From NCBI GenBank assembly GCA_963422645.2, contig CAXXVO010000010.1, positions 1 through 64,000 on the forward strand: DNA of 64,000 nucleotides. The letters run 5' to 3'. The position numbers and the translations under genes were made by a program. Below, piece by piece: positions 1-64,000 of the stretch. How positions within the stretch are numbered: the stretch's first letter is position 1; each line of letters opens with the position of its first letter. Below the pieces are notes generated by a model that was given only the letters and a program-made list of their open reading frames with translations, made no database searches and had not been told where the DNA came from. The stretch comes from Alphaproteobacteria bacterium (GTDB taxonomy: Bacteria; Pseudomonadota; Alphaproteobacteria; UBA828).

Positions 1-149
1 ATGCCGCGCACCTCCGATCCTGCATAGGGCTCGGCCGCCTCCTCCAGTGACCAAGCGTGCGCCTCATCGGCATCCAGGGGCGCCCCGGCGAGAACGCCCG
101 CCAGCGCAGCGGCGCAGACTCCGAGCGCGATCTTGTTCATTTTCGACAT
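1..149 (-). CDS. 5' part of an extracellular solute-binding protein (ABC type); runs off the window edge
   Basis: ATG at 149 with GGGAGG RBS; reads MSKMNKIALGVCAAALAGVLAGAPW...AWSLEEAAEPYAG (signal peptide plus SBP-like N-terminus). Confidence 0.6.
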   Translation of the reverse strand, partial: MSKMNKIALGVCAAALAGVLAGAPLDADEAHAWSLEEAAEPYAGSEVRG

Positions 150-199
150 TGCTGTCCTCCCTTCTTTGTACAGGTCAATTGCCTCTACGAAATTCTTTG

Positions 200-2090
200 G
201 TAACTGCCCAGGTTCTTGCTGTGAAAATTCTCTGGGATTCGGCACAACGCTACCCACGCGACGCCCGTGTGCTCCTCTGGGGTCGCCGGGTTTCACAGCT
301 CACGATGCCCCTCTTGCGGACTGCGACCGGTAAGCTACCCCGATGTGGCCCGAAGTCCGCCCGCGCGACGGGCACCGATTTTCATTCTATGGGGTGGTCC
401 AGCACGGCGTCGACCATGATCGTTTATGAGAATGGCTCCGCTGTTGGAGAACCCGTGCCAGGTGAGCTTACGCGCACTTGACGGTGGCGATGAGCCGATC
501 CGATGGGCTGGTCAGGGCTTCGATGATATTCCAGCCCTGCTTTCTGGCGGTGGTGATGACGCTGCGCAGGATGGCGAAGTTCTCGGCCCCCTGCGCGGAC
601 CGGAAGCCCCCGGAGATCTTCTGGCGCAGCTTCATCATCCGAAGGTCGCGCTCGGCCTCGTTGTTCGTGAACCCGACCTCGAGGTCGATCAGGAACCGGA
701 GCACCGCGCATTTGTGGTCGCGCAGCCTCAAGGCCAGATTGTGACCGATCCTTCGCTTCCGGCGCTTCTTCCTCTTGCCAGGCGAGAACGGTGGTTGGCT
801 CTCGTGAAAGGCCAGCGCATCGGCGATGATCTCGTCCGTATCGGCGCTCGATCAGCGCCACAAGCCTCGCCGGAACGGCGATATCCTTGTCCAGCGCGAT
901 GCGGGCGGCGCGATTGGCTCGGCGCAGGAGCTGCTGCATCCGCCCGGGCCCAAGCCTCCCCTTCGATGTCCACCAGCGCCTGCAACTCCCGCAGGTGATG
1001 GGCGTTGCACAGGCCGTGCTCCACCCCTTCCATCGCGAAGTACGGCTTCCAGTGATCGTGCACGACGATGCCGGAGACACCCGAGAGCAGGGCGCCGCGC
1101 TTGCCGCTGACCCGGTACGCCGCCAGCAGCGGCGTGCAGATCACATGAAGCCACTGCGTCTGACCGCCGATCCGCAAGCCGGTCTCGTCCATGTGTTTCA
1201 CCCGCGCCGTGCCCGCCGCCAGGTCCTGTATGTGCAAGGCCGCGTCCCGCAAGCCGCTCGGCCGCCCTCTCGCTCATCGTCGCCAACGTCGCAGCCGTCA
1301 CCGGCGCGCCGAAGAGCTCGGCCATCACCTGCGACAGCCGATCCTCCGGCAGGAAGTGAGCGTGCTGAAGGTAGACCGCCACCCCGGCAATGCGCGGGCC
1401 GTACTGCACCGGCGCCGACACCCCGTCGGGGAACGCCGCCCGGGTCACCGTCCCGCAATGCCCGCAGCACTTGGCATGCGCCCGGTGCTCGGTCACCTCC
1501 AGGGGGCTCGGCTCGGGCAGATCGAACACCTGGCGGGCGACGGGCGTTCCCGCCCTGGCCGCGTCCGAAAGCGGCGAACCGCATCCCTTGCAGGAAGCCG
1601 GGACGTGATCCTTCACCCGATCCGGGTGATCGGCGCGGCGCAGCGTCTTGCCCTTGTGGCCGGGCTGGCCACCGGGCTTGCGGCCCGATTTGCCGCGCAG
1701 GCTTCGGGTTCGCCGCTTCGAATTCGGCTTCCTCAGCCCATCGCTCGAAGGCGGCTTGCCGCTGTTGCCGCTGTTGAGGCCGAGACGGCGCTCCAACTCC
1801 TCGATGCGCTCGACGAGACGCGCGACTTGCTCTTCCAGCCGCGCGTTCTGCTGCCGAAGCCAGGCATTTTCCTCCCGAAGCCGGGCGTTCTCCTCCTCCA
1901 GGCGGGCGATCTTCTGCGCGGGCGTTTCGGGCGCTGCTCCCGTCGAAGGGCCGCGCGGCGACTCGGGATTGCTCATGTCGTTGTTGAGTCATTTCCCGAA
2001 ATTCCCGTCAAGCCCTTTCCACCAACTCCGAACGAGAAACGCCTCAATCCACTGGCCCAAAATGACAAATCAGACGACCTGGGCAGTTAC
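200..2090 (-). mobile_element. IS66-family element 'A', copy 1 (tnpC only, ISBst12-like organisation)
   Basis: TIRs GTAACTGCCCAGGT (200) and ACCTGGGCAGTTAC (2090); 8-bp TSD ATTCTTTG at 192-199 and 2091-2098. Confidence 0.95.
468..1976 (-). pseudogene. tnpC: IS66 transposase, frameshifted
   Basis: Matches the intact 501-aa copy at 34649-36154 apart from three 1-bp insertions (near 836, 944, 1251); may be sequencing error. Confidence 0.85.
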
Positions 2091-2205
2091 ATTCTTTGTT
2101 TTGTTGGGGAATTGACGCTCAAAGCATCAACTCGGACGTTAGCCCGGATTTCTTGCCCATGTCACGGCCCGCGCCGCGCCGGGGCGCGCCGCGCAGAAAA
2201 TCCGC

Positions 2206-3528
2206 TCACCAATTCATGTGGGCCTGGACCGCCTCGTCGGAGACCCGGCCCGCGGCGACGTCGGCGAGAGCCTGGTCGATGATGGCGAGGCCCTCGGCGC
2301 ATTCCGCATCGCTCAAGTTCAGCGGCGGCGTGATCTCCAGCACGTTGGCTGCGAGCCCGACGTAGATGAAGCTCGCCCCGAGCTCGTAGGCGCGCAGGAT
2401 CACCTTGGCGGTGGTGGTGGCCTCGACCGGCGTCTTGCTTTCGCGGTCCTGTACCAGGTCGACGCCGATCGCGAGGCCGCGCCCCCGCACATCGCCGATC
2501 ATCGCGTGACGCTCGCCGAGCGCGCGCAAGCCGTCCGCCAGCTGCTTGCCCATGCACGCGGCGTGGGCCGGCAGGTCCTCGTCGAGAACGGTGCGCAGCA
2601 CGGCGAGGCCCGCGGCGGTGCAGACCGGGTTGCCGCCGGTGGTCTGAATCGCGAATGCCGGGCGGTGGTCCAGAATGTCCGCGGGCCCTATCACGGCGGA
2701 GAGCGGCAGCCCGCCGCCGATCCCCTTGCCCAACACCACCAGATCGGGGGTCAACCCCTCGTGACTGAAGGCGTGGAACAGCCCGCTGCGCCCGCAGCCG
2801 ACCTTGACCTCATCCAGCACGGTGAGAATACCGTGTTGCCGGCAACGCTCCTCCAGCGCCTTCAGGAAACCGGCGGGCGGCACGATGAGCCCGCCGTCGG
2901 ACATGACGGGCTCGATGAAGACGGCGGCGACCTGCTCCGGCGGACACGTGGTCTCGAACTGGTAGTCCAGCATGTCGAGCACCTCGTCCGCCGAGAAGCG
3001 CGGCCGGTAGGGATCGGGATAGGGCAGCAGCACCAGGCCCGGCCTCGGCAGGGTGTGGGTCATCGCGGTATGGCCCGAGATCGCCATGGAGCCCGCGACG
3101 CCGCCATGGTAGGAGCCGATGAACGAGATGAAGCGGGGCCGGCCGGTGGCGGCCTCCAGCACGCGCGCGGCGGCATCGTTCGCGTCCGAGCCGGAATGGC
3201 CGAACCAGACGCGCCGCTCGCCACTGCCGGGTGTGACCTGAAGCAACGCTTCGGCGAGCGCGGCGGCAGGCTCGTTCGGGTACATCAAGAGGCTCGCGCC
3301 CGCCATGTCGGTGAGCGCCTTGGTCACCGCCTCGGTCACCGCCGGGTGCGCGTAGCCGAGGCTCGCAGCGGTGGCGGAAGCCGAGAGATCGAGAATGCGC
3401 CGCCCGTCCTCGCTGGTGAGGTAGGAGCCCTTGCCGCCGCGGGCTGCCAGCGGATTGAAGCGCAGTTTCTGGATCTCCGCGATTGCGGCCGTGTCGCGCT
3501 GGCTCAGATCGTCGTTCGAGCGGGCCAT
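2206..3528 (-). CDS. Class III PLP aminotransferase (4-aminobutyrate/ornithine aminotransferase-like)
   Basis: 440 aa; SGSDAND, YHG, FIEPV, DEVKVGCGRSG and LGKGIGGG motifs. Confidence 0.9.
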   Translation of the reverse strand: MARSNDDLSQRDTAAIAEIQKLRFNPLAARGGKGSYLTSEDGRRILDLSASATAASLGYAHPAVTEAVTKALTDMAGASLLMYPNEPAAALAEALLQVTPGSGERRVWFGHSGSDANDAAARVLEAATGRPRFISFIGSYHGGVAGSMAISGHTAMTHTLPRPGLVLLPYPDPYRPRFSADEVLDMLDYQFETTCPPEQVAAVFIEPVMSDGGLIVPPAGFLKALEERCRQHGILTVLDEVKVGCGRSGLFHAFSHEGLTPDLVVLGKGIGGGLPLSAVIGPADILDHRPAFAIQTTGGNPVCTAAGLAVLRTVLDEDLPAHAACMGKQLADGLRALGERHAMIGDVRGRGLAIGVDLVQDRESKTPVEATTTAKVILRAYELGASFIYVGLAANVLEITPPLNLSDAECAEGLAIIDQALADVAAGRVSDEAVQAHMNW

Positions 3529-3709
3529 GGTTCGCGCTCCTTCATCGAAGTCTGCGCGCCAGCGTCATGCAAGCGCAGGCTGTGAGGAGGCGCTGGATGG
3601 TCGAGGCCACACCGGCGCTCTCTCTCCCAGCCGGCATTTTGCATCCCGGTGCGGGCCGCGTCATGCTTGGATGCCGTGGAACTCACACGATGAGCGCGAG
3701 GACAAGGCG

Positions 3710-5881
3710 ATGACGGGTGATTCGAGATACGACGTGCTGTTCGAGCCCGTTCGCATCGGGCCGAAGCAGGCTCCCAATCGCTTCTTCCAGGTTCCCCATT
3801 GCAACGGCGCGGGCTCCCACCGGCCAGGCGCCCAGGCCGCCTTTCGGGCCATGAAGGCCGAGGGCGGTTGGGGCGTCGTGTGCGTGGAATATTGCTCCAT
3901 CAACCCGGAAACCGACGACACGCCGCATACGAGTGTACGTCTGTGGGACGAGGGCGACGTCATCAATCTGCGGCACACGACGGAGAGCGTGCATCGCCAC
4001 GGCGCCCTGGCCGGAATTCAGCTGTGGTACGGGGGCGGTCACGCGCCAGTGCGCGAAACCCTCGCGATCCCGCGCGGCCCCAGCCAGATGCCCTCCGAGA
4101 CCGCTTACCAGAACTACTGCCATGAGTGCGACGAAGACGACATCCGCGAGCTTATCCAGATGTATGTCGACGCCGCCAAACGCTCCGAGGACGCAGGCTT
4201 CGACTATGTCGAGGTGATCGGCTCCGATTCCTCGCTCCCCACCCAGTTCCTCCAGCCGATGTACAACAAGCGCAGCGACCGCTGGGGCGGCTCATTCGAG
4301 AACCGCGCGCGCTTTTGGGTGGAAACCATGGCGGCGCTCAAGCGCGCCGTGGGCGACCGCGTCGCCGTCGGCACGCGCATCGCGATCGACAATTTGCTGG
4401 GGCCAGCGGGTCTGGAATTGGAGGAAGGTCTCAAATTCGTGGAGTTGGTCACGCGCGAGGGTGTGTGCGACCTGTGGGACATCAAGATTTCATACTTCAT
4501 GGAGTGGGGCAACGACGCCGGCCCCTCGCGCTTCTTCGAACCCGGTTATCAGACCTGGGCCACGAAGGCGGTCAAGGAGGTGGCGAATGTCCCTGTGGTC
4601 GGGGTGGGGCGGGTCACCAGCCCCGACGACATGGTGCGCATCATCCGCGCAGGCGAGGCGGACCTGATCGGCGCCGCGCGGCCGTCGATCGCCGATCCCT
4701 TTCTTCCCCGCAAGATCCGGGAGGGCAGGTCGGACGACATCCGGGAGTGCATCGGCTGCAACATCTGCGTCTCCCAGTTCAATCAGGAGGCCCCGCTCAT
4801 CTGCACCCAGAACGCGACGGCGATGGAGGAGTACCGGCGCGGCTGGCATCCCGAGCACTTCGACAAGGCAGCCGATCCCTGTTCGGTGCTCGTCGTGGGC
4901 GCCGGCCCCGCAGGGATGGAATGCGCGCGCGTGCTCGGCGAGCGTGGCTACGACGTTCACCTGCGCGAGCGCGAGGACGAGATCGGCGGGCACATCCGCC
5001 AGGTCATGCGCTACCCGGGCCTCGCGGAATGGGGCCGCATCATCAGCTACCGGCAGACTCAGATCGACAAGCTCAAGACCGTCGAGGTCCATACCGGCGT
5101 CGACGACATGACCGCCGGCAGCGTGCTCGCTTACGGCGCCGATAAGGTCGTGATCGCGGTCGGCGCCCAATGGGTCACAGATGGCCTCAACGCCGTCAGC
5201 TTCGGTCCGATCGATGGCGCCAGCGCCGAAACCCCGCAATTCTGCACACCCGAGCAGGTGATGAACGGAAAGGACATCGGCGATCGCGTGGTGATCCTGG
5301 ACGGCGACGGTTACTTCACCGGCGTCGCGATGGCGGAAATGATGGCGGAGAGAGGCAAGCAGGTCTCTGTCGTCACCCAGTTCAACGAAGTCGCCCCATT
5401 CTGTCAGAACACCCTCGAAGGACCGAACTTGCAGCGGCTTCTCTACGAGCAGGATGTCCAGTGCTACCCGCTTCACTGGGTCGAATCCCTATCCGTCAAC
5501 AACACGATCAAGGTCGAGATCGCGTACGCCTATCGCGACAGTCCCCGTATCGAGCTGCCGCCGCGAACGGGCCACGTGCCAAGGCGCCTCGGCACCGAAA
5601 CGACGACGCTGGAATGCGATACCGTGATCCTCTGTACGGCGCGTCAGTCGAGGACCGAGCTGTTTACATCGCTCAAGGCGCGTAAGGACGAGTGGTCTCT
5701 GAACGACGTGCAGGCGGTCTATCACGTGGGCGACTGCCACACCCCGAGATTCATCCAGTTATCCGTGTTCGAAGGGCACCGGCTAGGTCGCGAATTCGAG
5801 TCAGATAATCCGCAGTATCCGCTTCCCTTCATCAGTGAGAAGCACATCTGGGGAAACGAGACCTACCCGAAGAGGGGATAG
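3710..5881 (+). CDS. Trimethylamine/dimethylamine/histamine dehydrogenase-like flavoprotein (OYE barrel, 4Fe-4S, ADP domain)
   Basis: NRFFQVPHC (Cys for covalent FMN in TMADH), KAEGGWG, CIGCNIC..C cluster, GAGPAG; start taken at ATG 3710. Confidence 0.88.
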   Translation: MTGDSRYDVLFEPVRIGPKQAPNRFFQVPHCNGAGSHRPGAQAAFRAMKAEGGWGVVCVEYCSINPETDDTPHTSVRLWDEGDVINLRHTTESVHRHGALAGIQLWYGGGHAPVRETLAIPRGPSQMPSETAYQNYCHECDEDDIRELIQMYVDAAKRSEDAGFDYVEVIGSDSSLPTQFLQPMYNKRSDRWGGSFENRARFWVETMAALKRAVGDRVAVGTRIAIDNLLGPAGLELEEGLKFVELVTREGVCDLWDIKISYFMEWGNDAGPSRFFEPGYQTWATKAVKEVANVPVVGVGRVTSPDDMVRIIRAGEADLIGAARPSIADPFLPRKIREGRSDDIRECIGCNICVSQFNQEAPLICTQNATAMEEYRRGWHPEHFDKAADPCSVLVVGAGPAGMECARVLGERGYDVHLREREDEIGGHIRQVMRYPGLAEWGRIISYRQTQIDKLKTVEVHTGVDDMTAGSVLAYGADKVVIAVGAQWVTDGLNAVSFGPIDGASAETPQFCTPEQVMNGKDIGDRVVILDGDGYFTGVAMAEMMAERGKQVSVVTQFNEVAPFCQNTLEGPNLQRLLYEQDVQCYPLHWVESLSVNNTIKVEIAYAYRDSPRIELPPRTGHVPRRLGTETTTLECDTVILCTARQSRTELFTSLKARKDEWSLNDVQAVYHVGDCHTPRFIQLSVFEGHRLGREFESDNPQYPLPFISEKHIWGNETYPKRG

Positions 5882-6370
5882 GGGGGCACCGTACCCATAT
5901 CACGGTCCATCTGCTTCTTCCTCGCCAAGAGCGTCATCCAAGCTCCATCCGCGCGCGGATTGGCTGACGTCTTAGGCAGGGGAGGTTGAGCTTGGGCGGC
6001 AGTCGGAGCAGGGGCGCGCGTTCTGGACCTACGGCGACGTTAATTCAGACCGGGACTTCGATCGAATGTCGGTCTCGGTGGTTGCGGGCCACCGTAACCA
6101 AGACAAGCCCTTGAAAACGTTTCATTTTCAGGAGATTTTTCATGTCCGCGGATTGGCCAATTTAGGAAGCTGGCAAACATTTCGTTTCAAATAGAGGACG
6201 CCAAGAGCGGGCGCATGCGTCACCATCGGGGGTGTCGGGAGTGAGAGGGTGTTCGTTCGGTCATCGGGTGATGCCATCGCCGGGCCGGCGGCGATTTCGG
6301 GTTCTGCCCGGCCGAGGATGGCTGGGCTCGGTAGATTGCTCACCGCCGTCACCCGCTTAGCGAACGAATA

Positions 6371-6730
6371 TTGCGCCAGGGTAAGCCCTGGAGAGGAGGA
6401 TGCCATGAACTGAAACCTCTCGTAGCGATGCAGCGGGTTCGACTCCCGCCCGGCAAAGGCGCAGCCCGCCAGCCGGAAGCGAGTCTTGCATGGCGCGCGG
6501 CAACGCCCGTCGCGTGAGGCGTAGACAGCAGGCGATGAAGCGGCGGAGTAAGCCTCGAAATCGTTAAATCGACGACGCCTTCATTGTTATTCGTGTGGGG
6601 GCAGCACCGGAAGCACCGCTATCGGCGAGGCGCAATGGGTCGTCCGGGGTCGTAGACCGGCGCAGAGTCACGGGATGGATCGCCAGGAAACCTGGGAGAT
6701 CCTGCTCTTGCCCGCGGGCAAGGACGCTGG
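6371..6730 (+). ncRNA. Group II intron 5' fragment (domain I to start of domain II); no RT ORF, no domains V/VI
   Basis: Starts TTGCG followed by a hairpin; contains typical domain-I strings AGCCGGAAGCGAGTCTTGC, GCGTAGACAG, AGCCTCGAAA, GGGGTC..AGACC and GGAAACCTGGGAGATCC; 3' boundary approximate. Confidence 0.7.
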
Positions 6731-6805
6731 AAGAGGGGACGGCCAGCGTGACCAATTCAGACCCTGGCCCGCCCTTGGGCCTGCACAACGGCGGGAGCGC
6801 CCCAG

Positions 6806-7569
<764 letters not shown>

Positions 7570-7572
<3 letters not shown>

Positions 7573-7599
7573 AGCGCGTCCGACTTAGACGGACGCGCG
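7570..7599. repeat. Hairpin after the sigma stop codon (REP-like or terminator-like)
   Basis: CGCGTCCG-acttaga-CGGACGCG perfect 8-bp stem preceded by TAGAG. Confidence 0.4.
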
Positions 7600-7720
7600 A
7601 CAGGCCGCGACCGCGGCCCGCCGCGAATGCGGCGCGCCCGCGTAGGCGCCGGCCGCAGGCCGGCTGCCGTAAGCGACAAAGATCCAGAGCGTTTCCGTGT
7701 AGTGGTTAGACTTTGAGATT

Positions 7721-8011
7721 TTGTTGTGCGTGATGGCGACCGATGCGGAGTGGTCGCGGATGCGCGGGAAGGCGCAGGAGGAAGGGACGTCGTGCTCGGA
7801 ATTCATCGTGCGGCGCTGCCTGGTTGAAGCGGAGCCCGCCGCGCCTGATCCCGCTCTGCCGGCGCCGGTGCTGCGCCACATCGCGCGCTCGGTGCTGGCG
7901 CTGGGGGATATGGAGCGGCTGCGGTCGATCGGGGAGGGCTCCGAGGGGGACTGGAACGCGGCGCTCGCGCGGGCCGATCGCTGGCTTGACGGAGAGACGG
8001 CTCTGGGGTGA
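7721..8011 (+). CDS. Small ribbon-helix-helix/MobC-like protein 1
   Basis: ATDAEWSRMRGKAQEEGTSCSEFIVRRCL fits an RHH pattern; start uncertain. Confidence 0.5.
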   Translation: MLCVMATDAEWSRMRGKAQEEGTSCSEFIVRRCLVEAEPAAPDPALPAPVLRHIARSVLALGDMERLRSIGEGSEGDWNAALARADRWLDGETALG

Positions 8012-8024
8012 TCGGGAGGGCGCG

Positions 8025-8354
8025 GTGAGACTCGCGAAGCAGCGCGGCATCCACTGCACGCCAGAGAAGTGGGAGCGGATCCGGCGGCGCGCCCGGAAGG
8101 CGAATTTGTTGATCTCGCGCTTCGGCGAGCTCTGCTGCCGGCGCGCGGCGGAAGCGTTGGGCGCACCGCCGTCGGTGCCGCCGGGCCATCCGCTGGCGTG
8201 GCCTGAGGACGACCAGCGGCGCCTGCTGGCGCACAGTCTTGCGGTGCAGCGCAGGACGCGTGTTTCGATCCAGGCGCCGGGGGGAGAGCGCGTCGACCTA
8301 CCGCTCGATGCGGTGATCCGCTTCCTGCTGCTGTGCGAGGAGGAGGGCAATTGA
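8025..8354 (+). CDS. Small ribbon-helix-helix/MobC-like protein 2
   Basis: GGAGG RBS, GTG start; CTPEKWERIRRRARKANLLISRF. Confidence 0.5.
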   Translation: MRLAKQRGIHCTPEKWERIRRRARKANLLISRFGELCCRRAAEALGAPPSVPPGHPLAWPEDDQRRLLAHSLAVQRRTRVSIQAPGGERVDLPLDAVIRFLLLCEEEGN

Positions 8355-8887
8355 GCAAGCCGAGAAAGAAGCCGCCCACGCGCGAGGAGTCGCGCGGGAG
8401 GACGTACACGATCTCGTGCACCGAAGAGCAGTGGGCGGCGATTCAGGACGGAGCGGAGCGGGCCGGCAAGAACGTCTCGACGTGGTACGTCGAGTGCGCG
8501 CTGACCGTGGATCCGTGGCCCAGGAAGCACCGCCGGCTGGTGCTGAACGAGAGGGAGCAGCGCCGCCACGCGCGGGCGGTGGCGGCGAGCGCCCGGAACC
8601 TCGGCGTGGACGAGGCGGGCGGGGCCGGCGATGTCGGGGCCGATCTCAGGGCGCTCATGGCCGCGCGACTGCGCGGGATGGACCGGCGCGGCCGGCGCGC
8701 GGACGCGCTGGCGTTGTTGCGCCGGGCGTTCGGCGACGAGGCGGCGCAAACCGTCGCCGCGGCGTTCATACCGGACGCGCCGGCGCCGGCACCCGCGGCG
8801 CCGGCGGAGAGCCCGGACAGTAGCGGGGCCGAGGCGCCGCCCAAGGCAGCGCCGCAGGGCGAGCTGTTCCCTACCGACGACGATTAG
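8351..8887 (+). CDS. Ribbon-helix-helix/MobC-like protein 3
   Basis: TTG start overlapping the previous stop, GGAGG RBS; TISCTEEQWAAIQDGAERAGKNVSTWYVECAL. Confidence 0.55.
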   Translation: MSKPRKKPPTREESRGRTYTISCTEEQWAAIQDGAERAGKNVSTWYVECALTVDPWPRKHRRLVLNEREQRRHARAVAASARNLGVDEAGGAGDVGADLRALMAARLRGMDRRGRRADALALLRRAFGDEAAQTVAAAFIPDAPAPAPAAPAESPDSSGAEAPPKAAPQGELFPTDDD

Positions 8888-9065
8888 CAAGCGCCCTCGT
8901 CTGCTGCATTGCGGCGGTTGCGTGCGTCGAGTCTTGGCGAGCGGTCCGGGGCATCGTCGCTGCGTTCGGCCGCGAGGCCGCGGGGGCGCCGGCCCGTCCG
9001 CCGAATGCGGCACGTGAGCGCGCGTCCGGATCGTCACCGGCATGGTCCGATCCCGCTGCGGGCGC

Positions 9066-9665
9066 TCACGCGGCGGCGGTTCCGGCGCCCGGCCTCCGCC
9101 AGCGCCGGAGCAGGTCGAGGGCGATATCAGCCGTTATCGTCTCGCGCTGGCGGTCGATGCCCTTGCCCCTCGATCCGAACTCCCGGCCCTTCATCTTCAT
9201 CACCGGCCCGAGGCGCCGCATCCGGGGGTGGGTGCGCTTCTTGCTCTCTTCGTACTTGCGATCGTTGAACCCCATGACCTCGATCACGTATTGCGCCAGG
9301 TAGCGCGGATCGAAACGCCCGAGGTAAGGCGGGTCGTCCGGGCCGACCGGCACGTGGCCATGCGTGCTCGGGCGGACGACGCTCAGCAGGAAGTCCGGCT
9401 CGCAGGTGCCGGCGGTCGTCTCGATGAGGGCGACCGGCTTCTCGAGCTCGATGCGGAGAGGCCCGCCGAGCAGGGCGGCGAGCTCCGGGTTGCCGGCCAG
9501 CGTCCCGACCAGCCGCCGGAGCGCGCCGAGCGCCTGCCGCTCGTAGTCCGAGTCGACCGGAACCGGGCAGTCGAGCGCGACGATCGGCCGCGCGCAGGCG
9601 TCCACGCACGCCCACCTTCCCGTCGAGCGGTCGACGGCCCCGAGGAAGAGGTAGGGCCCGATCAC
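9066..9665 (-). pseudogene. Hypothetical protein, C-terminal PD-(D/E)XK nuclease-like region, probably 5'-truncated
   Basis: VDSDYER...EPDFLL...VIEVMGF..KY motif pattern; frame collides with the livH fragment near 9710. Confidence 0.45.
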
Positions 9666-9712
9666 CGGCCGGCCGCCGATGCGCGGACGTCGGCGGCCTC
9701 GGGTCGATCGCC

Positions 9713-9856
9713 GGCAGCCTGGTCGGCGGCGTTCTGCTCGGCATTACGCAAGTTCTCGCCGGGACCTATTTCGGCCCCTCCGCGCAACTCGTCGCCGGCT
9801 ACATGCTGATCCTGTTCGTGCTTGCGGTGCGGCCCCAGGGGCTCTTCTCGCGATGA
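9713..9856 (+). pseudogene. 3' fragment of a LivH-type ABC permease
   Basis: GSLVGGVLLGITQVLAGTYFGPSAQLVAGYMLILFVLAVRPQGLFSR*; stop overlaps the next ATG (ATGA). Confidence 0.75.
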
Positions 9857-12800
9857 TCGCGCGTGCCCTCAATTTCGCGCTGACCGGCTGGTCTGGCCGG
9901 GGCTTGCTCGCCCTGCTCTTCGCATTCGCCATTGCCCTCCCCTGGCTGGTCGGCGATCAGAGCTATGTGACCTATCTGGTGTTCACGTTCTTCGTGTTCG
10001 CCGTGTTCGGTCACGCCTGGAACCTGTTGGCCGGCTACTGCGGTCTGCTCTCCTTCGGCAACCAGGTCTACGTCGGCATCGGCGGCTTCGCCCTGGCGAT
10101 CATGTTCTATTACGGCGGCATCAACGTCTGGCTGGCGCTGCCGATCTCCGGAATCGTCACTGCGGCTTTCGCCTTTCTGCTTGCAACGCCGGTGCGGGAA
10201 AGCCTGGTGGGCATCGGAGTCTGGAAGCCCGTGGCGGTCGCCGGCGTGCTGTGGGCCGGCTACGAGGTCGCGCTTGGCTACTTTCCCGAGGCCGACATCT
10301 TCGGCGAAGTCTATATCCGCCGCGTCATCATCCTCCTGCTGATCTTTCTCGGCGCTCTCCCTCTGCTGCGCCTGCAAGGCGCCTATTTCGCGGTCGCAAG
10401 CTGGCTGATCGCGGCCGCGGTGGGCTCGATCTTCAACGAGTGGAAAGTGGTCGGCGCCGGCGGCGGCATGCAGATCAAGACCGATGCCACGCAGATCGAG
10501 ATGTACTACGCCGGCCTCGGGTTGCTCGTGTTCGCGACCGTGGTGATCGCACGGCTGCTCAAGAGCCGCTACGGACTCGCGCTGACCGCGGTGCGTGACG
10601 ATGAGGAAGCGGCGCGGACCGTCGGCATCGATATCCGCAAGGTGAAACTGATCGTCTTCGTGGTGGCGGGCGGGCTCAGCGGCATCGCGGCGGGCCTGTT
10701 CTACATCGACGCGGTGATCATCACGCCGCCGTCCGCATTCACGATCTTCTGGTCGGCCTATTTCGTCTTCATCGTCGTCGCCGGCGGCATGGGCACCCTG
10801 GCCGGCCCGATCATCGGCGCCGCAATCTTCGTCGTCGTCGACCGCGTGCTTTCCGGCTTCACCGAGTACCCGCTGCTGGTCCTCGGATTCGCCGCCGTGG
10901 TCATCATTTTCGTCATGCCCCGGGGCGTCATGGGCATCGTCAACGCGCTGCGCCATCTGGACGATTCGGCCACCGGCCGCAACGAGTTGCTCGAAGCGCT
11001 CGGCATCGGCGACCAGCTTCAGCGCACCCTCTTCTTCGCCAGACGGCGGGACACGAAGCCGGGGGTGGTGGCGGCCCTGCTGGTTCCGGGCAGCCCCCTG
11101 CCGCTCCTCGCCCGCGACAATCCGCCGTGGAGGGAGATTGCGGACGGTCTCGAAGGCGCAGCCGCTGCGCTACGCGAGGCGGAACCCGACGTCATCCTGA
11201 TCTACTCGACCCAATGGCTCGCCGTTCTCGACCAGCCCTGGCAGACCCGGCCGCGCGTCCGCGGCCTCCATGTCGACGAGAACTGGTACGAGTATGGCGA
11301 GATCGACTACGACATCGAGATCGACACCGAACTCGCTGAAGCGTGTATCGGCGGTTGCCGCTCCCTCGGGATCAAGGCTCGCGGCGTCGACTATGACGGC
11401 TTTCCGATCGACAGCGGCAGCATTGTCGCCAATCGCTTCCTCAACGCGGACGGTGCCCACATGGTCGTCTTGGCGGCGAACAACCTCTATCACGATTGGG
11501 AACTGACGCTGAAGCTCGGTGAGATGGCGGCGAACCAGGCGGTGCGCCTGGGCCGCCGGGTCGCCGTGGTCGGCGTCGGCGCTCTGTCCGGTTCCGCCTT
11601 CCGGCACGAGATCGATCCTGCCGACGATCGCATCGCGAGCACGAGCGAGGATGCGTGGAACCGGCGGATGCTCGACTTGATGGTCAAGGGAGATGCCTCG
11701 GCCATCAAGGCGCTGATTGCGGACTATACGCGCGAAGCCCGCGCGGACATGGGTTTCAAGCATTTCGCGTGGGTTCTCGGCGCCATGGGCGGCCGCTTCC
11801 ATAGCGCGACGCTTCACGCCTACGGCCCGATCTATGGAAACGGCGCGGCGGTGGTGGAGTTTCACACGAGCGAAGAGGCCGCGGCTCTTGCGGCCACGCG
11901 GCGAAGGCGCCGGCGTCGGCGGGCTCAGCCGGGGCGGGACGCACAAGTCCGTTCACAGGACGACGCCCGCGCCGGCAGGCGAGGGCTCTTCCGTTGGCTC
12001 CCGGCGGGTTCGCGGCGAGTGGCACCGACCGAACGCCCGTCGGCAGCGCCACCCTCGGCGCCCCCACCGCTTCCTGCGCGCCGGCCATCTGCAACGCGGA
12101 CCGGCCCCGCTCTCTATCGCTCGTTCCGCTCCCAGGCGGAAATCGACGAGCAATACGACGTCGAGAGCAGCGTGCCCGATTTCGGCCGCTACGTGGACTT
12201 CTTCCTCTCGAACAGCCAGCGCGTTCGCAAGAAGCTCGAGCCGCGGCTCGACGTGCCCTTCGGGCCGACGACAGCCGAGACCCTCGACATCTATCCGGCG
12301 GCGCGGCCCGATGCGCCGATCCACATGTTCATTCACGGTGGCTACTGGCACTCGCTGAGCAGCAAGGAGTTCAGCTTCGTGGCCGAGGGCCTGGTCGCGG
12401 CAGGCGTGACGGTGGTGATCAACAACTACGCGCTCTGCCCGGAGGTCACGATAACGGAGATCGTGCGGCAGAACCGTGCTGCGGTCGCATGGCTCTATCG
12501 CAACGCTGCGAGCTTCGGCGGCAATCGGAGCCGTGTCTACGTCTCGGGGCATTCGGCCGGCGGCCACCTGACGGCCATGTTGCTCGCGACCGATTGGGAG
12601 CGCGATTTCGGCCTGCCGCACGACCTCGTCAAGGGCGGCACGGCGATCAGCGGCCTCTTCGACCTGGAGCCGTTCGTTCATTCCTGGCTGCAAACCAAGC
12701 TGCGCCTGACCGCCGAGGAGATCGATCGGATGAGCCCGATCCGACACATCCCGGACCGTGCGTCCTCATTGATCGTCACGTTCGGCGGCGACGAATCCGC

Positions 12801-12969
12801 AGAGTTTCGCCGGCAGTCCGAGTCTTTTCTCACCGCCTGGAGCGAGAAGGGCCTCGACGGCCGCTATCTCGACCTGCCTGGCCGCAACCATTTTACGGTG
12901 CTGGAGGACTATATGGTGTCTGACAGCCCGCTCTGCCGTTCGATCCTGCGGCAAATGGGTGTTGCTTGA
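9853..12969 (+). CDS. Fusion: LivM-type ABC permease + 2-aminophenol 1,6-dioxygenase alpha-subunit-like (LigB fold) + arylformamidase-like alpha/beta hydrolase
   Basis: 1038-aa single ORF; WNLLAGYCGLLSFG and AVRDDEEAA (LivM); YSTQWLAVLDQ, HVDENWYE, DGFPID, DMGFKH (AmnA/CnbCa-like); HGGYW, GHSAGG, NHF (hydrolase). Confidence 0.85.
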   Translation: MIARALNFALTGWSGRGLLALLFAFAIALPWLVGDQSYVTYLVFTFFVFAVFGHAWNLLAGYCGLLSFGNQVYVGIGGFALAIMFYYGGINVWLALPISGIVTAAFAFLLATPVRESLVGIGVWKPVAVAGVLWAGYEVALGYFPEADIFGEVYIRRVIILLLIFLGALPLLRLQGAYFAVASWLIAAAVGSIFNEWKVVGAGGGMQIKTDATQIEMYYAGLGLLVFATVVIARLLKSRYGLALTAVRDDEEAARTVGIDIRKVKLIVFVVAGGLSGIAAGLFYIDAVIITPPSAFTIFWSAYFVFIVVAGGMGTLAGPIIGAAIFVVVDRVLSGFTEYPLLVLGFAAVVIIFVMPRGVMGIVNALRHLDDSATGRNELLEALGIGDQLQRTLFFARRRDTKPGVVAALLVPGSPLPLLARDNPPWREIADGLEGAAAALREAEPDVILIYSTQWLAVLDQPWQTRPRVRGLHVDENWYEYGEIDYDIEIDTELAEACIGGCRSLGIKARGVDYDGFPIDSGSIVANRFLNADGAHMVVLAANNLYHDWELTLKLGEMAANQAVRLGRRVAVVGVGALSGSAFRHEIDPADDRIASTSEDAWNRRMLDLMVKGDASAIKALIADYTREARADMGFKHFAWVLGAMGGRFHSATLHAYGPIYGNGAAVVEFHTSEEAAALAATRRRRRRRRAQPGRDAQVRSQDDARAGRRGLFRWLPAGSRRVAPTERPSAAPPSAPPPLPARRPSATRTGPALYRSFRSQAEIDEQYDVESSVPDFGRYVDFFLSNSQRVRKKLEPRLDVPFGPTTAETLDIYPAARPDAPIHMFIHGGYWHSLSSKEFSFVAEGLVAAGVTVVINNYALCPEVTITEIVRQNRAAVAWLYRNAASFGGNRSRVYVSGHSAGGHLTAMLLATDWERDFGLPHDLVKGGTAISGLFDLEPFVHSWLQTKLRLTAEEIDRMSPIRHIPDRASSLIVTFGGDESAEFRRQSESFLTAWSEKGLDGRYLDLPGRNHFTVLEDYMVSDSPLCRSILRQMGVA

Positions 12970-13272
12970 GAGCATGATGGTGTCGGCCCGGGGACACGAC
13001 CGCGGAGAGTGAACGCAGGCTGCGCTTCTCTCTTCTCCCCCTGATCCCCCTCGCGCCGGGAGGCGCAGGAGCCAAGCGAGCGGAGCGAGCGCCCGGCGAT
13101 TGAGGGAAATGAGTCTGTGGAGGAGAGGGTCGGGGGCGAGGAGGGGTCCGACCCGGACTCCTGCCGATTCTGGAGACCATGGTGCGGCGCAACGCGCGCA
13201 CCGGGCGTGTCAGGGTCGGGGTATGACGTGCAGAAACGAAGCGCCCTCGATCGATGTCACTGTCGCCGCCCG

Positions 13273-13314
13273 TCCCACTTATCCCACTTATCCCACTTGA
13301 ATCCCACTTATCCC
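13273..13314 (+). repeat. Short tandem repeat (TCCCACTTA) x ~4.5
   Basis: tcccactta tcccactta tcccacttgaa tcccactta tccc, directly left of the IS1595. Confidence 0.85.
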
Positions 13315-13318
13315 GGGA

Positions 13319-14369
13319 ACCGCTTATGCACATGGCTCCGGCTTGCTCAACATGTTGTAGGTAAGGGGTTTTGCATTGGTGGCGAGGCGGAAGAGCGAGC
13401 GGAAAGCAGCGTGGCGGGTTTTGCGGCGGTTGAAGCGAAAGACGAACTCATCGAGATAGGCCTGCAGATGCTTGCGGCGCAGCCCGTGGTAGACGCCTCG
13501 CGCCCATCCTTTGAGGTTGGAGAAGACTTGGTGGATCCACGGCAGGACGAGGTGAGCGGCGGTCTTCCCGACGACATGGACATTGTGGCGATCGGCGGGA
13601 ACCGCAGCGTAGCCGGACCAGCCGTCGGTTTTCGCGATGGCGTCGGGATCGGCGGCGGTTTCGATGAAGCGGCCGAGGTCGGCGGCGCCGTAGGAGGAGA
13701 TTTCGGCCAGCCGCAGGCGGCCCGGGATGGTTCCATCCCCCAGTTCGATGGCGCCGATGATCAGCATCTTGCCGTCGTGGCTGCGCCCCTGCCCGCCGCC
13801 GGGGGGATCGTTCCTGGTCCGGAATGGAAGGCTGGCCTCGTCGATTTCGACCAAGCCCGACAACGGGTTGCGCTCGGGGTCGACCATGCTGGCGCGCAGC
13901 TTGTGGACGAGCAGCCAGGCACTTCGGTACGAGCCGATGCCGAGTTGCTTCTGGAGTTGCAGGGCGGAAATGCCGTTGGAATGGGTCGCCATCAAGTAGG
14001 CGGCCCAGAACCAGACGGTGAGCGGCAGCTTGCTGGCGTGCAGGATCGTCCCGGCCGTCACCGAGGTCTGCCTGCGGCAGCCGGCGCACTCGAAGGTGTG
14101 TGCCTTTCTGCGCAGCGCCCATCCCTTTTCATGGCCGCACGCGGGACAGACGAAGCCGTCCGGCCAGCGCATTTCGATCAGCCAGGCGGCGCAGGCGTCA
14201 TCGTCCGGGAACATGCGCTGGAAGGCGAGGAGGCTGTCGGGGACCTGGTTCATGTGGTGGCTCCGCCGTCAGGAACGTATAGGGAACATTCTACCCGCTC
14301 CCCCGCCCTAACCTCAACCTCAACATCTGGTGGCCAACTCTCGTAACCGGAGCCACGTGCATAAGCGGT
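13319..14369 (-). mobile_element. IS1595-family element
   Basis: TIRs ACCGCTTATGCACaTGGCTCCGG / CCGGAGCCAcGTGCATAAGCGGT; 8-bp palindromic TSD TCCCGGGA (13311-13318, 14370-14377). Confidence 0.92.
13324..14253 (-). CDS. IS1595-family transposase
   Basis: CPAC..CAGC zinc finger, VEIDE, KTDGW, YLDEFVFRFNRR. Confidence 0.93.
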   Translation of the reverse strand: MNQVPDSLLAFQRMFPDDDACAAWLIEMRWPDGFVCPACGHEKGWALRRKAHTFECAGCRRQTSVTAGTILHASKLPLTVWFWAAYLMATHSNGISALQLQKQLGIGSYRSAWLLVHKLRASMVDPERNPLSGLVEIDEASLPFRTRNDPPGGGQGRSHDGKMLIIGAIELGDGTIPGRLRLAEISSYGAADLGRFIETAADPDAIAKTDGWSGYAAVPADRHNVHVVGKTAAHLVLPWIHQVFSNLKGWARGVYHGLRRKHLQAYLDEFVFRFNRRKTRHAAFRSLFRLATNAKPLTYNMLSKPEPCA

Positions 14370-14433
14370 TCCCGGGAATCCCGCCAAAAATTAACTCCCA
14401 CGTCTCGCGGGATGGGCACCGGAGCCGCAGGGA

Positions 14434-15504
14434 TCAGTCGATCAGCAACTCGCTGCTCGCCACGGTCCAGCCGATGACGGCCTCGGCCCCGTCGGCGAGA
14501 TCGGGCTGATCGGGTCGGTTGGGCACTTCGGCAACGATCTCCTGCCCCTCCAGCTGCATCCGGTAGCGGATGATCGCGCCCTGATAACTGCGATCGAGCA
14601 CGGTGGCGGTGACCTTGGTGCCGTCCACGGCCTCGGCGGCGGCGCCGATCAGCACGCGCTCCGGCCGGACCACGAAGCCGACCTCCTGGCCGGTCTCGAT
14701 CCCGTCGCGCCGCGGTGCGGCGAACTCGACCCGGCCCACGGCCACGCGACATTCGTCCCCGCTCACCGCCGCGACGCGGGCTTCGAGGATGTTGGACTCG
14801 CCGATGAAGTCGGTGACGAAGCGGTCCGCCGGATGCTCGTAAATCGTATCGGGCGCGCCAATCTGGACAACCTTCGCGCGGTTCATCACCGCGATCCGGT
14901 CCGACATGGTGAGCGCCTCGCCCTGATCGTGAGTCACGTAGACGGTGGTGATGCCGAGGGAGTGCTGCAGCCCCTTGATCCAGTACTTCATTTCCTCCCT
15001 GAGCTTCTTGTCGAGCGCGCTCAAGGGCTCGTCGAGAAGCAGGATCTTGGGCTCGGTGATAAGCACGCGGGCGAGCGCCACGCGCTGCTGCTCCCCGCCG
15101 GAAAGCTCGCGTTGGTAGCGCCGCTCGTAGCCGTCGAGATTGACCTGTTCCAGCGCCTTGCCGACGCGGCTGCGAATCTCCCGCTTCGGCACCTTCCGCA
15201 TCTTCAGGCCGAAGGCGATGTTGTCGAACGCCGTCATGTGCGGAAAGATCGCGTAGTTCTGGAAGACGATGCCGATGCCCCGCTTCTCCGGCGGAAGCAG
15301 GGTCATGTCCTCGCCGCCGATGAAGACGCGGCCCTGGTTCGGGCGGACGAAGCCCGCGATCATGCGGAGCGTCGTGGTCTTGCCGCAGCCGGAGGGTCCG
15401 AGGAGGGAGAAGAACTCCCCCTCCTCGACCCGGAGCGAGACGTCGTCGACCGCGAGGGTCTCGCCGTAGCGCTTGGTCAGGCTCGAAAGCTCGACGTCGG
15501 ACAC
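14434..15504 (-). CDS. ABC ATP-binding protein (PotA-like)
   Basis: GPSGCGKT, LSGGEQQR, LLDEP, TOBE-like C-terminus. Confidence 0.93.
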   Translation of the reverse strand: MSDVELSSLTKRYGETLAVDDVSLRVEEGEFFSLLGPSGCGKTTTLRMIAGFVRPNQGRVFIGGEDMTLLPPEKRGIGIVFQNYAIFPHMTAFDNIAFGLKMRKVPKREIRSRVGKALEQVNLDGYERRYQRELSGGEQQRVALARVLITEPKILLLDEPLSALDKKLREEMKYWIKGLQHSLGITTVYVTHDQGEALTMSDRIAVMNRAKVVQIGAPDTIYEHPADRFVTDFIGESNILEARVAAVSGDECRVAVGRVEFAAPRRDGIETGQEVGFVVRPERVLIGAAAEAVDGTKVTATVLDRSYQGAIIRYRMQLEGQEIVAEVPNRPDQPDLADGAEAVIGWTVASSELLID

Positions 15505-15543
15505 GCGCGACCCCTCTCAGTCATCCGGCCCGGCAACGATGGA

Positions 15544-16665
15544 TCAGCCGCCGAAGATCTCGTTGGTGGTCTCGACGATGTCGTCCTCGTTGTCGAGATA
15601 CCAATTCCAATCCGGGATCCAGAGCCCTTCCATGGCGCCGGCCGTGTTGACCACGCCCTTGCTTGCAAGGCTTTCCGCCACCGGCGCCGTGCCGTTGGTC
15701 GGCCGCAGGTAGAACGTGCCGCCGGCCTTCTCCTGGTAGCCGGGGTCGAGCGCCTCGTTCATCAGCGCAAACGCGAGCTTCTTCTGTATCGGATCGGAAT
15801 AGCGGCTGATGGTCTTGGTCTGGGTCAGGATCGGTTTGGAGCCCCAGATGACGGGGGCGACGGAGATGCCCTTGTCCATCTGCAGGTAGACCTCGCCTTC
15901 CCACTGCACGCCGAGGTGCACCTCGCCGCGCTCCACCAGGGTCTGCATGTTGCCGGTGAAGTCGCTGATCTTCATCGGCTTGGCGCGCTCCATGGCGTCG
16001 AAGCCGGCGTCCAGGTCCTCCGGCCCCTCGCCCCAGGCGGCGCTGGCGGCGATGAAGAACACCATCTGCAACGTGTTGGACGTGATGTAGGTGGCGCGAT
16101 TACCGGCGAAGCGGTCCTCCCAGAAGGACTTGAAGTCGGCGGGCGCGGGATCGACCAGGTCGGTCCGGTACACGTAGGCGTACTGGCCGAAGGCCCAGGT
16201 CACGCCGATGCCGTTGCCGAAGGCGAAGTCCCAGCAATCCGCCGCGTGCGGAACGTTCGCCTTGATGTCCTCGATCGGCAGGAAGTAATCGCCCGCCCGG
16301 GCGGTCTTCATCATCTCGGGCAGGTTCCAGTTGCACATGTGGAAGGCCGGGTCCTGCGGCCCGCTGGCGACGTATTTCGGGAACCAGGGCCACGAGGAAT
16401 CGTAGGCGATGGTGCAGTTGTAGGTCTTCTCGAAGTTCTCGATCACCGCGCCGCGGACGAACTCCTCCCAGAAGCCGCCCCACTCACCGAGGATGAACGT
16501 GGCGCCGCCGGCATCGAAGGGCTCACCGTCCCAGTGGACGTCCTGCGACCAGGCGTGGTTGATGTTGAAGAGGCCGAATTGGGTCGAGGCCGCGGCTGCG
16601 CCGCCTGCCGCGAGCCCCTTGAGGACGGTGCGCCGCGAGGGCTTGGAAGTACGTTTGACGGTCAT
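15544..16665 (-). CDS. ABC solute-binding protein (PotD/F-like) with Tat signal
   Basis: SRRTVLK twin-arginine motif; WGGFW; position in the operon. Confidence 0.85.
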   Translation of the reverse strand: MTVKRTSKPSRRTVLKGLAAGGAAAASTQFGLFNINHAWSQDVHWDGEPFDAGGATFILGEWGGFWEEFVRGAVIENFEKTYNCTIAYDSSWPWFPKYVASGPQDPAFHMCNWNLPEMMKTARAGDYFLPIEDIKANVPHAADCWDFAFGNGIGVTWAFGQYAYVYRTDLVDPAPADFKSFWEDRFAGNRATYITSNTLQMVFFIAASAAWGEGPEDLDAGFDAMERAKPMKISDFTGNMQTLVERGEVHLGVQWEGEVYLQMDKGISVAPVIWGSKPILTQTKTISRYSDPIQKKLAFALMNEALDPGYQEKAGGTFYLRPTNGTAPVAESLASKGVVNTAGAMEGLWIPDWNWYLDNEDDIVETTNEIFGG

Positions 16666-16687
16666 CGTTCAGTCTCCCTTTGTCCGG

Positions 16688-17575
16688 TTACGAGAACTTG
16701 ATTCCGGCGAAGCGCCGGATGTTGATGAGTCGCGAGGTGAGCAGCATCGAGATCACGACCAGCGCGATCGCGAAGATGCCCGCCGCCGCCGCCGTCGGCT
16801 CGAAGGTGTATCTGAGCGAAATATAGAGGGCGATGGGCAGCGGCGTGTAGTTCGGCGTGCTGAGAAAGAGCGAGACGTCGAACTGCCCGAAGGACACGAT
16901 GAAGGCGAAGATCGCGCCGGCAGCGACGCCGGGCCCGATGATCGGCAGCGTCACTCGGCGGAACGCCGTCCAGGGGCTGGCGCCGAGGCTGCGCGCGGCC
17001 TCCTCCAGCGCGATATCGAAGTTGAAGAGCGCCGCCGACACGGTGCCGATCACGTAAGGCGCCGTCACCAGCACGTGGCCGATGATGAGCCCGGGCAGTG
17101 TGCGAGAGAGCCCGATGCCGCTCGAGACATAGAAGACGTAGAGCGCGAGCCCCAGCACGATCCCCGGCAGAATCAGCGGCGAGAGGAAGTAGGCCCTGAG
17201 CAGGTTGCGGCCGGGGAAGGTCATGCGCGTGAGAAAGATCGCCGCCATGGTACCGAGCGTGGTCGAGATCACCATGACCACCACGGCGAGCCACAGGCTG
17301 AAGACGTAGGCGTCGAGGAATTCGCTCGCCTCGAAGAATGCGAAGATCCAACGGAGCGAGAGCCCCTCCGGCGGCCAGGTCAGGTGATCGCCGGAGTTGA
17401 GCCCGGCCAGCACTACGATCACGACGGGAAGCAGGAGGACGACAAAGGCGAGCCACGCGCCGATCTGGAGCGGCAGCGCGACCGCCGGCTCCTCGCGCGG
17501 CCCCTTCCGCCGGCCGAAGGGATTCCAGCCGCCGCCGCGCGGCGCGGGGCCTGTGTCCGTCACCATCTCCGCCAT
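16688..17575 (-). CDS. ABC permease (PotC-like)
   Basis: LEEAARSLGA EAA loop; hydrophobic helices. Confidence 0.9.
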   Translation of the reverse strand: MAEMVTDTGPAPRGGGWNPFGRRKGPREEPAVALPLQIGAWLAFVVLLLPVVIVVLAGLNSGDHLTWPPEGLSLRWIFAFFEASEFLDAYVFSLWLAVVVMVISTTLGTMAAIFLTRMTFPGRNLLRAYFLSPLILPGIVLGLALYVFYVSSGIGLSRTLPGLIIGHVLVTAPYVIGTVSAALFNFDIALEEAARSLGASPWTAFRRVTLPIIGPGVAAGAIFAFIVSFGQFDVSLFLSTPNYTPLPIALYISLRYTFEPTAAAAGIFAIALVVISMLLTSRLINIRRFAGIKFS

Positions 17576-17576
17576 C

Positions 17577-18491
17577 TCAGGCCCGCCCGCCCGCGGTGCG
17601 CGCCGCGAAGCGCTGATAGACGTAGACCGCGATCATGCTGGTGACGAAGAGCACGACCGCGATGGTCGCGCCGAACTGCCACTTACCCATCTCGGCGATC
17701 TGCTGATAGATGTGGAGCGGCATCACGATCACCTTCCAGCCGCCCATCAGCGCCGGCACGACGTAAGACGAGATCGAGATCGCGAACACCAGCAGCGTGC
17801 CGGCGAGGATGCCCGGCATGCTGAGCGGGAAGGTGATGCGCCAGAAGGTGGTCCAGCGGTTCGCGCCCAGGCTTCGCGCCGCCTCCTCCAACGAGGGGTG
17901 GATGCTCCTGATGATGCCGATCAGCGAGAGCACCATGAAGGGCAGAGTGAACTGGACGAGCCCGACCACGGCGCCGAAGAAGTTGTACATCAGCGGCAGC
18001 GGCTCGCGGATGACGCCTATGTCCTTGAGGACGCCGTTGATGATCCCGTTGTCGCCCATCAGAACCATCAGGCCGAAAAGGCGGATCACCATGTCGAGCT
18101 GCATCGCGCTCAGCACGAGGATCATATAGAAGGTGTTGCGCCCGGGATGCCTGGTCTTGGCGACGAAGTAGGCGAGCGGGTAGCCCAGCGCCAACGTAAC
18201 GACCGAGACGATCGCCGCCAGCCCGATCGAGCGTATCGCCGCCTCGTAGTAAAGCGAGCGGTTGAAGAAGCGGATGTAGTTCTTGAGCGTGAAGTCCCAC
18301 TGGATATCGACCACGCCCGCGACCGACTTGTCGAAGGAGATCAGGAACAACGAGACGGTCGGGACGACGAAGAATATCAGGAAGAAGACGAAAGCCGGCA
18401 GCACCAGCCAGAAGAGCCGGGAGTCGGCGAGAATGCGCCTGAGGTCGGGCAGCGGGGACGTGCGCTCCGCTTGGGCCTCGGCGAGTGCCAT
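17577..18491 (-). CDS. ABC permease (PotB-like)
   Basis: LGYPLAY, LEEAARSLGA. Confidence 0.9.
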   Translation of the reverse strand: MALAEAQAERTSPLPDLRRILADSRLFWLVLPAFVFFLIFFVVPTVSLFLISFDKSVAGVVDIQWDFTLKNYIRFFNRSLYYEAAIRSIGLAAIVSVVTLALGYPLAYFVAKTRHPGRNTFYMILVLSAMQLDMVIRLFGLMVLMGDNGIINGVLKDIGVIREPLPLMYNFFGAVVGLVQFTLPFMVLSLIGIIRSIHPSLEEAARSLGANRWTTFWRITFPLSMPGILAGTLLVFAISISSYVVPALMGGWKVIVMPLHIYQQIAEMGKWQFGATIAVVLFVTSMIAVYVYQRFAARTAGGRA

Positions 18492-18801
18492 CGTTCCCTT
18501 CGTTCCCTAAGTGCTCAAGACGCCCATGTTGGCCCCAATGCCTCAAGCGAACCAGCCCGGCGACGTCACATCCTGAACGGGTCAGGTCGTGACGGACGCC
18601 AAGTCTCGCCGACCGTCCATGACCATAGCATCCCTATTCGGTCTGCCGACATCAACGCCGATTGGCATTACGCTATCGGGCACGGGAAACGCGACGCTCG
18701 AATCTAGGCAGCGTGCCGGCCGCGAGTCAGTCGGCGAAACGGATAGGTTCTCGACTCGTTCGGATAGGTAATCGTGCTCGAGAGAGACCTGCTGAAAGGA
18801 T

Positions 18802-18878
18802 TGGCGCGCCCGGCAGGACTCGAACCTGCGACCCCAAGCTTAGAAGGCTCGTGCTCTATCCGGCTGAGCTACGGGCGC
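18802..18878 (-). tRNA. tRNA-Arg(UCU)
   Basis: 77-nt cloverleaf GCGCCCGTAGCTCAG...CT-TCT-AA...GGTTCGAGTCC...GCCA with encoded CCA. Confidence 0.96.
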
Positions 18879-18956
18879 CGACCCCGTACCTATCACGACC
18901 GGCCCCAAATGTGATCGACCATCAGCGTATCCGCCCGGCTCGCGCTCGCCATGCGC

Positions 18957-20138
18957 TCAAGCTGCGGCCGCGCGCTCCGCGAGCCAGCGCTCGATGCGGG
19001 CGATGGATTCCTCGATCTCCTCGGTGCTCGCGGCATAGGAGAGGCGGAGGTAGCCCTCGCCGTAGGCGCCGAAGCTGGTGCCGGCGATGGTGGCGACGCC
19101 GGCCTCCTCCAGCAGCCCGTCCTGCAGCGTGCGCGTATCGAGCCCGGTGCCGGTGATGTTGGGCATGGCGTAGAACGCACCGGCGGAATCGACGCAGGTG
19201 ACACCCTCGACCCGGTTGAGCGCGGCGACGATAAGCTTCCTCCGCTCGTCGAAGGTTTGGCGCATGATCTCGACCGAATCCTGCGGCCCGGTGAGTGCCG
19301 CCAACGCCGCGTGCTGGGTCGGCGCGTTGACGCAGGAGTTGCAGTTGATCGCAAGCCGCGTCGCCTGCTCCGCAAGCGATGCGGGCCAGACCCCGTAGCC
19401 GATGCGCCAGCCGGTCATCGCGTAGGTCTTGCTCCAGCCGTCCAACACGATCACGCGGTCCCGAAGCGCCGGATAGTCCAGCATCGTGACGTGCTCGCGG
19501 CCCTCGTAGAGCAGCCGGCTGTAGATCTCGTCGCTCATGATCGCGACATGCGGATGGGCCTCGAGCCCTTCGGCAAGCCGATCGAAGGTCTCGCGGGGCA
19601 CCACGCCCCCGGTCGGGTTGGCCGGGCTGTTGAGCATGACCAGCCGGGTGCGCGGGGTGATCTTGGCCAGCACCTCGTCCGCATCGAAGGAGAAGCCGGT
19701 CTCCTCGTAGAGCGGGATCGGCACTGGGATCGCGCCGGAAAACTTGATCGCGGATTCGTAGATGGGGAAGCCGGGATTGGGATAGAGGATTTCGGCCCCC
19801 TCTTCGCCGAACATCAGCGCGGCGAAGAACATCGTGACCTTGCCGCCCGGCACCACCACGACATTGTCGGGATCGACCTCGCAGCGACGGTAAGTGACGA
19901 TATCCGCCGCCACCGCCTCGCGCAGCGCCGGGATGCCGTTGGCCGGGGTATAACCGTGGTGGCCGTCCGCAAGCGCCTTGCGGCCGGCCTCGACGATGTG
20001 CTCAGGCGTGCGGAAATCGGGCTGCCCGATTCCGAGATTGATGATGCTGCGCCCGGCCGCCTGCAAGGCGCCTGCGCGGGCCAATACATCGAAGGCGGTC
20101 TCGGTCCCGAGCCGCCCCATGCGCTCGGCGGTCTGCAC
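18957..20138 (-). CDS. Class I/II PLP aminotransferase (aspartate aminotransferase-like)
   Basis: NSPANPTG, SDEIY, SKTYAMTGWRIG; GTG start with GGGAGG RBS. Confidence 0.92.
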   Translation of the reverse strand: MQTAERMGRLGTETAFDVLARAGALQAAGRSIINLGIGQPDFRTPEHIVEAGRKALADGHHGYTPANGIPALREAVAADIVTYRRCEVDPDNVVVVPGGKVTMFFAALMFGEEGAEILYPNPGFPIYESAIKFSGAIPVPIPLYEETGFSFDADEVLAKITPRTRLVMLNSPANPTGGVVPRETFDRLAEGLEAHPHVAIMSDEIYSRLLYEGREHVTMLDYPALRDRVIVLDGWSKTYAMTGWRIGYGVWPASLAEQATRLAINCNSCVNAPTQHAALAALTGPQDSVEIMRQTFDERRKLIVAALNRVEGVTCVDSAGAFYAMPNITGTGLDTRTLQDGLLEEAGVATIAGTSFGAYGEGYLRLSYAASTEEIEESIARIERWLAERAAAA

Positions 20139-20263
20139 GTGCGCCTCCCTGTCCCAACTCAAGGCCGCGCATGATGCCATCAAAGGAGGCGGCGCGGAAC
20201 CGGACCTGCGCTATCATGCGCCGCCGACAGAGTTTAAGGTCCGTGCCGGCCTGGCACGCTTAG

Positions 20264-20611
<348 letters not shown>

Positions 20612-20683
20612 GCGCGCCAGCGCGTCGATGCCGGATGCGGCAGGCGCGGAGAGGACAGGCCGAGCGGGCGATGGAGCAGTGCA

Positions 20684-22093
20684 ATGAGTGATGCGGACAG
20701 CGTCTTGGAGATGATCGAGAAGAACGAAATTCAGTTCGTGGATTTCCGGTTCACTGACCCACGCGGCAAATGGCAACACATGACCCAGGCGGTCCGCACG
20801 GTCGACGAGGACATGCTGACCGACGGGATCATGTTCGACGGGTCCTCGATCGCGGGCTGGAAGGAGATTCACCAGTCGGACATGGTGCTCATGCCGGACC
20901 CGGCGAGCGCCGTGATGGACCCCTTCTCGGCGCTGCCGCAGCTGATCCTGACCTGCGACGTGATCGAGCCGTCCACCGGGCAGTCTTATCACCGCTGCCC
21001 GCGCAGCGTTGCCAAGCAGGCAGAGGTGTATCTGGCCTATTCCGGGATCGGCGATACCGCGTACTTCGGGCCGGAGGCCGAGTTCTTCGTCTTCGACGAC
21101 GTGCGCTTCAAGGTCTCGATGAACGAGACCTACTACATGCTCGACCAGGAGGAAGGCCCTTACAACACGGGCCGCGCCTACGAGGAGGGCAACTACGGCC
21201 ACCGCCCGCCGACCAAGGGCGGTTACGTGCCGGTGCCGCCGGTCGATTCCATGAACGACATGCGGGCCGAGATGGTCACCCACCTGGCCGGCATGGGCGT
21301 CAAGGTGGAGAAGCACCATCACGAGGTTGCGCCCAGCCAGAACGAGCTCGGCGTCGAGTTCGGCACCCTGCTCCAGGCCGCCGACCAGCTGCAGATTCAG
21401 AAGTACGTGGTGCAGATGACCGCCCACAGCTACGGCAAGAGCGCCACCTTCATGCCGAAGCCCATCTTCGGCGACAACGGCTCCGGCATGCACGTGCATC
21501 AGTCGATCTGGAAGGACGGCAGGCCACTCTTCGCGGGCTCGGGCTACGCCGACCTCTCGGACATGGCGCTCTACTACATCGGCGGCGTGATCCGGCACGC
21601 CAGGGCGATCAACGCTTTCACCAACCCGTCGACGAACAGCTACAAGCGGCTCGTGCCGGGTTACGAGGCGCCGGTGCTGCTCGCCTACTCGGCGCGCAAC
21701 CGCTCCGCCTCCTGCCGCATTCCTTACGCGGCGAGCCCCAACGGCAAGCGGGTGGAGGTGCGCTTCCCCGATCCCTCGGCGAACCCCTACCTCTCCTTTG
21801 CGGCGATGCTGATGGCGGGAATCGACGGCATCGAGAACAAGATCCATCCCGGCGATGCGATGGACAAGAACCTCTACGACCTGCCGCCGGAGGAGCTGAA
21901 GGACGTGCCGACAGTGTGCGGCAACCTGGGCCAGGCGCTCGACTCGCTCGACGCCGACCGGGATTTCCTGAAGAAGGGCGACGTGTTCACCGACGACCTG
22001 ATCGATGGCTATATCGAGCTCAAGCGGGAGGAGCAAACGGCCTTCCTCATGGCCCCGCACCCCATCGAGTTCGAGATGTACTACTCGGTCTGA
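20684..22093 (+). CDS. glnA: Glutamine synthetase type I
   Basis: [29 protein letters not shown]. Confidence 0.98.
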
Positions 22094-22165
22094 ACGGGGG
22101 GTGCGGACGACGCAGCGCGCCGGACGCGCCCGGCCCGCCTGAACGACCGCAACTGCGCCGCGGCC

Positions 22166-22357
22166 GTGCCAATTCAGATCGCCGTCGGCCTCGTGCTCGG
22201 GGCCGTCATCCTCTATCCAGCGTTGCGCATCTGCGCGCGCGCGGGCCTGCGCTGGCCGATCGCGCTCGTGGTGTTCGTGCCCCTGATCGGGCCGCTGATC
22301 CTGCTCGCGCTGCTTGCCTTCATGATCTGGCCCAACGACCGCTACGGAAAGCGCTGA
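22166..22357 (+). CDS. Small membrane protein
   Basis: 63 aa, two hydrophobic helices; similar pattern to the next ORF (RI..RAG..W...AF..WP). Confidence 0.55.
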   Translation: MPIQIAVGLVLGAVILYPALRICARAGLRWPIALVVFVPLIGPLILLALLAFMIWPNDRYGKR

Positions 22358-22360
22358 ACC

Positions 22361-22727
22361 GTGGTCGGCGTCCTGCAGTACCTCGCGGTCGTTGTCATCG
22401 CGATGTGGATGTTCTGGCGCATCTTCCACAAGGCCGGGCGCAACCCCTGGTGGTCCCACGTCATGGTATTCGCGTTCGTCGGCCTCTTCACGCCGCTTCC
22501 CATCGGCTTGGGCCTCCTGTTCGGCGTGCCGGTGCTCATGATCTGGGTCTTTGCATTCTTGCCCTGGCCCTCGATCGACAACCCGCGCCCGCTCCCTGAT
22601 ACGCCGGGCTACGATCCGCCGGAGCCTGAGCGATTCACAGGGCGTTTCAGACGAACCACACGGCCGACCGAGACGACGGACCGAAGGAGCCGCGGGATTA
22701 CTCGCCGGCCGGCAAGGAGACGAGACG

Positions 22728-22735
<8 letters not shown>
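22361..22735 (+). CDS. Membrane protein
   Basis: [10 protein letters not shown]...WVFAFLPWP. Confidence 0.6.
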
Positions 22736-23939
<1,204 letters not shown>

Positions 23940-23976
23940 ACCGCATCCCTGCTGAGGGGAACATCTCCGGCTCCTA

Positions 23977-24570
23977 TCACTGGGTGTCACTCGCCCCCGC
24001 TTGGGCGCTCGACGCATCGGCAAGCATTCCGTGGGCCTGTGCCCACTCTCGCCACTCGACAAGTTCTTCGTCCACTGCCTCGAGCTTTTCGATCAGCGCG
24101 TGATTGTCCGCGAATATCATCAGGTTGTCGCAGGACCAGCGGGCTGAAGGGGCGATGAGGCCGTCAAACCCCAAGAAGACAAGAGCCGCGCCGATCTTCT
24201 GCGTTCGGTCGTAGTCGCGCTCCCCATAGCGCGCCGAGTCCACGCCGAGCGTTCCAAGATCGGCGCGGACAAGCCGTATCATGCGCGCCGTCGAAACGGC
24301 GAGCCGCGTTACCTTGATCGGACGCGGCCCCGGTATCGGCGTCAGTTGCGCCAGAAACGAAGCGACCTCGGCAAGTGCGCCATCGCGTTCGAGGCTGGTG
24401 TAGAGAACGGAATGCCCGGTGTTTCCGTCAGGCGGTGGTGCCCATCGCCCGCCGCTAATGGATGCCGCGACCGGATCCGCATTCGTGCGTGTTGCGCGGA
24501 AGACCTCACCCTGGAAACGTTCCGAGCCAAACGCGCTCAGGGGATCCAGGAGATCCGGATCGTGGATCAT
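23977..24570 (-). CDS. RES-domain toxin (NAD+-targeting family)
   Basis: FRA..GGRW..LYTS..ALAE..IAPSAR. Confidence 0.85.
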   Translation of the reverse strand: MIHDPDLLDPLSAFGSERFQGEVFRATRTNADPVAASISGGRWAPPPDGNTGHSVLYTSLERDGALAEVASFLAQLTPIPGPRPIKVTRLAVSTARMIRLVRADLGTLGVDSARYGERDYDRTQKIGAALVFLGFDGLIAPSARWSCDNLMIFADNHALIEKLEAVDEELVEWREWAQAHGMLADASSAQAGASDTQ

Positions 24571-24590
24571 ACCGGCAAGGTCGATGCTGC

Positions 24591-25004
24591 TTACATGTAC
24601 ACGCCTTCGCGGAGCTGATTAGCCAGTCGGCGTACTTCGTCGATTCGCCCAGCCTGGATCAACTCGGCCGGCGACATTCCGCGCAGGAGCTTCTGCGGCG
24701 CAAATATCCACTGACGGGCTTCGTTCGGTTCGTAAAAGTCCGATAGCTGGTCGACGATGAACTCCAGCTCCAGAAGGGTCTTTTCGGTTCTTGAGTGGGG
24801 ATAGGCACGGCCCTGATTCCAGCGCGACACCGTCTCCGGTCGTGTGCCAAGCAGGTTGGCCACCTCGACGTGCCGCATCGCCCCCTTGGCGGAGATCGAC
24901 CCCAATCGCCTCGCGATCGCATTGCCTGCGAGCGCCGTCTTTTTTCGTGCTGTCGTCGTTGGTGCCAATTTCCACGTCCATCGTTCGGTGCGCCGCCAAC
25001 CCAA
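24591..25004 (-). CDS. Xre/MbcA/ParS-like antitoxin (start uncertain)
   Basis: HTH VANLLGTRPETVSRW and C-terminal ARQWIFAPQKLL..SPAELI; upstream of the RES gene. Confidence 0.8.
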   Translation of the reverse strand: MGWRRTERWTWKLAPTTTARKKTALAGNAIARRLGSISAKGAMRHVEVANLLGTRPETVSRWNQGRAYPHSRTEKTLLELEFIVDQLSDFYEPNEARQWIFAPQKLLRGMSPAELIQAGRIDEVRRLANQLREGVYM

Positions 25005-25107
25005 AACGCCGGTCAGAGTGGGCGACTGATCCTGGAACTCAAGAGCAATACCTGTCGGTCAAACACTGATGTTGCGTTTTCGATTGCGTATTATATTGAT
25101 ATTTTGG

Positions 25108-25119
25108 TTGATATATCAA
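25108..25119. promoter_or_regulatory. Candidate operator of the Xre-RES operon
   Basis: Perfect palindrome TTGATATATCAA in the AT-rich stretch upstream of the antitoxin. Confidence 0.4.
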
Positions 25120-25185
25120 GACTCAGTCTGCCACAGACTCAATCCGCCACAGCGACATCCGGCGCAGGCGGGCCGCGCCTGCGCG

Positions 25186-26067
25186 TCACTCCGGCTCTTC
25201 GATCCCGTGGCGGCGGCAGGCGGCGGTGAGTGTGTTCTTCAAGAGGCACGCGATGGTCATGGGCCCGACGCCGCCCGGCACAGGGGTGATCCAGCCCGCG
25301 TTCTCGACCGCCTCTTCGAAGCAGACGTCGCCCACCAGCCTGGTCTTCTCGCCCGCCTGCACGCGGTTGATGCCGACGTCGATGACCGCAGCGCCGGGCT
25401 TGACCCAGTCACCCCGGATCATCTCGGCCCGCCCCACGGCGGCGATCAAGACATCGGCGCGGCGGCACTCGCCCGGCAGGTCCTGGGTGCGCGAATGGCC
25501 GACGGTGACGGTACAGTGCTCGCGCAGCAGCAGCGATGCCATCGGCTTTCCGACGATGTTGGAGCGGCCGACGATCATCGCCCGCTTGCCCTTCAGCTCG
25601 CCCACGAAGTGACGCAGCATCAGCATGCAGCCGAGCGGTGTGCAAGGCACCAGGCTGTCCTGCCCCGTGGTGAGCCGGCCCACGTTGACGGTGTGGAAGC
25701 CGTCCACATCTTTGTCCGGATTGATCGCATTGATGATCGCGTTGGAGTCCACCTGATCGGGCAGGGGAAGCTGGACCAGAATGCCGTGCACGGCATCGTC
25801 GGCGTTCAGCCGCTCGACCGTCTCCAGCACCTCCTGATGGCTCGCGGTCGCAGGCAGGCGGTACTCCTGCGAGTCCATACCGGCGGCAGCCGTCGCCTTG
25901 CCCTTGTTGCGAACGTAGACGTGGCTCGCCGGATCGTCGCCTACGAGCACGACCGAGAGGCCCGGAACGAGGCCGTGGCTCTCCTTCAGGAGCGCGGCCT
26001 TGCGCCCGACCTCGGCCCGGATGTCGGCCGCGAATGCCTTGCCATCGATGATGACCGCGTCGCTCAT
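25186..26067 (-). CDS. folD: Methylenetetrahydrofolate dehydrogenase/cyclohydrolase
   Basis: [31 protein letters not shown]. Confidence 0.97.
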
Positions 26068-26137
26068 GGGAAATCCTCGCTTGGGGCTGGACGTGCTCCG
26101 ATCCGGCTGGCGCGCTGGCCCGCCGGTCTCGAACGAC

Positions 26138-26419
26138 TCAACTGACGATGTTGTCCACGATGAGATCGCGGAGGAAGTAAAGGATCAGAATCAGGATGAT
26201 CGGCGATATGTCGATGCCGCCGAGATTGGGGATGATGCGCCGGATCGGCCGGAGCGCCGGCTCGGTGATGCGGTGGAGGAAGCTCAGCAGCGTGAACACG
26301 AAGCGGTTGCTCGTGTTGATGACGTTGAAGGCCACCAGCCAGCTGAACACCGCCGATGCGATCAGCAGATAGATGTAGATCGAGAAGACGACGTGGATGA
26401 GTTCGGCCAACGCGTTCAT
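26138..26419 (-). CDS. yggT: YggT family membrane protein
   Basis: [32 protein letters not shown]. Confidence 0.92.
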
Positions 26420-26544
26420 CGCCGGGCACGTCTCGGTGATTGCGGGGCGGGAGGCGGAATCCAGAGCCGGAGTATATCGCAGGGGCCGGGGGGCGCGAGT
26501 CCCTTATGCGCGCGGGCCGGAGACCGAGAGATGCGCGCTCGCAT

Positions 26545-26655
26545 ACACCTCAGAGCGACCAGGCGCAGCATGTCGGGATCGTGCGCGGCGTCCGCCGCAT
26601 CGCCCGTGCGGTCGACCCCGATGCCGGGGATGTCGCTCAGCCTCGATACCGTCAT
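26545..26655 (-). pseudogene. Possible N-terminal remnant of a PLP aminotransferase
   Basis: MTVSRLSDIPGIGVDRTGDAADAAHDPDMLRL, then the frame degenerates. Confidence 0.35.
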
Positions 26656-26694
26656 CGGCTGCGAGCCGCAGCGCTGGTTGCTGGCTCGGAGCGC

Positions 26695-27249
26695 TCAGTC
26701 CGCGTGGCGCGGGATGAAGTTCGACCAGGCCATGACGTAGGGGTGGGAGCTGACCTCGACGATATTGCCCCACGGATCCTCACAGTAGCAGACCTTGTAG
26801 GGCTTATCGGGCCAGAGCTGCCACACCCTGCTGCGCTGCTTCCCGCCGCTCTCGTCGATCCGCTTGGCCAGGCCCTCGATGTCGGGATCGAGAATGCAGA
26901 TGTGGAAGATGCCGGTCTTCCAGTAGTCGAAATGCTCCTCCTGCGGCGCGTTGGCGACGAATTGGAAGAGCTCGATGCCGACCCCGTCGGCGGTCGCCAG
27001 ATGGGCGATCTTCATGCCCTTGAAGTCGGCGCCGAAGATGTCGCCGACCACCTGCCCGAAATGGCTGTCGTCGGCATAGCCCTCGACCGGCTCCATCAGC
27101 ACGTAGCAGCCGAGGACGTCACGATACCAGGCGACGGCAGCATCGATATCGGGCACCGAGATGCCGACGTGATCGAGCGCTCGCGCCGGCGCTCCCGCTG
27201 GTGCCGTCTGGTGGCCCTGCCCTTCTGTCATGTCCTTGTCTTCGGTCAT
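26695..27249 (-). CDS. VOC/glyoxalase family protein
   Basis: DHVGISVPDIDAAVAWY, GIELFQF, FHIC, EDPWGNIVE. Confidence 0.9.
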   Translation of the reverse strand: MTEDKDMTEGQGHQTAPAGAPARALDHVGISVPDIDAAVAWYRDVLGCYVLMEPVEGYADDSHFGQVVGDIFGADFKGMKIAHLATADGVGIELFQFVANAPQEEHFDYWKTGIFHICILDPDIEGLAKRIDESGGKQRSRVWQLWPDKPYKVCYCEDPWGNIVEVSSHPYVMAWSNFIPRHAD

Positions 27250-27404
27250 ATCTGCTCTCCTTCGCGGGCGGACCCTATCGACCGGCATCCAGCGGCACAA
27301 GCGAGAGCCGCGCCGCCTGCCCGCCGTGTTCCAGACCGCGATTTGACCGCACGCGCGCCCTGATATTCGATGGGTTTCCGCTCAACGAGGCACGAGGAGA
27401 ATCC

Positions 27405-28550
27405 ATGGGCGCTATCGGAAGGCTCGGTCCCAACGAATCGCTCATCGGACAACAGGGCTCGCGCACGGCGCTGTCGACGCCCGCGCTGGTGCTCGACCTC
27501 GACCGGCTGGAGCGCAATATCGCCTACCTCGCCAACTACCTGGGCAAGGCCGGCCACGGAGTCCGGCCGGTCGCCAAGATCCACAAGTCGGTGGAGGTGG
27601 CGAAGCGCCAGATCGAGGCCGGCGCGCTCGGCCAATGCTGCGCGACGCTGGCCGACGCTGAGGTCATGGCCGATGCGGGGATCCCGGGCGTGCTGCTCTT
27701 CTCCCAGGTCGTGACCGAGCCCAAGATCGCCCGCCTCGCCGCGCTCAACGTCCGCGCCGAGGGGCTGCTCGTCGCCGTGGACGATGCGGCCGTGGTGGAC
27801 CGGCTCGCCGGGGCCGCACTCGCGGCCGGCAAGCCCCTCCGCATGCTGGTGGACTTCGAGGTGGGCGGCCGGCGCACCGGGCTCGTTGCGGCGGACGATG
27901 AGCTCGCTCTCGCGCGCCACATCGCCGAAACCGAGGGCGCGGTCTACGCCGGCGTGCAGGGCTACAACGGCTCGTTCCAGCGCGAGCCCGACTTCGACGC
28001 CCGCCGCGCCGAGCAGGAACGCTGCACGGCGCCGCTCGCCGCGCTTTGCGAGCGCCTCGGCGCGGAAGGCCTGGCGCCCGGAATCGTCTCCGGCGGCGGC
28101 ACCGGCACCTATGCCATCGACGCGGCCGCCGGCCTCTTCACCGAGTGCCAGGCGGGCAGCTACATCTTCATGGACGTGAACTACGCCGATACCCCCTTCG
28201 AGCCCGACAACCCGCATCCCTTCGAGACCTCGCTCTTCGTCCACACCACGGTGATCAGCGCGCGGGACGAGTTCGCGGTCACCGACGCCGGGATCAAGGA
28301 GCTGCAGCGCGAGGAGTTCCCGCCCCGCGTCGCCGCAGGCGCGCACCCGGGCTCCCTCTACGAGCTGGTCGGCGACGATATGGGCCGCGTCACGGTGCCG
28401 GAGGGCGCGCGCCTGCCGCAGGTAGGCGACGCGCTGGAATGCATCTCCCCGCACTGCTACCAGACGCTCCTTCTGTACGATGTCTATCACTGCGTGCGCG
28501 GCGACACGCTGGTAGACATCTGGCCGATCGAGGCGCGCGCCCAGTGGTGA
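27405..28550 (+). CDS. DSD1/D-threonine aldolase-family PLP enzyme
   Basis: TPALVLDLD, RPVAKIHK, SGGGTGT, QAGSYIFMD, PHC. Confidence 0.88.
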   Translation: MGAIGRLGPNESLIGQQGSRTALSTPALVLDLDRLERNIAYLANYLGKAGHGVRPVAKIHKSVEVAKRQIEAGALGQCCATLADAEVMADAGIPGVLLFSQVVTEPKIARLAALNVRAEGLLVAVDDAAVVDRLAGAALAAGKPLRMLVDFEVGGRRTGLVAADDELALARHIAETEGAVYAGVQGYNGSFQREPDFDARRAEQERCTAPLAALCERLGAEGLAPGIVSGGGTGTYAIDAAAGLFTECQAGSYIFMDVNYADTPFEPDNPHPFETSLFVHTTVISARDEFAVTDAGIKELQREEFPPRVAAGAHPGSLYELVGDDMGRVTVPEGARLPQVGDALECISPHCYQTLLLYDVYHCVRGDTLVDIWPIEARAQW

Positions 28551-28561
28551 GGAGAGGCACG

Positions 28562-29360
28562 ATGGGCGTGCACACACCTGATTCCGACGCACCGCAACGG
28601 GGGAGAGCGCGGACCGTCCGTCTGTGCATCGCCGGCATTGCGGCCATGGTCGCGGCGGCGATGAGCGCGGGCACCGAAGCCGCAGCGACCGAGGGCCTCT
28701 ATCTGCGGCTGGGAATCGGCTTCGACCGCCCGGCAGAGACGGAGTTCCTCGACAAGAACTGAGAGAGCGAGTCTCCGGTCCCGCTCTACGGTTGCGGCCC
28801 CGGTACCGACGGGGCGCCGTATCGTTCGGTGGGGGAGTTCGGAACGGTGACCGCACTCGAAGTCGGAATCGGCGGCACCGTCGCGCCGGCGCTGAGCCTG
28901 GAAGCTTTCGTCGAGTACCGCCCAGGCCTCACCTTCAGCGGGCGAGCCAACTTCCTGGCGCCAGAGCGGCGACAGGCGGTATCGACCGACCTATCGGTCC
29001 TGTCCGGGATGGTTGCCGCCTACCTGGAGCTTCCGGCACTGGGCTTGCCGAGGCTCGGCCCCTTCGACCCCTTCGTGGGAGTCGGGGTTGGCGTCGCCCG
29101 GGTCAAGACAGGCGAGACGCGGATGATGTTCCCGGCGACGACGACAATCGTGCCGGGCGCGCGCCGGTCCGATTTCGCCTGGATGCTGACGGCGGGCGTC
29201 GCGACGGCATTGAGCGAGAGCGCGACGCTGGAGGTCGCGTGGCGATACAGCGATCTCGGCACCGCCGAGACCGCCACGGGCGGCGGCCGGGTGGTGTGGC
29301 GTGACGGGAGCAGGGAGCCGCTTATACTCGATCAGGCTGCGAGCGAAGCGTACTTAAAAC
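28562..29360 (+). pseudogene. Outer-membrane beta-barrel protein (opacity/OmpA-like), internal TGA and 3' end broken by two IS66 insertions
   Basis: Signal-like N-terminus, PFVGVGVGVA, FAWMLTAGV, WRYSDLG; TGA at 28760; tail RHGIRFSLRQLF continues at 31877-31911 and the stop lies at 36277-36279. Confidence 0.8.
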
Positions 29361-29502
29361 GTAACTACCCAGGTACCCCAATCCTGAGTTGAGGACGGTG
29401 ATTATGGCGGCGGCCGCGGCCTGGTTCTGCCACCGCGATTGGTTCTTGACCTCATAGAGTTGCGGGACTATGGACTGCTCTCTCGCGTGACGGGAGCGGT
29501 CC

Positions 29503-30168
29503 ATGGGGTATTTCGGCTCGAAGGCGACAGCAGGTCTGTGCCAAGCGCTGATTGCGCTGATGCCGCCGCACTCCGTCTACATCGAAAGCCACCTTGGGGG
29601 CGGGGCGCTGATGAAGCGCAAGCCGCCGGCCGTGCGTTCGATCGGCATCGACCGCGATGCGCAGGCGCTCGAGGCCTTCGTCTGCGACTACCCGGTCGAT
29701 CTGGTTCACGGCTGTGCCCATGACTTCCTGGCCTCGTTCCCGTTCCTGGGCCCGGAGCTGGTTTACAGCGATCCGCCCTATCTGCACGCGACCCGCCGCT
29801 CGGCGCAGCGCTACCGCTTCGAGTACGAGGAGGCCGGCCACGTCGCGCTTCTCGCGCTGCTCAAGGCTCTGCCCTGCCAGGTCATGATCTCGGGCCATCC
29901 GTCGGCGCTCTATGACGAGGTGCTGGCGGGATGGCGCCGGCTGGCGCTGCAGGTCACGACCCAGGGTCTGGTGCGAACCGAGGTCGTCTGGTTCAACTAC
30001 GCCCCCGACCGGATGCATTGGGCCAGCCACGCAGGCCGGAACTTCACCGACCGCCAGCGCATCAAGCGCAAGGCAGCCAACTGGGGCCGGCGCTACCAGG
30101 CCTTGCCGCCGGGCGAACGCCTCGCCGTGCTCGCCGCCATGATGGCCGTCGAGGCCGAAGACACGTGA
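29503..30168 (+). CDS. D12/Dam-class N6-adenine DNA methyltransferase
   Basis: YFGSK (motif X), YIESHLGGG (motif I), YSDPPY (motif IV), VMISG. Confidence 0.9.
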   Translation: MGYFGSKATAGLCQALIALMPPHSVYIESHLGGGALMKRKPPAVRSIGIDRDAQALEAFVCDYPVDLVHGCAHDFLASFPFLGPELVYSDPPYLHATRRSAQRYRFEYEEAGHVALLALLKALPCQVMISGHPSALYDEVLAGWRRLALQVTTQGLVRTEVVWFNYAPDRMHWASHAGRNFTDRQRIKRKAANWGRRYQALPPGERLAVLAAMMAVEAEDT

Positions 30169-31703
30169 CGGTGTCGCACTGGCACGAAGACCTCGCCGCC
30201 CGTAACGAGGCCTTCTGCTGCCTGAAGGAGCTTCTCGAGCCATCATCCCTCGCAACCACTGTCGTCGTTGCCGTCCGGGAATGGGGGCAGGGGCTGCTGC
30301 GATCAGCCACCGCGCTCGCCCGGGAAAATGCCGCACTCGAGCAGGAGAACGCGGCCCTGCGCGAGCGCATCGCCGAACTCGAGCGCAGCGCGGCCCTCAA
30401 CAGCACCACAAGCAGCAAGCCCCCCGCCAGCGACGGGCTCAAGAAGAAAAGCGGAGCCCAGAGGCGCACCCAAAGCCAGCGCGGAAAGTCCGGCGGGCCC
30501 AGTGGCGGCCAGCCCGGCCACAAGGGAACCACCCTCGCGCGGAGCGACAGCCCGGACCGTGTCGTCGATCACCACCCCTCCACCTGTTCCGGCTGTGGCG
30601 TCGAGCTCTCGGACGCCGACCGGCAAGGCGCGCCCGCCTGTCGGCAGGTCTTCGACGTACCCGAGCCGCAGCCTCTCGAGGTCACCGAACACCGCGCCCA
30701 TCGCTGCCTCTGCGGCGCATGCGGCACGCTGACACGAGCCGCCTTCCCGCCGGGCGTCACCGCCCCGGTCCAGTACGGCCCTCGCATCACCGCTTGGGTG
30801 AGTTACCTGCTGTACGCCCAGTTCGTGCCCGAGAAGCGTCTGGCCGAACTCATGAGCGACATCTTCGCGGTGTCCATCTCCACTGCCACGATCGCCGCCA
30901 TGGGCCGGCGCACAGCGCAGCGCTTCGAGGGCTTCCTCGACCATGTCGCCGATCTGATCCGCACGCAGGCGCCGGTCAAGCACCTCGACGAGACCGGCCT
31001 GCGTATCGCCGCCCGTACCCGCTGGCTCCATGTGCTGTGCACCCCGTTGCTCACCGTCCTGCGCATCGGCGAGGGACGCGGCGATGTCGAAAAGAACCTG
31101 AAAGGCATCCTCGTCCACGACGACTTCGCCCCCTACTTCACCATCAAGGGCGTCCGCCACGGCGCCTGCAACGCACATCACCTGCGCGAACTCCAGGCCC
31201 TGATCGACATCGAGAAGGAGGAATGGGCGGCGAGCATGCACCGCCTGCTTCAGCGCGCGCGCAGGGCCGCCCGCTTCGCCCGTGAGAAAGACCGTCAAGT
31301 CCCCGCCTCCCTGGTGGCCCGCATCTCAAGGGCATGGGACCGTATCCTCGAAGAAGCCATCGCCTTCCATGAGGCCCAACCGCCGCTCCAGATCGCAAAG
31401 CGAGGGCGAAAGAAACGCCGCATCGGCCACAACCTCGCGCGCCGCCTTCAAAAGCATAAGGAGGGCTGCCTGCGCTTCCTCACCGACCTGCGCACGCCGT
31501 TCACGAATAACGAGGCGGAGCGTGACATCCGTATGAACAAAGTGCATGAGAAGATCTCAGGCGGCTTCCGCTCCCTGCAAGGCGCCTGCAACTTCGCCGG
31601 AATGCGCAGCGTCATCGTCACCGCTCGAAAGCAAGGCTGGAACATCCTGCAAATCCTGGCGCACCCGGAACCGATGCAGCTGATCCCTATACTGCGCTCC
31701 TGA
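30165..31703 (+). CDS. tnpC: IS66 transposase
   Basis: GTG overlaps the MTase stop (GTGA); coiled coil, SSKPP.SD, GGQPGHKG, zinc finger, HLDETG, CNAHHLREL, TNNEAER. Confidence 0.92.
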   Translation: MTVSHWHEDLAARNEAFCCLKELLEPSSLATTVVVAVREWGQGLLRSATALARENAALEQENAALRERIAELERSAALNSTTSSKPPASDGLKKKSGAQRRTQSQRGKSGGPSGGQPGHKGTTLARSDSPDRVVDHHPSTCSGCGVELSDADRQGAPACRQVFDVPEPQPLEVTEHRAHRCLCGACGTLTRAAFPPGVTAPVQYGPRITAWVSYLLYAQFVPEKRLAELMSDIFAVSISTATIAAMGRRTAQRFEGFLDHVADLIRTQAPVKHLDETGLRIAARTRWLHVLCTPLLTVLRIGEGRGDVEKNLKGILVHDDFAPYFTIKGVRHGACNAHHLRELQALIDIEKEEWAASMHRLLQRARRAARFAREKDRQVPASLVARISRAWDRILEEAIAFHEAQPPLQIAKRGRKKRRIGHNLARRLQKHKEGCLRFLTDLRTPFTNNEAERDIRMNKVHEKISGGFRSLQGACNFAGMRSVIVTARKQGWNILQILAHPEPMQLIPILRS

Positions 31704-32198
31704 ACTTCTCCGGCTCATCCTGAGTATCGCTGTCCTCTCATCTTGTTCGCGACGCGGCGTTCATCATCCTCTCGCGCTCAAGAGAGTAGGCACCCCCGCG
31801 GCGTGGGGGCGTTGACGCAAAAGGAACTGGCTTGTTCCATAAGAGAGAGGGGGTACCTGGGCAGTTACCTTAAAACGCCATGGGATTCGCTTCTCTCTGC
31901 GCCAATTATTCGTAACTGCCCAGGTTCTTGCTGTGAAAATTCTCTGGGATTCGGCACAACGCTACCCACGCGACGCCCGTGTGCTCCTCTGGGGTCGCCG
32001 GGTTTCACAGCTCACGATGCCCCTCTTGCGGACTGCGACCGGTAAGCTACCCCGATGTGGCCCGAAGTCCGCCCGCGCGACGGGCACCGATTTTCAGTAA
32101 CTGCCCAGGTCTGATTCTGCCGAGCACTCGGACGTGATGGATTGATGGTTCTGACCAGCCAGGGGTCAGGCGGCGCTTTCCCGGAGCAGCGCAGGATT

Positions 32199-33740
32199 TC
32201 AGAAGCGCAATACGGGGATCAGCTGGATTGGATCGGGGTGCGCCAGGGTTTCGAGGACATTCCAGCGCTGTTTTCGAGCGGTGGCGATGACGGATCGCAG
32301 GTTTGCGAAGTCGCGGGCGCCTTGTATCGAGCGGAAGCCGCCTGAGATTTTCTGGCGCAGCTTGCCCATTCGGAGGTCGCGCTCGGCCTCGTTGTTGGAG
32401 AAGGGGGTTCGCGGATCGGTGAGGAAGCGCAGGCACCCCTCCTTGTACTTCTGGAGTCGGAGGGCGAGGTTGTGACCGATGCGGCGCTTTTGTCGTCCGC
32501 GCTTTCCGGTCTGGAGCGGTGGCATTTCTTCGTGAGAGGCGATGGCACGTTCGAGGATGCGGTCCCAGGCTCGCGAGATGCGGGCCACCAGTGAGGCGGG
32601 CACGTCGCGGTCGTTCTTGTGGGCGAAGCGGGCGGCTCTGTTGGCACGGATGAGGAGCCGGTGCGTGCTCGTTGCCCAGTCTTCCTTCTCGATCTCGATG
32701 AGGGCTTGGAGCTCGCGCAGGTGATGGGCGTTGCAGGCCCCGTGGCGCACGCCCTCGAGAGCGAAGTAGGTGGCGTAGTCGTCATGGATGACGATGCCGT
32801 TGAGCTTCTCGTCGATGTGGCTGCGCCCGGTGGCGACGCGCAGGATGGTGAGCAACGGGGTGCACAGCACATGGAGCCAATGGGTCCGGGCGGCGATGCG
32901 GATGCCGGTCTCGTCGAGGTGTTTGACTGGGGCTGCGGTGCGGATGATCTCCGCGAGGCGATCGAGGAAGCCCTCGAAGCGCCGGGCGGTGCGCCTTCCC
33001 ATGGCGACGATGGTGGCTGTTGAGAGCTTGACCGCGAAGAGGTCGCTCATGACCTCGGCGACCCGCTTCTCGGGAATGAACTGAGCGTGCAGCAGGTAGG
33101 TCACCCACGCGGTGATGCGCGGCCCGTATTGGACCGGTGCGCTCACGCCGTTCGGGAAGACGGCTGTCGTCACGGTGCCGCAGGCAGCGCAGAGGCAACG
33201 ATGGCCGCGATGTTCGGTGACCTCGAGGGGCTGCGGCTCGGGCACATCGAAGACCTGCCGGCAGACGGGGGCTCCGTGACGGTCAGCGTCCGACAGCGGC
33301 GCGCCGCAGCCCTCACAGGCGGACGGATCATGATCGACGACATGGTCGGGCGTCGCGGTCCGCTCCAGGGTAGTTCCCTTGTGGCCCGGCTGGCCGCCAC
33401 TGGGCCTGTCGGACTTGCCGCGCTGGCTCCGGGTGCGCTTCTCCCGGTCACCGCTCTTCTTCTTCAGACCGTCGCTGGCCGGCGGCTTGGAGCTGGTGGT
33501 GCTGTCGAGCGCGGCGCTGCGCTCGAGTTCGGCGATCCGCTCGCGCAAGCGGGCGTTCTCCCGCTCCAGCGCGTCGTTCTCCTTGACCAGGGCCGCGCTC
33601 AGGCGCAGCAACCCCTGGCCCCATTCCCGAATGGCCTTGACGGCGGTCATTGCGAAGGATTGTGGGGTGAAAAGGTCCTGCAGGCACGCGAAGGCCTCGT
33701 CGTGGGCAGCGAGGTCCTCGTGCCAGCGCGACACTGTCAC
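32199..33740 (-). CDS. tnpC: IS66 transposase
   Basis: Paralogue of 30165-31703; GTG overlaps the MTase stop. Confidence 0.92.
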   Translation of the reverse strand: MTVSRWHEDLAAHDEAFACLQDLFTPQSFAMTAVKAIREWGQGLLRLSAALVKENDALERENARLRERIAELERSAALDSTTSSKPPASDGLKKKSGDREKRTRSQRGKSDRPSGGQPGHKGTTLERTATPDHVVDHDPSACEGCGAPLSDADRHGAPVCRQVFDVPEPQPLEVTEHRGHRCLCAACGTVTTAVFPNGVSAPVQYGPRITAWVTYLLHAQFIPEKRVAEVMSDLFAVKLSTATIVAMGRRTARRFEGFLDRLAEIIRTAAPVKHLDETGIRIAARTHWLHVLCTPLLTILRVATGRSHIDEKLNGIVIHDDYATYFALEGVRHGACNAHHLRELQALIEIEKEDWATSTHRLLIRANRAARFAHKNDRDVPASLVARISRAWDRILERAIASHEEMPPLQTGKRGRQKRRIGHNLALRLQKYKEGCLRFLTDPRTPFSNNEAERDLRMGKLRQKISGGFRSIQGARDFANLRSVIATARKQRWNVLETLAHPDPIQLIPVLRF

Positions 33741-34405
33741 GAACCCTCGTCGGCCTCGACGGCCATGATCGCGGCCAGCACCGCCAGGCGTTCGCCCGCC
33801 GGCATGGCCTCGTAGCGCCGGCCCCAGTTGGCCGCCTTGCGCTTGATGCACTGGCGCTCGGTGAAGTTCCGGCCGGCGAAGCTCGCCCAGTGCACCCGGT
33901 CAGGCGCGAAGTTGAACCACACGACCTCGGTCCGCACCTGGGCCTGGGTCGTCACCTGCAGCGCCAGCCGGCGCCAGCCCGCCAGCAGCTCGTCATAGAG
34001 CGCAGACGGGTGGCCCGAGACCATCACCTGGCAGGGCAGACCCTTGAGCAGTTCGAGGAGCGCGACGTGGTCGGCCTCCTCGTACTCGAAGCGGTAGCGC
34101 TGCGACGAACGCCGGGTCGCGTGCAGATAGGGCGGATCGCTGTAGACCAGCTCCGGGCCCAGAAACGGGAACGAGGCCAGGAAGGAATGGGCGCAGCCGT
34201 GCACCAACTCCACCGGGTAGTCGCAGCCAAAGGCCTCAAGCGCCCGCTCGTCGCGGTCGATCCCGATCGAGCGCATGGCCGCAGGCTTGCGCTTCATCAG
34301 CGCCCCGCCCCCAAGATGGCTCTCGATATAGACAGAGTGCCGCGGCATCAGCGCAATCAGCGCCTGGCTCAGACCGGTCGTCGCCTTCGACCCGAAATAC
34401 CCCAC
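33737..34405 (-). CDS. D12/Dam-class N6-adenine DNA methyltransferase
   Basis: Same motifs; about 30 substitutions relative to the B enzyme by manual count. Confidence 0.9.
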   Translation of the reverse strand: MGYFGSKATTGLSQALIALMPRHSVYIESHLGGGALMKRKPAAMRSIGIDRDERALEAFGCDYPVELVHGCAHSFLASFPFLGPELVYSDPPYLHATRRSSQRYRFEYEEADHVALLELLKGLPCQVMVSGHPSALYDELLAGWRRLALQVTTQAQVRTEVVWFNFAPDRVHWASFAGRNFTERQCIKRKAANWGRRYEAMPAGERLAVLAAIMAVEADEGS

Positions 34406-34648
34406 CGGCTGCTCCTCTCATGCGAGAGTGCAACCCATAGGCGAGAGAACCTATACAGTCAAGCGGGGATCAACGACGCGCCGACGGCGAAACGGCACCG
34501 ACGGCAAGCAACATCAGCACGCACTCAGAACTGGCGGCGGGGTACCTGGGTAGTTACGATTTTCATTCTATGGGGTGGTCCAGCACGGCGTCGACCATGA
34601 TCGTTTATGAGAATGGCTCCGCTGTTGGAGAACCCGTGCCAGGTGAGC

Positions 34649-36154
34649 TTACGCGCACTTGACGGTGGCGATGAGCCGATCCGATGGGCTGGTCAGGGCT
34701 TCGATGATATTCCAGCCCTGCTTTCTGGCGGTGGTGATGACGCTGCGCAGGATGGCGAAGTTCTCGGCCCCCTGCGCGGACCGGAAGCCCCCGGAGATCT
34801 TCTGGCGCAGCTTCATCATCCGAAGGTCGCGCTCGGCCTCGTTGTTCGTGAACCCGACCTCGAGGTCGATCAGGAACCGGAGCACCGCGCATTTGTGGTC
34901 GCGCAGCCTCAAGGCCAGATTGTGACCGATCCTTCGCTTCCGGCGCTTCTTCCTCTTGCCAGGCGAGAACGGTGGTTGGCTCTCGTGAAAGGCCAGCGCA
35001 TCGGCGATGATCTCGTCGTATCGGCGCTCGATCAGCGCCACAAGCCTCGCCGGAACGGCGATATCCTTGTCCAGCGCGATGCGGGCGGCGCGATTGGCTC
35101 GGCGCAGGAGCTGCTGCATCCGCCGGGCCCAAGCCTCCCCTTCGATGTCCACCAGCGCCTGCAACTCCCGCAGGTGATGGGCGTTGCACAGGCCGTGCTC
35201 CACCCCTTCCATCGCGAAGTACGGCTTCCAGTGATCGTGCACGACGATGCCGGAGACACCCGAGAGCAGGGCGCCGCGCTTGCCGCTGACCCGGTACGCC
35301 GCCAGCAGCGGCGTGCAGATCACATGAAGCCACTGCGTCTGACCGCCGATCCGCAAGCCGGTCTCGTCCATGTGTTTCACCCGCGCCGTGCCCGCCGCCA
35401 GGTCCTGTATGTGCAAGGCCGCGTCCCGCAGCCGCTCGGCCGCCCTCTCGCTCATCGTCGCCAACGTCGCAGCCGTCACCGGCGCGCCGAAGAGCTCGGC
35501 CATCACCTGCGACAGCCGATCCTCCGGCAGGAAGTGAGCGTGCTGAAGGTAGACCGCCACCCCGGCAATGCGCGGGCCGTACTGCACCGGCGCCGACACC
35601 CCGTCGGGGAACGCCGCCCGGGTCACCGTCCCGCAATGCCCGCAGCACTTGGCATGCGCCCGGTGCTCGGTCACCTCCAGGGGGCTCGGCTCGGGCAGAT
35701 CGAACACCTGGCGGGCGACGGGCGTTCCCGCCCTGGCCGCGTCCGAAAGCGGCGAACCGCATCCCTTGCAGGAAGCCGGGACGTGATCCTTCACCCGATC
35801 CGGGTGATCGGCGCGGCGCAGCGTCTTGCCCTTGTGGCCGGGCTGGCCACCGGGCTTGCGGCCCGATTTGCCGCGCAGGCTTCGGGTTCGCCGCTTCGAA
35901 TTCGGCTTCCTCAGCCCATCGCTCGAAGGCGGCTTGCCGCTGTTGCCGCTGTTGAGGCCGAGACGGCGCTCCAACTCCTCGATGCGCTCGACGAGACGCG
36001 CGACTTGCTCTTCCAGCCGCGCGTTCTGCTGCCGAAGCCAGGCATTTTCCTCCCGAAGCCGGGCGTTCTCCTCCTCCAGGCGGGCGATCTTCTGCGCGGG
36101 CGTTTCGGGCGCTGCTCCCGTCGAAGGGCCGCGCGGCGACTCGGGATTGCTCAT
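34649..36154 (-). CDS. tnpC: IS66 transposase (intact)
   Basis: 501 aa; HMDETG, CNAHHLREL, TNNEAERDLR. Confidence 0.94.
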   Translation of the reverse strand: MSNPESPRGPSTGAAPETPAQKIARLEEENARLREENAWLRQQNARLEEQVARLVERIEELERRLGLNSGNSGKPPSSDGLRKPNSKRRTRSLRGKSGRKPGGQPGHKGKTLRRADHPDRVKDHVPASCKGCGSPLSDAARAGTPVARQVFDLPEPSPLEVTEHRAHAKCCGHCGTVTRAAFPDGVSAPVQYGPRIAGVAVYLQHAHFLPEDRLSQVMAELFGAPVTAATLATMSERAAERLRDAALHIQDLAAGTARVKHMDETGLRIGGQTQWLHVICTPLLAAYRVSGKRGALLSGVSGIVVHDHWKPYFAMEGVEHGLCNAHHLRELQALVDIEGEAWARRMQQLLRRANRAARIALDKDIAVPARLVALIERRYDEIIADALAFHESQPPFSPGKRKKRRKRRIGHNLALRLRDHKCAVLRFLIDLEVGFTNNEAERDLRMMKLRQKISGGFRSAQGAENFAILRSVITTARKQGWNIIEALTSPSDRLIATVKCA

Positions 36155-36506
36155 GTCGTTGTTGAGTCATTTCCCGAAATTCCCGTCAAGCCCTTTCCAC
36201 CAACTCCGAACGAGAAACGCCTCAATCCACTGGCCCAAAATGACAAATCAGACGACCTGGGCAGTTACAATTATTCTAATGAAGAATAGCGGCAGGCGGT
36301 GAACTGTCAATCGGCTTTCAATACTGACCCCCGATCGGCGTGCAAAATTGACCCCCCTGAGTGGCACGGCGGAGGTTGTCCCGGTAGCCAATAGGGGGGA
36401 CCCGCGCGGCTTCGTGTGGCGCCCTGCGCTACGCGGAGCGAAGCCGCGTGGGGGGTCCCTGTTGGCCCACCGGGGCAACCGGGCCGCAAGGGAGGCCGGC
36501 GGCGGG

Positions 36507-37235
36507 TCAGGAGCGGTTCTTGAAGCGCCAGCTCTCGTTGCCGGTCTCGATGATCTCGCAATGATGGGTGAGGCGATCGAGCAGCGCTGTGGTCATCTTG
36601 GGGTCGCCGAAGACGGATGGCCATTCGCCGAAGGCGAGGTTTGTGGTGATGACGATCGAGGTGCGCTCGTAGAGCCGGCTCATCAGATGGAAGAGCAGCT
36701 GCCCACCGGCCTGGGCGAAGGGCAGGTAGCCGAGCTCGTCGAGGATGACGAAGTCGCGGCGGACGAGCTGGTCTGCAGTGCGGCCCTGGCGTCCGGCGCG
36801 AAGCTCGGCCTCGAGGAGGTTGACCAGGTCGACGACGTTGTAGCACCGGCCGCGCGCGCCCTTGCGGATGCAGGACCGCGCGATGGCGACGGCGAGATGG
36901 GTCTTGCCGGTACCGGTGCCGCCGACCAGCACGATGTTGCGTTTGCCCTCGAGGAAGCCGCCGCCGGCGAGCTCCTGGATCAGGGGCTCGTTGACCGGCG
37001 AGGCGGCGAAGTCGAAGTCGGCCAGCTCCTTGACCGTCGGCAGCTTGGCGGAGGCCATCTGGTACTTGATCGAGCGGGCCCTCTTGTCGGCGATCTCGAC
37101 CTGCAGCAGCGTACCGATGATCTGTTGCACCGGATGGCGGCGCTTGAGCCCGTCGGCAAGGATGTCGTCGTAAGCGGCGCGCATACCTGCGAGCTTCAGC
37201 TGGGTCATCATCTCCAGCACATCATGACGCTCCAT
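36507..37235 (-). CDS. istB: IS21 helper ATPase
   Basis: [23 protein letters not shown]. Confidence 0.95.
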
Positions 37236-38748
37236 GACCGGCCTCCCTCAGGCTGTCGTAGCGCTGACAGTCGGCTACCGGCTTGTGGCGAAGCTGCAGG
37301 CCCTCGGGCGTCGGGATGATTGCCGGCGGTGCCGGCTGGCGCTGCCGGGCGAGGATGTTGAGCACCACGTCGGCGCTGCAGGCACCGCAGTCGAGCGTCT
37401 CGGCACAGGCCGCCTCAACCGCCTCCAGTCCGTCCTCCAGCACCGCCGCGAGCACCTTGACGAACTGCCGGTCGCCGTCGTCGTGGCCCGCGAGCCGGGT
37501 TCGCAGGCGGCCGAGCGCGTTGGGCAACTGCCAGTCCTTGAAGGGCGCGCCATTGCGTAGCGCGCCGGGCTTCCGCGTCAGGATCGGCACGTAATGCCAC
37601 GGATCGTAGACGAACCGGCCGCGCCCGAAGCTGCGGGGGTGCTCGGCAACGGTCTCGCCGTCCTGGCGGATGACGATCCGATCGGCATAGGCCCGCACGT
37701 CCACCGGCCGGCCGACGGCGCGGGCCGCGACGCTGTACTGGTTGTTGTCGAAGCGCACCAGACAGGTCTTCGAGACCGACACCTCGCTGGCATGGAAGCC
37801 GTCGAAGGGGCCGCGATACGCCATCAGGAAGGGCTGCTCCTCCTCGAACACCTGCCACACCGTCTTGCCCGGGATTGTCGGATGCGGATGCTTCTTGGCG
37901 TCCTCGATGCACCGATCCATCAGCCACTCGTTGATCTCGGCGTAGGAGCGGCCCCGCGGGATGGGCACGAACAGGCGGCCGCGAAGGTCACCCACCTGCT
38001 TCTCGACCTGCCCCTTCTCCCAGCCAGCCCCTGGCGTGCACGCCACAGGCTCCACCAGATGGTGCGAGCACAGCTCCTGGAAGCGGCGGTTGTAGTCCCG
38101 CTTCTTGCCCACGAAGATCGTGCTCACCGCCGTCTTCATGTTGTCGTAGATGCCCCGCCGGCAGACCCCGCCGAAGAAGCGGAAGGCACGCTCGTGCGCC
38201 TCGAAGACCATCTCCTGGCTCTCGCGGGGAAAGATCTGGACCAGATACATCCGGCTGTGGCACAGCCGCATGTGCGCCGCCTTCACCCTGGTCGTCGCGC
38301 CCGACAGACGCGCGTACTCGTGGCTCCAGTCGAACTGGTAGGCCTCGCCGGGATCGAAGATCAGCGGCACATAGGCCTGCGCCGGCGACAACAGCCGCCA
38401 CCGGCGCCGCCAGGCCCTGGCATAGCGGCGAACCGCGTCATAGCCGCCCTTGTAGCCCAGCGACACAAGGTCTTCATGAATCCGCAGAAGAGACAGCCGA
38501 TCCTTGCGTGCCTTCTTCTCGTTGGCCTTCAGCTGGCGCTCAAGCTCCTCCACCCACAGCCCAAGCTTCGGCATCGGCTGGATCTTGCGCTCGTAGCTGT
38601 GCGAGGTCGCATCGCCCCGCACCACCTTGCGTATCGTGTTCTTGGAAACCCTCAAATCCCGGGCGAGCTTCTTGATCGGAACGCCCTTCACCAGATGATC
38701 CCGACGGATCTTCGCGATCGTTTCCACAACCAGCATCTCCCCCACCAC
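37222..38748 (-). CDS. istA: IS21 transposase
   Basis: [19 protein letters not shown]. Confidence 0.95.
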
Positions 38749-38855
38749 CCCGTCCGTCCAAACGACGAGGTGTGTTCATGGACACAAATCCAAGGGGGTC
38801 AATTTTGGACGCCGATCACCCCCAATAGGGGGTCACTTTTCCACGCTTAACAACA

Positions 38856-39722
38856 CTTCAGGCAGCAGAAGGCCTCGTTACGGGCGGCGAGGTCTTCGTG
38901 CCAGTGCGACACCGTCACGTGTCTTCGGCCTCGACGGCCATCATGGCGGCGAGCACGGCGAGGCGTTCGCCCGGCGGCAAGGCCTGGTAGCGCCGGCCCC
39001 AGTTGGCTGCCTTGCGCTTGATGCGCTGGCGGTCGGTGAAGTTCCGGCCTGCGTGGCTGGCCCAATGCATCCGGTCGGGGGCGTAGTTGAACCAGACGAC
39101 CTCGGTTCGCACCAGACCCTGGGTCGTGACCTGCAGCGCCAGCCGGCGCCATCCCGCCAGCACCTCGTCATAGAGCGCCGACGGATGGCCCGAGATCATG
39201 ACCTGGCAGGGCAGAGCCTTGAGCAGCGCGAGAAGCGCGACGTGGCCGGCCTCCTCGTACTCGAAGCGGTAGCGCTGCGCCGAGCGGCGGGTCGCGTGCA
39301 GATAGGGCGGATCGCTGTAAACCAGCTCCGGGCCCAGGAACGGGAACGAGGCCAGGAAGTCATGGGCACAGCCGTGAACCAGATCGACCGGGTAGTCGCA
39401 GACGAAGGCCTCGAGCGCCTGCGCATCGCGGTCGATGCCGATCGAACGCACGGCCGGCGGCTTGCGCTTCGTCAGCGCCCCGCCCCCAAGGTGGCTTTCG
39501 ATGTAGACGGAGTGCGGCGGCATCAGCGCAATCAGCGCTTGGCACAGACCTGCTGTCGCCTTCGAGCCGAAATACCCCATGGACCGCTCCCGTCACGCGA
39601 GAGAGCAGTCCATAGTCCCGCAACTCTATGAGGTCAAGAACCAATCGCGGTGGCAGAACCAGGCCGCGGCCGCCGCCATAATCACCGTCCTCAACTCAGG
39701 ATTGGGGTACCTGGGTAGTTAC
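38856..39722 (-). mobile_element. Truncated second copy of IS66 element 'B' (left end, MTase and first ~20 codons of tnpC)
   Basis: Reverse complement of 29361 to about 30227; cut exactly at the IS21 end. Confidence 0.93.
38915..39580 (-). CDS. D12/Dam-class N6-adenine DNA methyltransferase (third copy)
   Basis: Identical to 29503-30168 except M37T. Confidence 0.9.
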   Translation of the reverse strand: MGYFGSKATAGLCQALIALMPPHSVYIESHLGGGALTKRKPPAVRSIGIDRDAQALEAFVCDYPVDLVHGCAHDFLASFPFLGPELVYSDPPYLHATRRSAQRYRFEYEEAGHVALLALLKALPCQVMISGHPSALYDEVLAGWRRLALQVTTQGLVRTEVVWFNYAPDRMHWASHAGRNFTDRQRIKRKAANWGRRYQALPPGERLAVLAAMMAVEAEDT

Positions 39723-39892
39723 ATGTACAGAACAATTGGATCGCCAGTCTCAGGGTTGGCAAGATTCATGGAAATCATTGGAAAGGTTCGTCCATCGGCT
39801 GCCCTTGGTCGAACTACACGAAAGCCCGTCAGCTGAGCTATCGGCGCTGGAAACTCTGTAACCGTCATCGCTATACCTTGATTCTCTTCGGC

Positions 39893-40147
39893 TTATTCGG
39901 TCTCGCACTCGATGAGCACGTCATCCGGGAGGGACACGGTGAGCGGCTTGGTGCAGTCCACCCCGAGGATGATGCGCTCGGTCGCTAACTCCTCGACCGG
40001 TTCGGCCGCTTCGACGATCGGGGTATTGGGCTCGCGGTCCTTGCTCTCTTCGGCTGCCGCCGAGGCGGCGAGGGGAAGGAGGATGGCCGCGAACATAGCC
40101 ACACCCAGCTTCCTGGTGGTGGTCATCGACTTGCCGCAGCGGCTCAT
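39893..40147 (-). CDS. Small exported hypothetical protein
   Basis: Signal peptide RKLGVAMFAAILLPLAASA, acidic mature part with two Cys; a transposon end lies 3 bp upstream of ATG 40147. Confidence 0.55.
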   Translation of the reverse strand: MSRCGKSMTTTRKLGVAMFAAILLPLAASAAAEESKDREPNTPIVEAAEPVEELATERIILGVDCTKPLTVSLPDDVLIECETE

Positions 40148-40250
40148 ATTCAGAACTCCTGACATTACGCTGGTAAGTGATTGAATCATTGAGAATGTTT
40201 TGGGAACCGCCGGCCGACCTTCGTAATGTCAAGTGTTGAGGCGAAAAGAT

Positions 40251-42763
40251 CAGACTTCCTGACCTCGTGATGCTGGCTGTTCTGGGCAGCGTGCCGGGAA
40301 CTCCTTGAATTCTGATACATTTCGGTTGTTTCAGGCGGTTTTTCGCTGGGTGTCGCGCCCGAGGTCTGATATTATAATTTGATACCAATTGCACGGTCTC
40401 AACCATGCCCAGTACCCTCCCAATGTGCCCTCCAGAGGCGGTCTCGATCGGCAACAGCTGCTTCGCCGTCCTGATCTCGGACGACACCTTCACCTACTTT
40501 TCCAACCTCATTCCCTTTGACAGCCACGCCGCCGATGACCGCACGGCCATGCTCTTGCGGATCGGCCGCCTCGCGGCGATCAGCGCGGTCTCGCCGCAGG
40601 AACTGGCTGACGCTTTCGCTGTCTCGCGCGCGACGGTGCAGCGCGCACGACGGCGCTACCTGGCCGAGGGCGAAGCGGGGTTCATGAAGCCCCGGCGCGG
40701 TCGCGGGCCGTCGGTGTTCACTCCGGAGTTGGCGGAGAAGGCGACGGCGTTGCTGGCATCGGGCCTGAGCGGCTCTGCGGCGGCCCGGGTTCTCGGCGTG
40801 TCAGCGCCATCGGTCAACAAGTGGCGCCGTCAGGGACTGATCGGCAACACGGAGGCGGATGGGGAGCCCGGACGCTCAGCGCTGGCTGCGCCGCCTGACG
40901 CGGGTGCGGCTCCTGAAGGCCGTGTCGATGAAGAGAGTACCGGTGCCCCGGGGCCGGAGACGGCGCCGGGGCTGGAAGCGCAGCCGCAAACGGATCGCAG
41001 CGCGCGCGATCGGCGGGACCGGCAGGCGCCGATGGGGCGTGCGACTTGCGATGTTCCGGCTCGGGTTCTGGCCAGTTGTGGACAGGCGGGGCCGGTCGAA
41101 CCGCAGTTCGCCGCCGCCGCCCGCGGTGTCCGCTTCGGCGGCGTGCTCGCCGCCCTGCCGGCCCTGCTGAAGGAAGGTCTTCTCTCCGAGACCGGTCTCC
41201 TGCCATTGCTGCCGAAGGGCTATTACGGCTTGCCTACGATCCTGCTCTTCCTGGCCTTCATGACCTTGGCGCGGGTGCGCAACCCCGAGAGCCTGCGCTA
41301 CCAGGCGCCGGGCGAATGGGGCGCCATTCTCGGCCTCGATCGCTGCCCCGAGGTCAAGACGCTGCGCCGCAAGATCGCTCTCATCGCCGACGACGAGGCC
41401 GGCGTGCGGGCGTGGCAGCTCGCCCTTGCCAGGCGCTGGCAGGCGCCGACGAGCCGGAGCTCTGGGCGACGCTGGCCATCGACGGGCACGTCAAGGTCTA
41501 CTCCGGCCGCAAGGGGCGCTTGCCCAAGCACTTCGTCTCGCGCGAGAAGCTGTGCCTGCCGGCGAGCGCCAGCTACTGGATCAACGCTCTGGGCGGCAAG
41601 CCGCTGCTCTGTCTGCACAAGCCGCTGGACCCGAAGATGGTCGCGGCCATCGAAGCCGACGTGGTGCCGGCGCTGCAGGAGCTTGGGATCGTTGGCGCCG
41701 GGGCGCCGGACCTGACCGCCGAGCATCCCGGCCAGCCGGCGCTCACCCTGGTCTTCGACCGCGAGGGCTGGAGCCCGGATCTGTTCCGCCGGCTGGCGAG
41801 GCGCGGCGTCGCCTGCCTGACCTGGCACAAGAACTTCAGGGGCGAGGACTGGCCGGCCGAGGACTTCGGCGCGATGACCGTTCCCATTCACGGACCGGCG
41901 GCGGACGGCAGCGCCACCATGCGGCTGGCTGAGAAGCCGGTGACGTTGCCGAACGGCTTCAGGGTGCGCCAGATCCGCCGCCTGCTCGACAACGGCCGTC
42001 AGGTGCCGCTGATCACCACCGATCCGCACAAGCCGATGGCTGAGGTTGCGGGCGCCATGTTCTCGCGCTGGTCGCAGGAGAACTTCTTCAAGTACATGCG
42101 TGACGAGTTCAATCTCGACGCCCTGCCGACCCACGAGCTCGAGCCTCTCGATCCCGCCGCCATGGTCGTCAACCCGCTGCGGCGGGCCTATGACAAGGCA
42201 ATCCATCGCCTCGACCGCCAGCTTGGCCGCCTGCGCAACCGCATCGCCGACACGGCCCGGAAGAAGCAGCCGACGGCGGAACTCAGGAGGGAAGTCAGGG
42301 ACCTCCAGGATGTCCGCGACATCGTCAGGGCCAGCCGCAGGGAGACGCCCAAGCACTGCCGGGCCGGCGACCTCGACGAAGCCGAGCAGCTCGATGCCTT
42401 GCCCGCGCGCGAGCGCCTCCTCCTCGACGTCATCCGGATGATCGCCTACCGCGCCGAAACCCGCATGATGCTTCCCGTCATGCAGGCGCAGGGCCACAAG
42501 CCCCATCCCCGGAAACTGCTTCAAGCGCTGCTCACCGCCGATGCCGACATCCTGCCGGATCCTGGCAATGGCCTCCTGCGGGTCCACATTCTTGGCCTCG
42601 CAAACGACGCCTGCGACCGTTGGATCGATGCGGTTCTGAGCGACCTGAACGCCACCGAAACGGTCTTCCCCGGCACCCGTCTGCGCATAGTCTACGACAT
42701 CGACGGGGCCTCGGAATCCGCGCGGCTCGTGTCACCTAAAATCAGCAGAGGTCAGGAAGTCTG
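40251..42763 (+). mobile_element. Related large DDE element nested in the left end of the outer one
   Basis: 16-bp TIRs CAGACTTCCTGACCTC / GAGGTCAGGAAGTCTG; TSD AAGAT (40246-40250, 42764-42768). Confidence 0.9.
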
Positions 42764-42764
42764 A
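40405..42764 (+). pseudogene. Large DDE transposase with N-terminal HTHs, one frameshift near 41445
   Basis: IDGHVKVY, VFDREGW, RWSQENFFKY; collinear with 42921-45203. Confidence 0.8.
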
Positions 42765-42920
42765 AGATGCGGGACGAGCGGCAGAAAGAAGCGGTCAGAA
42801 TAGCAGGGTATTCCAACTAATGTCAATGATATGGGCGCTGTAAAGGGGCCTCGTAGTGAGCAGCCGAACTCGCTTACAATGCGCGGCAAAGGGGCACAAC
42901 GCGGTTCAGGAACATAGCCG

Positions 42921-45203
42921 ATGCAGCTTCAGTTTCCGCTGTGGCCGGAAAACGCCATCGTCATCTCCGAGACGCTCGCAATGGTCGAAGAGGACGGAAG
43001 GGTCGTCTTTTTCAACAGCGCGGGCCCGATCTTCACCTATGCCGAAGACGATGCCCTCGGGAAACGCCACGCAATGGCGATGCTCACTGCACAGCGTCTG
43101 GTCTCAGCCGAAGCTCTGGCAAGGGCGATGGGTGTCAGCGGGCAGACCGTCCGGCGCAATCGTGACAAGTATCTCGACGGTGGGCTGGAGGCGCTCATCG
43201 CGAAGCCGCGTCCAAGAAAAGGATACAAGCTGGCCGGGGCCGAGCTCACCCTGGCACAGGAGCTGCTCGACGCAGGTGCGAGCGTGTCGGCAACAGGGCG
43301 TGCCGTCGGGGTCTCGGAAGGGTGCGTCAGGGCGGCGATCAAGACCGGCAAGCTGGTGCGGCCGGGCAAGCGGACGGCGCGAGGAGGCAAGGGTGCCGGG
43401 CCGGCGCAGGGTTCGGTTGCAGCTGCACCGGCGCCGGGCGCTCAGCGAACGGAAGCGCCGGTATCGTTGTCGCTCCCACAGGGCATCCTGGAGACCGGGC
43501 CGGGACCGTCGCTGCGTTCGGCGGCGGATGCGCAGTGCAGCGCCGGTGTTGCCGTCAAGCGGATTGAGGAACGGACTCTGGCGATGGCCGGCCGCCTGAC
43601 GGAGGCGCCGATGCAGGTGCAGGCGGCGGAAGCGGTGCCGGGAGCCGGTGTGCTGCTGGCGCTGCCGGCGGTGCTGGATCAGGGCCTGTTCGCGGCCGGC
43701 GAGCAAGCCTACGGCCATCTCAAGAAGGGCTTCTTCGGTCTGTGCAGCGTGCTGTTGTTGCTCACCTTCATGGCGCTGCTGCGGATACGCACGCCGGAGC
43801 AGCTCAAAGCCCATGCGCCGGGCGAACTCGGCCTGCTGCTCGGCCTCGACCGCGCGCCGGAGGTGAAGACCTTGCGCCGCAAGCTCGCGGAAATCGGCGC
43901 CATGGGCAAGGCGCGCCACTTCGCCGATGCGCTGGCCCGGCGTTGGGCGCGCCCCGAGGCGCTGGGCTATCTCTATGTCGACGGCCATGTCCGGCCCTAT
44001 CATGGCCGCAAGTACAAGATCCCGAAGACCTGGTCGCCGCAGCGTCGGCTGTGCATGCCGGCGACCTCCGATACCTGGGTGAACGACGCGCAGGCGCAGC
44101 CCTGGTTCTTCGTCACCGCCGAAGCCAATGACGACCTGCTGTCGATGCTTGAGAACGCGGTTCTCCCGAAAATCCGCGACGAGGTCGGCGCCGGGCCGCG
44201 GCCGACCGTGGTGTTCGATCGCGGCGCCTGGAGCCCGGCTGCCTTCCAGCGCTGGTCGATCGCCGGCTTCGACATCATGACCTATCGCAAGGGTCGCTAC
44301 GCCCCCTGGCCACAGCAGGACTTCGTCACCGTTGTCGATCCGAGCGGCCGGCAGAAGGCAGGCAAGCCGATGACCTGGAAGCTGGCCGAAAAGCCGCTCG
44401 CGCTCAGCACCGGGGGCGGTGACTCTCTGACAGTGCGCGAAGTTCGCAGGCTATGCGACAACGGCCACCAGACCTCGATCGTGACCACGCGCACCGACCT
44501 GTCGACCGGCGCCGTCGCCGCCCGGATGTTCGCGCGATGGCGGCAGGAGAACTACTTCAAATACATGCGCCAGGAATACGCCCTCGACCATCGGTGCAGC
44601 TATGCCGCAGAAGCCGCAGACCCCGACCGCCCGATGGCAAATCCTCAGATCAAGGCTCTGGAGAAAAGCCGGAAGATCGTGAAGAAGGCGCTCGACAAGC
44701 TTCGCATTCGCTACGGCGAACTGCGCGACCGGAAGCCGAGCGATCCGGACCTGCCGGACATCAGGGAATGGATCGGCGAGTTCGACCGTATCCTCAAGGA
44801 GATCCGGGCCGGGAAGAGAGCCTTGCCGAAGAAGGTGTCGGCCAAGACCGTGATGGACGAGGCGGACATCGTTCGTCTCGAGATCGAACGCAAGCGCTTC
44901 ACCGACCTGATCCGCATGATCGCATACCGCGCCGAGAGTGCGATGCTGCCCATGATCGCACCGCTGTTCATGCGCGATGCCGAGGAGGGCCGCACTTTCC
45001 TCAAGGCGGTCTACCAGCTTCCGGCCGACATGATCCCGCGACCCGAACGACAGATACTCATCCTCCGCTTCCACTCCATGGCCAACCCGCGATTCAACCG
45101 CGCTCTCGCTCATCTCTGCGAAAATCTCACCGCCGAATCGCACCTCTATCCGGGAACGCAACTCCGATTCGTCTTCCAGCCCCCGGCTCTTTCCGCCATT
45201 TGA
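42921..45203 (+). CDS. Large DDE transposase (760 aa) with N-terminal HTHs
   Basis: YVDGHVRPY, VFDRGAW, RWRQENYFKY. Confidence 0.85.
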   Translation: MQLQFPLWPENAIVISETLAMVEEDGRVVFFNSAGPIFTYAEDDALGKRHAMAMLTAQRLVSAEALARAMGVSGQTVRRNRDKYLDGGLEALIAKPRPRKGYKLAGAELTLAQELLDAGASVSATGRAVGVSEGCVRAAIKTGKLVRPGKRTARGGKGAGPAQGSVAAAPAPGAQRTEAPVSLSLPQGILETGPGPSLRSAADAQCSAGVAVKRIEERTLAMAGRLTEAPMQVQAAEAVPGAGVLLALPAVLDQGLFAAGEQAYGHLKKGFFGLCSVLLLLTFMALLRIRTPEQLKAHAPGELGLLLGLDRAPEVKTLRRKLAEIGAMGKARHFADALARRWARPEALGYLYVDGHVRPYHGRKYKIPKTWSPQRRLCMPATSDTWVNDAQAQPWFFVTAEANDDLLSMLENAVLPKIRDEVGAGPRPTVVFDRGAWSPAAFQRWSIAGFDIMTYRKGRYAPWPQQDFVTVVDPSGRQKAGKPMTWKLAEKPLALSTGGGDSLTVREVRRLCDNGHQTSIVTTRTDLSTGAVAARMFARWRQENYFKYMRQEYALDHRCSYAAEAADPDRPMANPQIKALEKSRKIVKKALDKLRIRYGELRDRKPSDPDLPDIREWIGEFDRILKEIRAGKRALPKKVSAKTVMDEADIVRLEIERKRFTDLIRMIAYRAESAMLPMIAPLFMRDAEEGRTFLKAVYQLPADMIPRPERQILILRFHSMANPRFNRALAHLCENLTAESHLYPGTQLRFVFQPPALSAI

Positions 45204-45227
45204 AATTGCACCATGTCAGGAGTTCTG

Positions 45228-45337
45228 AACCTATACAGTCAAGCGGGGATCAACGACGCGCCGACGGCGAAACGGCACCGACGGCAAGCAACATCAGCAC
45301 GCACTCAGAACTGGCGGCGGGGTACCTGGGTAGTTAC
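45228..45337 (-). mobile_element. Orphan left end of IS66 element 'C'
   Basis: Identical to 34448-34557, ending ACCTGGGTAGTTAC. Confidence 0.92.
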
Positions 45338-45494
45338 TGCCAGACGTTCGATAAGCAACAATGAATCGGGTGCCGGGAACCACCGACCGCACGCCGACAT
45401 CGCGCCGCGACTGAGGCGGCCGGCGGGGCGTGCTTTGGCCTGTGTCGGCCTGTATGGTGGCGCCGCGTCGGCGGGACGGAGAGGGAGAAGAGAG

Positions 45495-45890
45495 ATGGTT
45501 GAGTTGCCGGATCTGGCCAGACGGCTGCTGGACGGGAAGAATTTCGCGACCGTGGCAACCGTGATGGGGGACGGCCGGCCCCAGGCCTCCGTCGTCTGGA
45601 TCCATACCGACGGCCCGCACATCGTCTTCAACACGGCGGAAGGGCGCGTGAAGCCCCGCAACATGCGCCGCGACGCGCGGGTCGCGATCGCCGTGTTCGG
45701 CATGGAGAACCCCTACCAGCAGGCGATGATCCAGGGCCGCGTGGTGGCGATGGAGCACGAGGGCGCCGAAGAGCACATCGACGCGATGACCAAGAAGTAC
45801 CTGGACCTGGATAGCTATCCCCACCGCAAGGAGGGCGAAGAGCGAGTGATCGTCAAGGTCGCGCCCGAGAAAGTCGCGCTGATGGAGTAG
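45495..45890 (+). CDS. PPOX-class (F420-dependent-like) oxidoreductase
   Basis: FATVATVMGDGRPQASVVW, KPRNMRRDARV. Confidence 0.85.
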   Translation: MVELPDLARRLLDGKNFATVATVMGDGRPQASVVWIHTDGPHIVFNTAEGRVKPRNMRRDARVAIAVFGMENPYQQAMIQGRVVAMEHEGAEEHIDAMTKKYLDLDSYPHRKEGEERVIVKVAPEKVALME

Positions 45891-45924
45891 TTGCCGCCTG
45901 CGCCAGGACGAGGGGAGTTGAGCG

Positions 45925-46671
45925 ATGAGGCTAGAAGGCAAACGGGCACTGATCACGGGCGCGCTTGGCGGCATCGGCCGCAAGGTCGCCGAGCGTTTCG
46001 CCGCCGAGGGCGCCGAGCTCGCGCTGGCGGACGCAGCCTCGGGCGAGAGCCCCGTGGCTGGCGCGCGCTGCTATCAGGCCGATCTCAGCAGCGTCGCGGC
46101 GTGCCGGCGCCTCGCGGCCGAGGTCGAGGCCGATCTCGGCCCCATCGACTTGCTCGCCAACTGTGTCGGTGTCTTCGAGCAGATGCCCTTCGACGAGATC
46201 ACGGAGGAGAACTGGGATCGCAACGTCGACATCAACCTGAAGGGCGTGTTCTTCCTCATCCAGGCCGTGGTGCCGCAGATGCGCCAGCGCGGCGGCGGGC
46301 GCGTGGTCAACATCACCTCGATCGCCGCGACCCAGGGCTTCGCCAACGCCGAGGCGTATTGCGCGGCCAAGGGCGGGCTCCTCAACCTCACACAGGCGTT
46401 GGCCATGACGCTCGCGCCCGACGGCATCAACGTCAATGCGGTGGGACCCGGCTTCATCCGCACGCAGATGACCGAGCACCAATGGACCGACGACGCCTTC
46501 AACGCCGGCCTCGCCCGTATGCTGGCCACCCGCAAGGGCTACATGGAGCCCGACAACATCGCCGCAGCCGTGCTCTTCCTCTGCTCCGACGATGCCGCTC
46601 ATATCCACGGCACCAATCTGCGTGTGGACGACGGCTGGCTCTCCGGAATCGCGGGCGCCGCATTTACGTGA
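45925..46671 (+). CDS. SDR family oxidoreductase
   Basis: TGALGGIG, YCAAK, VNAVGPG. Confidence 0.92.
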   Translation: MRLEGKRALITGALGGIGRKVAERFAAEGAELALADAASGESPVAGARCYQADLSSVAACRRLAAEVEADLGPIDLLANCVGVFEQMPFDEITEENWDRNVDINLKGVFFLIQAVVPQMRQRGGGRVVNITSIAATQGFANAEAYCAAKGGLLNLTQALAMTLAPDGINVNAVGPGFIRTQMTEHQWTDDAFNAGLARMLATRKGYMEPDNIAAAVLFLCSDDAAHIHGTNLRVDDGWLSGIAGAAFT

Positions 46672-46705
46672 GGCCGGCTGCGGCCCTTATGACGGGACCC
46701 TTGCG

Positions 46706-47737
46706 ATGAAGTTCGGTCTGCTCTTCGCTCACCAGGTGCCGCCGGAGAGCGGCATTTCGAGCCAGGAAACCTACCGGGACATGCTGCGCTGCCTGCCGTG
46801 GGCAGAAGAGCTCGGCTACGTCTCCGCCTTCCAGTGCTCCCACCACATCCAGAAGGACGGTTTTTGCCCGGGCCCGCTGGTGGCGATGGCCGGCGCCGCG
46901 GCGGTCACCCAGCGGATGCGGATCGGCACGGCGGTTCTGCTGGTGCCGCTCTACGCCCCGCTCAAGCTCGCCGAGGATGTCGCGGTGATCGACAACCTCT
47001 CGGGCGGGCGCTTCGTCTTCGGCGTGGCGCCGGGGTACGTCACGCAGGAGTTCGCGGCCCACGGCGTGCCGCGGGAGGAACGCGTCGGCCGCTTTGAGGA
47101 AGCGCTCGATCTGATGGTCCAGGCCTGGACCGGGGAGCCTTTCTCCTTCGAGGGGCGCTACTACCGGGTGCCGGAGGGGCGGGTGACGCCGAAGCCGGTG
47201 CAAAGCCCGCATCCGCCCATCTGGTACGGGGTCTCTGCGCCCGGCTCTCTGCGCCGGGCGGCGGCGCGGCGCTCAGTGCAGATCATGTCGCCGCGCCACG
47301 GGCTCGCCGAGCTCGAAGCCCACTTCGAGCCATACGAAGCGGCTGCCGAGGCCGCCGGCTGGGAGATTCCGGAGCGGCCGATCATCCGCCAGGTGTTCGT
47401 CGCGCCGACCATGGCGGAGGCGGAGGCGAAGGCCGCACCTGCGGTGGACTACCTCTACCGCGAGCTCTACGGCGCTGCGTCGGCCGCCGGCGACCGGGTG
47501 CTGCGGCGGGACGACGGCAGCGTGATCGACGACCCCACCGAGGTCGCGTTCACGACCTTCAAGGACCGCTACATCATCGGCGATCCGGACTTCGCGATCC
47601 GCAGCATTCGGGACTATCAGGCGGCGGTGAACCCGAGCGAGATGATCTGCTGGATGCACATGCCGGGCGTTGCCGGCGCCGACGCAAAGGCCTCGGTCGA
47701 GCTCTTCGCCAGCGAAGTGATGCCGCACTTCCGATAG
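46706..47737 (+). CDS. LLM-class flavin-dependent oxidoreductase
   Basis: AEELGY...HH, RIGTAV..PL..P.KLAED, SGGR, PKPVQ.PHPPIW. Confidence 0.9.
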   Translation: MKFGLLFAHQVPPESGISSQETYRDMLRCLPWAEELGYVSAFQCSHHIQKDGFCPGPLVAMAGAAAVTQRMRIGTAVLLVPLYAPLKLAEDVAVIDNLSGGRFVFGVAPGYVTQEFAAHGVPREERVGRFEEALDLMVQAWTGEPFSFEGRYYRVPEGRVTPKPVQSPHPPIWYGVSAPGSLRRAAARRSVQIMSPRHGLAELEAHFEPYEAAAEAAGWEIPERPIIRQVFVAPTMAEAEAKAAPAVDYLYRELYGAASAAGDRVLRRDDGSVIDDPTEVAFTTFKDRYIIGDPDFAIRSIRDYQAAVNPSEMICWMHMPGVAGADAKASVELFASEVMPHFR

Positions 47738-47844
47738 ATCCGCGTTTCCGAACAATCAGATAATGTGGTCACACTGTGGTCTTGCACCCGGTCTCCCTGC
47801 GGCGTAGGGTGGGAAGGTCGCTCAGTTTCCAGGAAGCATCGGCT

Positions 47845-48156
47845 ATGGAATACGCCTTGCGCGATGCCAAGGCTCACCTTTCCAAGCTCATCAGGGACGC
47901 TCAGAACGGCAAACGTGTGGTCATCACCAAGCACGGCGAGCCGGTTGTCGAACTCGTGCGCTGCGCGGGGCGGGGCGGAATCGACTTCGACAAGCTGGAA
48001 GCGGACCGCCGGCGCCTTGGGATCGAGGACGCCTCCCCGGAAGAAGCCGAGGCGATGATCGCCGCCTTTCAAGATCCGGCGCTGAGCCGCCGGGTGCTCG
48101 GACTCGAAGACAAAACAGTCATGGTCCCCGCGGTTCTGAGCCACCCCGTGGCATGA
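47845..48156 (+). CDS. Phd/YefM-family antitoxin; last codons replaced by IS110 sequence
   Basis: LRDAKAHLSKLI..AQNGKRVVITKHGEPVVEL; native end reconstructed as ...EDKE* using 56957-56962. Confidence 0.85.
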   Translation: MEYALRDAKAHLSKLIRDAQNGKRVVITKHGEPVVELVRCAGRGGIDFDKLEADRRRLGIEDASPEEAEAMIAAFQDPALSRRVLGLEDKTVMVPAVLSHPVA

Positions 48157-48222
48157 AACAGGAGCGGTTCGGCTGACGTTTTCCTTGCGCTTGCACCCAT
48201 TTGCCGTGTCAGGATGGGTATT

Positions 48223-48405
48223 GGCGGAGGTGGGGACGTGTGAGCGTCGTTATATCGGTGACGTAGTTCCCGATGACAAAACTGCTTCCGGCGGCCGGCT
48301 CCGCACCCCGTATTGTACCCGGCCCGTGGCCGTGGACGCGCGGCAAATTGCACCGCACCCGCTCGTCGGATGCGTGTTCTTCCGACCGCTGTCCCCGCCT
48401 CCACC
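48223..48405 (+). ncRNA. Predicted IS110 bridge RNA (repeated in each unit)
   Basis: Closed by a long stem GGCGGAGGTGGGGAC/GTCCCCGCCTCCACC; contains target- and donor-matching segments (see findings). Confidence 0.65.
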
Positions 48406-48467
48406 GTGGCGATGCCACGGCGTGATCGTACGCCGCCGTGGCGAGAGCGCAAATGAGGAGGAAGGCG

Positions 48468-49718
48468 ATGAAGACGGAAGGCTTGCACGTCGTCCGGCCG
48501 CGCGCGGCGGGTCTGGACGTGCACAAGATGGAGATCACCGCGACGGTTCGCCTCTGTGAGGGCGAGGGTGAGCCGGTGGTGGAGACGCGCTGCTTCGGCA
48601 CGCTGCCGAGCGGTCTGGAGGAGATGGTCGCGTGGCTGACCGGTCACGGCGTCGAGGCTGCGGTGATGGAAGGGACCGGGGTCTACTGGCAGGCGCCCTT
48701 CGCGGCCCTGGAGGCGGCCGGGCTCGAGGCGATCCTGGTGCATGCGCGTCAGGTGAAGCAGTTGAAGGGGCGCAAGACCGACGTGGCGGACAGCGTGTGG
48801 CTGGCCTGCGTGTGCCAGTTCGGGCTCTGCACGCCTTCCCACGTTCCGCCTGAGCCGTTCCGGGAGCTGCGCGCACTGAGCCGCCAGCGCCGCGTCCTGG
48901 TCAGGCAGCGCTCCGCCGTGCGCAACCGCGTGCAGAAGATCATCGACCGCGCCGGTGCGCGCATCGGCGGCATCCTCTCCGACGTCTTCGGCGTCAACGG
49001 CCGGAAGATCCTCGACGGCCTGGCGCAGGGGACGGCGCGCGAGGTCATCCTCGCCTCGCTCACCAGCCACGTTGCGAACAAGCTGGAGGGGCTCGGCGAG
49101 GCGCTCACCCTGAGCCTGGGCGACAACGACCGCTTCATGCTCAACGACCTGCTGGAGGAGCATGACGCGCTTGAGGCGCGCATCGCGTCCTACACCAGGA
49201 AGATCGACGGGCAGATGACACCGTGGGAGGAGCAGCTCCGTCTGCTGACCACCATCCCCGGCATCGACCGCACCGCCGCCTCGACCATCCTCATCGAGAT
49301 CGGCCCCGACATCGGCGTGTTCGCCTCCAAGGAGCACTTCGCCGCCTGGGCCGGGCTCTGCCCCGGCAACAACGAGAGCGGGGGCAAGCGCCGCAACGCA
49401 CGCACCCGCATGGGCTCCAAGACCCTGCGCGCCTGCCTCGTCGAGTGTGCCCACGGCGCGGCCCGAACCAAGGGGTGCCAGTTCGAGGCTCATCACCGCG
49501 CCCTCGCCGCCCGGCGCGGCTACAAGCGCGCCATCGTCGCCGGCGCTCACAAGATGCTGCGCATCATCTATGTGGTGCTCAAGACCGGCAGGCCCTACTA
49601 CGACCGCACGGCCGACTACGACGCTCTGATGGTCAAGCGCAACGCTCCTCGGTGGATCCGCATGCTCCGCCGCTACGGCTACATCGAGCCCGTAGGCGCG
49701 GAACTCAAGGCCGCCTGA
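48468..49718 (+). CDS. IS110 recombinase, copy 1
   Basis: DEDD: GLDVHK, MEGTG, KTDVADS; catalytic Ser in NNESGGK; GAGGAGG RBS. Confidence 0.95.
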   Translation: MKTEGLHVVRPRAAGLDVHKMEITATVRLCEGEGEPVVETRCFGTLPSGLEEMVAWLTGHGVEAAVMEGTGVYWQAPFAALEAAGLEAILVHARQVKQLKGRKTDVADSVWLACVCQFGLCTPSHVPPEPFRELRALSRQRRVLVRQRSAVRNRVQKIIDRAGARIGGILSDVFGVNGRKILDGLAQGTAREVILASLTSHVANKLEGLGEALTLSLGDNDRFMLNDLLEEHDALEARIASYTRKIDGQMTPWEEQLRLLTTIPGIDRTAASTILIEIGPDIGVFASKEHFAAWAGLCPGNNESGGKRRNARTRMGSKTLRACLVECAHGAARTKGCQFEAHHRALAARRGYKRAIVAGAHKMLRIIYVVLKTGRPYYDRTADYDALMVKRNAPRWIRMLRRYGYIEPVGAELKAA

Positions 49719-50235
49719 GCGGCCCGCATCTCGTCAGCCGGCTACGCGGGACCGCTTCGGACCACATCGGGGAAGTCCACCGCTCGTCTCCGCCGCGCCG
49801 ACCCTGGCGGTCTCAGCCAACGCCGTGACCTCGGGGTTGGAGCGTCACCGCGCGTCCCTCGCCAGAATCTGTTTCACGGCAAACAGTCATGGTCCCCGCG
49901 GTTCTGAGCCACCCCGTGGCATGAAACAGGAGCGGTTCGGCTGACGTTTTCCTTGCGCTTGCACCCATTTGCCGTGTCAGGATGGGTATTGGCGGAGGTG
50001 GGGACGTGTGAGCGTCGTTATATCGGTGACGTAGTTCCCGATGACAAAACTGCTTCCGGCGGCCGGCTCCGCACCCCGTATTGTACCCGGCCCGTGGCCG
50101 TGGACGCGCGGCAAATTGCACCGCACCCGCTCGTCGGATGCGTGTTCTTCCGACCGCTGTCCCCGCCTCCACCGTGGCGATGCCACGGCGTGATCGTACG
50201 CCGCCGTGGCGAGAGCGCAAATGAGGAGGAAGGCG

Positions 50236-51486
50236 ATGAAGACGGAAGGCTTGCACGTCGTCCGGCCGCGCGCGGCGGGTCTGGACGTGCACAAGATGGA
50301 GATCACCGCGACGGTTCGCCTCTGTGAGGGCGAGGGTGAGCCGGTGGTGGAGACGCGCTGCTTCGGCACGCTGCCGAGCGGTCTGGAGGAGATGGTCGCG
50401 TGGCTGACCGGTCACGGCGTCGAGGCTGCGGTGATGGAAGGGACCGGGGTCTACTGGCAGGCGCCCTTCGCGGCCCTGGAGGCGGCCGGGCTCGAGGCGA
50501 TCCTGGTGCATGCGCGTCAGGTGAAGCAGTTGAAGGGGCGCAAGACCGACGTGGCGGACAGCGTGTGGCTGGCCTGCGTGTGCCAGTTCGGGCTCTGCAC
50601 GCCTTCCCACGTTCCGCCTGAGCCGTTCCGGGAGCTGCGCGCACTGAGCCGCCAGCGCCGCGTCCTGGTCAGGCAGCGCTCCGCCGTGCGCAACCGCGTG
50701 CAGAAGATCATCGACCGCGCCGGTGCGCGCATCGGCGGCATCCTCTCCGACGTCTTCGGCGTCAACGGCCGGAAGATCCTCGACGGCCTGGCGCAGGGGA
50801 CGGCGCGCGAGGTCATCCTCGCCTCGCTCACCAGCCACGTTGCGAACAAGCTGGAGGGGCTCGGCGAGGCGCTCACCCTGAGCCTGGGCGACAACGACCG
50901 CTTCATGCTCAACGACCTGCTGGAGGAGCATGACGCGCTTGAGGCGCGCATCGCGTCCTACACCAGGAAGATCGACGGGCAGATGACACCGTGGGAGGAG
51001 CAGCTCCGTCTGCTGACCACCATCCCCGGCATCGACCGCACCGCCGCCTCGACCATCCTCATCGAGATCGGCCCCGACATCGGCGTGTTCGCCTCCAAGG
51101 AGCACTTCGCCGCCTGGGCCGGGCTCTGCCCCGGCAACAACGAGAGCGGGGGCAAGCGCCGCAACGCACGCACCCGCATGGGCTCCAAGACCCTGCGCGC
51201 CTGCCTCGTCGAGTGTGCCCACGGCGCGGCCCGAACCAAGGGGTGCCAGTTCGAGGCTCATCACCGCGCCCTCGCCGCCCGGCGCGGCTACAAGCGCGCC
51301 ATCGTCGCCGGCGCTCACAAGATGCTGCGCATCATCTATGTGGTGCTCAAGACCGGCAGGCCCTACTACGACCGCACGGCCGACTACGACGCTCTGATGG
51401 TCAAGCGCAACGCTCCTCGGTGGATCCGCATGCTCCGCCGCTACGGCTACATCGAGCCCGTAGGCGCGGAACTCAAGGCCGCCTGA
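50236..51486 (+). CDS. IS110 recombinase, copy 2
   Basis: Identical translation to copy 1. Confidence 0.93.
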   Translation: MKTEGLHVVRPRAAGLDVHKMEITATVRLCEGEGEPVVETRCFGTLPSGLEEMVAWLTGHGVEAAVMEGTGVYWQAPFAALEAAGLEAILVHARQVKQLKGRKTDVADSVWLACVCQFGLCTPSHVPPEPFRELRALSRQRRVLVRQRSAVRNRVQKIIDRAGARIGGILSDVFGVNGRKILDGLAQGTAREVILASLTSHVANKLEGLGEALTLSLGDNDRFMLNDLLEEHDALEARIASYTRKIDGQMTPWEEQLRLLTTIPGIDRTAASTILIEIGPDIGVFASKEHFAAWAGLCPGNNESGGKRRNARTRMGSKTLRACLVECAHGAARTKGCQFEAHHRALAARRGYKRAIVAGAHKMLRIIYVVLKTGRPYYDRTADYDALMVKRNAPRWIRMLRRYGYIEPVGAELKAA

Positions 51487-52003
51487 GCGGCCCGCATCTC
51501 GTCAGCCGGCTACGCGGGACCGCTTCGGACCACATCGGGGAAGTCCACCGCTCGTCTCCGCCGCGCCGACCCTGGCGGTCTCAGCCAACGCCGTGACCTC
51601 GGGGTTGGAGCGTCACCGCGCGTCCCTCGCCAGAATCTGTTTCACGGCAAACAGTCATGGTCCCCGCGGTTCTGAGCCACCCCGTGGCATGAAACAGGAG
51701 CGGTTCGGCTGACGTTTTCCTTGCGCTTGCACCCATTTGCCGTGTCAGGATGGGTATTGGCGGAGGTGGGGACGTGTGAGCGTCGTTATATCGGTGACGT
51801 AGTTCCCGATGACAAAACTGCTTCCGGCGGCCGGCTCCGCACCCCGTATTGTACCCGGCCCGTGGCCGTGGACGCGCGGCAAATTGCACCGCACCCGCTC
51901 GTCGGATGCGTGTTCTTCCGACCGCTGTCCCCGCCTCCACCGTGGCGATGCCACGGCGTGATCGTACGCCGCCGTGGCGAGAGCGCAAATGAGGAGGAAG
52001 GCG

Positions 52004-53254
52004 ATGAAGACGGAAGGCTTGCACGTCGTCCGGCCGCGCGCGGCGGGTCTGGACGTGCACAAGATGGAGATCACCGCGACGGTTCGCCTCTGTGAGGGCG
52101 AGGGTGAGCCGGTGGTGGAGACGCGCTGCTTCGGCACGCTGCCGAGCGGTCTGGAGGAGATGGTCGCGTGGCTGACCGGTCACGGCGTCGAGGCTGCGGT
52201 GATGGAAGGGACCGGGGTCTACTGGCAGGCGCCCTTCGCGGCCCTGGAGGCGGCCGGGCTCGAGGCGATCCTGGTGCATGCGCGTCAGGTGAAGCAGTTG
52301 AAGGGGCGCAAGACCGACGTGGCGGACAGCGTGTGGCTGGCCTGCGTGTGCCAGTTCGGGCTCTGCACGCCTTCCCACGTTCCGCCTGAGCCGTTCCGGG
52401 AGCTGCGCGCACTGAGCCGCCAGCGCCGCGTCCTGGTCAGGCAGCGCTCCGCCGTGCGCAACCGCGTGCAGAAGATCATCGACCGCGCCGGTGCGCGCAT
52501 CGGCGGCATCCTCTCCGACGTCTTCGGCGTCAACGGCCGGAAGATCCTCGACGGCCTGGCGCAGGGGACGGCGCGCGAGGTCATCCTCGCCTCGCTCACC
52601 AGCCACGTTGCGAACAAGCTGGAGGGGCTCGGCGAGGCGCTCACCCTGAGCCTGGGCGACAACGACCGCTTCATGCTCAACGACCTGCTGGAGGAGCATG
52701 ACGCGCTTGAGGCGCGCATCGCGTCCTACACCAGGAAGATCGACGGGCAGATGACACCGTGGGAGGAGCAGCTCCGTCTGCTGACCACCATCCCCGGCAT
52801 CGACCGCACCGCCGCCTCGACCATCCTCATCGAGATCGGCCCCGACATCGGCGTGTTCGCCTCCAAGGAGCACTTCGCCGCCTGGGCCGGGCTCTGCCCC
52901 GGCAACAACGAGAGCGGGGGCAAGCGCCGCAACGCACGCACCCGCATGGGCTCCAAGACCCTGCGCGCCTGCCTCGTCGAGTGTGCCCACGGCGCGGCCC
53001 GAACCAAGGGGTGCCAGTTCGAGGCTCATCACCGCGCCCTCGCCGCCCGGCGCGGCTACAAGCGCGCCATCGTCGCCGGCGCTCACAAGATGCTGCGCAT
53101 CATCTATGTGGTGCTCAAGACCGGCAGGCCCTACTACGACCGCACGGCCGACTACGACGCTCTGATGGTCAAGCGCAACGCTCCTCGGTGGATCCGCATG
53201 CTCCGCCGCTACGGCTACATCGAGCCCGTAGGCGCGGAACTCAAGGCCGCCTGA
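52004..53254 (+). CDS. IS110 recombinase, copy 3
   Basis: Identical translation to copy 1. Confidence 0.93.
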   Translation: MKTEGLHVVRPRAAGLDVHKMEITATVRLCEGEGEPVVETRCFGTLPSGLEEMVAWLTGHGVEAAVMEGTGVYWQAPFAALEAAGLEAILVHARQVKQLKGRKTDVADSVWLACVCQFGLCTPSHVPPEPFRELRALSRQRRVLVRQRSAVRNRVQKIIDRAGARIGGILSDVFGVNGRKILDGLAQGTAREVILASLTSHVANKLEGLGEALTLSLGDNDRFMLNDLLEEHDALEARIASYTRKIDGQMTPWEEQLRLLTTIPGIDRTAASTILIEIGPDIGVFASKEHFAAWAGLCPGNNESGGKRRNARTRMGSKTLRACLVECAHGAARTKGCQFEAHHRALAARRGYKRAIVAGAHKMLRIIYVVLKTGRPYYDRTADYDALMVKRNAPRWIRMLRRYGYIEPVGAELKAA

Positions 53255-53772
53255 GCGGCCCGCATCTCGTCAGCCGGCTACGCGGGACCGCTTCGGACCA
53301 CATCGGGGAAGTCCACCGCTCGTCTCCGCCGCGCCGACCCTGGCGGTCTCAGCCAACGCCGTGACCTCGGGGTTGGAGCGTCACCGCGCGTCCCTCGCCA
53401 GAATCTGTTTCACGGCAAAACAGTCATGGTCCCCGCGGTTCTGAGCCACCCCGTGGCATGAAACAGGAGCGGTTCGGCTGACGTTTTCCTTGCGCTTGCA
53501 CCCATTTGCCGTGTCAGGATGGGTATTGGCGGAGGTGGGGACGTGTGAGCGTCGTTATATCGGTGACGTAGTTCCCGATGACAAAACTGCTTCCGGCGGC
53601 CGGCTCCGCACCCCGTATTGTACCCGGCCCGTGGCCGTGGACGCGCGGCAAATTGCACCGCACCCGCTCGTCGGATGCGTGTTCTTCCGACCGCTGTCCC
53701 CGCCTCCACCGTGGCGATGCCACGGCGTGATCGTACGCCGCCGTGGCGAGAGCGCAAATGAGGAGGAAGGCG

Positions 53773-55023
53773 ATGAAGACGGAAGGCTTGCACGTCGTCC
53801 GGCCGCGCGCGGCGGGTCTGGACGTGCACAAGATGGAGATCACCGCGACGGTTCGCCTCTGTGAGGGCGAGGGTGAGCCGGTGGTGGAGACGCGCTGCTT
53901 CGGCACGCTGCCGAGCGGTCTGGAGGAGATGGTCGCGTGGCTGACCGGTCACGGCGTCGAGGCTGCGGTGATGGAAGGGACCGGGGTCTACTGGCAGGCG
54001 CCCTTCGCGGCCCTGGAGGCGGCCGGGCTCGAGGCGATCCTGGTGCATGCGCGTCAGGTGAAGCAGTTGAAGGGGCGCAAGACCGACGTGGCGGACAGCG
54101 TGTGGCTGGCCTGCGTGTGCCAGTTCGGGCTCTGCACGCCTTCCCACGTTCCGCCTGAGCCGTTCCGGGAGCTGCGCGCACTGAGCCGCCAGCGCCGCGT
54201 CCTGGTCAGGCAGCGCTCCGCCGTGCGCAACCGCGTGCAGAAGATCATCGACCGCGCCGGTGCGCGCATCGGCGGCATCCTCTCCGACGTCTTCGGCGTC
54301 AACGGCCGGAAGATCCTCGACGGCCTGGCGCAGGGGACGGCGCGCGAGGTCATCCTCGCCTCGCTCACCAGCCACGTTGCGAACAAGCTGGAGGGGCTCG
54401 GCGAGGCGCTCACCCTGAGCCTGGGCGACAACGACCGCTTCATGCTCAACGACCTGCTGGAGGAGCATGACGCGCTTGAGGCGCGCATCGCGTCCTACAC
54501 CAGGAAGATCGACGGGCAGATGACACCGTGGGAGGAGCAGCTCCGTCTGCTGACCACCATCCCCGGCATCGACCGCACCGCCGCCTCGACCATCCTCATC
54601 GAGATCGGCCCCGACATCGGCGTGTTCGCCTCCAAGGAGCACTTCGCCGCCTGGGCCGGGCTCTGCCCCGGCAACAACGAGAGCGGGGGCAAGCGCCGCA
54701 ACGCACGCACCCGCATGGGCTCCAAGACCCTGCGCGCCTGCCTCGTCGAGTGTGCCCACGGCGCGGCCCGAACCAAGGGGTGCCAGTTCGAGGCTCATCA
54801 CCGCGCCCTCGCCGCCCGGCGCGGCTACAAGCGCGCCATCGTCGCCGGCGCTCACAAGATGCTGCGCATCATCTATGTGGTGCTCAAGACCGGCAGGCCC
54901 TACTACGACCGCACGGCCGACTACGACGCTCTGATGGTCAAGCGCAACGCTCCTCGGTGGATCCGCATGCTCCGCCGCTACGGCTACATCGAGCCCGTAG
55001 GCGCGGAACTCAAGGCCGCCTGA
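53773..55023 (+). CDS. IS110 recombinase, copy 4
   Basis: Identical translation to copy 1. Confidence 0.93.
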   Translation: MKTEGLHVVRPRAAGLDVHKMEITATVRLCEGEGEPVVETRCFGTLPSGLEEMVAWLTGHGVEAAVMEGTGVYWQAPFAALEAAGLEAILVHARQVKQLKGRKTDVADSVWLACVCQFGLCTPSHVPPEPFRELRALSRQRRVLVRQRSAVRNRVQKIIDRAGARIGGILSDVFGVNGRKILDGLAQGTAREVILASLTSHVANKLEGLGEALTLSLGDNDRFMLNDLLEEHDALEARIASYTRKIDGQMTPWEEQLRLLTTIPGIDRTAASTILIEIGPDIGVFASKEHFAAWAGLCPGNNESGGKRRNARTRMGSKTLRACLVECAHGAARTKGCQFEAHHRALAARRGYKRAIVAGAHKMLRIIYVVLKTGRPYYDRTADYDALMVKRNAPRWIRMLRRYGYIEPVGAELKAA

Positions 55024-55541
55024 GCGGCCCGCATCTCGTCAGCCGGCTACGCGGGACCGCTTCGGACCACATCGGGGAAGTCCACCGCTCGTCTCCGCCG
55101 CGCCGACCCTGGCGGTCTCAGCCAACGCCGTGACCTCGGGGTTGGAGCGTCACCGCGCGTCCCTCGCCAGAATCTGTTTCACGGCAAAACAGTCATGGTC
55201 CCCGCGGTTCTGAGCCACCCCGTGGCATGAAACAGGAGCGGTTCGGCTGACGTTTTCCTTGCGCTTGCACCCATTTGCCGTGTCAGGATGGGTATTGGCG
55301 GAGGTGGGGACGTGTGAGCGTCGTTATATCGGTGACGTAGTTCCCGATGACAAAACTGCTTCCGGCGGCCGGCTCCGCACCCCGTATTGTACCCGGCCCG
55401 TGGCCGTGGACGCGCGGCAAATTGCACCGCACCCGCTCGTCGGATGCGTGTTCTTCCGACCGCTGTCCCCGCCTCCACCGTGGCGATGCCACGGCGTGAT
55501 CGTACGCCGCCGTGGCGAGAGCGCAAATGAGGAGGAAGGCG

Positions 55542-56792
55542 ATGAAGACGGAAGGCTTGCACGTCGTCCGGCCGCGCGCGGCGGGTCTGGACGTGCACAA
55601 GATGGAGATCACCGCGACGGTTCGCCTCTGTGAGGGCGAGGGTGAGCCGGTGGTGGAGACGCGCTGCTTCGGCACGCTGCCGAGCGGTCTGGAGGAGATG
55701 GTCGCGTGGCTGACCGGTCACGGCGTCGAGGCTGCGGTGATGGAAGGGACCGGGGTCTACTGGCAGGCGCCCTTCGCGGCCCTGGAGGCGGCCGGGCTCG
55801 AGGCGATCCTGGTGCATGCGCGTCAGGTGAAGCAGTTGAAGGGGCGCAAGACCGACGTGGCGGACAGCGTGTGGCTGGCCTGCGTGTGCCAGTTCGGGCT
55901 CTGCACGCCTTCCCACGTTCCGCCTGAGCCGTTCCGGGAGCTGCGCGCACTGAGCCGCCAGCGCCGCGTCCTGGTCAGGCAGCGCTCCGCCGTGCGCAAC
56001 CGCGTGCAGAAGATCATCGACCGCGCCGGTGCGCGCATCGGCGGCATCCTCTCCGACGTCTTCGGCGTCAACGGCCGGAAGATCCTCGACGGCCTGGCGC
56101 AGGGGACGGCGCGCGAGGTCATCCTCGCCTCGCTCACCAGCCACGTTGCGAACAAGCTGGAGGGGCTCGGCGAGGCGCTCACCCTGAGCCTGGGCGACAA
56201 CGACCGCTTCATGCTCAACGACCTGCTGGAGGAGCATGACGCGCTTGAGGCGCGCATCGCGTCCTACACCAGGAAGATCGACGGGCAGATGACACCGTGG
56301 GAGGAGCAGCTCCGTCTGCTGACCACCATCCCCGGCATCGACCGCACCGCCGCCTCGACCATCCTCATCGAGATCGGCCCCGACATCGGCGTGTTCGCCT
56401 CCAAGGAGCACTTCGCCGCCTGGGCCGGGCTCTGCCCCGGCAACAACGAGAGCGGGGGCAAGCGCCGCAACGCACGCACCCGCATGGGCTCCAAGACCCT
56501 GCGCGCCTGCCTCGTCGAGTGTGCCCACGGCGCGGCCCGAACCAAGGGGTGCCAGTTCGAGGCTCATCACCGCGCCCTCGCCGCCCGGCGCGGCTACAAG
56601 CGCGCCATCGTCGCCGGCGCTCACAAGATGCTGCGCATCATCTATGTGGTGCTCAAGACCGGCAGGCCCTACTACGACCGCACGGCCGACTACGACGCTC
56701 TGATGGTCAAGCGCAACGCTCCTCGGTGGATCCGCATGCTCCGCCGCTACGGCTACATCGAGCCCGTAGGCGCGGAACTCAAGGCCGCCTGA
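55542..56792 (+). CDS. IS110 recombinase, copy 5
   Basis: Identical translation to copy 1. Confidence 0.93.
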   Translation: MKTEGLHVVRPRAAGLDVHKMEITATVRLCEGEGEPVVETRCFGTLPSGLEEMVAWLTGHGVEAAVMEGTGVYWQAPFAALEAAGLEAILVHARQVKQLKGRKTDVADSVWLACVCQFGLCTPSHVPPEPFRELRALSRQRRVLVRQRSAVRNRVQKIIDRAGARIGGILSDVFGVNGRKILDGLAQGTAREVILASLTSHVANKLEGLGEALTLSLGDNDRFMLNDLLEEHDALEARIASYTRKIDGQMTPWEEQLRLLTTIPGIDRTAASTILIEIGPDIGVFASKEHFAAWAGLCPGNNESGGKRRNARTRMGSKTLRACLVECAHGAARTKGCQFEAHHRALAARRGYKRAIVAGAHKMLRIIYVVLKTGRPYYDRTADYDALMVKRNAPRWIRMLRRYGYIEPVGAELKAA

Positions 56793-56975
56793 GCGGCCCG
56801 CATCTCGTCAGCCGGCTACGCGGGACCGCTTCGGACCACATCGGGGAAGTCCACCGCTCGTCTCCGCCGCGCCGACCCTGGCGGTCTCAGCCAACGCCGT
56901 GACCTCGGGGTTGGAGCGTCACCGCGCGTCCCTCGCCAGAATCTGTTTCACGGCAAGAATAGCGGCCGAACACCG

Positions 56976-57371
56976 ATGCGCGTCCTTCTCGATACGTCAT
57001 ACCTCTATAAGCTCATGCGGGCCCATGGTTGGATTTCCGAGCTGGAGCGTCGGTTCTTCGACACGTGGGAGGCACGGCTCTACGTGAGCGCCGTGTCGAT
57101 CTGGGAGATGCGCCTCAAGTTTCGCGCCATACATCCGTCCGGCGAGCGCAAGAGCCCTTACGATCCGAACGATGTGGTCGCCGCGCTCGAACGGCAGGGG
57201 GTGACGTTCCTGACCATGACCGCGCGGCACGCCGCGTGCGATCTCGAGACCCCAATTCCTCACAAGGACCCGTTCGACGAGCTTCTTCTGGTGCAGGCCC
57301 AGGAAGAGGGGCTAAAACTCCTCACCGACGATCGTCGACTCATCGGGCACCCCCTGACCATCACGGCATAG
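56976..57371 (+). CDS. vapC: PIN-domain VapC-family toxin
   Basis: [26 protein letters not shown]. Confidence 0.9.
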
Positions 57372-57372
57372 C

Positions 57373-59052
57373 ATGAGCGCAGGCGACGACTTTATTCGGG
57401 CGGTGGTCCGCGCCGACCTGGAAGCCGGGCGGCATGACGAGGTGGTGACCCGCTTCCCGCCCGAGCCCAACGGCTATCTCCACATCGGGCACGCCAAGTC
57501 GATCTGCCTCAACTTCGGCGTGCCGCAGGAGTTCGGCGGGCGCTGCCACATGCGCTTCGACGACACCAACCCCACGAAGGAGGAGCACGAGTTCATCGAG
57601 GCGATCATGGCGGACGTGCGCTGGCTCGGCTTCGACTGGGGCAGCCATCTCTATTTCGCCTCCGACCATTTCGAGCGCCTCTACGCGTGGGCCGAGCACC
57701 TGATCCAGATTGGCGACGCCTACGTGGACGATCTTTCGGCCGAGGAAATCCGCGCGCACCGCGGCACGCTGACCGAGCCCGGGCGCGACAGCCCCTATCG
57801 CACCCGCCCGGCGGCGGAGAGCCTGGATCTCTTCCGCCGCATGCGCGCGGGCGAGTTCGGCGAAGGCGCGCGGGTGCTGCGGGCGAAGATCGACATGGCG
57901 TCGGGCAACATCAACATGCGGGACCCCGTGCTCTACCGCATCCTGCACGCTGCCCACCCGCGCACCGGCGATGAGTGGTGCATCTATCCCACCTACGATT
58001 TCGCCCACGGGCAGTCGGACGCGATCGAGGGCGTGACGCATTCGCTCTGCACGCTTGAGTTCGAGGACCACCGCCCGCTCTACGACTGGCTTATCGAGCA
58101 CCTGCCGGTGCCGATGGTGCCGCGGCAGTACGAGTTCTCGCGCCTCAATCTCAGCCACACCCTGCTCTCCAAGCGGCGCCTCACGCAGATGGTGGAGGAG
58201 GGCCGGGTGGACGGCTGGGACGACCCCCGGATGCCGACCCTGCGCGGCCTGCGCCGGCGGGGTGTGCCGCCCGAGGCGATCCGCGACTTCGTGGGCCTGC
58301 TCGCCATCTCCAAGACCAGCGACAACCTGGTGGAGCAGGCCATGCTCGACCATGCGGTGCGCGAGCGGTTGAACAAGACCGCGCCGCGCCGCTTCGGGGT
58401 GCTCAAGCCGCTCAAGCTCGTGATCGAGAACTACCCGGAAGGCGAGGGCGAGTGGGTCGACGCCCTCAACAACCCGGAGGACCCGGATGCGGGCACCCGG
58501 CAAGTCCGCTTCAGCCGCACCCTTTACGTCGAGGCCGACGACTTCATGGAGGACCCGCCCAGGAAATTCTTCCGGCTGGCGCCGGGCCGCGAGGCGCGGC
58601 TGCGCTACGGCTACCTCGTGACCTGCCAGGAGGCGGTCAAGGACTCCTCGGGCGCCGTCACCGAGCTTCGCTGCACCTACGACCCCGAGACCCGTGGCGG
58701 CCAGGCGCCGGACGGGCGCAAGGTGAGGGGCGCGCTGCACTGGCTCTCGGCGCAGGACTCGGTCGAGGCCGAGGTGCGGCTCTACGACTCCCTCTTTACC
58801 GAGCCGCTGCCGGGTACGGACGGCGGCGCGCTGTGGGACGACCTCAATCCGGCATCCCGCACCGTGCTGACCGGCTGCCGGCTCGAGCGGGCTCTCGCCG
58901 ACGCGGCGCCGGGGGAGACAGTGCAGTTCGAGCGCCAAGGCTATTTCTGCCCCGATCCGGTCTCCACCCCGGACGCGCCGGTCTTCAACCGCACGGTGGG
59001 CCTGCGCGATTCCTGGGCACGGGCGCAGAAGCGGGCGGTGAGCCAGGGCTGA
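57373..59052 (+). CDS. glnS: Glutaminyl-tRNA synthetase
   Basis: [48 protein letters not shown]. Confidence 0.95.
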
Positions 59053-59315
59053 GCCGCTCCCTGCACCAGGGACTTGGTGGACGTCGGGGCCGGCACGTTT
59101 TCGGGAACTGACGCTCCTGCTTGCTCAACGCCCCGGAACATGGTGCCCGTCGCGGCGCTGGCCTTGACCGAGGTGAAGGTCGTGCCGAACCCGGGTTCGG
59201 GCGTGAACTACACCTGATTGCGGAACCTTCGAGGCCGGCCGCAGCCCGAGGCGTCAGGTGCTTGTCATCGAACACGCGCCATGAAAGGTTTCGTCGCAGC
59301 GGCGGGAGCAGCTGG

Positions 59316-59996
59316 GTGGCCGATGAGTTGCAAAGGGTCGAACTGGTCATATTCGACTGCGATGGAGTCATCGCCGACAGCGAGGTCATCAGCGCAAGGC
59401 TCCTGGTCCGACAGCTCCTGCCCTACGGCATATGCATCGACACCGATTACGTCTTTCGCAACTTTGTCGGCAGGAGCTTCCCCGTCGCGGCCGGCATCAT
59501 CAGCGAGCGTTTCGGAGTAGCGCTGCCCACCACGTTCGAGAGCGATTATCGCGCGGCGCTGCGCGAGGCCTTCGCCGAGAGTCTGCAGGCCACGCCCGGA
59601 TTGCCCGACGTGTTGGATCAACTGACCTGCGCCTCTTGTATCGCGACCAGCTCGAGCCCACAGCGTGTGGCCTATACCCTGGAGATCCTCGGACTCACCG
59701 ACTATTTCGGCGCCGATGTCTTCACGGCGTCCCAGGTTGCGAAGGGAAAGCCGGCGCCCGACCTCTTCCTGTTCGCAGCCCGCGAGATGTCGACGCCGCC
59801 GGAGCGCTGCCTGGTAATCGAGGACAGCGTTGCGGGGATCGAAGCGGGGCTGGCGGCCGGCATGAAGGTCTGGCGTTACGTGGGTGCATCGCATATCGCC
59901 GATCCCGCCCAGGCGCGCGATGAGACGCCGGCTGGCGTGACTGTCTTTGACAATTGGGACCGCTTTTACGTATTGGCGCCTGAACTGAGGGCGTGA
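59316..59996 (+). CDS. HAD-family phosphatase
   Basis: FDCDGV, ATSS, KPAPD, IEDS. Confidence 0.9.
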   Translation: MADELQRVELVIFDCDGVIADSEVISARLLVRQLLPYGICIDTDYVFRNFVGRSFPVAAGIISERFGVALPTTFESDYRAALREAFAESLQATPGLPDVLDQLTCASCIATSSSPQRVAYTLEILGLTDYFGADVFTASQVAKGKPAPDLFLFAAREMSTPPERCLVIEDSVAGIEAGLAAGMKVWRYVGASHIADPAQARDETPAGVTVFDNWDRFYVLAPELRA

Positions 59997-60006
59997 CAGA
60001 GCGAGC

Positions 60007-60959
60007 ATGGCCAGGACCAACGGCGGCAACCGTCTGGACGACGCGGCTCGGGCCGGATGGCTCTACTACGTCGCGGGCAACACCCAGGACGAGATCGCGC
60101 ACAAGCTGGGCGTGTCGCGGCAGTCTGCGCAGAGGCTGGTGTCGCTGGCGGTCAGCGAGAAGCTGATCAAGTTCCGACTGGATCACCCCATCGCACACTG
60201 CATGGAGCTTTCGGCGCAACTGAGTCGGCGCTTCGGTCTGCAATCCTGCGAGATCGTGCCGTCGGACCCGGGCGCGCCCGAGTCGATCACCGGCGTTGCC
60301 ATTGCCGGCGCTGCGGAGATGGAGAAGCAGCTCGATACGAAGACGCCCAGGGTCATTGCAGTGGGGACGGGTCGCGTCCTGCGCGCCTGCGTCGAGCAAC
60401 TGCCGTCGATGGATTGCCCGCAGCATCACCTTGTTTCGCTGGTCGGCAATACGATGCCCGATGGGTCCGCCACCGCCTACAACGTCGTGGTGCGCATGGC
60501 CGAGCGTGTCGGCGGCCGGCACAACCCGATGCCGCTCCCCGTGCTGGTGCGCAAGCCGGCCGAGCTCCCCATACTGCACAGCCAGGAACCGGTGGCGAAG
60601 ACGCTTGGGCTGTGCGCCGACGCCGGCGCGACCTTCGTCGGGATCGGTCACATCGATGGCTCGGCGCCGCTCACGGTGGACGGGTTCATCACCCATGAGG
60701 AAAGCCGGGCGCTCATCCGCATGGGCGCGGTTGGCGAGATCGTCGGCTGGGTCTTCGATTCCAGGGCAGGCTGATCGAGGGCCTGACCAACGATCGGGTT
60801 TCGAGCGCGCCGCTGGTGCCCGCAACCCCGCGCCCGATGATCGGGCTCGCCGTCGGCGAAGTCAAGGTCGCCGCGATTCTCGGAGCCATGCGCGGCCAGC
60901 TCATCAACGCGCTGGTCACCGACGAAGCGACGGTCGAGGCGATTCTGGCGCACGCCTGA
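60007..60959 (+). pseudogene. SorC/DeoR-type sugar-binding transcriptional regulator, frameshift near 60765
   Basis: AGWLYYVAGNTQDEIA HTH; continues in another frame to ...LINALVTDEATVEAILAHA*; may be a sequencing error. Confidence 0.8.
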
Positions 60960-60965
60960 CCAGCT

Positions 60966-60992
60966 TGGAGCGTTTCCCTTTCACACGGAAAC
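60966..60992. repeat. REP-like hairpin
   Basis: GCGTTTCC-ctttcacac-GGAAACGC stem just after the stop codon. Confidence 0.4.
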
Positions 60993-61071
60993 GCGCACCT
61001 TCGGTTCTACGCAACTGATTCGATTGCGATTGTCTTCCGTATCTATTGCCACAGGGCGCGGAATTCAAGCC

Positions 61072-61105
61072 TGTCAATCGGCTTTCAATATTGACCCCCG
61101 ATTGG
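61072..61105. mobile_element. Orphan IS21-like terminal repeat
   Basis: 32/34 identical to the IS21 end at 36305-36338. Confidence 0.85.
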
Positions 61106-61257
61106 AGATGCCGTAATGGGGCTTGGCGCCGGCGTGCAGCGTCTCGGCCTGTCGCGATGACGGCGAATCGGTTGTCGTTGCCCTTACACGCGTAGCGTGT
61201 TCACGGGGTCTTGCCGCAAGGCGCGCCCCAATTCCTCTGGAGGAAAGGGCAACGACA

Positions 61258-62298
61258 ATGGACGTCTGTATCGGGCTGGATGTATCGCTGGCAAGCACGG
61301 CGGTTTGCGTTCTCGACGAGAAGGGCAAGATCGCGACCGAGGCGCAGGTCGCCAGCACGCCTGAAGCGCTGGTTGGGTTCCTGCACAAGCTGCCGCACGA
61401 GATCACCGCGATCGGTCTCGAGGCCGGTCCCTTGTCCCACTGGTTGCACAAGGGAATGACCGACGCCGGCTTCGAGGCCGTGTTGATGGAGACCCGGCAG
61501 GTAAAGGGTGCGCTGAAGGCCATGCCGATCAAGACCGATCGCCGGGACGCCGAGGGCATCGCACGGCTGTTGCTGATGGGGTGGTTTCGGCCGGTGCACT
61601 GCAAGTCGGTGTCATCGCAAGAGATGCGAGCCCTCCTGACCTCGCGCAAGTCCGTGCTGGACGCGATCATCCGCCTGGAGGTCTCGCTGCGCGGCGTCCT
61701 GCGTAACTTTGGCCTGAAGCTGGGCCTGATCTCGAAGGGCCGCTATGAGGCCCGAGTGCGGGAGTTGGTCGCCGGCAACGCGATGCTGGAAGCGGCAGCC
61801 GAACCGATCCTGGGCGCGCGGGCGGCCCTGCGCCGCGAGTTCGCCGAGCTGGAGAAGCTGGTCCGCACTCTGGCAAGGCAAGACAGGGCATGCCGCCTGT
61901 TGATGACCATGCCGGGCGTGGGGCATGTCATAGCCCTGACCTTCAAGTCCGCGATCGACGACCCGGAGCGGTTCCGAAGATCGAAGGATGTCGGCCCCTG
62001 GGTAGGGCTGACGCCGGCGCGGGAGCAGTCCGGGGAGAGGGATATTGTCGGCCGGATCACCAAGGCCGGCGATGCCGGTCTGCGCGCGGCTCTTTACCAA
62101 GCCGCAACGGTGATGCTGAACCGCACAGGGCCGAACTGGCTGAAGGCTTGGGCGCTACGTTTGGCGAAGCACAGGGGCAAGAAGCGCGCGACCGTTGCCT
62201 TGGCCCGGCGCATCGGTGTTGTGCTTCACCGAATGTGGCGGGATGGAACCGAGTTCCGCTTTACGCGCGAGGAAGCGATGGCGCTTCGGACGGCATAG
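61258..62298 (+). CDS. IS110-family recombinase
   Basis: GLDVS, LEAG, KTDRRDA, EQSGE. Confidence 0.95.
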   Translation: MDVCIGLDVSLASTAVCVLDEKGKIATEAQVASTPEALVGFLHKLPHEITAIGLEAGPLSHWLHKGMTDAGFEAVLMETRQVKGALKAMPIKTDRRDAEGIARLLLMGWFRPVHCKSVSSQEMRALLTSRKSVLDAIIRLEVSLRGVLRNFGLKLGLISKGRYEARVRELVAGNAMLEAAAEPILGARAALRREFAELEKLVRTLARQDRACRLLMTMPGVGHVIALTFKSAIDDPERFRRSKDVGPWVGLTPAREQSGERDIVGRITKAGDAGLRAALYQAATVMLNRTGPNWLKAWALRLAKHRGKKRATVALARRIGVVLHRMWRDGTEFRFTREEAMALRTA

Positions 62299-62369
62299 GC
62301 GCGGCTGCATCCCATCGGCAGTCAGCGAGGAGAGGAGGAAAGAGCCGCGCCTGAAGGTGGGCGAGCCAC

Positions 62370-62550
62370 CAACGTCCCCTCGCCGGGACGCGGTCCCCGA
62401 TGATGCACGTGGGCCCACTTGTTTGCCGAACCGGCCTGTCGTGTTCGAGCACGCTGTGGAGATAGGCACTCGGGAACCGATTTGGACTGGGCATGATGTT
62501 GGCAGCCGATGCGCTGACCACGGACAGAAGCGAGAACCCGGCGAAGGACA
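62370..62550 (+). ncRNA. Predicted seek/bridge RNA of the IS1111-type element
   Basis: Four segments matching target and donor halves (see findings); boundaries approximate. Confidence 0.65.
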
Positions 62551-62759
62551 CAAGACGTTGAGCAAGCGCGAGATCGATACGGTCGGCCCCATTGCACCTG
62601 ACACCGGCAACCTCCTCCGCGCCTCACCCGGCGCCTCATAGCCAGGCCGAAGGAGCCCCTACACCACGCCAGGAAAACAACTGATTGGCGCGACAATGAT
62701 CTATTGAAAATCGAGCTTGACGGGAAACGCCCCATTACAGAAGTGGGCCCCTGGGGTCG

Positions 62760-62895
62760 GGCAACCGGGGCCGGCGCCGTCGAGAGAGTGCATTGCGGCA
62801 TCGGCACGGGTATCCAGCCAGCGCTCGACGCCTGCTGCGACGGCTTCGCTGTCACCGGTGTAGGTGCCGTTCAGCCAGCGGGTGATGCTGGAGCC
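62760..62895 (-). pseudogene. Fragment resembling the N-terminal HTH of MuB-type transposition ATPases
   Basis: SSITRWLNGTYTGDSEAVAAGVERWLD. Confidence 0.4.
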
Positions 62896-62993
62896 CTTAT
62901 GGGCTGTGAGCGTTCTGCCAAGTCCGGTGAAGGGTCGAAAACGCATGGCCTGAGGCGCTGGCCATCGAGTGCGGCCTCCCGATCCCGGGTACT

Positions 62994-63785
62994 TCAGCCG
63001 AAAACCGCACGCCCGCCTGTGAGGACCACTACCTCTCCGACCTTCGCCTGGAAGAACAGCCCGGCGCCATTGCCATCTGCGGTCACGTCGATCGCATCCC
63101 CTGGCATCACCGGTGCTGCGAGGCGCGCTTCGAGGCGTCTGAGTTCGCTCGGGTGAGCCCCCGCCGGCTCGGCGAGCATTCGCGCCGCGATCCCGAGTGT
63201 GCAGAGGCCGTGGAGGATCGGTCGATCGAAGCCGTTGGCGCGCGCGACCTCGATATCGATGTGGATCGGATGCAGGTCACCGGTCAGCCGGTAAAGCGCC
63301 GCCCGGCTACGATCGGTCGCGTGGCGGCCTTGCCAGGACGGCTGCCATTCCTGAGGCGTAGCCGACGGCCCCCGCTCGCCTCCCCAGCCTCCGCGCCCCG
63401 GCAGGAAGATGCCGTAGCGCGCCGTGAAGAGCTCGCACTCCACGACGATGGTGACAATCGCCGCCTTGCCCTTGTCCCATACCTCGGCGACCCGTCCCCG
63501 AGCCTCGAACGAGCCGTTGCGGGGCATCGGCGCGTGCACGTCCAGGCTCTGGGCAGCGTGGAGTGACCTGTTCCGGTCGTAGGCACCGAGGCCGCCTGCC
63601 GATTCGACCGCCCAAAGGCCGAGGGCGCAGGCGTAGGTCGGCAACACCCTGAGGTCCCGCTCGTAGACGAGCTCCGTCTCGTCGCTCGAGGCCCCGACGG
63701 CGAGCGCATAGAGTATCGCGTCGCGCGTGTCGTAGCCGATGGTTCGGGTGCCGAGATCGTGCCCGGCCAGATCCTTGAGCTCCAT
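62994..63785 (-). CDS. MaoC-like double hot-dog dehydratase
   Basis: DAILYALAVG, YRLTGDLHPIHID, ILHGLCT. Confidence 0.9.
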   Translation of the reverse strand: MELKDLAGHDLGTRTIGYDTRDAILYALAVGASSDETELVYERDLRVLPTYACALGLWAVESAGGLGAYDRNRSLHAAQSLDVHAPMPRNGSFEARGRVAEVWDKGKAAIVTIVVECELFTARYGIFLPGRGGWGGERGPSATPQEWQPSWQGRHATDRSRAALYRLTGDLHPIHIDIEVARANGFDRPILHGLCTLGIAARMLAEPAGAHPSELRRLEARLAAPVMPGDAIDVTADGNGAGLFFQAKVGEVVVLTGGRAVFG

Positions 63786-63834
63786 GGGGTCGCGGTCTCC
63801 TCTATGCCGCCGCCGAGGCGCCGCTTCGCGCCTT

Positions 63835-64000
63835 TCAGACCATGAGGTAAGCGGCGCGGATTTCCTCGTTTTCGGCGAGTTCCGCCATCGATCCCTCGTA
63901 GCGGATGCGGCCTTTTTCGATGATGTAGGCGCGATCCGAAACCAGGGTCGACAAATGGAGGTTTTGTTCGGAGAGCAGAATCGACAGACCCTGCGCCTTC
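63835..64000 (-). CDS. 3' end of a LivF-type ABC ATP-binding protein
   Basis: SILLSEQN...DRAYIIEKGRI...IRAAYLMV*. Confidence 0.8.
   Translation of the reverse strand, partial: KAQGLSILLSEQNLHLSTLVSDRAYIIEKGRIRYEGSMAELAENEEIRAAYLMV

Follow-up and report, generated by a model that had tools for sequence, protein, structure and literature searches.

IS4321 and IS5075 reportedly target the terminal repeats of Tn21-family transposons. The element described here resembles them in being IS1111-type and in occupying a specific site within a terminal inverted repeat that belongs to another transposable element, but its host repeat is IS3-family rather than Tn3/Tn21-family and its target sequence is another one. 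The IS1111 group has been described as encoding transposases of 330–350 aa with the motif GL-P----S(t)G, as following a rule of terminal extensions of 7 nt on the left and 3 nt on the right, and as using a seekRNA that carries its top-strand match 5′ of its bottom-strand one, with overlap of the two in the target (PMC11187229). With its 346-aa DEDD transposase and its subterminal repeats bearing 7- and 3-nt extensions, our element is like ISEc11, ISKpn4, ISPst6 and ISPa11 (Siddiquee et al. 2024, PMC11187229). It further shares with the seekRNA elements of that account a long 3′ non-coding arm, the guide order and overlapping matches, as well as insertion without target duplication, a single orientation and natural re-targeting between close relatives, and it differs from them in its target, the tip of an IS3-family repeat (PMC11187229). 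ISEc21, with the DDE codons of IS3-family elements as its target (bioRxiv version), is likewise an RNA-guided DEDD element parasitising IS3-family insertion sequences, but its guide lies upstream and hits the IS3 transposase gene, whereas here the guide lies downstream and hits the repeat tip. In IS621 (Durrant et al. 2024, PMC11208160), as in the RNA predicted here, two internal loops serve target and donor and pair with both strands around a 2-nt core; in contrast to IS621, the RNA here is in the right end and not the left, the guide order is reversed and the subterminal repeats are long. The letters AT that follow the left guide recur at the left junction as the first two letters of the element beyond the core AG and may correspond to a post-exchange handshake guide (PMC13626964).

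RNA guidance, the guide order, natural re-targeting, the two-loop design and the targeting of other transposons by IS110/IS1111 elements are thus already published, and it is the target that is new. Since the mechanism has been published (PMC11187229; PMC11208160), we describe a new member with a new target and an unchanged mechanism, within what these accounts cover. Searching the literature for IS1111-type elements with an IS3 repeat as target, we found only ISEc21 and IS4321/IS5075, and the target logos for >300 IS in the supplement of PMC11187229 may include this target, as may the supplement of PMC11208160. The locus, in a window comprising the whole 64-kb stretch of DNA analysed, very probably holds an RNA-guided IS1111-type element that inserts at the terminal-repeat tip of an IS3-family element, nested in turn in the ends of an IS21-family element.

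Anatomy of the element

Comparison of filled with empty sites delimits a complete IS1111-type insertion sequence of 1,636 bp at 61106–62741 (Table 1). An IS110/IS1111-type transposase ORF is present, as the original prediction of an IS1111-type element implied; its product matches Pfam DEDD_Tnp_IS110 (PF01548, 1.5e-16) and Transposase_20 (PF02371, 7.4e-24), and the translation of 61123–62298 contains GLTPAREQSG, the GL-P----S(t)G motif of IS1111 transposases. The subterminal repeats GTAATGGGGC and GCCCCATTAC are perfect over 10 bp and, when extended, agree at 11/12 positions, in line with repeats of about 11–13 bp in the IS1111 group, and the extensions AGATGCC and AGA account exactly for the 1,636-bp insert seen against empty sites. 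The non-coding arms are unequal, with 443 nt 3′ of the transposase gene (62299–62741) versus 152 nt 5′ of it (61106–61257). The element is intact, and its assignment to the group rests on the family criteria tested here.

Table 1 Coordinates of the element, its guide segments and the adjoining insertion-sequence layers, in window positions.
Feature	Position	Strand	Description
IS21-family right-end fragment TGTCAATCGG...CCCCCGAT	61072–61102	+	31 nt; outermost layer of the nest, not the recognised target
Left target TGG	61103–61105	+	First 3 nt of the IS3-family inverted repeat, split off by the insertion
Left end	61106–61122	+	Extension AGATGCC (7 nt), then subterminal inverted repeat GTAATGGGGC at 61113–61122
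DEDD transposase gene	61258–62298	+	346 aa plus stop
Predicted long guide RNA (seekRNA/bridge RNA)	62377–62547	+	RNAalifold consensus of 9 relatives; ~170 nt
Predicted target-binding stem-loop with large internal loop	62391–62479	+	RNAalifold and covariance model
Top-strand guide GGGCCCACT	62411–62419	+	Complement of AG+TGGGCCC; 5′ side of the internal loop
Bottom-strand guide TGGAG, then AT	62457–62463	+	Left target TGG plus core AG; 3′ side of the loop
Donor guide GGCAT	62490–62494	+	Complement of the left-end letters ATGCC
Donor guide ACAGAAG	62524–62530	+	Equals right end ACAGA plus core AG
-35-like hexamer TTGACG	62717–62722	+	19 nt from the right end
Right end	62729–62741	+	Subterminal inverted repeat GCCCCATTAC at 62729–62738, then 3-nt extension AGA
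IS3 repeat remnant AGTGGGCCCCTGGGGTCGG	62742–62760	+	19 nt: core AG plus right target; rest of the IS3 copy deleted here

Near the right end, the letters TTGAC are kept 19 nt from the terminus in 10/10 close relatives aligned, which suggests that TTGACG is a candidate promoter half whose counterpart would be joined to it only on circularisation; junction promoters are mentioned for the IS1111 family (PMC11187229). An Rfam search of 60900–63000 returned no relevant family, and RNA sequencing runs yielded only short pieces of relatives, with no joints in them. Elsewhere in the window, a repeat search recorded a repeat array at 47–59.5 kb, where Tandem Repeats Finder reported none because its longest period is 500.

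Target site and genomic copies

In this genome, sites free of the insertion have the sequence ...GAT|TGGAGTGGGCCCCTGGGG, the repeat tips being TGGAGTGGGCCCC, which places the 1,636-bp insert between TGG and AGTGGGCCCC. Without the insert, the site thus reads TGG|AGTGGGCCCC and lacks the extra AGA of the original prediction, which had proposed GATTGG-AGA-AGTGGGCCC; the AGA belongs to the element, and the earlier reconstruction TGGAGAAGTGGGCCC was not found in an IS-end context anywhere in the genome with up to two mismatches allowed. Subtraction of the empty from the filled site leaves the element alone, with no target duplication. The guides recognise 12 nt (TGG-AG-TGGGCCC, that is TGGAGTGGGCCC), with which the IS3-family inverted repeat begins, and in the target the two guide matches share the core AG. 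The core of IS621 is CT, which is a further difference from the present element. Within the window, AGTGGGCCC occurs twice, as the right flank and in reverse complement as the guide, against 0.84 occurrences expected by chance.

The identity of the repeat was established on an intact copy of the targeted element, C5:89523-90790, which is 1,268 bp long and carries TGGAGTGGGCCCCTGGGGyCGGACAG as a terminal inverted repeat at both ends, each with an empty tip TGGAGTGGGCCCC. Its proteins match HTH_Tnp_1 (8.2e-9) and HTH_21/rve (3.7e-26)/rve_3, its 26-nt repeats (TGGAG...CTCCA) start with TG and end with CA, and its insertion into an IS21-type right end is flanked by the 3-bp duplication GAT. These domains, the TG/CA ends and the duplication identify the targeted 1.27-kb element as a member of the IS3 family.

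The genome contains six copies of the IS1111-type element, which are 99.8–100% identical. The left junction reads TGG|AGATGCC in 6/6 copies and the right junction ...ACAGA|AGTGGGCCC in 4/6, the remaining 2/6 (C8:417734 and C3:192710-194354) being rearranged with the right tip deleted; relative to the IS3 repeat, position and orientation are constant across all 6/6 left and 4/4 intact right junctions. No insertion is found in three perfect IS3 tips or in one chromosomal TGGAGTGGGCCC outside any IS (C6:185901).

In the mechanism that we propose, the element would encode a DEDD recombinase and, downstream, a two-loop guide RNA of ~170 nt, which would be transcribed and bound. Within the first loop, GGGCCCACT would pair with the top strand of AG-TGGGCCC and, 40 nt further, TGGAG would pair with the bottom strand of TGG-AG, the two guides jointly reading the 12 nt TGGAGTGGGCCC and overlapping at the core AG, while GGCAT and ACAGAAG in the second loop would read the element's own abutted ends. 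The recombinase–RNA complex would then insert the element, presumably circularised, in a single orientation between TGG and AG, with no target duplication. Such an insertion would part the IS3 terminal TG from the rest of the repeat and should disable that end.

Predicted guide RNA and covariation with flanks and ends

The RNAalifold consensus of nine relatives predicts an outer stem pairing 62377–62387 with 62537–62547, which would enclose the target-binding stem-loop and a second stem-loop running to about 62536. All four motifs picked out in the original prediction (GGGCCCACTT at 62411–62420, TGGAGA at 62457–62462, GGCAT at 62490–62494 and ACAGA at 62524–62528) are present and correspond to the four guide segments, namely right target, left target plus core, left end, and right end plus core, and the left junction continues with the same AT that follows the TGGAG guide. 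Their right-before-left order, which the original prediction had pointed out, places the top-strand complement 5′ of the bottom-strand guide, in agreement with the order published for IS1111 (PMC11187229).

A covariance model of the first stem-loop matched 79 places in 90 sources. In the resulting alignment 89.6% of cells are paired, as compared with 25–39% in slid controls, a contrast to be read in light of the alignment having been fitted to the covariance model, which favours pairing. Compensatory change occurs in 18/29 pairs, and the observed values were reached in 0/500 shuffles, so that the covariation check proposed in the original prediction came out in favour of the stems. The single-sequence fold of the window RNA was no better than shuffles (z of -0.87 for 188 nt and -1.11 for the 93-nt loop), and support for the modelled structure comes solely from the family consensus. 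In the minimum-energy fold of the window RNA, 4 nt of each target guide pair together, and the loop would therefore be partly closed in the free RNA. The expectation that the target match lies in an RNA loop accordingly holds in the family consensus, where it is open, and may hold only in part for the free RNA of the window.

The guide segments vary with their DNA partners. An 85%-identical relative of the element, found in three places of the same genome, differs exactly at the guide segments, with TTTGAACCCT in place of GGGCCCACTT and ATCAGA in place of TGGAGA, and its flanks (..GATC|..|AGGTTCAAA) change in step. For a family-wide comparison, 80 loci were drawn from genome contigs, both ends being definable in 47, which together with the window and seven relatives gave 55 elements; 52/55 have a covariance-model match inside the element, and they form 49 distinct element/site pairs. 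Unanchored guide–flank searches (longest common substring, and best Hamming pair in the arm) returned the own flank as the unique best in 4/50 cases; they proved too noisy and were therefore replaced by a test in which the guide columns were fixed by the covariance-model alignment. Across the 49 pairs, the own right flank was matched at 4.73/8 positions versus 2.15 for other flanks, and the own left flank at 3.76/5 versus 1.26. Right-flank matches of at least 6/8 were obtained in 27/49 own pairs versus 15/2,298 other pairs, and the observed guide–flank total was reached in 0/10,000 permutations. The other 22/49 relatives match their own right flank at fewer than 6/8 positions, some of these being one-column register shifts. 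The window element itself matches at 7/8 positions of the right guide and at 3/5 variable positions of the left guide, the three being the TGG of the IS3 tip.

Covariation extends to the donor side, where the donor guide equals the five letters of the own right end in 49/52 relatives, with four variants (ACGGA in 33, ACCGA in 10, ACAGA in 4 and ATGGA in 2). Left-end variants are partly tracked: the change from ATGCC to ATACC goes with that from GCAT to GTAT in 3/3 cases, and left-end ATGCT goes with AGCAT in 1/3. These dozens of relatives, in which four guide segments vary with their DNA partners, provide a clean natural example of the seekRNA/bridge-RNA code, and the covariation is useful for design rules of IS1111-type recombinases.

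Alternative readings and wider distribution

The original prediction took the guide RNA to target IS21-family terminal repeats and the element to be a direct parasite of IS21 ends, a reading that we now consider very improbable. IS21-like end sequence does lie to the left of the insertion in 6/6 copies, and in the window this sequence (61072–61102) is 94% identical to the right end of a ~72–74-copy IS21-type element, a complete 2.55-kb example of which lies at 36306–38855 and encodes IstA (rve + Mu-transpos_C_2) and IstB (IstB_IS21, 3.2e-75). The left-end repeat TGGAAAAGTGACCCC is indeed found inside this complete element, at 38829–38843 on the minus strand, and equals 12/15 of the reconstructed target; the arithmetic of that match is correct, but the sequence compared does not exist in the genome, and the real 12-nt target can be aligned with the IS21 repeat only through a 2-nt gap. 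Moreover, in 6/6 copies 3 nt separate the end of the IS21-like sequence from the insertion point, the letters just before TGG vary among copies (GAT, TAT and ATA), the right flank is the IS3-family repeat in 4/4 intact junctions, and the guide matches assigned to IS21 repeats fall wholly inside the IS3-family repeat. The IS21 ends themselves speak against direct targeting, 69/72 left and 72/74 right ends being uninterrupted and none of the 72 left and 74 right ends being occupied by the IS1111-type element at the proposed site. All five interrupted IS21 ends involve the IS3 element or a remnant of it; the IS3 tip TGG is present at four, and the fifth adjoins a rearranged IS1111-type copy at which the IS3 element is deleted. 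The IS3 element prefers the terminal repeats of the abundant IS21-family element as its insertion site, and it is because of this preference that IS21-like sequence adjoins the insertion. The notion of a parasite of IS ends survives in that the terminal repeat of another IS is occupied, but the host repeat is that of IS3 and not of IS21, and the case serves as a lesson for annotation, in that sequence adjoining an insertion can mislead on the true target.

Two further readings were weighed. The six copies could derive from one ancient insertion spread by duplication, by repeat recombination or as a passenger of IS3 or IS21, given that the genome is full of repeats able to recombine, that C8:417734 and C3:192710-194354 are rearranged at the right end and that the IS21 contexts are alike. 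We regard this as very improbable, since near-identical copies adjoin IS3 flanks that differ both in IS3 copy, with ~93% identity between them, and in end (one flank is of the left-end type, two others are of the right-end type), and since insertions occupy both ends of the IS3 copy C8:525510-526744, mirrored as targeting would predict. The outer IS21 sequences also vary from copy to copy, and the family-wide guide–flank covariation shows that the site is chosen by the guide. Recognition of the site by the protein alone, with the guide-like matches as by-products of sequence shared by ends and flanks, has a next to negligible probability; it could draw on the RNA having been deduced here from sequence and on the partly palindromic target, in which short matches are possible by chance, but the guide columns vary with the flanks in 49 pairs while the surrounding stems stay conserved, and the RNA was essential in the experiments reported for ISEc11, ISKpn4, ISPa11 and ISPst6 (PMC11187229). 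RNA-guided insertion at the IS3 tip thus remains the preferred reading; it adds the IS3-family repeat tip to the transposon ends attacked by such elements and documents a three-layer nest of insertion sequences.

The filled junction is present in 3/61 related genomes (G000, G010 and G011, G000 being counted), and an empty IS3 tip, with at most one mismatch, in 18/61. A plasmid collection contained only distant relatives of the element, with 70–73% DNA identity and the annotation 'IS110 family transposase'. In the related genome G004, a sister element lies where orfA begins in a homologue of the same IS3 element; this homologue, too, is located in an IS21-like end, which hints at repeated re-targeting onto one host IS. 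A more speculative possibility, which we hold to be rather doubtful, is that the clade consists of specialised hyperparasites of one IS3 element, with sister lineages re-programmed to the repeat tip or, as in G004, to the start of orfA, and that these hold the IS3 element down by severing its termini. If true, this would be a natural case of RNA-guided control of transposon by transposon, three layers deep. The genome contains one intact copy of the IS3 element versus ~72 copies of the IS21-type element.

IS3-family insertions in IS21-type ends

The complete IS21-family element at window 36306–38855 encodes IstA, with rve and Mu-transpos_C_2 domains, and IstB_IS21, and the 5.9-Mb genome of origin has 72 exact left-end sites and 74 right-end sites, an unusually heavy load. 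The IS3-family element that hosts the IS1111-type element recurs immediately after GACCCC(C)nAT in end repeats of the IS21 type; it occurs with either orientation of the left end's small palindrome and is accompanied by 3-bp duplications. Elsewhere, five of the 12 loci retrieved place it in an IS21-end context. The IS3-family element seems to have a site preference for IS21 ends. Two of its repeat tips, abutted, form a 27-nt palindrome (TGGAGTGGGCCCC.GGGGCCCnCTCCA); the palindromes recovered from related genomes may represent scars left by excision, or else minimal derivatives.

Locations of IS3-family insertions, abutted tips and right-end duplications (C, contig; G, related genome; L, locus)
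Feature	Location	Context
IS3-family element after GACCCC(C)nAT	C5:89523, C7:230783, C8:523871, C8:417728, C18:202914, C3:194344, C8:528402	genome of origin
IS3-family element after GACCCC(C)nAT	61100–61105	window
IS3-family element after GACCCC(C)nAT	L147, L149, L151, L153	
27-nt IS3-tip palindrome	G002:C1:408501–408527 (L149)	inside IS21 left end
27-nt IS3-tip palindrome	G004:C1:417459–417485	
27-nt IS3-tip palindrome	G005:C4:113310–113336	
Tandem right-end duplication	L065 (G001:C427)	related element
Tandem right-end duplication	L063 (G047:C1:3417931–3418046)	related element

Truncated copies and a relative in orfA

Two copies of the IS1111-type element in the genome of origin (C8:417734–419356 and C3:192710–194354) keep the left junction and lack the last 8–12 nt of the right end. 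The entire IS3 element is also absent from the C3 copy, and the remaining junction (...GAAACGCCCC|AATAGGGGG) looks like a deletion across 2–3-nt microhomology. A relative with 85% identity to the element in related genome G004 (C1:4871752–4873196; loci L079 and L033) follows ATGGCAA where orfA begins, in a homologue of the IS3-family element described above. The guides of this relative agree with the orfA-start site, and no insertion occupies the IS3 repeat tip lying 108 nt upstream.

Tandem arrangements and other repeats

The second IS1111-type element of the genome of origin, 85% identical to the first, forms a head-to-tail pair at C8:627089–630117, in which copy two is without its first ~57 nt, and in related elements the right-end segment is duplicated in tandem (...CCCCATTACGGAAG repeated). 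Five essentially identical units of 1,768 or 1,769 nt follow one another head-to-tail at window ~48111–56950; this array is probably what the original prediction termed the arrayed IS110. The ~100 nt directly left of the IS21 end fragment (window 60968–61071) have five further genomic occurrences at 84–91% identity.
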